DNA from: Neoconidiobolus thromboides FSU 785
Lineage: Eukaryota; Fungi; Entomophthoromycota
Reading direction: 5' to 3'
Length of the DNA: 64,000 bases
Assembly (NCBI GenBank): GCA_025603075.1
Contig: MU626265.1
Span: 157,516 to 221,515 of the forward strand
Shown: positions 1 to 64,000 of the stretch, one piece after another
How the letters are laid out: every line of letters starts with the position of its first letter
Numbering within the stretch: position 1 is the first letter of the stretch
Translations under genes and position numbers: made by a program
Notes under the pieces: model-generated
Told to the model about the DNA's origin: nothing
Databases searched by the model: none
Seen by the model: the letters and a program-made list of their open reading frames with translations, nothing else

Positions 1-860
1 AATACAATAGCCATCTTTTTATTATTGCTCCTGATGGCTATCGTAAAAGCAGTGACTTTGAAGCTGGCATGCTTGTAGCTGATCTCCAACAAATTAAGGA
101 ACTAAATATAGACCATGTAAATATGCTATTGTCTATATAGCTGATGCATATCCCGCGAAATTGGGAGTATGGTCACGGTTTCATTTGGATTTGGCCTTAT
201 GAATAGTGTGATCATATCCCCTTTTTTGTGTTAGGGCTATTGATGTATGTATTGATTTATAGTAAAATTTTAAAGGATCAAACTGTTTTCAATTATTATT
301 ATTCTATTTGGGGATGTATTTTTCTGTTTAAGAATTTTACTAATAATTTTTCTACTCAAATAGTGCTTAAAAATAGAAAAAGTGATGAAGCCAAAAAAAC
401 ATCCCCATTTGTTAATAGTTTTAAATATGTTTTATTAATGTATATTTTAATCAACTTAGGTTTATTTATTAAAACAATATTGAATAGTAGAATAATAGAT
501 GATTAACGTATAGCGGTAATTGTAATATCTTTGAAGTTTTGCTACCAATTTAAAGATTAATAATAGGTATCAATTGTCAACCTTTTAGATGGTTCAATTA
601 AACAACAAATAGGAATTGAGACAAATTGACATAAAGCATTATTTTTTAATTCGCCTTACAATACTATTACCAGCTTCATCGTCGTCAAATACATCTTGAG
701 ATGCAGTAATCTCGAAATTTAAAGTTTTTTCTTTTTATAAATATAACAAAAGTACAAACAGTTAAATTGAATCTGTAGCGAATATTAGCTGTAAGGTTTT
801 CCTTACCAATGTTGACATATGAGTAGCTAAAAAGTTAAGTGAAACGCTTTAAACATTGTT
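1..860. repeat. Degenerate dispersed duplication, copy A (inverted relative to 48250-48995), interrupted by MITE copy 1; probable pseudogene or TE relic
   Basis: The reverse complement aligns by eye with 48250-48995, e.g. caagatgtatttgacgacgatgaagc vs caagatgtatttgatggtaatgaaga, and ttgttggagatcagctacaagcatgccagcttcaaa vs ctgttggagatcagctacaagcataccagcttcaaa. It has indels and stops in all frames. Boundaries are approximate. Confidence 0.75.
310..406 (+). mobile_element. ~97-bp MITE copy 1 (defines + orientation)
   Basis: ATTT|GGGGATG...CATCCCC|ATTT; internal AAGAATTTTAC and CAAATAGTGCTTAAAAA blocks. Confidence 0.9.
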
Positions 861-1913
861 ATTTGAAATGGAATATCAGATCATTAGCGATAATAATTTT
901 TCTAATAAAACAAAGTGATTGTCAATAGGCTTTTACAGATATCTATGTTTTTAACAATAATCAAATTATTTTATTTTGACAAGGATTGCTACTTAATTTT
1001 AGTTGAAGTAGTAGTTCATAATTGATATTTAACTTAGAGGAATAAGTAAAATTTATAGAGTAAAAAAATAAGAATACAAAAGAGATGTTATATTAAGAAA
1101 ATATAACAATAAAAATAGTAAACTAAGCCTTTGAAATTTTATTTCGTTTAATCATCTACATTTTGTAATAGCAGAGGGGCAGCTTTGGTTTTGTGAATCA
1201 TCTAAATTTAGTTTCGTTATTTATTTGTAACTTTTCATATCCTTTTCAACTGGTTCTTTTGTAAATCAATCATTGTGCCTGATCAATAAAATAAATCACC
1301 ATATTTGTTTATTAGCTAATATAAACTTTACTTATTCACATCACCAGATGATAAATTGTAGCTATATTTTTACTTTCTAGCTGAATAAAATTAGTATAAT
1401 GATAGCTGTTGTTGCTTTGTCTAGATTTTATTAACTCAATATAATAATCCATTACCATCAAAAATATACAATTTCTTTGTTGTAGTTTTGAAGCATCGAA
1501 AATACTGGCTGTTACCCAGCTATTTAATCAAATAAGCAGGAGATCTCACTTGCTTTCACAATGGCATGGATAAAATCCTTGATTTTTAACTTAACATTAA
1601 TAAAACAATTAGTAGCATGTAATCATAAATAATTAACAACAATAAATTCATTTAAGTGACTTTTTATATTTTATATAACTATTGTGGTATAATATTTTAT
1701 TTGTGTTAATTTTTATTAATTCCAAACTCATCCTGTTTTAAAAACTATAAAAAAGCTCAACTCTTTATATTGTTAAATATTAGACGTACATTTAAATTTA
1801 ACAAACTTCAAAGAGATAAAATAAAGTGAAATAAAAAATGAATTCTGAAATCCTAAAAGTAGATTAAAATATTTAAATTTACTCATCATAGTCTTTATTT
1901 AGCTACTCTATAA

Positions 1914-2684
1914 TCACTCTTGACTAGGTTTTACTTCTATCTCAGTAACTGCTTCTTCAAGAGTTTCTGTATTGGCAGAGTTTTCAGTACCCTCATTGCT
2001 TTTATCGTCAACTTCATTTAAGCCCTCCTTTTTAATAGCAACATTTCCGCTGTTATCCAATTCTACTTTAGGCTTTGAATCTATATTATCTAAAATCTCA
2101 ACTTTAGTTTGCTTATCGTCTTTATTATTGATCATTTGCATAGTGTTTGAAGTTATCTCAGCTTGATTTTCCCTATTAAAAATATGGTGAGCAGCCTCAT
2201 TTACTTTGGAGATAGATACGCCAAGTCTCTTTTTGATTCTATTGATAAATCCAGTTACAATATTATTAGATAAATCGTAAATCTCATTAGTTAAATCTAA
2301 AATAACTTGTTCGTTTTCAACTAGAAATGGATGAAATACATTGTCATAAATATTTAAGTGACCATTTAACTTTGGGTAAGTGATGTAAAATAGTGAAATG
2401 TATTTTATCTCATAGTAGTAAAATATCCTAAAGATTAATATCAATAATAAACATAAAATAATAAGGTCGTATTACCAACTGAAAAAAATATCAATGAATT
2501 GTTCAAGCGTTAGATAGGCGATTAAACAAAACCAAAATTTTGAGATTGATGCTAACTCTTTCTCATTTTTAATAGCTTTATAAGTTTTAAAACTTGGGAT
2601 TAAAAAACAGTATATGATTCTATTAAATAATGAGTTGATTTTTATATTGAAATGACAATTTTACTTATAAATATCTACAATCAT
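1914..2684 (-). CDS. TB2/DP1/HVA22 (REEP/Yop1-like) ER-shaping protein with acidic C-terminal tail; 3 exons
   Basis: Spliced: MIVDIYKIIYCFLIPSFKTYKAIKNEKELASISKFWFCLIAYLTLEQFIDIFFSWIFYYYEIKYISLFYITYPKLNGHLNIYDNVFHPFL, matching the family pattern; two GT-AG introns. Confidence 0.8.
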
Positions 2685-3170
2685 TATTTTGACTAAAGAA
2701 AAGAAATTTATTTATAAAACTATTCTTTGATTTAAATAGTTCAATCTTATCTACAAATAAGAATTTACTCAAGATTAATTTATAATATTGATGTAAATTT
2801 ATTATTTTGATTAAAGCTATTTAGTAAAAACAAAGATAAAAGCTTATAAGTTTAAAATTTTATCTATATTTTAGTAAATAATGAATTAAATTGACTCGCA
2901 ATTAAATTATTATCACTAAAAGAAATTAGAGCTATATGAGGCTAGCAAATACCTAAGAAGTATCAACAACTAATATCAACTTTATATTAAGATAAAATTT
3001 AATCATTATTTTTATATTATCTTAGTTGATTACTAATATTTCTATATCGTGTTATACTCATCTTTTATTCAAATTGTTCAATAATAATTGAACTATTATT
3101 TTTCTAGTGAATTTGAAACAAATTTAAGCCATAGCAAAATTTTTTTAGAAAACTACTTTTTATTCTAACA

Positions 3171-4333
3171 ATGCCATTTGGACAAGTAAAACATAAAGAA
3201 TAAGGATAAAGCAAGGATTAAAATAAGTAAGGTAGTAATAGGACCACCAGGATCAGGCAAAACAAGTTATTGTTATGGAGCAGAACAATTTTTCTCGGGT
3301 TTAAAAAGGTAGTTACTACTTATTATCAGTTTCATTTAAACTTTATTCTTAGAAAAACGATTATTATCAATTTAGATCCAGCTAATGAAAATATTCCTTA
3401 TACACCCGCCATTGATATTAATGACTTAATTACAGTACAAGATGTTATGGATGAATTTCAATTGGGACCTAATGGGGGTATGGTTTATTGTATGGAGTAT
3501 TTGGAGAAAAATATAGACTGGTTAATAAATAAACTTACGAAATTTGAAGGTAAATAAACAAATGGAAATTTAAACAATGTTAACTTTATTTAGATTCTTA
3601 TTTTATATTTGATTTTCCTGGACAAGTTGAACTGTATACTCATAATTATTCGGTAAAGAACATATTAGATAAATTACAAAAACTGGACTTTAGAGTAATT
3701 TAAAACGTCAATATTTTAAGATCCTATTTACAATTTTTAGTTGACTGCTGTACATCTAGTAGATGCCCATTACTGTACTGATCCAGTGAAGTATATATCA
3801 GTTTTACTAGTATCACTGAAGACAATGTTGCTGTTAGAGTTGCCTCATGTCAATGTACTTTCAAAGTTAGATCTAATTCAAAGTTACGGAAAATTAGGTA
3901 ATATCAATCAAAGCCAAATATCAAATTAAAACAATTTAAAAATAATAGCCTTTAGGTTAGAATTTTATACAGAAGTTATGGATTTAAGCTATCTTTTAGA
4001 ACAGCTTAACGAAGAGCAGATGGGAACGAAATACCACAAGCTAACAGAAGCGCTTTCCTCTTTAGTTGAAGAGTTCGGGCTAGTCCATTTCCACCCCTTA
4101 ATGGTCGAAGTTGGTTTTTTTCACTATATATTATATTATTAACTCATTTATTTAAGGATAAAAAATCCATGATTTCATTGATGAAAGCCATCGATAAAGC
4201 GAACGGCTATGTTTTTGGAGGCTTGGATGAGGACAACACTTCTTTGTTATTATCGAATATTAAGGTGCTTGATAACACTGAGTTAATAAGCGATATGGAA
4301 CAGATTTATATAAAAGAAAGAGAAGAGTTATAA
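3171..4333 (+). CDS. GPN2: GPN-loop GTPase 2, multi-exon
   Basis: MPFGQ|[15 protein letters not shown]-loop, [47 protein letters not shown]. Confidence 0.92.
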
Positions 4334-4447
4334 ATAACTTTTGCAAAATAAATTAATAAACGAGACGCTACACAAACTATGACTATTAATTTACAATAAT
4401 CACATAATTAAGATCATTTATTTATATAAGGCGATATAAGAATTAAC

Positions 4448-5380
4448 TCAAAGCAAGCTAGTTTTTCTTTTACTTAAAATAGAAAATGAAAATCTACGAA
4501 TTCTTAATGGGGTTGTAGGAGGCACTAGAAAATCCCAGGACTTTTTAGACCTTAACATAAAGGCATCTTCATCCATTTCTTTCCCTTTAGAAGCAGTATC
4601 TATTAATATATTAATTAAGGCAAGGTCTTTATGTAACTCATCGTCTATATCTTTAAATTGATTTAGAGTATTAACAAGCTTTGAATGATACTCTTCCAAC
4701 TGTGTGTACCTTAAACTTTCCTGAAAAAAATTAGAGCATATATAAGTATATATGCATATAACTACCTTATCTACTTCTTGGAATTGAAGCTTAATTAGAG
4801 TTCTTATGACATAAATGACTCTAAAATTAATCAGTATATAAATGGATATTCTTATATGTGCACTAGAGTCAAATAAATAGATGATATCGAATAGCAGGCA
4901 TATAGAAATAAGGAAAATATCTAAAACATTGAATAAAGAACTAAAGTAACTCTTAAAGCCAAGGTAATAACCTCGCAATATGGCTTCACATAGAAATAAG
5001 ATAAAAATAACAATATTCGTGTATAAGGAAGCTTTTAATAATGAAACATTAAACGGGTTGTTTGGTACTTAAAAAAAGTATTAGCTTTATAAAATATAAT
5101 GAAAATAAAGAACAGTACCTATAAATAAATCGGATATGGATAAAAATAAGTTCATAAAAGCTAAAATAGTGACTGTATACAAAAAAGATTTTTCAAAAAT
5201 TATAGTCGCAACTTTCCTTTTAAAATATATAGAATAAGGTTCATTATCAGCTCTGTTATAGGTTTCTTCATTAGTTATATTGTACTCTGCATCTAAAGCT
5301 TGTAGTTCTTGAACTACGCTCCGAAGGATCATAGCTTTTTCTACCACTAAGCCTTCATGTTCAAAATATTTTTCATCCAT
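4448..5380 (-). CDS. Stand-alone voltage-sensor-domain (S1-S4) membrane protein, Hv1/Ion_trans-like, no pore domain; 3 exons (5380-5119, 5067-4766, 4720-4448), 278 aa
   Basis: Four TM helices with VSD charges: S1 FLYTVTILAFMNLFLSISDLF, S2 FILFLCEAILR, S3 FNVLDIFLISICLLFDII, S4 ILINFRVIYVIR; the introns keep the frame. Confidence 0.7.
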
Positions 5381-6815
5381 CCTTTTAAAAAGTAAACTTT
5401 TGTTAAATTTATTTTTTAAATACTATTCACTAATTTTAGTTGATCGTATATCTCCATTTATTTACGTTAAATTTTTGTCTAAAATTTAAATGAAGTTGAA
5501 TTTGATAATCAAAATTTAATTTAACTTAAATTAAGTTTTCAACCATTCTAGATTTCTAATAAATAAAATAGTAAAAAGAAATTACTGTTAAATGTTGCGC
5601 TAACAACCATTATTTTTACAAATAATTTTATTCCTTTTTATTCTTATTTATAAAGTAGACACTCATTTTTTGAGTTATGTTAAATAAGTATGACATTCTA
5701 ATGATTAAAATTAAAATATTTAAAGAATACAGTTAAGAATTATAAAATTTGGTTAATTTTGTCTTAAAGATGTTATTGATTTTGATATTTGTTTTAAACA
5801 GGATAGATGCATCAAGGCCTTTTATAACTAAACAAATTAGGCCTTTTAATTATATTGTATAAAAACATCTAAATAATACAAGCAAAATGCTTGTAATTTT
5901 ATATGCTAATATTGTAAACAGTTACATTAAAAACTTCATTTAAAATAATTTGTTTTTAAAGCAGATGATTTTTTTATTAGATTGTTAATAAACCACTGTT
6001 ATTAATAATCGAATAGTTAAAAAAGTATAGTTGCATCTCTTTATAATATCTTATAATAACCTCAATAATTACAATAATAAGTCACAAATCCAATTTAAAA
6101 TCGGAACAGTATTGAGAAAAGTTTAAAACTTGTTTTTACTGGTAGGATAATATTAAGCCAATCAAAAGTGTGAACACAGGAAAGTGATGCAATAAATAGA
6201 TAATTCATACTTTTGATTAGCTATTAATATTAAATATGATCTAATAATATCCATTTATAATTATTTAAGCCCAAAAAGAAGCAAAGTATTTTTCGATAAT
6301 AAATTACCGAGCCAGTAAAATCGTTCTATCTATCTCATTAATTGCTTAAACAGCTCCACTCAAATATGTGCTTAAAGCCAATAAAGAATCACTATAGCAT
6401 CTTCTTCACAAACGATTGGTTTAAATTTTTATTTTGATCTTGAGGGGGAAACTATGGGCTTAAAAAAACAAACCAACTAAACAGCCAAGTTAACGGGTAA
6501 ATCAAATTAATACCAATTGTTCATAACCCACTTTAAATATTAATTTCTTTTTAACTAAGAATTTGAGGATTGTGGCTTTGAATTGAATTTCTATAACTCT
6601 ATCTCAACTTCCTTTAAAACTATAAACTAGTGTCTATCCAAAGTACATTAAGCTTCCTATATTTAATAAGACTATACTCTCTGTAGGTATTCTCTTTTAT
6701 TTTCTCTGTTCTTATTCTTAATTTAGAGTATTTTTCCTTTAACATCAACTTATTAAATCCCAAACTCATTATCTCACTCATAGAAATATCATTAATATTT
6801 ACATAATTCATAAAA

Positions 6816-7548
6816 ATGCAGACAATTAAATGTGTAGTAGTAGGTGATGGTGCCGTCGGAAAGGTATTTTAATTATTTAAAATTATGTCAGCTTGAATTA
6901 ATTTAATTTAATTTAATTTAGACTTGTCTTCTTATTTCATACACTACTAACAAATTCCCCTCGGAGTATGTTCCAACCGTAAGTGACTCTAGATATTTAT
7001 AAATTTATGTTCAAGCTTTATTAGGTATTTGACAATTATGCCGTTACTGTTATGATAGGTGAAGAACCTTATACTCTTGGTCTTTTTGATACAGCAGGTA
7101 AATAACTATCACATTAGTAAAATCTCATTTATTTATTATTTTAGGTCAGGAGGATTACGATCGTTTAAGACCTCTTTCATACCCTCAAACTGACGTATTT
7201 TTGGTTTGCTTTTCAGTAACATCCCCAGCTTCATTTGAAAACGTTAAAGAGAAATGGTTCCCAGAAGTACACCATCATTGTCCAGGAGTTCCATGTTTAA
7301 TTGTTGGTACTCAAATGGATCTTCGTGATGATCCAGCAGTTATTGAAAAGCTTGCACGTCAACGCCAAAAGCCAATTTCCACAGATCAAGGTGAACGTTT
7401 AGCTCGTGAGCTCAAAGCAGTAAAATATGTAGAATGTTCAGCACTTACTCAATCTGGACTTAAGAATGTATTTGATGAAGCTATCGTAGCAGCTTTAGAA
7501 CCACCAGTTACTCGAGGAAGTAAAAAAGGAGGCTGTACTCTTTTATAA
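6816..7548 (+). CDS. CDC42: Rho-family GTPase Cdc42; 4 exons
   Basis: [16 protein letters not shown]|[19 protein letters not shown]|VFDNY...[19 protein letters not shown]; CAAX end CTLL. Confidence 0.98.
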
Positions 7549-8375
7549 TTTGAGAGAATTAAACCATGGGAATTAGCATTCCATAAAGAACCCTATTCGA
7601 TTTAACATCCATGAAAGCGCGTAAATTTTAATCCATTTTCCCCTTTTCTTTTATTCATAATAACATTGTTTAAACTACTCATAAAATAGTTTCGGTAATT
7701 TTTTTATTTGGCTATCTTTAAGATTGAATTTAATTAGTATTATTATCATAGAATCTTTATATTCAACTGAAGTCTTTTTTGTTAGATTAAATATGAATAT
7801 ATATTACATCTAGCTTATACTATTTATAATTGAATTTAATCTTTCTTATAAGACAATAGAATAATCGTTAGGACTACTTCAATCTTTATTCACATTAAAA
7901 TATTAAGCCTTTTATCAACTGGTAAGCTTCAAGCTATATGCTAAATAACCAACACCTCAAATATCTTGTAAGTAGGACTGTTATACTACAATATTGTGTA
8001 TAGCTATATAAACTATATTATTGTACATTTTATGTATATAACTTAGCTTTAATAGATTTAAAAACAATCATAAGATAGCAATATACTTAATATATTTATC
8101 ATTTACTCTATTTTTGAAGTTAATAATAACTATTACTTGTCAAGATCATTTTCTAATATAAACTTAGGTTAATTCTTTTGTTTGTTATTTGAAATAATTA
8201 TATATGCTAGATTGCTAAATAAGTCACAATGAGCATAAAAAATAAGTGAATTATAAAATTTAGCCAATTAAATAGCATAATTCACTCACATAATAATAGT
8301 ATAAATAAATTAGTTTATAAATTTAAGGAGTAATAGGTATAAATAACAATCTTAATTAATTTTGTGACTTTTAAG

Positions 8376-9466
8376 ATGTCAACTACAAATAGCAACAAAT
8401 TTTTAAAAATCGATATTCATACTCATATACTACCAAAACAATTACCAGACTTATCTCGTAAATATGGTTATGGTTCTTGGGTTTCTTTGGATCACTTTGA
8501 ACCTGTAAGTAGTTTACAGCTATTAAATAATAATATATTAATCTGATTTAGGGTAAAGCAAACATGATGAAGGATGGAAAAAACTTCAGAACCATCGAAT
8601 GTAACTGCTGGTCTTCATCTCAACGTATAAAAGAGTGCAATGATACTGGAGTAGATGTTCAGGTCATTTCTACTGTCCCAGTTATGTTCAACTACTGGGC
8701 AAAACCTCAACACACTTTAGATCTTGCTAAATATTTAAATGATCATGTAGCTCAAACAGTAGCTGAGGATCCTTCTAGATTTATTGGCTTAGGCACTTTA
8801 CCTATGCAAGCTCCGGATCTTGCCATTCAAGAGATGAAACGTTGTGTTAATGAGCTAGGATTACCTGGGGTACAGATAGGCTCTCATATCAATGAATGGA
8901 ATTTAGATGCACCAGAACTGGATCTCTTTTTTAAAGCAGCAGAAGAGCTTGGGTGTGTTATTTTTGTTCATCCTTGGGATATGGAAACAAAGGGGCGAAT
9001 GGAAAAATATTGGTTTCCCTGGCTTATTGGTATGCCTTGTGAAACCACTATTGCCGTTTGCTCCTTAATCTTTGGAGGTGTTTTTGATCGCTATCCTAAA
9101 CTTAAGGTTTGTTTTGCCCATGGAGGCGGATCGTTTTTGGCTACCTTAGGTAGAATCGATCATGGCTTCAATGTAAGACCAGATTTGTGTGCCACACACA
9201 TTAAGAAACCACCTTCTAGCTATTTAAAACAAATCTTTGTTGATTCTTTAGTTCATGATTTAGATGCCTTAAAGTTTATGGTTGGTAAAGTAGGTGTAGA
9301 TAATATTTTATTAGGTTCTGATTATCCATTTCCGCTCGGTGAACATCATCCTGGTAAACTCATTGAGGATGCTTCTGAATTTAGCGATGAGGATAAAGAA
9401 AAAATGTTATCTGGGAATGCATTGAAACTTTTCAACTTAAAACCTGAGAACTATTTGCGCAACTAA
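8376..9466 (+). CDS. ACMSD: 2-amino-3-carboxymuconate-6-semialdehyde decarboxylase (amidohydrolase 2); intron 8505-8551
   Basis: KIDIHTHILP, VQVISTVPVMFNYW, FVHPWDM, WLIGMPCETT, AHGGGSF, LGSDYPFPLGE. Confidence 0.93.
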
Positions 9467-9684
9467 TTTGATGTATATTATGGCTATGGATTCATTTACT
9501 TCTACTATTATTATTAAATGATATTGTTTTTATCACTATATTTTATTTTATTGTATCTATTTGTTATGAGCCATCTTTTATTCTTTTTATAGAGTCTAAA
9601 ATGGTGTAATATTTATCCCTGATTTTTAATAATTTACAATCGTGGTACTTGATTAAAACTATCTTTAATTTCTTAAAGTATAAA

Positions 9685-10180
9685 ATGGATTACACGAACT
9701 TAGAGTTAAGATTAAACACGCTAATAAACCAACAAGTAGAAAAAATCCAGACCGAAATAAAGTCTAACAATGACTTACCAAATCACCTTATACCAAGTTC
9801 TCGATTATATGTTAATAAAGAAGAAGGTTTATTATTAATAGAAATAAAGACCAAAAAAGTAATTTCAAAATTTTATTTAATAAATTAAAAACTAAAAGAG
9901 TACTTAGGGGATTAAGCTAGACATAACAACTTTGAAATACTATCAACCATTTATAAAAATAGCTGGGAACTGTCTTTCAAAGGTGAGTGAGATTGAGCTT
10001 GGGCTACCTGATTTAGACCAACATTCTTTGGTCCCGAAGTTTTATCAACAGGAAAATAGACAATTTGAATTAACTATTACTTTACCTCATCATTTTGGTG
10101 AATTACCAACGGATATTCATTATATTCATGCTAAGTTTGTTGTTCCTAATCTCCTTAAGATCTATATTCCTATTGTTTAA
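9685..10180 (+). CDS. Divergent HSP20/alpha-crystallin-domain-like protein; one intron (~9859-9908)
   Basis: Spliced LLLIEIKTKK|GIKLDITTLK...FIKIAG...RQFELTITLP...IHAKFVVPNLLKIYIP follows the ACD strand pattern; the canonical GVL motif is absent. Confidence 0.5.
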
Positions 10181-10392
10181 GTTTTTACTTATGAAATAGT
10201 CAAGAATTCTTAAATATCGCTTTCAGATAATATATTATAATCTTATTCAAATATAGTTATCTAAACTAAAACAAGTAATGTTTAATTTTATACATTATAA
10301 CTATCAATTATAAAACAACAGATAATTAATAAATAGTAATCATCAGACCCTTTAATGAGCATAATAAAAAACTTTAATAACCTTCTATTTAA

Positions 10393-10815
10393 TCAAGCGT
10401 TATAATACATCGCTATTGTGTAACTCCTATGATTCTTAATAAAGACTTTACTATAATTTTAATTAAAATTGGGTTTACTTTTTAGACGAAAAATAAACTA
10501 CCTGTTTTTCAACTGTAAACAAATACTCGGGTTCTCATTTTCTTTATTGTGAAACTCTCCAATTTCTTTGACTCTACGACCAATACTCGCTAAATATCCT
10601 GAAGCGGATGAACTGGCTGTTCCTCTTGCTAAAAATTAATTTCGAGATTTATATAAATATATTATAATTAACTACCTAATAAGCAAAGCCCATTGTCATC
10701 TGTAATTAAAATGCCATTGACAGATTCATCTGCTAAACTAAATTTTAAAATTTGCAGAATGTTATTAAAGGTGAAGTTACCATTCTTCTATCATTTTATC
10801 AATTTCACTATCCAT
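10393..10815 (-). CDS. LAMTOR5: Ragulator subunit LAMTOR5/HBXIP-like roadblock protein; 4 small exons, missed by the ORF track
   Basis: Spliced MDSEIDKMIEEC|LADESVNGILITDDNGLCLL|ARGTASSSASGYLASIGRRVKEIGEFHNKENENPSICLQLKNS|KVFIKNHRSYTIAMYYNA parallels the LAMTOR5 pattern (GVLCTDSQGLNLGCRG...PVVCLE...IMIQKH..ITVAVH). Confidence 0.8.
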
Positions 10816-11166
10816 TTTGTTAAGAATGAGGACGTATTTTTTAAAATTAGGTTTTAGTCAAAAAGCCTGTTCTTTTTGATTTAGATCATTTATCAAAAAT
10901 GTTTTTGATAAATAATGCTAATTCATCTAAAGTTGAAGCTATATTTTTAATTCAATAAATGGATTTATTCATTATTATATATATTTAATTTTTTACTATT
11001 ATTATAAACTATAGTAATTAAAAATTTAGCTAATAACTCATTATTGAGTTATGGGATCACTGCCAAATGAGTCTTATTTAGAAAAATTAAAGTCTGGTTT
11101 TCTAAAAGTAAGCTATTTTTTAGCCTATTTTAATGTTCAAATAAATTCAAACCAACAATTAATGCT

Positions 11167-13158
11167 ATGATTTACTCTTCATATAACTTAAGTATATTTA
11201 CTGTCAATGCCTATACCAACATTAAAATAACATCAGGTTTTATTATTAGAATTACTAACCAAAAATCAGTTGCCAGTTTTTTAACCAAGTTGAATACCAG
11301 GGTAGAAACTACATTAATTAGTTCAAATTTAAATGGTCCTATTTTTATAGTACAACGTTATTTGAACACAGTATCAGAAAGGAATAATCAGTTAGATCTT
11401 TGTTGTAATAGGGGATCTGAACATGTTAAAGACAGTAACTTTATGAAGAACAGTGAAGAAGCGAATGTAAGAGTTACAATATCAAAAGATGAATATAGAC
11501 AGTCGGAGTCAAATAATTTAGCTCAACAAACACAAAAAAAGATGGAAGAATATAATAGGCTGGGAGATTACAGAGCTTCCAGTGAGTGCTTTGAAACTTT
11601 TATCCAAACCAAAGGAGATAAACAGTACAGGTTTTTTGGTATAGATTTTTTTAATATTGCTCTGACAGCATTTTTGAGAATGAAAATGTATTCAAGACTT
11701 GTAGATTTATATACAAAAATAAAACAAAATAGAGTGAAGCTGGATATATCTACTTATAATATTGTATTAAAGTCATATTTTGAGCAAAGTAAGTGGAATG
11801 AAATCAACGAATTGAAGCAAGACATTATAACTTATGAGCTAAAACCAAATAAAGTTACTTATTTTCTTTATATTCGAATAAACTTAAACCAGAACAATGA
11901 TAAGCAAGCAATGTCGATTTTTAACAACATAAGTCAAGATAAAGATAAACACCCTCTGTCATTTTCAAATTATCATCAAATTATAGTAGACTTATGTGCC
12001 ATGAGAAAAATGAAGTTAGCATTGAAAGTATATGAGACAATAATAGGTAATGGGATAAAACCTACCGAGGATTTTTGTATTACTTTACTACGAGGCTTAT
12101 TTTCAAGCAATCTGCCACTTATTGCAAATCAATTATATAAACAATGGAAAATCAAATATCCACACTTCAAATCAAGTAAGCGAGTTATCAAATGTATTGT
12201 AGAGGGTATGATCATAAACCGAGAGTATAGTCAAGCATTAAATTATTTAAAAGTGTTAAGAAGGAATGGAGAAACAACTAATAAAGATGTGGAAAAGATA
12301 TGGAATCGGTTATTTACGACCCATTTTACTCAAAAGGAGATAGATTTACAAAAAATTAATACTTTAAAAAGATATCTAGCTGATAATTTCAATTTACCAA
12401 AAAGTTGTATGATAATTGATATAGATGTTTTAGTCAAGACTTATTTAATTGCCCCAGAGCAAGATCATAGTAATTCTCAAAAAATGGAAATGAATGGCAA
12501 TCTTCCTTTGGATTCTTTTTTCGAGCATAGAGTAAAGCCTATATTTACTCCAACATTGAGTGTTTTTAACGCTCTAGCACAAACTTTGAGCAAATATAAC
12601 ATGGATGATCTAAATTCGCAACTATTACTATTAGCAGAAAGAGAGCTTGGCTCAATTCCGCTTTCGATATATAATATAATGCTGAAAAAAGCATTCCAGG
12701 TAGGGGATATTAACATTGTTAATACTTTATTAGCCAAACTAGAAGAAGATAAAGTAGAATTCAATACAATGCTATACTCAACAATAATTAATGGCTATTG
12801 TTTCTCAAGTGAACCTAAAAAAGCATTATTAACTTACCGTGATATGCGATTAAAAAATTACCCAAGGTTACTTTATCCAGCTATCAAAGTAATCAAGTTA
12901 AGTAGAAGATTAAAAGAGGTCAACTTTATGTTATGGATTATCAAGGATACCCTCGGTTACTATGGTCATGATTCGATGTCCAGTGATGATAAAAACTGTT
13001 ATAGTTTAGATACTACTTTAAGTGAGACGGAAATTGAATTGTTTATTAGCAAATTAAAAGCATTAAAATCTCCGACTATTGATTTTGTTTTATTGAACTA
13101 TGATAAACTAAAATTAAGGTTAAATGGTGATATTACTAACAATAATAAACTTTATTGA
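11167..13158 (+). CDS. Pentatricopeptide-repeat protein, intronless, probably mitochondrial
   Basis: 663-aa ORF with PPR units such as DISTYNIVLKSY, NKVTYFLYI, SIYNIMLKKAFQVGD, NTMLYSTIINGYCFSSEPKKALLTYRDM. Confidence 0.85.
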   Translation: MIYSSYNLSIFTVNAYTNIKITSGFIIRITNQKSVASFLTKLNTRVETTLISSNLNGPIFIVQRYLNTVSERNNQLDLCCNRGSEHVKDSNFMKNSEEANVRVTISKDEYRQSESNNLAQQTQKKMEEYNRLGDYRASSECFETFIQTKGDKQYRFFGIDFFNIALTAFLRMKMYSRLVDLYTKIKQNRVKLDISTYNIVLKSYFEQSKWNEINELKQDIITYELKPNKVTYFLYIRINLNQNNDKQAMSIFNNISQDKDKHPLSFSNYHQIIVDLCAMRKMKLALKVYETIIGNGIKPTEDFCITLLRGLFSSNLPLIANQLYKQWKIKYPHFKSSKRVIKCIVEGMIINREYSQALNYLKVLRRNGETTNKDVEKIWNRLFTTHFTQKEIDLQKINTLKRYLADNFNLPKSCMIIDIDVLVKTYLIAPEQDHSNSQKMEMNGNLPLDSFFEHRVKPIFTPTLSVFNALAQTLSKYNMDDLNSQLLLLAERELGSIPLSIYNIMLKKAFQVGDINIVNTLLAKLEEDKVEFNTMLYSTIINGYCFSSEPKKALLTYRDMRLKNYPRLLYPAIKVIKLSRRLKEVNFMLWIIKDTLGYYGHDSMSSDDKNCYSLDTTLSETEIELFISKLKALKSPTIDFVLLNYDKLKLRLNGDITNNNKLY

Positions 13159-13814
13159 ACACTGAATTTTTATAAATTATTATTTTAAATTATTTTACTC
13201 ACATTTGACATAACCAAGTTTGATATTACTACCACTTTGGGACCGCTTGTATCTTTACTCAGCTATACTCCTTTAATTTATAAATATTGCTATGTGTGTT
13301 TTTACGAGAAATACAGATATGAAATTTAATGATGCGTTACATAATAAGAATAATGAAACAGGGGAAAATGTTTATGTCCAATAATTATTAAATGAAAATT
13401 AAAAAATAAAATGAAAGTTCAATCTTATTATATGTTGCCATTTAGTTAATGTCTAAATAATCGATAGTATAAATACTATATAATATGACTTTCAAGATAT
13501 AAAAAAGAACATTGTTTTAATAACTGGAACTTTAGTTAATATTAATCCGTCAAGGTTAAAACATAAACTTCTATCATAATGATAAACCCACAGTCCTAAT
13601 TTAGCTAAAAAAAAACAAGTATTAACCTAGTTATTATGAATCGATCGTAAATTATAAAAATGTCATTATTTAATACTATAATACAATTGAAAATAAAATT
13701 CATTTTTTCAGTTTCATTTAATAAATCGTACTAAAAAAGGTTTACAGTAGTCAAAAGTATGATTTGTAATTCTACCCAATTGTGATTAAACGATTGATTT
13801 TTAGTATCTTATAT

Positions 13815-14388
13815 TTATTCTCCAAATAGGCGTTGTACTCTTTTTAATACAGAATCCTTGGATGGATCTAAATTATTGTTGTTAATAAGTATCCATATCA
13901 TTTAAAAATAATTACCATAAGGATGGTCCTTTGAAGGAATTTCTAAAATAGTAGGAAAAGCTTGAGTGTAACCATCAATCAATGGTCTGATCTGCTCAGC
14001 AACCTTACGATAAAATTAGCAAGCTAGAAGTTATAATTAAATAAAACTTACATGTTGATTAATTAAAATAATAGCGATATCTTTACGTTGAGTGAACTCA
14101 TTGAAAGTTGTTTCTAGAGTATCTAACTGAGTTTCTAGTATTACTGTTAATACTCAATTCTTCTAAATAGTTTAATTCTACTTACTGTTATCAACCACCA
14201 TAAAATTACTTTTTTGTTGTGCATCAATGTGCCCTACTCCAGATAATAATAATCCAGTTACAGTATCCTAATTAAATCAAATGAATTCATACTTCTACAT
14301 TTTGCTTTTCTAATCTCTTACTTACCTCATCCCCTATTACTGCTAAGAAATTACGTCCTTTATTGTTTGCTGAAACTTTGGGATCCAT
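13815..14388 (-). CDS. VMA7: V-type ATPase subunit F; 5 exons
   Basis: LAVIGDE|[13 protein letters not shown]...[12 protein letters not shown]|[29 protein letters not shown]|[17 protein letters not shown]. Confidence 0.95.
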
Positions 14389-14533
14389 TTTGATTGTAAA
14401 TTTTAAGCCACGAATTTCTGTTAACTGACTAAATAGCAACTTGACTTTTGCTTCTTTCGCTTCCTAATGCAACTTTTTGCACAAAATGTACTGTATTTTT
14501 AAACTTGGCAGTTTTGATAGTTATTTTTTAAAA

Positions 14534-15706
14534 ATGAAAAAATTATATATTTTAACAAGGTTAATAAAAAACAATAGAAGCCTACAGCAATGTATAATAA
14601 AGAATCACAACTATCAAAATATACGTTATGAATCAACAATAGGCACTAAAAAATGGTTAGACAAACTTAAATTTGATGAACCAACCACTTTAGAAGTATA
14701 TAAAAAACCAAAGATAATAATTAATGAAGAGATAGCGTCCATCTTACATCAACACATTTTAAGAAAGGATTTCAACAAGTGTATTGACCTCATTGAGTTA
14801 TACTTATTTCGAACTCATAATTATATCGATTATAATCTTATAAGTTTGGTTCTTAGAGCTATAATCGACCACTTTAAGTTTCAGTATAAGTTTAAAACTT
14901 ATATTAAAGATGAAGCATTTTTACTATTGGGGAGGCTGTATAATAATTTAAGCCAGTTTAAAATCAAACTGGACCGAAATTGTGCAAATTGTTTTATCTA
15001 TGCTAATGTATTAAAATTGGATTTAGATATGGATAAAGTAGAACAGATATATAAAGAAAATGAGGTTGATTACGACATTGTTACTTATACTAACTTGATC
15101 TTAGGTTATGGAAGGATTGGAGACTTTAAAAAAATACGTTCGATTTATAGATATATAAAATTTCAAACACAACTAACAATTAATAATGTTACTTATTCTA
15201 CTATTATTGTTAGCTGTTTGAATAAAAATAAATTGAATTTGGCACTAACCTATTATTATCAAATGTTGGAAGAAGGCGTTAAACCTACAAATCATATTAT
15301 CGGACCTTTGATCATAGCAAATTTAAAATTAAAGCAAGTGGATCAAGCTTTGATGTTATTCAATTCTTTGTTGAATTTAAATATTCAACCTGATCGTCTT
15401 TGTATGGAAAAAATGGTTATTGGTCTAGTAAAAAACCAACATTATGAGGTGAGTTTAAAGTTTTTAGAGCAAGCAGTTCATTATGGCTATTCCCTCAATC
15501 CTAAGTTTTATTTACAATTGATTAGTTGTGTACAAAGAGAAGCAGATGTTTTAGTAACTATTTGGGATTTTTATCTAAACACCACAATTAAACTCAATCA
15601 AGAGGTTTTATTAGCATTCTACAGTGCTTTTAAATTAAATAAGAAGGGGATTGCTGATACTATTCTAGTATCAATTCAAGAGCAATATAAAACTACTGAT
15701 TTATAA
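14534..15706 (+). CDS. Pentatricopeptide-repeat protein, intronless, probably mitochondrial
   Basis: Basic N-terminus; PPR units DIVTYTNLILGYGRIGDFKK, NNVTYSTIIVSCLNKNKLNLALTYYYQMLEEGVKP. Confidence 0.85.
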   Translation: MKKLYILTRLIKNNRSLQQCIIKNHNYQNIRYESTIGTKKWLDKLKFDEPTTLEVYKKPKIIINEEIASILHQHILRKDFNKCIDLIELYLFRTHNYIDYNLISLVLRAIIDHFKFQYKFKTYIKDEAFLLLGRLYNNLSQFKIKLDRNCANCFIYANVLKLDLDMDKVEQIYKENEVDYDIVTYTNLILGYGRIGDFKKIRSIYRYIKFQTQLTINNVTYSTIIVSCLNKNKLNLALTYYYQMLEEGVKPTNHIIGPLIIANLKLKQVDQALMLFNSLLNLNIQPDRLCMEKMVIGLVKNQHYEVSLKFLEQAVHYGYSLNPKFYLQLISCVQREADVLVTIWDFYLNTTIKLNQEVLLAFYSAFKLNKKGIADTILVSIQEQYKTTDL

Positions 15707-15833
15707 AATATTATAAATAAAATTGACGTTGTTTGATAGATTTATCTTTTACTTATTAAAACATAGAATAATTTTTAAAAAAACAATAATAATTCAAAAT
15801 TTGATTCTGGTTTAATATATACTCAAAAATAAA

Positions 15834-17287
15834 CTATTCGTCATCTTCATCAGAAGTTTCTTCTTCAGCTTCTCTATAAAATAGAATTAATGATTGCTCA
15901 ATTGCTTAAATCATAATAAACTTACTCTAACCAACTAAGAAAAGGTTGGGCCTTTTCCTTAATAGTTTTACTAATCTTCTTATCCACATATTTCTTACTA
16001 GGCTTTTCTCCCCACTTTAAAAAGATTTCCTCTTCAACTAAGTCGAAGTCGTAAATCAATTTAAGAATAACAGGTACTTTGGCCATAAGATTAGGAAAAG
16101 TAATACCAACTAAACGTTCAATTCCACCCAATAAAGCTTTTTGATGTTTTTCTCCAGTGATAAACTATGTCGAGTTAGTATATTGCTTATTATAAATATT
16201 ATCAGTTTACCTTGCGTAGCAATTTAACTCTTTTAGGAAGCTGAGAAACAATTTTTTCATTAAAGATAACTTGAACTAATACTTGGACAGTACGGTGCTT
16301 TCCTAAAACGCCATGCTCTTCGGCGCATTTAATGATTTCTTCATCACTGACAGAAACGTTTCCTTCCAATTCAGTGCCAAACTTTTCATATGGATTATCA
16401 CCTTCATCCTCATCATCATCGTCTAAAATAAGGCTATTAATACCTTCTTGGAGTTCTTTGGTACGCTTTTCAATAGCTTCTGCTGACATATCGACAGCCC
16501 AATCATTGTCATCAACTTCTACATTAGCAAGTTGAGCCGCTTCACGGTTGATTCTTGCAGTAAGTTCATCTTCGTCATCAGATTCCTTTTGTTCGGGGCT
16601 CCCTCCTCCGAAAGTGCCATCCTCTGAAGCTTTAACTGATTTCTTACTAAAATACTGTCAATATAAAAACAAATATCTATAAATTTCAACTACATTTTCT
16701 TTGGAGGTGGTGGAGGGTTCTTAATAATAAAAACAGAGAGACGATGCTTCATATCAACACCAGAACGTTTTCCACAGGCTTTACAATCTCTAATGATTGA
16801 TTGGTCTTTAAGAATAAACTAAAAATCATTTAGTTTTTGTTTACGGATTAAAATAAAAATAGCTACTAAATCAGTTTCTGGATTTTTACATTCTTTACAC
16901 AATACAAATTTTTCAATAAACAAGTATAATAAATCTTGAAGCTTTTCGGCTTCATGCGCTCCATTTACAATATATCTATCATTTTTAGCTTCACTTTTAA
17001 CTTGTGCACCTAACTCACATCCAAAGAATTTGGTTGGGTCTAAATTAATTAATATATGAAATCAAACTACAAGTACTAGTATTACATTCAGGTGGACGAC
17101 TTAAAGCTTTAGCAATCTCTGGCATATTTGGAATGACAGTTTTAATACCATTACCTTTACCTTCAATCTAAAATAATTAATAATTAAATTGTAAATAAAC
17201 CAAAATCTTTACCTTTGAGATAAGCTTTGGCATTTTGTAACGATAGAAAGGATCGTTATTATCACGACGGATGTTAATGTTAGTCAT
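15834..17287 (-). CDS. TIF5: Translation initiation factor eIF5, multi-exon
   Basis: [25 protein letters not shown]|[14 protein letters not shown]; zinc-finger CKECKNPET...CKACG; W2 domain ending WLEEAEEETSEDDE. Confidence 0.95.
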
Positions 17288-18323
17288 TTTCTATCTCCGT
17301 TAAATTTTACTTTTTTAGAATGAATAAATCCTTACTATTTAATTTGGTTAACTTTTAATTATATTGAAATTTACACTTATATTTTAATCGTATATGAGAT
17401 ATAGTTGTAAAGGTATTAAAATTAAAAAACATAAGCCTTCTTCTTTGTAATTGCTTCAATTTATATATAGATGGAATTTGGATGTAGGTTAATTCCTTTT
17501 CAATTTAGCTTTGAGAAAAGAGTAAGTTATTTAAATTTCTTGATTATTTATTCTCTACTGCCCTTATGTTGATTGGCTCAACTACGGGCTTAGCTTCCCA
17601 CCATTGGTGGGGTGTTGGGGTGGTTTACTCGTTTTGAAAGCAAATAGCCAATAAAGTTGACTTTTTAAGGAATTTTTAAGTTTTTTAAACTTGAATAACA
17701 ATATATTTCATTTAATGAGAGTAAATTGAAAATATTTTACTCCGACTTTCGCAGCTTTTAATTGAGTAAATTGTGTTTAGTCTACAAGGCAATAATTGTA
17801 TTCATACCACAACCCATCCTTATTCATTAATTTAAAAGTTTGAATAAGTAAATTTGGTATCAATTAATCAATGTATAATATTATAAGGCCACCATATGAA
17901 GCTACAGCTTCACTACCTTAAATACATTGCTTTCATATTTTATAATATATCATTTTTAAAGGCCGATTTCCCAATCAAAATGTTTATCCGAATATTTGTT
18001 CTTTTAAATCAATGTTAAAATCTTTTACTAGTGTTTCTTTTGACCTTTAGGTTAAGATTGTTGATTACCGCCTCCTTTCCTCTCCTCAATATCGTATTGT
18101 TGTCCTTTGTTTCTAGCTGTCTAGATTTAGTCTAAGTCTTATTTCTTCTTCTTATTGCTTATCTACTATTCCTTAGGAATTACTTCTTGCTGCAGTTTCT
18201 ATTTTCTTTTCACTTTTCATTGTTCATAAAATAGTGCTCCTTAGGTAAGGATCAAAAAAATTAATGTTTAAATTATATTAAAATTCTAGCAAATGAGCTT
18301 AACAAAGTTACTTTTTGGTATAT

Positions 18324-18416
18324 GAGGATGTTTTTTGATTTCACTTTTTCTATTTTTAAGCGCTATTTGAGTCGAAAAATTGTTAGTAAAATTCTTAAAT
18401 ACAAAAATACATCTCC
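18324..18416 (-). mobile_element. MITE copy 2
   Basis: ATAT|GAGGATG...CATCTCC|ATAT. Confidence 0.9.
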
Positions 18417-19751
18417 ATATTTTAAATTATTGAATATTATTGATTTATATTAAAAATGCAATAAAACACACATAATTTTATTAAGAATAAATTCTGTAAA
18501 AAGATACTTTTTTATATTTGTGAATCACAATTCAAACAAAAAGTAAAATTTATAAGATCAAACTTAATATAAAATGAAATGTGAAATAAATTTTAATGAA
18601 TCTATATTTTTCTAACAGAGTTCTTAAAATAATAAACAATAGATTACACCATAGTATTAATAAAATAAAGTTATTTAAACGAATTTATTAATAAAACTTT
18701 CAAGTCGTGACTTTATTTTTCCGTTAAAAAGCCCGTCTGCAAAGATATTAAAATAACAAGTTTCTATATATCATAATGTTAGATACATATAAGATTATTA
18801 AATTTATAATATTTATAATATTTATAATTCAATATTTACAAAAAAGTTAAAGTGATTTAAAAAACATATCTTAGAAATTATTTAACTAAATTTTATTCTC
18901 TAAAATACAGTTATATGCTATATTTATATGTTATTATGGTAGTTAAAGTGATCTTGTTAACGGCTAATAATGCTACAATAAAAATTATATTGTAATAACA
19001 GCTGCATTAAAATTCTAAAAAATAAGTTGCAATGAATATTATTTTACGTTTTCAAAAGCATGCATGCTACGCTGTTAGTATTTAAAAAAGGTATTTTGAT
19101 CAAAATTATGCCAATTTTTAATATTCATATACCAAGGTCAGTATATATAAGAGAATCGATTATAAGTAATATTGATAAGTACACATTAAAGGTAAAATTT
19201 TATAGTCAACAGTTCCGTATAGTAATACATTAAATATCAAATTAGATTCATGAGCTATAAACTATGAGCATGCTTAATATAATTAATTTGATCACAATAT
19301 GTTAAATTATAAATGGGTATAAGTAAACCTTTAGTTGATAATTTATTTTATATGAATATTTAATTCTTTTATTTATACTAAAACAAATAGTTATTTATAG
19401 TCAAAAAATGAATTGAATTTTGCATTTTTCTCTTTTGCATAAAAATTCAATTCCTAAAAAGTTTACACAACTGAAGTCAAAATTTCAATTGAATTTTATA
19501 TGAGCGGTTATAGCTGATTCTATATTTAATTAACAATCATCAAAGCATTTATTGATACATCAACATAAACTATTTAATTTTGTCTAATAATTTAATCGGA
19601 TTTAAATCTCACTCTTACCTACTACTTATTTGAAATAAGACTAGTTTAAGGTCCTTTAATTAATTGACTAAGCCACACCTCTTTCTTAACCCAATTAACC
19701 TAATCTATACAAAACAAAACGAAAAGTATAATAGCAAACTTAAAATCAACT

Positions 19752-22951
<3,200 letters not shown>

Positions 22952-23286
22952 TATAATTTAAAAACTTTGTTGGTTGGCATTAATTTAATAACTTTAAAAT
23001 TTTTGTTAAATCTTGTTCTTATCTTGTTATAAAACTAACTTGGAGTTTTGAAAATAAATTAATTAGAATTTTTTAGCGATTATTATTTGATCAATTTTAA
23101 AAAAGTTATTTATTTTATTAATGTGTTAAATGATTTACAAAAGTTGATTTTCATATATTCTTTTTTATTGCTTTATAGCTACTGACTTTATTGTATTAAT
23201 CAAAAGCAGGTCGATACGAATAGAAGGCATAAATCAAGAAAGAAGCCTTGGTTGATCTATTCCAAAGTGTAAATCTTCTACTTTGT

Positions 23287-23801
23287 TTAATCGCCTGAGC
23301 AACAACCTCTACAACCACAATGAACACACTCAACCACCCTACCTTCTTCAAGTTTTGATTTAGGTACACGACAAATACAAGTGTTACCAAAATTGGTATC
23401 TTTTGGCTGTACACATCTTAAGCAGCACAATTTTTCAAACCCTGGCTTCTTCCATTTAGCAATCAAGTTTCTATCAGCAATATTGATTTTGACACAATAT
23501 TCAAAAACTTCTTTGGAAATTGTTTTTCTTTTATAATACATTTCATAGATGTATCTATTTCTTTGATGATGGACTCGAAAGATTGGCCATAATGCTTCAA
23601 CTTTACGTTTACCTTCATGCTGTTCATTTTCAGCTAAATATTATTTACTCTTATTAATAGTTGTATTTATAAGGTTCTAAATGTAAGAATATACTACTTA
23701 CCTTCACGCATCTTTGTAGCAAACTCTTGTAATACTGGTGCTATCTTTTCAAATCCTTCAGGTGCTTTTTTTCCCTTATGTATTAGCTTTCTTCTATACA
23801 T
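23287..23801 (-). CDS. BUD31: Splicing factor Bud31/G10; 3 exons
   Basis: [48 protein letters not shown]. Confidence 0.96.
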
Positions 23802-24119
23802 TTTGCTATATACTCTCAACCGATTTTTTTCTAGACAATTACTAGTGAATGAATAGGAAATAAAATTTTAAAGTTTAAAATAGTTACTTTTATTTGCTTT
23901 TATAAATTTTAACCAAATCAAATGAAACTTAGTCCTTTTCTTGCAGCTATTTTTACCTGAGCAAAGCCTAAAGCTTGATTGGCTAATTAACTGACAACTA
24001 AAATGAGGCCTAAGTTCAAAAGATTGGGCCAAGTAAAATTAGCCAACCAGATTTAGCTAGTATCAAAAATTTATTGAAAGTAAAAACTCATTTTGTTTAT
24101 AAATAAATAAAATAAAACT

Positions 24120-26333
24120 ATGGTATTATTAATAACAATAATATATAGGCATAATAATAACCCTTTTATTTAGTCTTTAGCACCAATTCAAATTTTAGCT
24201 GATAATTCCACCGAAGAGCGTGCTGAAAACGCCCGTTTAGTAAGCTACAGCACGATATATAAACAATGATACTAATAATAATATAGTCTTCTTTTATCGG
24301 AGCTATTGCTGTAGGAGATTTAGTAAAGAGTACTTTAGGTCCAAAAGGAATGGTAAATAAAAAATCATATCAGTGATTTCCATTAATATTTAAAAATAGG
24401 ACAAAATTTTACAAAGTTCATCTACTGGTGAAATTATGGTAACCAATGATGGAGCTACTATCCTTAAGTCTATTGCACTCGATAATGCAGCAGCTAAAGT
24501 ATTAGTTAATCTATCCAAAGTACAAGATGATGAAGTTGGTGATGGTACAACTTCCGTTTGCGTTTTAGCTGCTGAACTTTTAAGAGAAGCTGAAAAACTT
24601 ATTAACTTAAGAATTCATCCACAAACTATTATTGATGGTTTCCGTATTGCTTCTAAAGCTGCCTATGAGGCTCTCGCTGAAGCTGCTATTGATAATAGGT
24701 ATTTTTTAATATTAATCAAAGCTGAATAGGACTTATTGTTTTAGTGCTTCAACTGAAGACTTTAGAAAAGATCTCGTTAATATTGCTCGTACTACTTTAA
24801 GTTCTAAAGTTTTATCCTCTGATAAAGAATACTTTTCTAACCTTGCAGTAGATGCTGTTTTAAGATTAAAGGTAGTCATAATAGTAATATAATAGAAATT
24901 CAAAGCTAATGTTGGTTGTAGGGTAGCACCAACTTAGAAAACATTCAAATTATCAAAAAAGTAGGAGGGAAACTTTCAGATTCCTTTTTAGATGAAGGTA
25001 ATTACTTATAGGTATCTTTTTAGATAAATTTTAATATTTTTAAAGGTTTTATTCTTGACAAAAAAATTGGTGTAAACCAACCTAAACGTATTGAAAATGC
25101 TAAAATTCTTATTGCCAATACATGTAAGTCTCAATTATTTTAGTAAAAAATTATATTAAATCTATTTTTATAGCTATGGATACTGACAAAATTAAAATCT
25201 TTGGTGCTAGAGTAAAAGTAGATGCAACCGGAAAGTTGGCTGAATTAGAAAGAGCTGAAAGAGTAAAGATATATTTAATCGTAGCAGAAAAGAAAACTTA
25301 TAATTGATTAGGAAAAAATGAAGGAAAAGGTAGAAAAAATTAAAGCCCATGGCATTAACTGCTTTGTCAATCGCCAATTAATTTATAACTGGCCTGAACA
25401 GCTTTTTGCTGATTCTGGTATTATGGCCATTGAGCATGCTGATTTCGATGGTGTTGAGCGTCTTTCTTTAGTTACAGGTAATGTTCGATTTAGTATTTGT
25501 TAAATTTTTTATTAATGTTAAAGGCGGTGAAATTGCTTCTACTTTTGATCATCCCGATTTAGTTAAAGTTGGTCACTGTGATTTGATTGAAGAAATCATT
25601 ATTGGTGAAGATAAAATGATTAAATTTTCTGGTGTTGCTGCCGGTGAAGCTTGTACTGTTGTTTTACGTGGTGCTACCAATCAACTATTAGATGAAGCTG
25701 AACGTTCTCTTCATGATGCTTTATCTGTTTTATCACAAACTGTTAAACAACCAAAAACTGTTTTAGGTGGAGGTAAGTTAAAACAAAGTTTAATAATTTT
25801 TTATTTAACATCAGTTTAGGATGCTCTGAAATGCTAATGTCAAAAGCTGCTGAAGAAATTGCTTCAAAAACTCCGGGTAAAAAAGCTATGGCTATTGAAG
25901 CTTTTGCAAGAGCTCTTCGTCAGGTAAAAATTTAGTTAGCCTTATTTAACTATGAGCCTAAAACAAATTTTAGCTTCCAACCTATCTTGCTGATAATGCA
26001 GGTTATGATAGTTCTGAATTAGTTTCCCAACTTCGTTCAGCTCATTATGAAGGACTCAATGAAAGTGGACTTGGTAAGATCTCTTGTTTTTATAAAATTA
26101 ATTATTTATTAACAATAACTAGATATGTATAATGGCAAAGTAGCTAATGTACGTGAACTTGGGGTGACAGAATCTTATAAGCTAAAGTCACAGGTTTTAT
26201 TAAGTGCTTCAGAAGCAGCTGAAATGATCATTAGAGTTGATGATATTATTCGTGCTGCTCCAAGGTAACTCATTATCATAAAGTTGATAATGTAAACTAA
26301 TAGTTGTTTTATAGACCACGTGATAGACATTAG
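24120..26333 (+). CDS. CCT2: Chaperonin CCT beta subunit; about 13 introns, the first directly after the ATG
   Basis: [53 protein letters not shown], ends APRPRDRH. Confidence 0.96.
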
Positions 26334-26567
26334 AAATTTTAATAAAAAAAATAAAAGATTAAATGAATGCTAAATAAAAGCTAGGAGAAGACATTTATGT
26401 TTTTTATATTACTAATGTTTGTTTATGCTATATTAAAATTCTAATCAAAATTCTTGATGTATAATAGATTCATTACAATTATACTTATTGTAGTATTTAT
26501 TTGGGTTTTTTAACTATAGATGGTTTAAAAAGCTTCAAGTCTTAGATAATTTATAGAACAATTATGT

Positions 26568-26664
26568 GAGGATATTTTTTGGTTTCATTACTTTTTCCAT
26601 TTTTTAAGCGCTATTTGAGTGAAAAGATTTTTAGTAAAATTCTTAAATACAAAAATACAGCCTC
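26568..26664 (-). mobile_element. MITE copy 3
   Basis: ATGT|GAGGATA...CAGCCTC|ATAT. Confidence 0.88.
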
Positions 26665-27476
26665 ATATATATTTATTAAAAGATGATATTTAATTTGTTT
26701 ATTTTTAAATATTAATGTTAATAAATAATAAAAATAAATTGTAAGATCAATGATTAGATCGAGCAATAAGTATAAATAAAATTAGACTAATAACTTTGTC
26801 TAAAATAAGACTTAAACACTAATATAGGTTTAGTGACAATGAATATGAAAATAAAAATAAATTATTTTTTAAATTAGAATAGTTTTTTGAACGTAAGTAC
26901 ATTAAAAGATTAAGAAAAAAATCAAAGAAAAGATAATGAAATAATAATAATAATTTACATTTTAATAATATTAACTTCTGAATTGAAAGTTTTATTTAAC
27001 TAATTTATTTATAAACATTTAAATAATTTTTAAAATATATCTAAAATGACAGCTAAATTTTAATTTTACGAAATCAATTAAGTTTTAAAGTAGTTTTCCA
27101 TTTAAACACGTTTTCCATCATGAAACTTAAAACAATTCTACAATCTTCCAAAATTTGGAATTATTTTTGATGAGGCTTATGATTTATTATTCGATAAACA
27201 ATCTTTTTAATAGAGTCATAGCGGTGATTATCCAACAATTTTATTATATTTTACACAATCTGTTATATTTAGGTACATTATAAAATAGTAGTAATATGAA
27301 CTCATAAATATTATGGACTATTTTTTATATTAAGTTTAATATTTCTAAATATTAAAAAATGTTGTAATTATGAGTTAATTATTCTTAACCAATGAAATGC
27401 TAGCTCATCGCAAATTCAAAGTGATTATGATAACGAATCAAAATAAAGGAAGGAGGTAACTTTAGTAGTATTTACT

Positions 27477-27491
27477 TGAATCTTCTAGAAA
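27477..27491. promoter_or_regulatory. Perfect heat-shock element upstream of HSP70
   Basis: tGAAtcTTCtaGAAa (three alternating nGAAn units); CCAAT at ~27501 and TATAAAA at 27547 follow. Confidence 0.8.
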
Positions 27492-27623
27492 AAGAAAGAG
27501 CCAATTAGTGATTACTCAAGCATTATTATACAAATACTCGAAATAGTATAAAAAGATAAAAAAGTCAAATTGGTCATTTATTAGAAATCTTATATATCTT
27601 CTCATTGTATAAATTTATAAAAT

Positions 27624-29600
27624 ATGTCTAAATCTCGTGCTATTGGTATTGATTTAGGTACCACTTACTCATGTGTAGGTGTATGGCAAAATGATCGTTG
27701 TGAAATTATTGCTAACGATCAAGGTAACCGTACTACCCCATCTTATGTTGCTTTCACTGACTCTGAACGTTTAATTGGTGATGCTGCTAAAAATCAAGTC
27801 GCTATGAACCCATACAACACCGTTTTCGATGCTAAACGTCTTATTGGTCGTCGTTTTGATGAACCAGAAGTTCAATCCGATATGAAACATTGGCCATTCA
27901 AAGTTATTGATAAATCAACTAAACCAATTATCCAAGTTGAATATAAAGGTGAAACTAAACAATTCACTCCAGAAGAAATTTCTTCAATGGTCCTCATTAA
28001 AATGAGGGAAACTGCTGAAGCTTATCTTGGTACAACCGTTACTGATGCCGTTGTCACTGTCCCAGCTTACTTCAATGATTCTCAACGTCAAGCTACTAAA
28101 GATGCTGGTGCTATTGCTGGTCTTAATGTTCTCCGTATCATTAACGAACCTACTGCTGCTGCTATTGCTTACGGTCTTGACTCCAAGACCACTGGTGAAA
28201 AGAATGTCCTTATCTTTGATTTAGGAGGTGGTACTTTTGATGTTTCCCTTTTATCTATTGAAGATGGTATCTTTGAAGTTAAAGCTACTGCTGGTGATAC
28301 TCATTTAGGTGGTGAAGATTTTGATAATCGTCTTGTTAATCACTTTATGCAAGAATTCAAGCGTAAAAACAAGAAAGATATCTCTTCAAATGCTCGTGCT
28401 ATGCGTCGTCTCCGTACTGCTTGTGAACGTGCTAAGCGTACTCTTTCTTCTGCTGCTCAAACTTCTATTGAAATTGATTCCCTCTTCGAAGGTATTGATT
28501 TCTATACCTCCATTACCCGTGCTCGTTTCGAAGAACTTTGTCAAGATCTTTTCCGTTCCACTGTTGATCCAGTAGAAAAAGTACTTCGTGACTCCAAGAT
28601 TGATAAATCTGCTGTCAATGAAATTGTACTTGTTGGTGGTTCTACTCGTATTCCAAAGATCCAAAAGCTTGTTTCTGACTATTTCAATGGTAAAGAACCA
28701 AATAAGTCTATTAACCCTGATGAAGCTGTTGCTTATGGTGCCGCTGTCCAAGCTGCTATCTTAACTGGTGATACCTCTGAAAAGACTCAAGATCTTTTAC
28801 TTCTTGATGTTGCTCCACTTTCTCTTGGTATTGAAACTGCTGGTGGTGTCATGACTCCACTTATTAAACGTAATACCACTGTTCCAACCAAGAAATCTGA
28901 AACTTTCTCTACTTATGCTGATAACCAACCTGGTGTATTAATCCAAGTATTCGAAGGTGAACGTGCCCGTACTAAGGATAACAATTTATTAGGTAAATTC
29001 GAATTATCAGGTATCCCACCAGCACCACGTGGTGTTCCACAAATTGAAGTTTCCTTTGATATTGATGCTAATGGTATCTTAAACGTTACTGCTGCTGATA
29101 AATCTACTGGTCGTTCTAATAAGATTACTATTACTAACGATAAAGGTCGTCTTTCTAAAGAAGATATTGAACGTATGGTTGCTGAAGCTGAAAAATATAA
29201 ATCTGAAGATGAAGCTGCTGCTGCCCGTATCTCAGCTAAGAACGGACTTGAATCTTATGCTTATAATTTACGTAATACCCTTAATGATGAAAAGGTTGCT
29301 GGTAAATTAGAGGCTGCTGATAAAGAAAAACTTGAAGCTGCTATTAAAGAAGCCACTGAATGGTTAGATAACTCTCATGAAGCTTCTAAAGAAGAGTATG
29401 AAGAGCGTCAAAAGGAACTTGAAGGTGTAGCTAACCCAATCATGGCTAAGATCTACGCTGCTGGAGGTGCCCCAGGCGCTGAAGGAGGTTTCCCAGGAGG
29501 TTTCCCAGGAGGCGCTCCAGGAGGCGCTCCAGGAGGTTTCCCAGGTGCTCCACCAGCAGGTCCAGGTGCTGATGGACCAACCATTGAAGAAGTTGATTAA
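27624..29600 (+). CDS. HSP70: Cytosolic Hsp70 (SSA type), intronless
   Basis: [28 protein letters not shown] repeats, C-terminal EEVD. Confidence 0.99.
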
Positions 29601-29785
29601 TTTATTGTCGGTAGATTTTCAAAAGAATAGTTGTTTATTAAACAATTCTATATAGCTAACCAAAAAAATATATTAATATAACTATAATTATATAATAAAA
29701 ATAAAATCTGTTATTTAAAAATTGCAAGTTTTTGATTTTTTAGATTATTTCTTTTTTTAATTTATTTAGCTCAAGTTTATTTCGA

Positions 29786-31229
29786 ATGACAATTAATCAA
29801 AAGATTCATTTAGATTTCAATAGTTATTGTTTGGATTGGTCCAATAGTTTAGATAACAGAATAGCAATAAGTAGTTTTCAATCAAAGGATAATAAGGTAA
29901 ATAAAACAGTATTAATATATAACGATATATAATACAATATACAATATTTATAATTTTAATAGATAGTAGTCTATGATATAGACTTAGAACAAGAAAATAA
30001 TCCACAGGTGCCAGTAGAAATTCATCAATTATACTCACCAACAAATATATTATTTGAACCAAAAAGTGTAAGTTTTAATTAGAATAGATAATATAATAAT
30101 AATATCAATGATAATGATAATAAAAGACTCATCCAACACATGAGTGGTTAGCTTCCAGTACCGATGTGTTAAACTTATACAAAATACCCACTAGTTTGGA
30201 ACCTATTGAACATTTAACAAGTTATCAATTAATTAATGTAAGTCACACTATTTCTCAATGAATTCACTAAAGTCTTCAATTTATAGACTCGTAACTTGGA
30301 ATTAGCTCCATTAACTAGTTTTGATTGGAGTGAATGTGATAGTAATTTAATAGTTACTTCGAGTATTGATACCACATGTACCATTTGGGATTTAGAATTA
30401 CAGAAAATTAAAACTCAGTTAATTGCTCATGATTCGGAGGTATTTGATGTACAATTTGCTTCCAATAATTCCAAAGAAGTGTTTGGGTCCGTGGGAGCGG
30501 ATGGTTCAGTTCGGTTATTTGATTTGAGGTAAGTTGAAATGGGGTTTCAAATTAACAGATTTCAAATTGAGATTATTATTATATTATTATTATTGTCTAA
30601 TAATAGTTAAATATTTATTTATTTATTTTTATTTTAACTATAGATGTTTAGATCAATCAACGATTATTTATGAAACCACAAGTTCAAAATCATCAAGTTC
30701 CAACATCGTCTCTTGTTCTCATAGTAATAGTAGTATATTAAAATTAAAATTTAATCGAATGGATCCCAATTATTTATCAATAATTGAAAAAGAGAATAAT
30801 AAAGTTGGCATTTTAGATTTAAGAAAACCATTTATCAAAGTAGCCGAATTATGTGAGATGAAGCTACCTCCAATTACTATGGACTGGTTACCTAAAAATA
30901 GAAATGAAATGTTGGTGTCTGGTAAGTAAAGAGGTTATTTTATTATGGAAGTATTATTTGTTTTTAAAGATGATGATAGAGAAAGATAATAATTGTTATT
31001 TATCGATTTAGGTGAATATCCTATTGTTTACTGGTTTGACTTAAGTATGGCTAAAAGCAATGTTGTCTCAGGAAATAGTTCAATGAATATTAATCATCCT
31101 CAATTTATTGCTAATCCGAAATATCAAATGGAGATTATTGGAGATAAGATTCATCAAGTGAAATTTGGGAAGAGTAATGGATTATTATCTATTTTGGAAT
31201 CTAAATGTTTCAATGTTATGAAAGTTTAA
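29786..31229 (+). CDS. DCAF7: WD40 protein of the DCAF7/WDR68/Han11 (TTG1-like) family, divergent, multi-exon
   Basis: APLTSFDW...[11 protein letters not shown]...[14 protein letters not shown]...[14 protein letters not shown]...STIIYE. Confidence 0.85.
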
Positions 31230-31232
31230 AAG

Positions 31233-31234
<2 letters not shown>

Positions 31235-31288
<54 letters not shown>
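31235..31288. repeat. (TTA)n microsatellite directly 3' of DCAF7
   Basis: About 18 perfect TTA units. Confidence 0.95.
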
Positions 31289-31290
<2 letters not shown>

Positions 31291-31539
31291 AGCTTTTTTT
31301 AATAATTAAGATTTAATATATTTCGAACAGTGTTTGAATTATTTGATACATTACTAAATAAATTTTTAAAAAAAGGAATATTTTTAGTATTTATTGTAGT
31401 TATTTTTGTTTCTAAAAAATTCAATTTAAAAATTAACCTTTGAATTTTCTATTCTATATATTCTTCAACTTTGTATCTGAATTCGATTCTAATAATAATA
31501 AAAGTACATATCAATAAAAATAATCCAATTTCAAATATT

Positions 31540-34500
31540 ATGATAGCTCAAATAGCTTTGTATTTACAAACCTCACCTCAACGTCAATTAGCATTAGAAA
31601 CCTATACTTTAGAAAATAGTTCTTTGGATCAAACGTTAATAATTCGTCATGATGATAATAATACCCTTCAACTTGAATTACAAAAATCAATTAATAAAAA
31701 GAATTATACTTTATTATCTCATGTGTATGGCTATCTTGGTAATTTAAGATTACAAACTTATCAATTTGCTTTATTTATATCGACATTCACTGGTGGAGAA
31801 AGGATAAATATTTTTGGAAAAAAGAACATATTTAAAATTGAAAATGTGTTGTTTGTTTGTTTAAATGATGATAGATGGGATCATGATGTAATGAAGGAAG
31901 AAGATGAGGCGGAATATGTTTTAGAGAAGGATGAAAGGGAGGGGGTTATTTATAAAGAGTTTCAAGACTATTTTAAACAACAATTTTTTTATTTTTCACA
32001 TCAAATGGACCTCACTGTAAGTTTACAAAAAAAGTAAGTCCATTTGTTCTATTATCTTAAACATTATCTTATATTTATTATAGAAATCAAAATACAAAGT
32101 CTGGAGAAAAAAAATATTATGTTGGAGATAGCGATTTTTTATGGAATCAAAACTTGTTAATGGAACAATTAAATTTATTAAACACAATTAACAATAATAT
32201 TAAACTTCAACAGTTTTTATTTACTTCTGGTTTAATTACTCCAATTATTCAAGGTTTAGTTGATACTTATTTAGTTCCTGATATAAACGATATTAATCCA
32301 GTTAATTGTACTTTAATTTCTAGATTATGTTGGAAAAGAGCAGGTAAGTTGAATACTTTTAATATTTTAACATGTTAATTTAATTTAATTTTAAGGTACT
32401 CGATTTAATACAAGAGGTATAGATGATGATGGCTATGTGGCTAATTTTGTAGAAACGGAATTAATAATTAGTAGTAATGAAGAAACATTTAGTTTTATAA
32501 TAGTACGAGGTAGTGTACCCACATTTTGGAAACAAGAAGGAAACCAAGTATTAGGCCATAAATTCCAATTAAGTCGAGGTTCGGATGCAAGTCAATATTG
32601 TTTTAATTTGCATATTAATTGGTTACAAGAAAGATATACTAATGTATTTTTATTAAACTTGTTGAGTCAAAATGAAAATAATATTGAATTATCTTTAAGT
32701 CAAATTTATGAGGAATTAATTGCTAATTTGGATACGGATAACATCATTCATTATACGGCTTTTGACTATCATTTTGCTTGTAAAGGAGGCAATGTTCAAA
32801 ATGCTCATCAATTTATTGAACAAATTCAATCGAAAATTGAACAATTTGAGTATTTTCTAATGAATAATCAAACAAAAAAAATCATTAATTTACAAAATGG
32901 GGTTATTAGAATTAATTGTCTAGATTGTTTAGATCGAACAAATTTAATTCAAGGAATGATATTAAATTTTATACAATTGAATTACTTTCAAAAAAAATAT
33001 CAGCAAAAAGAAAGTATTAATTTTATACAATCCAAATTAAATCAAAGTATTATTAAAAATGGAGATCAAATATCTAAAATTTATGCAGGTACAGGGGCTT
33101 TACAAAGTAATGTTCATCAATTTGGTAAATCTAATTTATTGGACAAATTAAACGATGCCTCAAAATCAGTTACTAGATTATATCAAAATATGTTTTTAGA
33201 TGATAAAAAATATTTAGTTATCCATCAATTATTATTCAATAATAATAACAATAATAATAATAAACTAATTAAGAGTAATAACAATAATAATAGCATAAAT
33301 AATAATAATAATAATATAAAGAATAATAATAGTAATAATATACATAACAATAATATAGTAACAACAAATAATAATTTTAATCGAGAACTAATAATTCATT
33401 GTGGAACATATAATGTCAATGGACGCTATCCCTCTAAAGAAAGTTTGTTATTATGGTTAGAGTCTAAATATCATGCTGAAAACCAAGTATTACCAGATAT
33501 TTATGCGATTGTATTTGAAGAAATAGTAGAATTAACACCTAGTCAAATCCTTAATGCGGATTTAAATCGAAGCTTAATATGGAAACAAATTTTATTAAGA
33601 GATTTAAATCTATTAAGTGAAAAATATGAGGTAGATAATGGAAGGAAAAATCATTATCATTTATTATCAAGTGAACAATTAGTTGGTATTTGTTTATTTA
33701 TTTTTGTTAAAAAGGAAATTATTGGGGATATTAAATTGGTTTCTAATACTAAAAAGAAAACAGGGCTTGGGGGTATGGCAGGTAATAAAGGGGCAACAGC
33801 TATTCGATTTCAATTGTTTAATTCAACATTTTGTTTTGTGGGTGCTCATTTTGCTTCAGGTAAGTAGCCTTGTAAATAGGTATTAAAAATTAATTGATTT
33901 TTTTCAAAATTTAGGACAAAGCAAATTGGAAGATAGAAATCGAGATTTTAATACAGTTCATTATGGCTTAAACTTTTTCAATTTTGGTAGTTTAGAAAAT
34001 CATGAGTAAGTTATTAGTATCTTTATTTATATTGATTATTACTAATTATTCTTATTAATTATTTTAGTTACTTATTTTATATCGGGGATTTTAATTATCG
34101 AATTAATTTAAGTTATGAAAGAGTACTACATAGCATCAAAAATAATGATTTAAGATCTTTATTGGCCAAAGATCAAGTAAGTTTATAATACAAATGATCG
34201 TTAAGTATTAAATACTATTTTAGTTATTAAATGCCATGAAATTGAATTTAGCATTTCCTCATTTTAATGAAATGCCAATCACTTTTTTTCCAACTTATAA
34301 ATTTGATGTTCATACTGATGATTATGATACTAGGTAATAAGATTAATAATAAAACTTAATTATTATTTCAATATTAATCTATCTTATTATTAGTGAAAAA
34401 AAGAGAATTCCTGCTTGGACTGGTAAGTTTTTCATAGTTTTAATTCTATAGAGTAGAGTTGAATATTAATGGAATTGTTATATTTGAAATTTAGATCGTA

Positions 34501-34774
34501 TTTTATTTCGTGGTGATAAAGTAAGTTAATTTTAATTATAATATTAATAAAATTCAATTTATTTTATTAGATAATACCATTATATTATTCTGATGCTAAA
34601 CTATATGAATCAGATCATAAGCCTGGTAAATTCAATAATAATGATAATTTAATATCTAAGTTATTAATATTAATTTAATTCAGTATTAGCCGGTTTTAAA
34701 ATCCCATTTTTTAATAACGAAAAAAGTGGTATTATCAATCATAGCCATAAACATAAAAAGAATAATAGTGTTTC

Positions 34775-34818
<44 letters not shown>

Positions 34819-35304
34819 TAAAAGTAGATACTTTAATTGATATAAGAAATGAAGATTTGTTATCTACTATTGGTTGTAAGTTTTTATACTTATATTTATT
34901 ATTTAAAATAAAATAGAATAATATTTTATTTTAGTACCACAACCAAGTAATGATTATTATCAATGGTGGGAATCGATCCATAAATTAGGTAAATTAATTC
35001 TTAATAGTTATATCATGCTTCTATAATACATAATACACTTACATACAATATCTAATAACTTATAATATCTATAACAACATGTATTAATATTAATATTAAT
35101 TTTAATGTTAATTTAGATAACAAGTTGTATCAAACGAATAGTATCGAAAATTCATTAAAAGATAGTAGCATTAAAAATCCATTTAGAATACCTCAATTAA
35201 AAAGTTATTTAAAATCTATTCATTATCCTATGGATTCAAAATCGATGGAATTAATCCCACCGAAATTACCTCAGAGGAGTAATACAGTGTCCCTATTAGA
35301 TTAA
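31540..35304 (+). CDS. Synaptojanin-like phosphoinositide phosphatase (Sac1 + 5-phosphatase domains) with poly-Asn tracts, many exons
   Basis: RGSVPTFW, Sac1 CX5R motif RINCLDCLDRTN, GMAGNKGA, GDFNYRI, PTYKFD, RIPAWTDRI, SDHKP; the 3' exon structure is approximate. Confidence 0.9.
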
Positions 35305-35705
35305 AGAGAGTAGAAGAAAAGGAAAAAGGATTTTAGTAAAAACTAGTTTTTATCACATTATATGATACGATATTGGGTAATGAAAATAAAAGGTAATTTT
35401 TTTAAAGTTTTAACATTCAAATTAACAAAATTTGGAATAAAAGTGGACTTTAATTTGAATTCAATTGCTTTTATTTTCGGATTTATTATTTATTATACAA
35501 ATTAAAAGGTCATGAATTAGGATGATTATGTTTTTTTAGCATCTCTTTTTTTAACATTCTTTTTATTAAAAAAACACCTAATAGATTGGTGATTCGATTT
35601 GTTACTTAATACTTAATTGTTATTCCACTTACATATTGAAACAATTAAGATTCATTAGAAATAACATATCTCATAGCAATTGAATAGCCATTTTTATACT
35701 CCAAT

Positions 35706-35778
35706 GGGCCGTTAAGGCTTTGAACTCGAATTTAGAGTATCGAAATCTTGAGTGTTAATCACTTTATCAATAGAAGTC
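35706..35778 (-). pseudogene. Decayed tRNA-like sequence (Gln/Arg-like)
   Basis: 73 nt on the minus strand: A-box-like GTGATTAACACTC, anticodon-loop-like TTTCGAT, B-box-like GAGTTCAAAG; the stems do not pair properly. Confidence 0.35.
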
Positions 35779-36785
35779 ATCAGCTAGTATGGGTTATTTT
35801 GATTAGAATATAAATTCTTTAAAGGAGATTAAACTAACTAGTAAATTAATTAACATATAATCCTAACCTTATTTAGTCATTAATTACATTGAATGATCGG
35901 TGAGAATAATCAAACCAAATTTTTGGCTAATTTATGGTTTTAGTCTACATCCACCAAAAGTTAAACTCCAATTCTAAGTATTGATACTTTAGGTGTTAAC
36001 TAATCCATCATGTGATTAATTTGATATTTTTAGTTTTAAATTTAAATTCAAAAAATCAAAGTTGGAATTTAGTTTAACTTGTTTGAAAGATTTACTATGT
36101 TGCTTTTTTTTCTATAACATTTCTTAATAATATTTTCAACTAGTTAGATTTAAAAAATCGATGATAAAATGAAATTCAGAGAACTCTCTTTAAATAAATA
36201 ATTATTATCGTAGTAATATCTATGTATTTGTTAAACTTATAAATAAAATTTAAAAAATTTTCTTCAAATTTTTCTGTAAAGCAATATCTTACTAATTTTA
36301 AAATAGCCTTAATCTGTAACTTAATATTATTCAAAACTGCAACATAATTGTTAAAATAGCTTAGAAGTTTCGTTTACTTAAGTTAAATTGATAAATAATA
36401 TAGAGATTTATTGAAGATTGAATTTAGATTCCAAAATCAAAACTTTATATAATTATTACACAAAGGACTATAAAACAGTTGCTTCAGTTTATCGATACAT
36501 GCCGTAGGTCTTATTTTCTAAATTGAGTTTTTTTTAAATATTACATAAATGCTATAAAAGCTATTTAATATCTATTTACTTATTTTCTAACTTTAGTTAA
36601 TTATAAATGTTAGAAAATAAGTAAGCTTTGAGCAGGGTTTTATTTATGTACTAATTGTGAATAATTAGAACTGTTAAACCTTATCATGATGTATGTGTTT
36701 AATTTAACTTGTCATAAAATCCAATAATCTACAATACTATTAAAAGATAAATAATTTGAATAGTAAAAAAATAGTTTTATTATAT

Positions 36786-36882
36786 GGGGGTGTTTTTCTT
36801 GGTTTCATCATTTTTTATACTTCTAAACATTATTTGAGTGGAAAGTTTATTAGTACAACTCTTAAACAGAAAATAGATCCCT
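36786..36882 (-). mobile_element. MITE copy 4 (left half of inverted dimer)
   Basis: ATAT|GGGGGTG...GATCCCT|ATAT; the right ATAT is shared with copy 5. Confidence 0.85.
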
Positions 36883-36886
36883 ATAT

Positions 36887-36983
36887 GAGGATGAATTTTT
36901 CTGTTTAGGAATTTTACTACAATCTTTCTACTCAAATAGCGCTTAAAAAATGGAAAAATAATGAAGCTAAAAAAAACAGTTCC
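36887..36983 (+). mobile_element. MITE copy 5 (right half of inverted dimer)
   Basis: ATAT|GAGGATG...CAGTTCC|ATAT. Confidence 0.9.
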
Positions 36984-37204
36984 ATATTGTGGTTCTATTA
37001 GTATAGAAAACTAAAATATTTTGTTAGTAAAAATTGGTATGGTATATAAAGCAGATGTAATAGCAGCGAGATAGTAAGGAGGCATTAAAAAGGAAGCAGA
37101 CAGGAGGTTGTCTAGAAAGTGTTTTAAATAAAGTAATATTAAACTTTGATAAACGATTTGACTTTCCTTACTTATCTTTTCAAGTTAAACTAATTTTATT
37201 ATAT

Positions 37205-37300
37205 GGGGTGTTTTTTTATGTTTAAGAATTTTACTAATAAATTTCCGCTCAAATAGTGCTTAAAGATGGAAAAAGTAATGAAGGCAAAAAAACATACCCA
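37205..37300 (+). mobile_element. MITE copy 6
   Basis: ATAT|GGGGTG...CATACCCC|ATGT. Confidence 0.88.
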
Positions 37301-37464
37301 TGTTTAGACTAAAAACTAATTTGTTTATATATAAAAAGTAAAAGTTAATATGAGCATTCATGTAGAAGTTTGAAAATTTTATTGAATGTTTATGATCATA
37401 AATATGCAATAATAATAATAATAGTTTTGTTATTTAAATATTTATTTGTAATCTTTTTAATAGA

Positions 37465-38022
37465 TTAAATAATAGCAGCATTATTATGGCTATTAACATT
37501 GGAATGGTTACTATTTACATCTTTCTTATGAACATTGTCAACAAATACAGCAGCTTCTTTATTACGGTCAAATTCATTAGCATTGAAATTGTTAGCATTA
37601 GCATTAAAAGCATTATTACTAATTACAGTTGGAAAGCCAAAAGAACCAAACCCATTATTAAACCCACCATAACCACCAAGTCCATAACCTGGATAAAAAG
37701 AGTTAAAACCACGTCTGACCAAAGGAACACTACTTGAAATGGAGGTGTCAATTTCAGCTGGAAAATCTAAAGAAGCTAAACTAGGGGTTAAGGTATTAAT
37801 CGAATTAATTCCATTAAATCCAAAATTTCCATTTAAACCAAAGGTGGGGGTGATAGAATGAAATTGCTGGAAGTTATTACTATTGAAAAATTCATTAGAG
37901 CCAAAATTCAATGGTAAAGTATTGAAGCTTCGTTTAGCTAAGTGGACATCACTTGAGGTTGGGAGTGAAGTAATAGTAGCAGTTAAAACTAATATACTAG
38001 CGTTTAATGTAAATCTGTTCAT
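37465..38022 (-). CDS. Secreted N/F/G-rich precursor A (185 aa; signal peptide, KR and RR sites), intronless, unknown function
   Basis: MNRFTLNASILVLTATITS|LPTSSDVHLAKR|...VPLVRR|GFNSFYPGYGLGGYGG...; TATA-like element ~35-40 nt upstream of the ATG. Confidence 0.85.
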   Translation of the reverse strand: MNRFTLNASILVLTATITSLPTSSDVHLAKRSFNTLPLNFGSNEFFNSNNFQQFHSITPTFGLNGNFGFNGINSINTLTPSLASLDFPAEIDTSISSSVPLVRRGFNSFYPGYGLGGYGGFNNGFGSFGFPTVISNNAFNANANNFNANEFDRNKEAAVFVDNVHKKDVNSNHSNVNSHNNAAII

Positions 38023-38799
38023 TTTTTTGATAGTTAATCCCAGTTTTACTTGGCTCTTTATAGGTAGTCTAATCGTCTTAATTTATCTTTATTTACAATA
38101 CAAAGATATAAATTTGATAAATAAATATTAATTAATATCCTTTATTAAATAAAATCTTAATTTGAACAATTTCATTGAACTTTTTTGTTGGTAAATTAAA
38201 ATTATCTGATTAATAATAAATACTAACTTCTATCATAGCACCTAATAATCAATCTGATTAATCATACATAATTTATTGTAATATTAGTCGAGTGACAGTT
38301 GGAGTCAAGTATTGCACAAGATTAAACCCTAGGGTGAACACGAAAGCACTAGACTTAAATCGGTGGATATAAGAAAGATCCACTAGGAGTTGGATATTAT
38401 GTTTTAAAATATTATTTCTAAGAGATGAAGTTTTGTAGTTTTATTGAGGTAAATAAAGTATATTTTACAGTAGCGCCATAACAAATAATTGTACACAAAA
38501 ATATCTTTTTTGTCTCAATGTTTTGTTATTAATTTTTCTTTATTTTACATTGCATAAGAAATGAAATAAGTAACGAACTAATATATTTATGTTGTATAAT
38601 TCATGTGCAATAGTGTACTCCCTTAAAAGGGAAAATCAACTATGAGACCTTTTAATCAGATAAGTACTAAAGTTGGGACAATTTCATTAATTGTTGTCCG
38701 TTCTCTTAAAAAATAGTTTTATCTCATACCCAGATTAAAAACTAACTTATTTTTATTAATAAAAGTTAATGTAAGGGTTAACATTTAAATCTAAAATAT

Positions 38800-38896
38800 G
38801 AGGATGAATTTTTCTGTTTAGGAATTTTACTACAATCTTTCTACTCAAATAGCGCTTAAAAAATGGAAAAACAATGAAGCTAAAAAAAACAGTCCC
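38800..38896 (+). mobile_element. MITE copy 7 (2 differences from copy 5)
   Basis: ATAT|GAGGATG...CAGTCCC|ATAT. Confidence 0.9.
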
Positions 38897-38975
38897 ATAT
38901 GTTTAATGCTTATAATTATAAAATAATAATAATAGTTTTGATATTTAAATATTTATTTGTAATCTTTTTAATAGA

Positions 38976-39314
38976 TTAAATAATAGCAGCATTATTATGG
39001 CTATTAACATTGGAATGGTTACTATTTACATCTTTCTTGTGAACATTGTCAACAAATACAGCAGCTTCTTTATTACGGTCAAATTCATTAGCATTGAAAT
39101 TGTTAGCATTAGCATTAAAAGCATTATTACTAATTACAGTTGGAAAGCCAAAAGAACCAAACCCACTATTAAACCCACCATAACCACCAAGTCCATAACC
39201 TGGATAAAAAGAGTTAAAACCACGTCTGGCTAAATAACTATTGCTTGATGCTGGAAGTGAAGAAATAGTAGCAGTGAAAGCTAAAATAATGGTTTTTAAT
39301 AAAAATTGATTCAT
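38976..39314 (-). CDS. Secreted N/F/G-rich precursor B (112 aa), paralog of A
   Basis: MNQFLLKTIILAFTATISS|LPASSNSYLARR|GFNSFYPG...; the last 81 aa match A except for one N>S change. Confidence 0.85.
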   Translation of the reverse strand: MNQFLLKTIILAFTATISSLPASSNSYLARRGFNSFYPGYGLGGYGGFNSGFGSFGFPTVISNNAFNANANNFNANEFDRNKEAAVFVDNVHKKDVNSNHSNVNSHNNAAII

Positions 39315-39528
39315 TTTTTGATATTACTTTAAAAAATTATTTCAATGCTTATATACTCGTCTACCTTTCTCTCATTATTTTATAAATATATTCATTAAAA
39401 CATTTTACTTTTTTCTTTATTTATCATTAACCTGTTATTTATTATTAGTATTTAAAAGTTGTTTATCCTTAATTTATCTAGTTAATTATTATTAGCTAAC
39501 ATGATATGTGATAACTTGCACTATTTAT

Positions 39529-39628
39529 GGGGGCATTTTTTTCGGCTTCGTTACTTTTTCTATCTTTTAAGTACTATTTGAGCGGAAAATTTGTTAGTAA
39601 AGTTTTCAAAACACAGAAATACATTCTC
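39529..39628 (-). mobile_element. MITE copy 8
   Basis: TTAT|GGGGGC...CATTCTC|TTGT; conserved internal blocks. Confidence 0.8.
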
Positions 39629-40553
39629 TTGTATTTAAATTTATAAGATAAATTCAAACAAATGATAAAAATGAATAATTTATCAATACAAAAATGTGAT
39701 TCATTTTGTCTAAACTAAATAATGTGTTATATTATAATACATAAAGCGTTCTAACATGATAACTTTTTTTAAAACGACACTAAATAATGCTCCCTTATCA
39801 ATTTAAACGTAATCTTTGTTTTTATAAGTCGTAGTTTTATAGAGTAAAGGCAAACATGTACTAGGATTATAACAGTTATATGATTACCTCTCACTTAAAA
39901 GATTTCATATTAAAAAATATATATTTCATTTAAATTAAACGATAATAATTGTTAGCTTTCAATTTCAATCAATTTTTAATCAATAAGAATCAATAGGAAT
40001 AGAAAAACCACCAATCAATGTAACCAAATAATTTCTAAATCAAGATAAAAACGAAATTTTAGTCACCTAAATAATTTAAGTCAACTAAAAAAATGCTATA
40101 AAAAATGCTATAAAAATGCTTTAAAGTGCAATTTGCTTGAGCTTACATTTCTATAATTTATTGGTTTCTTTAAAAATAATTAATAATCAATTTAAACTCT
40201 ATCAATATATTATTATTTATTTTAATATAGCCATGTAATGAATTATTCAGCCAAACTTCTCTCTTATGGATTTGAACCTAATTACTCTGATAATGAGCTT
40301 TTTGAAGGTGAGTATAGTGACTGTGTTGCAACCACAACTGTGACAATAGTGATTATGAGTTTGGAGAAATTATTGATGTTTGTATTCAGGAAGATCATGG
40401 AGAGTACAATGTTATAATGTTGTGGAATTTAATAATGATAACTATATGTTAGCGTATAGTTATAGTTATACATTATTAAAAAGACTCACTAATGATTTTA
40501 ATAAATCCACTCCAAAGCGTAAGTAACCTCCAAGCTTAGTAAATTTACTATAT

Positions 40554-40650
40554 GGGGATGTTTTTTTTTGTTTAACACTTTTACTGATGACTTTCCCACT
40601 CAAATAGCGCTTAAAAAATAAAAAAAGTGATAAATCAAAAGAATGTCATC
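40554..40650 (+). mobile_element. MITE copy 9 (left half of inverted dimer)
   Basis: ATAT|GGGGATG...GTCATC|ATAT; the right ATAT is shared with copy 10. Confidence 0.85.
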
Positions 40651-40654
40651 ATAT

Positions 40655-40751
40655 GGGGTTGTTTTTTTTAGCTTCATTATTTTTTCATTTTTTAAGCGCT
40701 ATTTAACTGGAAAGATTGTATTAAAATTCTTAAGCAAAAAAACATATCCCC
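40655..40751 (-). mobile_element. MITE copy 10 (right half of inverted dimer)
   Basis: ATAT|GGGGTTG...TATCCCC|ATAT. Confidence 0.85.
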
Positions 40752-43504
40752 ATATGGATTTGAATATAAATAATAATGCTTGAAATAATCATAATGTTTT
40801 TTAGGTTGGGTACATCTTACTGAGAACCTGCGGTCTCCTTTGGGTAATATAAGTTAAGCAACTTCTTTATTTTATTTATGAGTCTTATTTTTGTTTAGTT
40901 TAATAGTTTATAAAATACTACTTAATTGTTGCTATTAAGTAAATACTTTTCTACTACCCTTTTTATAAAACCTTAAACCCCAAAGAGTACGTATCTTTAC
41001 TAAATTAAGTCAATTATTTTGAGTAGGACTGATAAACATGTTGAAGAGAAAATTAATACCTTTAGAGTTATTGGCAAGGTATTTGATCCTATATAAGTAA
41101 TTACTTCTCCAAGGAATCTTACATTTTATATGAAGGTGAGAGGCGAATCTTTCTACTTTTAGTTTATCCTTCAAGAAAGTTCAAGAAAGTTTGTAAATAT
41201 ACTATAATATAGATTCAAGAAAGTAGGTTTCAAAGGGAAGTTCCAAAGATAAGAAGATTTAGAGACAAAATTTTTAGAAAGTGGTAAGATCAATATAATC
41301 AAATAATTCAATAAAAGCGAGACGCCAAAAGATTAATATGAATCTGCATTCTAAGAACTTCTATAATAGACTTCTACCTATTGAGAGATATCAATGATAT
41401 TCTGATGAGACTTCAGGAATGAATTTTGCTAATTAAGTTTAAGTGAGAAAGGTCTTGTGAGGGATTCACTATAGAAATGCTTCTTGTTTTGTGCCCGGGT
41501 TGAGAATAATTATCACGAAATAAAGTTGAACTTGTAGTGACTATTCTTATTTAATAAAAAAACTATAAATAGTATCATTTGTATTTTTATTAACAAAATC
41601 TGATATTGTCATTCAAGTTAATTAAACTAAAAATTTATACTAAAAGTTAATAAATACAAGATCTATTAAAAATAGTTATAAAATTAATTAAAATCAGTTG
41701 AATTGTAAAATTCAACAATAAAGTAAGATTTCTAAACAAGTTAATATTTAAAAGTATTTAATAAAATTAATAAAAATTATATTAATATATATTATTGAAA
41801 TTTAATGAAAAAGCTAATCACTTATAAGATTCCAAAAGTAAATTTGGAATCCTATATAATTCAATTTGGGCAAAAAATAATTTAAACTTTTAAAAAAACC
41901 TTTAGAAAATAAATTAATTTAATAATATTTATTTCTGTTTCAACAGCTAATTAATAATATTTTTAATGCTTATATAGTATAATTAATGGACAAAAATTAA
42001 GATCAATAATATTTTATTACTAATTTTATTGAATATTAAATGAATTCAAAGGATATAATAATTGAATTGACCACTTTAAAATTAACAATTTATTTAATAT
42101 TAAATTTGTCCTTATTTTTTTTAAAATTTACACAAAAATCATTATTATACTTTATTTATTGAACGAGTTAATATTTTATAAACATTTTATATAATACTAA
42201 ATAACAACATAAAATAATGATATCACTTATATTGAATACCCAGAAAACAACTAACAATCTCTAAGTGCTTTTTCAACGAACAGTATTTAAGAGGAATGAG
42301 TAAAAAGGAATGGTAGCTTACAGATTAGGAGCTTTTTAGAATAATGAGTTACATTTTAGTTAACATTTAAAACTACTAAAAACTTCATAATTCAATTATT
42401 ATTTCTTCTATACCTTTTCTATTATTAATTTTTTCAAACTATAACACTATCTCTATAATCAAATTTATTCAATAATCGACTATTAATAATTACTGCTTTT
42501 GTTTGATTTTAAATACAGTTTATTCTCTAAATATATCAACTAGCTTTCAATTAAATTTAGTATATATCCATGTACCGAAATTACAACTTACTATTAATAA
42601 AATACTTTTAAAAATAATTATTTAGCCAAAATATATCATTATATTAAAATTATTATTTATTTCTAGTTTGTTTTATATGAAAAAAATGGATTTAGAATAA
42701 ATTAATAGTTTAATCATATAACAGTATCACGTTATTTTTGTAATTACTTTGATAGCTCAATAGTTCAACAGTTTAATAGTTTAATAGTTTAATTGTCTAA
42801 TTTTATTATTTTTCCATTATTCAAATTCAATCTAAATAAGTATTATTGTTAATAGGTTAAATTCAAGGCTAAAAGGTAGTTTTAAATTATATTAATTAAA
42901 CGTTATTTATTAATAAATTTGTACTTAAAAGCAATTACTTGCTATCTTCAAGTAAGTTAAAAAATAACATTGAATAATACAATTAATAACAACATAAATA
43001 AAACTCTTACACCCGATTTTCTTCCTTATACTAATAATTCGAAACCCTTAATATTCAACAAATAAACTTTTAATTTGTGGTTAAAAATTTCAATTTTTTA
43101 GTGACTTATACTAAATTTAGTAAATTCTTGTGATTCTTCTGATTAGCAAACCTTAATATGGATAGTATGGTACTAGACCTAAATTTATTCTAATGAAAAT
43201 ATAAAGGAGCTTGGATTGAAATAAAAAGTTTAACCTTTCTTTGAAGATTTCATTTTTTATTAAAATTTAGGCTTAATAATTAGATCTTTTATTACTATTT
43301 AATTGTTATACAATTCAAGAAAATAATGCTATTTGGCTAATTAATATCACTTAATAATTATACAATTCAATAATCATTCCAACTATAACAAAAGAGTATA
43401 TAAACAGTCATAAATTTAACAATTGACAATAAAACAATAAACTTAGATAACTACTATCCCCAAACGCACTTAACATTTATTTAAAACAGCAACTCAAATT
43501 CAAT

Positions 43505-46003
43505 ATGTCACTTTATGATGAATATAAGAAAGCCAAAATTTTAATCATAGACAATTATGATTCTTATACATATAATATTATTCAATATTTACCAAAAGAA
43601 CAAGTCATGGTAATTCGTAATGATCATTGTTCATATGAAGAATTTGAACGTGAAATTTTACCTTATTTTGATGGTGTTATTTTATCCCCAGGTCCAGGTC
43701 GTCCAGATAAAAAAGAAGATTTTGGTTTATGTTTAGATCTTTTAGAAAGAAAATTAGATATCCCAATTTTTGGTATCTGTTTAGGTCACCAAGGTTTAGC
43801 TAATACTTTTGGAGGAAAAGTAAGTTGAAACTATTTTAGTATTCCTATTTATTTAACTCTTTATTTTATCAATAGGTTGTTATTGCACCAAAAGAAATGC
43901 ACGGTTTAATTTCTGAAGTAACTAAAATTCATCCAAATGAAGAAGAGCAAAAAGAAATCACTAATGCTTATGATCTTCTTTATGGTATTCCAGAAAAATT
44001 TGATGTTACTCGTTATCATTCACTTATTGTTGAAAAGAGTACTATTCCAGATACACTTTATCCAATCTGTTATGTAGAAGAAGATGGTATTAATATGGGA
44101 GTAGCTCATAAAACTTTACCTTATTATGGTGTCCAATTTCATCCAGAATCTATTTGTAGTCAATTTGGCGATAAAATGATTCAAAATTTTGCTGGAATTT
44201 CCTATCATTATAGTAATAATCCACATAAGGATATACCTTTACCTCAAAGTGTATGGAAATATTCAACTCTTAATTGTGCTACTCCATTAGTTGAAAGAAA
44301 GAACTTTAATGATGTTCAAGTTAAAGTAACTAAATTGACTAGTTCTACTGTTAACACTGAAATTATTTATGATCATTTATTCCGTAATGATATCTATTCT
44401 TACTGGTTAGATTCTGCTTCTCGTAGTTTAAATTTAGGTAATACTTCTTATCTTGGTCCCGGTACTACCAATGGTTCAGCTACAATTCGTTATGATTTAC
44501 CAACCAAAACTTTAAGTTTTGCTAGAGTAAATGGACAAGAATCTGAAACTATTTTCTCTAAACAACTCACAGATAAAGATTTGCCACTTATTGAATGGGT
44601 TGATGCCTTTACTCAATCTTTTAATTTATTACCAAATAGCAGTGAAATTCCATTTGATTTCTGTGGTGGTTTATTAGGTTATTTTGATTATGAAATGAAA
44701 GATGAAACTTTACCAAACTTTAAGACTAAATTTGAGACAACTGTACCTTACGCTAACTCTCAATTCTTATTTGTTGATCGTGGTTTAGTAGTTGATCATT
44801 TAACTAATGATATCTATGCCTTTGGTGTTATTTCCAACTCTAAATCTATTCATGATTTCCCAAAGAATTTACAAGATGTTAATGAAGCTACTAATGTCTT
44901 AATTCAACATCTTGGTACTACTGAAAATGAATTTGATTCCTGGGTACAAGGAGTATCTAACAAACTCGCCAGTTTACCATTGAAACCCACTAAAGCTGAA
45001 AAGGTACGTGATGTATCTGAAGATGTTGGTTTAAGGTTAGATTTAGATCAAGAACAATATATTAAAGAAGTTCAAACTTCCCAAGCTTTAATTAAACAAG
45101 GTGAAACTTACGAAGTTTGCTTGACTACTACTATGCGTGGTGAATTCCCATCTTTAGCTACCCCAGATTCTAGAGTTGAACTTTATAAAGTATTACGTAA
45201 TAAGAATCCTGCCCCATTCGCTTGCTTATTAAGGTATTCTGATGTAACTATCTGTTCTTCATCCCCCGAACGTTTTATGAGAATGGAAGCTGATGGAGCT
45301 ACTTCAATGAAGCCAATTAAAGGTACTGTTAAACGCCCAACTGTAGAAGAGTTTTCAGTCCTTTATCCAAATGCTAGTGAAGCTGAATTACAAAAATTAA
45401 TGGCTGATGAAGATCAACGTCGTGCTTATGAACTTCAAGCAGATATTAAACAACGTGCTGAAAATTTAATGATTGTCGATCTAATTCGTAATGATTTAAC
45501 TACTATTTCTGAACCTGCTTCAGTTCAAGTTCCTGGTTTAATGAAAGTTGAAACTTTTAAATATGTACATCAATTAGTCACTACTATTACCTCTGAATTA
45601 AGACCAGAAATTGGTCATGCTCAAGCTTTCGCTCGTTGCTTCCCACCTGGTAAATTTAAATCCTTATTTTTATAATATTTTTATCTAACTTCTTTTTCTA
45701 GGTTCAATGACTGGTGCTCCTAAACGTCGTACTGTTCAATTAATGGAAGATATTGAAGGTTTAAGACCAAGAGGTATTTATTCAGGTGCTATTGGTTACT
45801 TTTCATTAAATAAAGTATCTGATTTCTCTGTTGTCATTCGTACTGTTGTTGTTACCAATGATGGTAAGAATGAACTTTCTGTCGGTGCTGGTGGCGCTAT
45901 TGTTGCTCTCTCTGATCCTCTCGATGAATTTAATGAAATGATCATTAAAGCTTATTCCACCGTTCCTTCTGTTCACCAATTCTTGGAATCTCAAGCTTTA
46001 TAA
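43505..46003 (+). CDS. ABZ1: Aminodeoxychorismate (PABA) synthase, PabA-PabB fusion; 2 introns
   Basis: IIDNYDSYTYN, SPGPGRP, GICLGHQ, YGVQFHPES, YEVCLTT, SSPERF, MKPIKGT, AENLMIVDLIRNDL, GAGGAI. Confidence 0.95.
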
Positions 46004-46199
46004 TAAGTTGGAACAAGTCACTCCATGTTTATCTATTTAAAGTTCGATTAGTGTTTATTTGTAGTCGAATTTTGTTCAAATAAAAACACAGTTTATATTA
46101 TATTATTATTTTTTCTTTATTCAATAAATAAGATAGGTAATAGAAACTATTATATAACTTATAAAACTCCATGTTGTATCTACTTCCTTATCAATTTAT

Positions 46200-47288
46200 T
46201 TAATGAATGAGAGGCAAATAGGTAGGAGTATGATCTCTATAATTGATATATTCTTGACCAAAAAATCGAATCAAATGGGCTTCTTCAACTCTTATTCTAG
46301 TTTTAAAAAACTGATGTAAAACAAAGCAGAATGCAGAAAAGCATAATGGATTAAATAACATAATTTGAGTACCTAAAGTAAATAGATAAAAGCCTAGATA
46401 AGAAGGATGACGGGCGATACTATAATAAAATTAGTTAACAAATGACTAAAATAGTATGAAATTATTTAATATTAAATTTCATTCTATTTAAATATTTTAA
46501 AATTTCTTACCTAAACACCCCAGTAGTAATAAGATGATGATCTTGGTCTTTCATACTTTGAACGTAATGGTTGAAACTAGTATTAGCTTCAATCATGGCT
46601 CTTGAACGAAACCATTGCCCAACAAGTACAAATAAGAATCCTATTGATTTAAAAAGATTAAATTTCAGTTTCAGTTACAGTTTCATTTATCAATCACTTA
46701 CCCAACAATTGAATTGGCATAACATAATTATAAACCCAGGGATAATAAATTTTCTTTAAAAAATATTCAGCTACAGAAACTAAAAGGGCAATGTGATATC
46801 CGGATACTGGATCGTATAAAAATGCTATAATTTAAAGAATACAATTAACATCACTTCTTTAAAATCAAACAAATTTCAAAATATATACACTTACAATCTA
46901 ACTTCACTCTCCTTGGATTAAATATTGCAGTAATCAAATACTCCAAAAGATGAAACCCACCAAGTGCCATGACGTACATACCAAAAGCACGATAACCAGA
47001 AACAAATAAAGCGAAGCTTAAACCAAAACCTATTAAAATTCCAGCAAATGATGCATAAACTGCAATAGTAGCAGGGATATGATCACCTTGTTGATAAGCT
47101 AATATAAATTCATTTTTAAAATCTTGATAATTGGGTGGTGGGCTATTTTCTAAATCAATTGTCTTTGGTGTTGGGTCTAAAGAAATCGTTGAATTGATAC
47201 TGGATGAACGCGAACGTAAACCACTCTCTTTTCCTACTCCTAGCCAGTTCTTGATATTGTCTTTACGTGGACTGCTAGATAAACTCAT
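46200..47288 (-). CDS. STE14: Isoprenylcysteine carboxyl methyltransferase; 4 exons
   Basis: FHLLEYLITAIFNP, RSRAMIEANTSFNHYVQ, HHLITTGVF, RHPSYLGFY, GTQIMLFNP, RIRVEEAHLIRFFGQEY. Confidence 0.92.
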
Positions 47289-48249
47289 TTTTATGAATTT
47301 TTTTCTAAAAGAATGGAATTTAAAAGCGGGTTTTTAAAATGGGCAGTTTTCAGAGGCTGGGTTTTTGGTTTTTTGAAGGTTTGGTAAAATGAAATTGTAA
47401 TAAGTTTCAGTTCTATTAAAAGGTTTAAAATTTCGTCTTTAAAAGGATAAGGATGCAAATAGTATAACGTTTATTGGGATTAATTTAAAAGTTAGTAGGT
47501 TTTCATTCTATGACAGTGAAAACACATATGACTTGTCACTTAGTTAATCAAACAGATGAGGAATACGGCTAGGGTTTAGATGGCTTGAAAACTTGGTTTG
47601 AAGATGTATCACCTTTTTGACGATGGAGCTATTATATTGCATTAGCTTAGTTTTATGCTAATTGCTATTTTTTAGAAGCTCAACTTAATTTTTTGTAAAT
47701 TTGATTTATCAGTTGCAAACTAAAAACATTACTACAGCCACTATGCTATCTGGTAATGAGTATAAATAAAACTTTTTACTAGCTAATAAATAAACAACAA
47801 TATTTTATATTAATCAGATATAACAATTAACGAATAGTAAAGGAATCGATCGATAATATATGGAAACCTGTAAATAAAGAACGAAATCAAATTGAAATGA
47901 TTCGTGAAATCAAACTGATCATCTTATTACGAAGTGCAGATGATTAAATGAAATAAATTTTCAGGAACTTAGTTTGTTATTGTTTATTGAATTTTACATA
48001 GACATAATGTTTCTTTCGTGTTTTCGTTTTTTTACTCCATTACCCTTGCTTGTTTTGTCGAGCTAACTGTAAAGTAAAAGCTGTTGTTTCAACTAAAGTT
48101 AAGTTGAGTATTGATCTCGATTAAAACAATTAAGTACGTAATTACTACTAAAAATAGGTTATAACATAAGCTTATCGTTGATCATTTTTATTCAATCAAA
48201 AAACTACTATTATTAAGGCCTTAACATTTTATATTAAATTGAAAAGCAG

Positions 48250-48995
48250 CGTTGTGTAAAGCTTTCTACTTGATTTTTTTCAAGTTCTTCATCTACTAGC
48301 TATTGATATTGAATTTATCAGAGTTAATGGTTATTGTAAACATATTCTATTTTATTTTACATTTACTATGTTTCTAAAATCAAAAAACTAAACTTTTGTA
48401 TCAATGCACTTCAAGATGTATTTGATGGTAATGAAGATAATAGTATTGTAAAACAAATTAAAGCTAATCATGCTTTATGTTAATTTAGTTCAACCGATAT
48501 TCATTGTTCAATTGATTGATCTAAGGGATTGATAATTGACACCTATTATTAATATTCAGTCATTGACAAAGTTCTAAGAGAAAATACAACCAATGCCATG
48601 CGTTGATATTTTTTGTTTCAACCATTCAATATTGTTCTAACATATATAGTTAATTTGAATAATATGTAATCTATTTAAAACTATCAGAAAATACAATAAT
48701 AACAACAATAATAAGTAAAACAATGATTTAAAACTTTTCCATAAATCAAAATATAAATCAATCATTCTAATGCAAAAGAGGGGTATGCTCATACTATTTA
48801 TAAGGCCAGAGTCAAATGAAAGTGTAAATCATACTCTCGATTCTGCGGGATATGTATAAGCTATATAGGCGATAGCATATTTACATGATCTATATTTAAT
48901 TTGCTAACCTGTTGGAGATCAGCTACAAGCATACCAGCTTCAAAATTATGATTTTGTATTAACTACCAGAAGCTAATATAAAAAAACTAGTAGAT
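48250..48995. repeat. Degenerate dispersed duplication, copy B (inverted partner of 1-860), without the MITE
   Basis: See copy A; has a single AAAT at 48689-48692 where copy A carries AAAT-MITE-AAAT. Confidence 0.75.
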
Positions 48996-49204
48996 TAAAA
49001 AATATTTAATAATAGATTAACCTGAACCCTTAATAAATAGCACTACTAAGCACCATTTGTTGAAATTAACCTAAAAAATTATAATTAATGTGCTCAACAA
49101 ATTATTTAGTACTAGATTAACTTGGGTCTTTAGTAGCTGGTACTACTAAACATCGCCTGGGGATATCCAAATTGGTTTCATTTTTTTGTCCAATTTTCAA
49201 ATAC

Positions 49205-49302
49205 GGGAGTGTTTTTTTGACTTCATTATTTTTTCCATTTTTTAAGCACTATTTAAACGGAAAATTTGTTAGTGAAATTCTTAAAAACGAAAATACATCC
49301 CC
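49205..49302 (-). mobile_element. MITE copy 11
   Basis: ATAC|GGGAGTG...CATCCCC|ATTT; the TSD is degenerate. Confidence 0.85.
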
Positions 49303-49769
49303 ATTTGGTAAATTTTGTTTTATTTTTACAAATCTTTTAGAAACCACTTTAAAATAATATTTATAAGCTATTTTATTAATTTTTGTTATTTAAGGCTATA
49401 TACTTAGGAATTAATAAGGTACTAGTTAATTTCATTAACTTTAAATTTTTCAAAAATCTCACTATTAAGATACTTTTTCAAACTGACTTAAATGGCTTCC
49501 AATTGACTTAAAATTACTTTTACATTTCTGAGTTTGTGTAAATATCTTTTGAGCTTTTATCAGGCTTGTTTAAAGTTAATTATATTATGTAAATGTTAAT
49601 GGCTAGTTAAAATGGACGATTAATAGATCCTTGACTCAACTTTAATTTTTAAAAGCTAAAATACACTAAGCAATGAGACTTAATTTTAATGAGACTTTAA
49701 AAATAGGGGCTATACATAATAATACTACAAATAAGAATAAATGAATTGAACTAATACCTAAATATAAAT

Positions 49770-49866
49770 GGGAATATATTTTTTATTTAAGGATTCTACC
49801 AACAATTTTTCCACTCAAATAGTGTTTAAAAAATAGAAAAAGTGATGAAGCTAAAAAAACATCCTC
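49770..49866 (+). mobile_element. MITE copy 12
   Basis: AAAT|GGGAATA...CATCCTC|AAAT. Confidence 0.88.
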
Positions 49867-50011
49867 AAATGTTGAAAATAAAACTTTAAATACAGTTTAA
49901 TAATCTTTATTAAAACATAAAATTATCTCAATTATGCACTAATTTAAATACATCTATATCACTTTTTAGCACATAATATCTTTCTATAACCCATTTAAAA
50001 CCAATTTCTTT

Positions 50012-52436
50012 TTAAATCATTTGAGTTTTTTTGTATTGCTTTAACTCATCCAATTTATACTTATTAAATGCTTTGAGGTTTGCTAATGTTTCGTTAGCGT
50101 GTTCTCTAAGCTCCCTTTTAGTCCTGCGGTCAATAGCCTTTGTCTAAAAAATAGATTAATTGTTAATATTTTTCATAAAAAAAGCTTACTAATTTGCCCA
50201 CACTGCCCACTACTTGTTGTAAGCAGTCCAAATACCCTCCTTTTACAAAATTGGGCAAATCGTAATCATAGCTCATATCCCCATAGATATCAAACATTGC
50301 ATTCAATGCTTCCAAGTAAATCTCCGCTTTACTTAAAGCTCTCTCTAATGGGAGCTCATTGGCTTGCTTAATAATTTCCATTAAACAGTTACCAATGACT
50401 TGATTATCATTGACATATCCTGGTCTCCTACATGCAATAGCACCAATGGTACCAATAGCTTTTGTTGCCATGCTCACCTTTTCCTTACTCTCATCGGCTT
50501 TATTTACAATATTTAATAAAAATTGCAAATGATTAGCAGTGATCACTATATTCTCTAATTGGATCCATCGTGTTAAGGACCACAAGCAAGATAATCCCTG
50601 GTCAATGACATCTTGGTTGATATTTAATTCATCACTTTGTTCCATAAATGAATTGACTGTAGTAAACAGAAAATCCCATAATGTTTTAATCCCAGCTTCA
50701 TACTTTTGATTTAAAAACAATTTTTCCTGTTTGGTCCCGCCCTCCGATATCATGGAGAATAGGTTATTCAATGCTGCTAAAGAGCGGCTATGAAGACCAC
50801 CTAAAGATACTGTAATGGTTTCATATTGTTGTAGCTCTTTATTCCCAATACCGTTTTGGTTTGGTTGACTCAAGGTCCATGGGTGTGGGGTAGCTAACTC
50901 AATCAATTTTTCGACTACATTCTCAAAGATATAATTGATTGCTGGAGATATATCATTTGATTGGATTGTTTCTTTATCTTCATTTGAATCGTTGTTTAGG
51001 ATTTCATCTACAAGCTCTTCTTCTTCTTCTTCTTCTTCTTCCATCTCTTCCTCCATCTCCTCTTCAGCATTATAATTTTCACTCTTTTCTTCCGCTACTA
51101 AATTTGAGAGCACTTCCAAAATTAAATGATGATTGGTCACAAGTGTTTCTGCTTTAACAAGATGGGTTGATTTAATTTCAAAGTCTTTGATTGCTTCCTT
51201 GTTATTAACTTGCTGTTCTTCCTAAATATGCAAAAATGTTAATTTCATTCAATAAAAATTACATAATAACCTCTATTACTTCTTTCTTGGGTCCATTTTG
51301 TATAGCGTGATTAATACTTTGATTGATATTAGCTGAAGAGCTAAGTACGCTGCTGACAATTGGTAATAAAACAGTAAAGAAAGTGGGAGAAAACAATAAA
51401 AGAGAACTTAAACTTGGCTCCTTTGAAACTTTGCTTTCAATTGCTGGGGTAATAGAGGATCTGAAATTAACCAAAATACCTGAAATAACTACCTTTAATA
51501 AACTTTTTGAAAACTCATTCTTATTCTCCGAATCCTCATTCTGTAAAATGTTTTCCAATACTTGCAAATTGGCTGGTATATTAACAAAAAAATTCTGAAA
51601 TAAGGTTTGGTTATACTCCGAAAGAGTGAGAAGGCATCTAGCAGCATTAAGGACAAGATTTATGGGTAGCTTTTGGAAGGAACTTAAGAAGGCTAGCAAA
51701 AATTGAATCTCTTGTTTCTTGCTAACTTTTTCCAATAGCTTATCATTTGTTTCCCCCATACTCCATAAAATCACAATAATATTTTCAGCTATTGTAAATA
51801 TAGCTTCTCTATTTGCTGCTTCTTTTTTGTTAGCTACTACCTCCCCTTTAACAATCTTATCCAACTCTACACTCACCTTTTCAATAAGTGTACCCATTGG
51901 CTTCCAAATATCCTTTTTGGCAATATCACAGACAATACCCTCGTCGTTCATAGTAGCTAAATTTCTAAACTAAATTAATTCATTATTAATTACTGTTTCT
52001 CAATAATCCCTACCTCAATGCCCCCAAAGCCTCAACAATAACCTCAATCTCAAAATTAGACAACAATTCGATAAGTCGTCCAACTACATTACAAGACAAT
52101 AAGTTTTTCCTTGTAGCTTCATCATTGGAACATAAGACTGAGACTGTTGATGCAGCCCATGCTCGATCGCTGGCTTCTTTGCTTTGAAGCTAAAATTTAA
52201 AAAAAACGATTAAACATCTCAAGTCTGTTGACACTTATTAATCAACTTACCTTATTTATCAATGGCGAAACCTCTTGCTTATTCATTGTTGGAACCTCAC
52301 CCTTAATAGCTGCTAAAGCTACAGACTTGATCATAGGATCTTGACTACTTTCGAGCTCAGCAATGCTGCTTAAACCTAATGGATTGATGACTGGTGGGCG
52401 ATTACTTCCCTTTCCTTGTTTCTTGGATTTTCCCAT
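50012..52436 (-). CDS. SYO1: HEAT/ARM-repeat symportin Syo1/HEATR3, multi-exon
   Basis: MGKSKK N-terminus, LQSKEASDRAWAAS, EALGALRNL, acidic loop, EALNAMFDIYGDMSYDYDLPNFVKGGYL, KAIDRR. Confidence 0.8.
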
Positions 52437-52834
52437 TCTTGTTTTTTGTAAAGTAAAAAGAAACAATTGTTTTTTTATTGGTTTAAAATTTTTTGATTTT
52501 TCAAAAATTAGATTCTCGAAATTTTGGTGGTGTGAAGTTCAAAAAATTACTTCAAAAATAGTAATGACTATTTTATAATAAAACATCTATAAAATTCAAT
52601 AATAAATAACAGTTGAAATGTTATATTTAATAAAGTACTAATTTAAATAATCTTAGTTAAAATTTTATTTCATGATATAATCTAACCAAATAAAAGAAAC
52701 TTTATTATCGAAAATCCATTCTTTAGCATACTCATAAATCTAAAACATCATTTCGGACTAATACAATAATAAAAGCATAGTACTAAAAATAACCTAAGTT
52801 CTACTTGAAATATAAACCTGGCTCAATCCCTATC

Positions 52835-54164
52835 TCATTCCTGTTTAATTGCCTCATTCTTACTAGCTACTGGAGTATCTTTATTCTTCATAAACTCCTG
52901 AGGCAATACTTTTCTGTTTTTAGGTACACTAGGTTTAGGTGCAGCGGTCATCGAACGCTTCATAAGCTCTTGTTGTTGTTCTTCGGTCAAATTCAAATTC
53001 TCTACTGATTTACGACGTTGGGAACGACGTGATGGATTAAATGTATTGCATTTTGGGCATGTATATTGTATGATATTATAATCGTTAGCCGATACCAGTC
53101 CATTGTGAGCAAAGCAGTTACTGCAGATTAAGGCAAATTTCGTAGCATCCATGTTCTTTTCTTCTTCACCAACAATAGCGTCCATTAGTTTACCAAACCA
53201 TGGTTGTCCTCCTTCTACTTGAATATTTGGCGCCTGGGAGGTTCCTAAATCATTAATAAATGAGCATTTGGTATAAAAACAATCTTACTTGGCTTTAGTG
53301 GGATACCAGCATTTATCTGTTTTTGGGAATTGTTTCCATTATTCTGGGGAACTCTTTGACGAAGAGTTTGTGATTGAGCTGTGAAAAATTAGCCATGTTG
53401 GTAAATAAAAAACTTCAAATTACCTAAAGGTACTGATGCTTTTTTAGGGGCAGCTCTTTGGACTTGTGCCTTTTCCTTTAACTATTAACTAATTTATAAT
53501 AATATGAACATGATTATTACCCTATCTTCTTGTTCATAACGTTCGAGTATACTTTTGGTTTTATAATAAGATGAATTCTTTTTCAACTCATCAATCTATA
53601 AAAAAAGATTACTAGCATTCTAAAAGTATTAACCTTGAACTCCTTACAGTTATCCTAAGCTTTGTTTTCAAAGCAGAGAGTTGGTCAGCTTAAAAAGTAT
53701 AAGTAATAGTTAAACCAAGCATGAATCATTTACTTTCTGAATTTAATCTTTTTTGATAATAAGCATTAGAGCTATTATGATAAACGTAGGCCCTTTAAAT
53801 TATTAAAATATTGAAATGAATGGAAACCCGAAAAAATCTTACAAAACCGGAAAAAAAATAAGAGGAGAAGCCTTAATCAGTGCAGATTCCCAGTTATCAA
53901 ACTTTGGAGACCTCAACAAAATGAAATACACAGCAGCATAAAATAAATAAGCTGATACTGTATAAAGATAAAAAGTGAAAGCTGAGCCTTTATTTAACTT
54001 TATTTCAGATATTGTTAACTCTTTCTGTTTAATTTTCTTTTCTATCTCTTCTAATTGCTTCTCATATTTCGCGTCATTGTTGGACTAGTGTATTAGTTTA
54101 GATTAGATAATAGCATTGATTATTGTTTCCTTACCGAGGTAAAGAGTGAAAATAGGCCTGCCAT
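52835..54164 (-). CDS. LNP1: Lunapark ER junction protein, multi-exon
   Basis: MAGLF start, coiled coil, two TM segments, SYYKTKSILERY, WFGKLMDAIVG, zinc ribbon FALICSNCFAHNG...YTCPKCNTFN. Confidence 0.9.
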
Positions 54165-55879
54165 TTGGGATTAAAATACAATATCAATAAAAAATGAAGC
54201 GCTTAAGATTAGTTTCTTTGTTTAAAAATTCAAATTCGTGGGGATTCTCTGATAAACTGTAAATCTTTTTATATTTTTTATAATTTCGTTTTTTTAAAAT
54301 GGATTTTAATCATTTGATTTTATTGCATAAATACTGATAATTGATTGGCAGTTAAGATGAAGCTAATTCAAATTTCATTTCATTTTTAGCTAAGATTATT
54401 TTAAGTTAAGTTTTATATTGGTTCATAATGAAAAATAAATCTTAGAATATAATATAAACTTAAAATTGTTTAAGCTTTGAGCATATTTAAAGAATGTTTT
54501 TATCATATATTTATCTTACGTAAATTCTGGACTATTAATTTTTAATCTCCTTCGTATGTTGATATTTAGATATAAAATTAACTCATTACAACATTAGTTT
54601 AAAACATTGTAAAGTATATATAGTAGCAATAACAAGGAATTTTATAATACTTTTTACCAAAATGGGTTGATGGAGTAACGATTTTTAATAGAGTTTTTGT
54701 GCATAAGTGCAGTTTTATTCTTTTGTTTAAAAACTATTGCTTCTTATTGTGTACAGAGTTTGTCATCATTTATATAAACTGTTATTATATTGCAAGTAGT
54801 TTATAAACCTTTACATACAGCTTATTTTCTATTTAGAAAGTAACTCGTCACTATATTGAATTAAAAAAGTTTCTTTTCTAGAAGCTTTAATATTTAAAAA
54901 TAAAACCCTGAGTGTTTAAATTGTTTGCTGAGAATCTAGTTCCTCCACTATATGCAAATAAATTAAATTTTTAAATTAATATAACCATTTTTTGCATAAA
55001 TGGCTTTTTGTGGCTCATCGAATGTAAGAAAACCTTGTAGCATCTTTGAATACATGTTATGTTTAAAATTTTGCCTAGAGTTATATTAAAAAGTTAATAA
55101 TTTTAATCCCTTTATGCTGGGCGTTACTCACACAAAAGCAGTATGTCAATTTTATGTATAGTAAATCACTCAAATATTTGCAACAACTAATAAGTAAATA
55201 AGAATAAATTTTATAGTAACAAGTATTGCTACATTTGTATTAGTGAATTTTTATTTTTTAGTTTTTTTAGTTTTTTTAGTTTTTTAGCTTAATTTAAAGA
55301 CTTCTGTTCCATCTTTTTATTGTACTTAAATATTCTTGCTTACTTTGACTGTCTAGCTTTATATAAGTAGTGTAGATATTTATTTAATATGCATGATACT
55401 TGAGTTATTAACAAAAGTAAAAAAGAAGTAATCATATTTTAATTCTAATGATAAAAAGCTTTAAAATTAATGTATTAAATAGCTCTAAGTCAAAAAATTG
55501 CTTAAGCTTATTTAAAAGAAATCATAAAGTGGAATTTCTGTGTTTGATGATTTGTATACTTATTTTTTTAATAATAACATGTAATGTTTAAACAAATGCA
55601 CTTTGATTTATTTAGTTATTCTGTTTGTACTATTGCATTTAGCATGTGCTATTAAATAATTCAAAGCCATTTTTGCTATAAAATTATATAAAGTCTAAAG
55701 TAACAATTTACCCATATCATCCCTAATTTACTCTCATTGCCAATAAATTTGCAATAATTGAATCATTGCCAAAAACTAGAAGAAAAATTAATTGGCTAAA
55801 ATAAATTCAATCCAAAATTGAGAACCTAGCTACTATCCATCAATTCCTACACTTCCTTTAGCCTTTTAATTCTTAAAAA

Positions 55880-56771
55880 ATGAATGAAGATAATTTGTTT
55901 AAACATTTTGATTTCCCAGCCAACCATGGGCAACAGGTAGTTCATATCGATCATAATTCTATACATCCTTTCACGATGCCCATGGTTCATCAATCCCATT
56001 TCCCAGACACTCTTGAGCTGACTCATAGAATAGCCCAAGAATTACACCAAAACGCACTTTCGACGTTTAGTCTAAGTCCTCACTTTAGTCATTTACCTTT
56101 GATGCAACCTCCTCAATTATCTGAAAAATCAGGAATAAGTTTATCTCAACAACACCAAAGGTTGATAGCTCCCACGCCTCATCCGGCGATGGAAAGTTTT
56201 ACTACCACGCAGGTGCCAACCCAAAACCAACCTAAGCCAAAAAGGATAAGAAAGCCAAAAAAGAAAACAGAAACTATTAAAGTACCCAAAACAACGACTA
56301 AAACGATAGCTAAAGCATTATCAAAGTCTTCAGAGTCCAGTACCGGACCAGTAGATAGGGGATACACTAACTTGATGCCAAGTAATTTTAAAAACTTGCT
56401 CCCTTACCCTTACGAAGTAAAACCTCGTGCTTTACGCACTTCATTCCCAGAAATGGCTAAAGTGGAAAGGGGCGCAAGAAGCGTAGATAATTGTGTGGAT
56501 AAAGCGGCCAGAAAAGCGTTAAAGTTAAAACGGGCTGCCGAAAGGGAAGAGCTAAGAAACCAACTTAAAGCAATCCAAGAAAATAGATATCGACCTGTAT
56601 TCTATTATCAACCTGCTACCCAGGTGGTGTTTTCAGATCCTTCTGGTAAGCAAGATTTTTCTAAAGTTTGATTTTTTATTCACATTTTTTAAAGTAGAAG
56701 CAACTACCTTCAATGGTAGATTCAGAAAGATTGTGCCTAAGGATCCTAGTTTTGTCACTGACAATGTTTAA
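55880..56771 (+). CDS. Hypothetical protein (280 aa; H/P/Q-rich N-terminus, basic NLS-like patch); intron 56646-56694
   Basis: Long ORF with GC above the intergenic level; a GTAAGC..AAG intron adds exon VEATTFNGRFRKIVPKDPSFVTDNV; CCAAT and TATA-like sites upstream. Confidence 0.65.
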
Positions 56772-57500
56772 TCGAGATCTGTTTTAAAAAAAGCTTCAGT
56801 ATTATCTTTTCCATATTTTTTATTTAGTCCTAAAATCATTTCGTGTTGTTTTTCTAAGAGAATAACTTGAGTATTAATCTTTTTTTCAAATTAATAAATT
56901 TTAAGATAGAAAATTATGTATTGATTATTCTTCCCTTTATTCGATTAAAAGCCTTTTAAACGTTGGATAGTATATTTTGAAGCGATGTAACTGTACGTTA
57001 GTGATGGTATTTGTTGACAAAAAAATTCCAAGTGCTTTTCGAATTTCATAAGTGAGGTTCCAAGTTCCAGAATTATGGTTTCGATTTTAGTTAATTAATA
57101 TGAATAAGACTGTTTTACTAAACGATTAGTTAATTCAGTACAACAATGAGCTAAATGTTATTTAAACTATTTTAAGTAGGGGTGATTTTAAATAAATTAG
57201 ATTGTACAAGGGTTCACTTTAACATAAAATAGTTGTGTTAACGATTATAACGATTTGAAGCTGATCACCGTATTAAAAGAAATCAAATCATATTTAATTT
57301 AAAAGGAGAATATTTTTGATTAAAATCTAAACTAGCATTTTGAATGTCGCGACATGAATTCTATAGTATAACCATTCATTATTTCAAACAGTAACTAATA
57401 TTATACTTGATTTGTTCAAACAGCGTTACTTTAAAATATATAAGTAAACAAATATGGCTAATCTATATAATTTTAATCTAATTAAACAAACACTATGTAA

Positions 57501-58786
<1,286 letters not shown>

Positions 58787-58989
58787 GATATAGTTTAATC
58801 AAAATTATATTTATGGACAAAGGATCGAGTTTAATGCTTTTTATTTAACATTTAGAGAATGGTATAAGATTTTGTGAAAATTCTTGCACAATTTGACTTA
58901 TAATTTTCGCACCACTTTTAAATGTCTGATGACTAAAGTATTGTTGCTAACTTCATTTTAATAATTTAAAAAATAAAAACGTTTTTTTA

Positions 58990-60290
58990 ATTTAAGCCAT
59001 TTTTACTCAACATTCAATTGAAGAATAAATTGTATTAAACAATGGCTCTTTATTTGTATAACTAAATGCTATATCAACCAGTTTAGTGTCGTACTTATTA
59101 TTTAATAAAAGCTGCAGATTTTCTTAGACTGTGAATTATCGGAATATTGTCTTACTCAATCACTGAAGTGGCTAAGATTATAATTTACAACTTGAATATT
59201 TGCAAATAACTTTGGAAAATCAAAAATAGGTTGAACTCAAAGGTCAGAATTAGCAAGTAAAACTTTAGTAATAGAGCTACAACTCGGATTTTGTTCTGAT
59301 ACCGTTTGATTATTTGCCTTGTTACAATTACTCATAATCCTATCTAAATTAAGTTTTATTTTATTACATCACATAATATATAATTTTGATACTTTGAGGT
59401 TTAACTTAGGTAAAATAGCAACTAAACAATACTCAAATAATTCGTTATAATATAGACTTAGTTTTGTTAAATACTTCATGTTTTTCGGGTTCATCAGATT
59501 GAAATTACTTGATTTTTTGTGCTTAAACTTTGGATTTTATTGCTTTTAAGCTGTTCTAGTATATTTAATAATAAATTAGTATTTGCATTCCTTCGATTAC
59601 TAATTTCGTACCTTGAGTTTTCTTCAAATCTCTAACATATTTCATTATATGAGGATATGTTTTTTTGTTTAAGAATTTTACCACAATCTTTCCACTGAAA
59701 TAGCGCTTAAAAAATGGAAAAATAATGAAACCAAAAAAAAACAGCTCCATATCAACTGTGTTGTCCAAATTTAACCATAACTTGGGCTATTCAAATGAAA
59801 CAAAATTATGAGTATTTAAAAATAAATAGGCTGTTCTATAATTATTGATATTAAGATAGAATACAGTTAATTAAAGGAATCTTTTTATTTCACTCATATC
59901 AGTTAAATCTAGTATCCCTATATCTATTTTAGGCATCCTTAATCTTACTTCTATTTAAATCTTGACCTAGATTCTTTAACACTAAAATTTCAGTTTCTAC
60001 TTTAAATGGTTCTAATTTTGCAATAATTAGCTTTCAATTATTAAGTTGCTTCTATCCAGATTAACAAAAACATGTCATAATTTTTGTTTCCGAACATAAC
60101 TTCTAATTTTCTAATATACCTTTATTAAACTATTTTAACTATTGAGTTTTCAAATGGTGTCGAAATTTGTTTATTATAGTTGAATAACCCATGGTTTGTA
60201 GACACCTCTTTTATATACTTATATAAATCTAAATACCAAGTTTATCTGTGCTGTAAGTATATGATACTTGGTATCATCACCACGCTTTTG
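58990..60290 (-). pseudogene. Decayed protein-coding relic (F-box/RNI-like LRR character), interrupted by MITE copy 13
   Basis: Fragments RYIRKLEVMF, LLNILEQLKSNKIQSLS, KYLTKLSLYYNELFEYCLVAILPKLNLKVSKLYY and NSDL*VQPIFDF, separated by stops and frameshifts; the family call is tentative. Confidence 0.3.
59651..59748 (+). mobile_element. MITE copy 13
   Basis: ATAT|GAGGATA...CAGCTCC|ATAT. Confidence 0.9.
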
Positions 60291-60325
60291 AGAAAATTGT
60301 AATTGCAACTGTGATTATTAATAAT

Positions 60326-60425
60326 GGAGATGTATTTTTGTATTTAAGGATTTTATTAACAATTTTCCCATCCAAGTAGTGATCAAAAGATGGAAAAAGT
60401 AATAGAGCCAAAAAAAAACATTCCC
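60326..60425 (+). mobile_element. MITE copy 14 (older, degenerate)
   Basis: TAAT|GGAGATG...CATTCCC|AATG; internal blocks still recognisable. Confidence 0.8.
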
Positions 60426-60544
60426 AATGTTCCTTCACGAGAGTGTCGAAATGTTATTCAATCGCTTCCACTGTAACATTGTAAAATCTTTTGCTTAAAA
60501 CAATAAATTAAATAAAGCTTCTGGTTTATTGTATTTGGAGATTT

Positions 60545-60640
60545 AGGGTGTTTTTTTCGGTTTCCGCACTTTTTCCATTTAAAGCGCTATTTGAGTGGAA
60601 AAGTTGCTAGTAAAATCCTTGAATAAAAAAATACACCCTC
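60545..60640 (-). mobile_element. MITE copy 15
   Basis: ATTT|AGGGTG...CACCCTC|ATTT. Confidence 0.88.
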
Positions 60641-60710
60641 ATTTTAATTAATATGACATCTGGTAGTTTAATTAACATTTTGTAAAAGTTTAGATTAAAT
60701 CTTACTAAAT

Positions 60711-60803
60711 GGAGGTTGTTGTTTTTTGGCTTTATCGTTTTTTTCATCTTTTAAGCGCTATTTGAGTGAAAAAATTCTTAGTGAAATCCTTAAAATATAT
60801 CCC
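60711..60803 (-). mobile_element. MITE copy 16
   Basis: AAAT|GGAGGTTG...TATCCC|AAAC. Confidence 0.82.
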
Positions 60804-61326
60804 AAACTAATTTTGACTTTATCCCTGTTTTTTTGGGCAAGGCTTAGTTTATCAACCTTGAACCTTTTGCTATCTGAAAGTTTAAATCTTTAAAAGATTA
60901 AAAGAGTTCAAACAATTTTAATAAAATGGTCTCCCATTTTAAAAATAAGCATTTCAAAAGCTTTGAAAAGGACAACAGTAATAAATAGGAGCGAATAAAA
61001 AAATAAAACTAAATAGAACCAGGTAGAACCAAGTAGAATCATTCTGAGCTCCAAATTTTAAACTCATTATTCTAAGCCAATTAAGCTTTTCGATTCTCGG
61101 CTCAAGGCTCCTCTTCTTTAATAAATTATCTGCTTATCCTTACCTAAAAATAGCATCAATTTCAAATCTTTTAGTATTTTCCGACAAAAAATAATTGGGT
61201 TTTGGGGTAAAAGATGAGTCATGATTGCAGATGATGAAATCTATTATCCCTGAATTATAATTAAAAATCGTCAATATATAACTAGAATATTAACAAAAGC
61301 AAATTTATCTTTTTTCAAAATTTAGA

Positions 61327-63283
61327 ATGTATATTTTAAAAAGTAGTAGTAAAATAATCGAGTTAAAAGGTATATACTAGAACTTTTTAGTTTATTGTGA
61401 TTTATTTTTATTACTATAGGAAGCTATTTCAGAACCTTCTCTTCGACTTCCTATGTAAGATATACTAAAGGTAAATTTTAACTACTATAATTTATTACAA
61501 TAGTAATTTTTTTAATAGAAAGGGTCATGATACTTGGTAATTAGAACTCATAAAAAATCAATAATAATAATAACGATTTATTTTTTATCTATTAAAAAGG
61601 TTCAGGCTGGGGAGGTAACTGAATTATCAGTCAATAGCTAAATCAAACACTAACTCATCTTTAGGATTTAAGTTAGCAAAAGATTTAGACAATAGGAAAT
61701 ATGATGTTACTCTGATTTCACCAAGAAATTACTTCCTATTTACACCACTATTGGCAAGTACTTCAGTGGGTACTTTGGAGTTTCGTACCATTACTGAAAC
61801 GATACGTAAGCATAATCCAAAGGTCCATTATATTGAAGGAAGTTGTCAAGAGATTAAGTTTGAGGATAAAAAGTTAAAGATTGCTCCCAATTTTGATAAC
61901 AACCAATCGTTTGATATTGGTTATGACCATCTTGTTGTGGCTGTAGGTGCCATTTCTAATACGTTTGGTATTAAAGGAGTTGGAGAACATGCTCATTTTT
62001 TAAAAGATATTGCAAATGCTAGAAGTATTCGTAGAAAGGTTATGGATTGTAAGTGGTATTGCATTGTTTAGTTTTGGCTTAATTTCGTTTTTTAGGTTTT
62101 GAAAAGGCAATTTTACCAACTTCCAATGAAGAAGATAAGCAAAGATTATTGAATTTCGCTGGTAATTGAATTTCATCATACTACTTACTATTTAAATTTG
62201 ACCCTTTTGTATCATAGTTGTAGGCGGAGGACCAACAGTAATTACCAGAGATTATTTGCTTTAATGTATATTAATTAATTTATAAAGGGAGTCGAATTTT
62301 CGGCTGAATTACACGATCTATTAAAAGAAGACATGGCAAGATTATATCCCACTCTTATGCCATTTGTTAAAATGACACTTTATGACGTCGCACCAAATAT
62401 TTTATCTTCATTTGACTCCAAGTTATCCACTTTTGCTACTAAATTGATGAATCGCGAAGGTATCAAAATTAAAACGGGTAAAGATTATTACAACTTTATA
62501 TGAGAGTATAAAATTTAATTTCTTTTCTAAGGTACTTCAATTACAGAAATTAAATCAGACTCTATAATATTAAAAGATGGAGAAGAAAGTGATTACTTTT
62601 ATTTTATTTCTAGAATAAAAACTAACTATAAATATAGTCCCTGTTGGTATGGTAGTTTGGGCTACTGGTGTAACTGAAACCCCATTAATAAAAAGTTTGA
62701 AAGAGAGTATAGCTACTGACGGATGGCGGTTATCAACAGATGATCAACTACGATTGCTAAGTAAAAAAACAAACCAAGTGTTAGATGATAAAGTGTAAGA
62801 TCTATAAAAATATTATTTCAAAATAAAACTAATCCACCTACCAAAAACTAGTTATGGCATTGGAGATTGCGCAACAATTCAAGGCAATCCCTTGGCCTGC
62901 ACAGCTCAAGTAGCGGAACAACAAGCCACTTATTTGATACAAAAATTCAATGATCCCAAATTTTACGAACGTCCATTATCTACAAAATTAAACAAGCCAT
63001 TTAAATTTAACAATAAGGGAATTATGGCTTATTTAGGAAATTGGCAAGCAATTGTTGAACTATCAGACCCTTTAAATGAATCTGGTAAAGGAAAAATTAA
63101 ACAATCGGGCTATGTTGCTTGGTTTCTATGGCGTTCTGCTTACATGACCAAATCTGTTTCTTGGAGAAATAAGCTGTTGATCCCAGTATATTGGTAACTT
63201 TCATTTTTTATGTGTTGGCTTTGTTTATTGAGTTTTATAGGTTTATGACTTGGGCTTTTGGTAGAGATGTTAGTCGATTTTAG
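61327..63283 (+). CDS. Type II (alternative) mitochondrial NADH dehydrogenase, NDE/NDI family; many exons including 15-20 nt microexons
   Basis: ERVMILG|SGWG|GFKL, ISPRNYFLFTPLLASTSVGTLEFR, YDHLVVAVGA, FLKDIANA, VVGGGPT|GVEF, TAQVAEQQ, WRSAY, FGRDVSRF. Confidence 0.93.
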
Positions 63284-63431
63284 ATGAAGTTTATTGAGCT
63301 AAATTCAATATTAAAATGTAGATTAAAAACTATTGATATTTTACATTACTTTTATCATTTCATCAAATTTACTTATGTAGAATAGAACAAACTAGAGTGG
63401 ATCTTAAGTAACAACTTACAAATAGAAATAT

Positions 63432-63530
63432 GGGGATATGTTTTTTCGTTTAAGAATTTTACTAGTAAGTTTTCTCACTTAAATAGCGCTTAAAAACTGG
63501 AAAAAGTAATGAAGTCAAAAAAACACTCAC
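63432..63530 (+). mobile_element. MITE copy 17 (overlaps the 3' end of the Kelch-like ORF)
   Basis: ATAT|GGGGATA...CACTCAC|ATAT. Confidence 0.9.
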
Positions 63531-64000
63531 ATATATTATTACTAGTTTTATTGATATTTTGTTTCTTCTTACTCTTACAATAAAATAAACCATAAATAAT
63601 TATAAAAAATAAAACTATGACAACTAAATTACCAATAACCTCATTCATTTTTGAGTTACCTGTTGAATTTAATACTTTTCTATAATTACTATCCTTATGA
63701 CTCATAGCTTCATCTGATGTATATAGTTGATCGAAATCTTCATTCTCCTTTTTTGTTGCTGGTCCAATTGTGTTACTTAATTTGATTGTTTTCTTCTCTA
63801 GGTCAAGTGTTTTTAAATCAATTGCAATGATATCATATTGACTATCGCTGTTATTGATATCTCCATAAAAGAACACAACTTTATCATTGATTAGCTCGCT
63901 TGAATGCCATGCTCTACCAATGTCAAATATCATGTTATCAAAGTCAATAATGTCGATTTTTGTCCATTGCCAATTAGTCAAGTTCAATAGCTGAATATCG
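63490..64000 (-). CDS. 3' part of a Kelch-repeat single-pass membrane protein (5' end outside the window)
   Basis: DIQLLNLTNWQW, GRAWHSSELINDKVVFFYGD kelch-like motif, TM helix IGNLVVIVLFFIIIYGLFY followed by KSKKK; the frame is open to the window edge. Confidence 0.6.
   Translation of the reverse strand, partial: DIQLLNLTNWQWTKIDIIDFDNMIFDIGRAWHSSELINDKVVFFYGDINNSDSQYDIIAIDLKTLDLEKKTIKLSNTIGPATKKENEDFDQLYTSDEAMSHKDSNYRKVLNSTGNSKMNEVIGNLVVIVLFFIIIYGLFYCKSKKKQNINKTSNNICECFFDFITFSSF

Follow-up and report, generated by a model that had tools for sequence, protein, structure and literature searches.

Tandem genes for predicted Kex2-type secreted precursors in Neoconidiobolus thromboides and the unnamed conserved domain family to which they belong

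Two tandem precursor genes and their shared peptide

The window analyzed here, a 64,000-nt stretch of the genome of the insect-pathogenic, entomophthoralean fungus Neoconidiobolus thromboides FSU 785, is AT-rich eukaryotic DNA (GC about 22-36%) located on contig C8 of the 24.6-Mb assembly. Two short genes, termed A and B, lie in tandem on its minus strand and are separated by a spacer of 953 nt. Both are intron-less and remain open from ATG to stop, in agreement with the first-pass annotation that placed two open reading frames here. Their neighbors in the window include an Hsp70, PPR proteins, and synaptojanin-type and PABA-synthase-type exons, and scans of the 34-44 kb interval for Rfam families and tRNAs gave no match. 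The features of the locus, in window coordinates, are as follows.

37465-38022, minus strand: gene A, complete coding sequence with stop, 185 aa, a two-module precursor (open reading frame list and sequence).
37930-38022, minus strand: gene A residues 1-31, a hydrophobic signal-like N-terminus followed by a short pro-segment ending in HLAKR (Kyte-Doolittle 9-residue mean, maximum 2.28; Leu at P4).
37711-37929, minus strand: gene A module 1, 73 aa, running from SFNTLP to PLVRR, rich in Asn, Phe and Ser, with the second dibasic site at its end.
37468-37710, minus strand: gene A C-terminal peptide, 81 aa, composed of a Gly/aromatic low-complexity part and a conserved 58-aa Asn-rich core ending in AAII (composition, family alignments, dN/dS).
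38976-39314, minus strand: gene B, complete coding sequence with stop, 112 aa, a single-module precursor (open reading frame list and sequence).
39222-39314, minus strand: gene B residues 1-31, a signal-like N-terminus and a pro-segment ending in YLARR (Kyte-Doolittle maximum 2.48).
38979-39221, minus strand: gene B C-terminal peptide, 81 aa, one residue away from that of gene A.
37411-37710, no strand assigned: block shared with 38922-39221, with 3 mismatches in 300 nt, spanning the sequence that encodes the peptide and 54 nt downstream of the stop.

The gene A precursor is therefore read, from its N-terminus, as a signal and pro-region closed by HLAKR, the 73-aa module closed by PLVRR, and the 81-aa peptide. 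In gene B, the signal and pro-region closed by YLARR leads directly into the 81-aa peptide. This bears out the initial description of two modules in A, one in B, and motifs of the form xLx(K/R)R at the end of the pro-segments. That description had also assigned 19 Asn and 10 Phe to the shared peptide, a count that is exact for gene A (which has 10 Gly in addition) and needs adjusting for gene B, where a single N-to-S change leaves 18 Asn beside the same 10 Phe and 10 Gly. Module 1 of gene A is more isolated: its only paralogous matches, which are weak, fall in a two-module gene on contig C80 and in a decayed C80 copy. The proteins of gene A (185 aa, P0012) and gene B (P0001) are both present in NCBI nr with identical sequences.

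The near-identity of the two genes is sharply bounded. It runs from the 3′ flank through the RR codons and then collapses, with the DNA of the signal and pro-regions being 72% identical and the promoters of A and B failing to align. Between the two cores, dN is 0 and dS is 0.03. This mosaic is read as the probable outcome of recent gene conversion or of a partial duplication.

A conserved domain family in Zoopagomycota

Genes A and B are members of a larger set. Six-frame searches of the whole assembly revealed at least 12 family genes, together with decayed copies, arranged in tandem clusters on contigs C8, C80, C115, C82 and C476. The close paralogs are hypothetical proteins of N. thromboides FSU 785 in the NCBI annotation. 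Two subfamilies can be distinguished. Subfamily 1, rich in Asn and poor in Cys (a single Cys in one member), consists of genes A and B, five intact genes clustered within 13 kb of C80, and a partial gene on C476. Subfamily 2, with three genes on C115 and two or three on C82, is rich in Cys and Trp and carries, upstream of the domain, 2-5 copies of a pro unit of roughly 16 aa ending in AQSGIHRR. The absence of Cys and Trp noted in the first-pass annotation is thus a property of the gene A and gene B proteins and does not extend to these C115 and C82 paralogs.

Short open frames in a genome that is AT-rich and of low complexity could arise by chance or persist as dead gene copies, and decayed copies interrupted by stop codons do occur on C80 (C80:22227-22400 and C80:83051-83218). 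However, pairs of paralogs compared over the 56-58-aa C-terminal core give dN/dS values of 0.05-0.29 at dS of 0.6-2, far below 1 at saturating dS, which indicates strong purifying selection on the core. This selection, the exact proteins in NCBI nr and the homologs in other genera argue that the intact frames of A and B are not chance frames. That reading is effectively refuted by the dN/dS values and by the profile-profile match to Coemansia described next; on the sequence evidence, A and B are real genes.

Relatives outside the species emerged in several searches. A first word search matched only N. thromboides proteins. A profile built from N. thromboides alone, run against 1.84 billion representatives, recovered seven proteins, including Conidiobolus coronatus CONCODRAFT_167088 and three metagenome or Logan proteins, and missed Coemansia. 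The Coemansia relatives were found by a word search with a mixed alignment. A query consisting of the last 51 residues of a Coemansia protein retrieved 54 proteins, all from Coemansia or Linderina macrospora and all annotated as "hypothetical"; there are several per genome, and some have adjacent locus tags, as in the Coemansia tandem pair GGI17_003787 and GGI17_003788. Comparison of the N. thromboides and Coemansia sets with hhalign gives a probability of 98.1% and an E-value of 9e-14, over an alignment that begins in the Gly-rich part and reaches the final residue. Two Logan proteins, P0028 and P0029, were discarded as spurious Gly/Tyr-rich matches devoid of the C-terminal domain, and scans of metagenome contigs for the family found no match.

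The suggested check for homologs in Zoopagomycota has a positive outcome, with a Conidiobolus member and more than 50 proteins of Coemansia and Linderina. In the protein searches, family members were found in Zoopagomycota only (Neoconidiobolus, Conidiobolus, Coemansia and Linderina), the genome collections searched being prokaryotic. The family spans two subphyla, Entomophthoromycotina and Kickxellomycotina. Membership in an already characterized family with another function had been named as a finding that would refute the first-pass proposal, and no such family emerged: Pfam has no family for the gene A and B proteins or for their relatives, the relatives all carry the label "hypothetical", and the literature search found no paper on these proteins.

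Members share a common anatomy. A signal-like N-terminus is followed by a pro-segment, the site L-x-(K/R)-R, a Gly/aromatic stretch and the conserved Asn-rich domain. In Coemansia and subfamily 2, the pro-segment follows the pattern P-x-Q-P. The Gly/aromatic stretch is built of GGY, GGF or GGW, with CGG common in Coemansia and subfamily 2, and its length is very variable, changing by insertions and deletions, while that of the core is fixed. The Asn-rich domain, of about 47-58 aa, follows the pattern G-F/Y-x-P ... N-E/D-F-D-R-N ... A-A-V-F-x-D, the last element having A-N-F-N-E-N as its Coemansia counterpart, and closes with an Asn-rich tail and a hydrophobic C-terminus (AII, IIA or VIA). The predicted mature peptides measure 65-106 aa, and most are neutral or acidic, with pI 4.1-6.3; a few are basic.

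Kex2-type processing and known precursor classes

The first-pass annotation described A and B as secreted Kex2-type precursors, and comparison across the family strongly supports this. N-termini are hydrophobic in all members (Kyte-Doolittle 9-residue maximum 2.1-3.2). A dibasic pair stands directly before the Gly-rich start in 54 of the 62 domains; Leu occupies P4 in 38 of them, and at the remaining dibasic sites P4 is mostly another hydrophobic residue. Kex2 prefers Arg at P1, Lys or Arg at P2, and Leu or an aliphatic residue at P4 (PMC8528282), and the L-x-(K/R)-R site of the family agrees with that preference. Precursors with two modules, each preceded by a dibasic site, appear independently in three lineages: Linderina (P0031, with sites LARR|Q and FRKR|Q), a metagenome protein (P0009, LTKR|G and NLKR|C) and gene A itself. 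The HRR repeats of subfamily 2 point the same way, and among the N. thromboides genes is one for a kexin that combines Peptidase_S8 and P_proprotein domains; the genome also contains a second P-domain match.

The dibasic motifs might nonetheless go unused, with whole glycine-rich proteins being secreted or bound to the wall and the pro-peptide retained. Cleavage in the family is predicted, and in the C. coronatus-type members P0007 and P0010 the domain follows the signal peptide with no dibasic site in between, so not every family member would be processed. Against this, the site is fixed in position, with Leu at P4, across subphyla whose flanking pro-sequences vary, it precedes every domain of the two-domain relatives, and the gene-conversion block of A and B ends just upstream of it. 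Retention of the uncut protein is thus considered very unlikely, and genes A and B probably possess a Kex2-type pro-peptide architecture, as judged from these sequence comparisons.

Two classes of Kex2-dependent fungal precursor are relevant here. K2PP secreted proteins, which include SnTox3, ToxA and SIX1/4/6 (PMC8528282), combine a signal peptide, a short disordered pro-segment, L-x-K/R-R and a single mature C-terminal product, a layout matched exactly by gene B and by most Coemansia members. The canonical Kex2 motif with an aliphatic P4 after a short, disorder-prone N-terminal segment is found in both A and B. The likeness is one of layout: there is no relation in sequence or fold, the mature product here, in place of a folded, Cys-stabilized effector, is a low-complexity or disordered sequence, and the Gly/Asn-rich family, whose cleavage is predicted, also occurs in saprotrophs.

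KEPs, such as MF-alpha, Ustilago Rep1 and Candida Ece1, are precursors cut at KR or RR into several peptides, as would also hold for the C115 paralogs and the two-domain relatives from Linderina and the metagenome. Le Marquer et al. (2019) define them by at least three similar motifs between KR, RR or KK that make up at least 15% of the protein (PMC6339444). With one site and one module in gene B, and two of each in gene A, whose modules are unlike, neither gene falls within this definition; the paralogs C115b and C115c, outside the window, do. A further difference is that the conserved unit in the present family is a 65-106-aa domain and not a short core peptide. The FDRN motif was not found in the searchable text of the KEP survey supplements, and the survey did not include N. 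thromboides. Genes A and B are best classed as K2PP-type pro-proteins, within a family that also includes KEP-type members.

Possible roles of the released peptides

In the mechanism proposed here, the pre-pro-protein would enter the ER and a Golgi kexin would cut after the dibasic sites. Gene B would yield one near-neutral 81-aa peptide with a pI of about 6.3, and gene A would yield its 81-aa peptide and an Asn/Phe/Ser-rich peptide of 71-73 aa. Once outside the cell, these peptides may act as intrinsically disordered, self-associating components of the wall or surface matrix, of the glycine-loop or glycine-rich-protein type. Because the Gly part varies and the length of the core is fixed, the two-part design is likened to that of secreted glycine-rich structural proteins. 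Loricrin is a glycine-loop protein to which the Gly/aromatic stretch may be compared. Plant cell-wall GRPs (PF07172) likewise carry GGY, GGF or GGW repeats of variable length in secreted proteins, although those families have neither the pro-peptide site nor the Asn-rich domain that is conserved at the C-terminus here. PF07172 does not match gene A or gene B, and its score for P0009, 24.8 bits, falls below the cut-off of 30.

Structure prediction is consistent with such a component. AlphaFold2, run with alignments of 12 and 30 sequences, returned pLDDT values of 47 and 49 and no confident structure, which is compatible with disorder or with folding that would take place only upon assembly or binding. 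The family profile, searched against PDB sequences, met nothing beyond a chance antibody match (E 0.23), and the ESM Atlas held no usable match for gene B or for a Coemansia member. One paralog lies 1.3 kb from a gene for GH72, a wall glucanosyltransferase, and this is a weak hint at most of a role in the wall. Codon usage in the two genes is unlike that of the highly expressed Hsp70, so the very high expression expected of a bulk structural protein is not indicated, codon usage being uninformative here as a proxy for expression. Moreover, the position-specific conservation of charged motifs would be no less compatible with a specific binding partner than with bulk material. A structural role as a self-associating component of the extracellular wall, surface or matrix is accordingly put forward as tentative, short of being probable in its own right; it is favored among the roles considered, with a soluble bioactive peptide next. 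The statement as a whole, that A and B are tandem paralogs of a secreted, Kex2-cut family releasing a structural peptide, leans slightly toward being correct.

A bolder proposal follows the first-pass annotation, which suggested a functional-amyloid, coat or adhesive peptide system possibly standing in for hydrophobins: once released, the peptides would form cross-beta fibrils on the surface of hyphae or conidia and serve as a coat or adhesive in place of hydrophobins, in the manner of Rep1. Rep1 is itself a Kex2-type pre-pro-protein whose products form amphipathic amyloid fibrils on aerial hyphae (PMC3133707), and could be a functional analog for surface assembly. In the N. thromboides peptides, Asn (22-23%), Gly and aromatic residues abound, no monomer fold is predicted with confidence, and the accompanying pro-segment could block premature assembly. 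Hydrophobins (PF01185, PF06766) are also small secreted fungal proteins encoded by multigene families, for which the proposed surface role would be analogous, and a search of the genome for their Pfam domains, run without a positive control, gave no match. Zoopagomycota are not known to possess hydrophobins.

Several observations nevertheless weigh against fibrils. The alternation N-x-N in the window peptides is not above that of composition-matched shuffles (P 0.13-0.21; P 0.03 for a Coemansia member), AlphaFold2 gives no beta structure, and codon usage shows no sign of very high expression. The core is also not purely composition-driven, since its C-terminal half is conserved by position (EFDRN, AAVFxD) with the low dN/dS given above; this strong constraint extends to the charged motifs EFDRNKE and HKKD. 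There is no sequence relation to Rep1, which differs in composition and for which amyloid has been demonstrated; for the present peptides amyloid is conjectural. Hydrophobins too are unrelated: genes A and B have no homology or Pfam match to them and no eight-Cys pattern, indeed no Cys. The computed tests do not support an amyloid or hydrophobin-substitute role, and the proposal is regarded as improbable. A variant of it, no easier to believe, is a self-assembling surface material specific to Zoopagomycota, in which the Gly/aromatic segment and the Asn-rich domain would polymerize, possibly as cross-beta, on hyphae or discharged conidia. If true, the self-assembling peptides would provide the kind of water-repellent or adhesive coat for which Dikarya use hydrophobins, with the pro-segment inhibiting assembly during secretion.

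The peptides could instead be soluble bioactives with antimicrobial, toxic or signaling activity, the conserved C-terminal domain binding a target or receptor. Pheromones, toxins and effectors often come from Kex2-processed precursors (PMC6339444, PMC8528282), the core is conserved by position at low dN/dS, and the multi-copy tandem arrays contain variants, Cys-rich and Gly/His/Cys-rich forms among them. The C115 paralogs in particular, with 3-5 short repeated peptides between HRR sites, have a typical KEP layout. On the other hand, a mature length of 65-106 aa with a long, variable Gly/aromatic stretch is unlike known fungal pheromones, and the pI of 4.1-6.3 of most mature peptides is unlike that of classical cationic antimicrobial peptides, a class that is disfavored on this ground. 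An insect-specific toxin, or any insect- or host-specific effector, is unlikely because the family is common to an insect pathogen and to saprotrophic Kickxellales. Nor were tailoring enzymes met nearby: in a screen of ORFs of at least 70 aa, no genes of the DUF3328/UstYa, tyrosinase or methyltransferase type, as accompany dikaritin/ustiloxin-type RiPP precursors, were found near the C80 and C115 clusters or among the window neighbors, and the large ORFs adjoining those two clusters encode a cyclin, GH72, a kinase and a pyrophosphatase; a RiPP cluster is rejected since no tailoring enzymes lie near the clusters. Overall, a soluble bioactive role is considered rather unlikely, and the tentative structural role remains the one preferred.

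The locus had been proposed as the best candidate in the window for a new biological system. That claim is too strong: Kex2-processed secreted peptides are a known and common kind of system, and Zoopagomycota is reported to be the phylum densest in KEPs (PMC7329392). What is new is the definition of an unnamed conserved secreted domain family and of its processing signature. It adds to the Kex2-processed fungal peptides a conserved case in which what is processed is an entire domain, 65-106 aa long. Present in an aphid pathogen as well as in saprotrophic Kickxellales, the family offers a candidate surface, matrix or bioactive peptide that can be tested. Little work has been done on Zoopagomycota, and the family may bear on the surface properties of their hyphae and of their sticky, forcibly discharged spores.

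Repeats and genes around A and B

The tandem paralogs A and B are each followed, 76-160 nt downstream, by one copy of a MITE-like repeat, two copies of which (36883-36987 and 38796-38900) share 98% identity. The repeat also occurs as inverted dimers. The window further encodes an amidohydrolase, Hsp70 and two PPR-repeat proteins lying near each other.

Features of the window
8564-9466, amidohydrolase
11167-13158, PPR-repeat protein
14477-15706, PPR-repeat protein
27624-29600, Hsp70
36883-36987, 37200-37304, 38796-38900 and 40550-40755, MITE-like repeat copies (~105 nt)
36782-36987 and 40550-40755, inverted dimers of the repeat

Between the two genes, a patch of slightly higher GC (38260-38440) is single-copy in the genome; an Rfam scan of it returned no family and a tRNA scan no tRNA.

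Family members elsewhere in the assembly

Two decayed copies carrying in-frame TAA stops lie on contig C80, and upstream of the second is an ORF resembling module 1 of gene A, its Asn/Phe/Ser-rich part between two dibasic sites. On contig C115, a GH72 beta-1,3-glucanosyltransferase is found 1.3 kb from the family member C115c.

Family copies and neighbour in assembly G000
C80:22227-22400 (locus L010), decayed copy
C80:83051-83218 (locus L015), decayed copy
C115:26792-28363 (L046:2793-4364), GH72 enzyme with X8 domain
C115:59012-59479 (L013:1294-1761), Cys/Trp-rich paralog
L012:1345-1782, Cys/Trp-rich paralog
L014:1483-1998, Cys/Trp-rich paralog
C82, about 3149-3433 (L024:1501-1785), Cys/Gly/His variant

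Predicted variant products

The L024 variant, for which Pfam gives no match, shares the signal and pro region of the Cys/Trp-rich paralogs; where the Asn-rich domain would follow HRR, it has a Cys/Gly/His repeat of 42 aa (CGGHGG...). By its appearance, this repeat is possibly a metal-binding or antimicrobial-type peptide. In the three Cys/Trp-rich paralogs, the domain comes after a Pro/Gln-rich unit of 14-17 aa that ends in SGIHRR and is repeated 2-5 times. These paralogs are true precursors of the Kex2-processed repeat protein type, with short peptides and the domain as predicted products.
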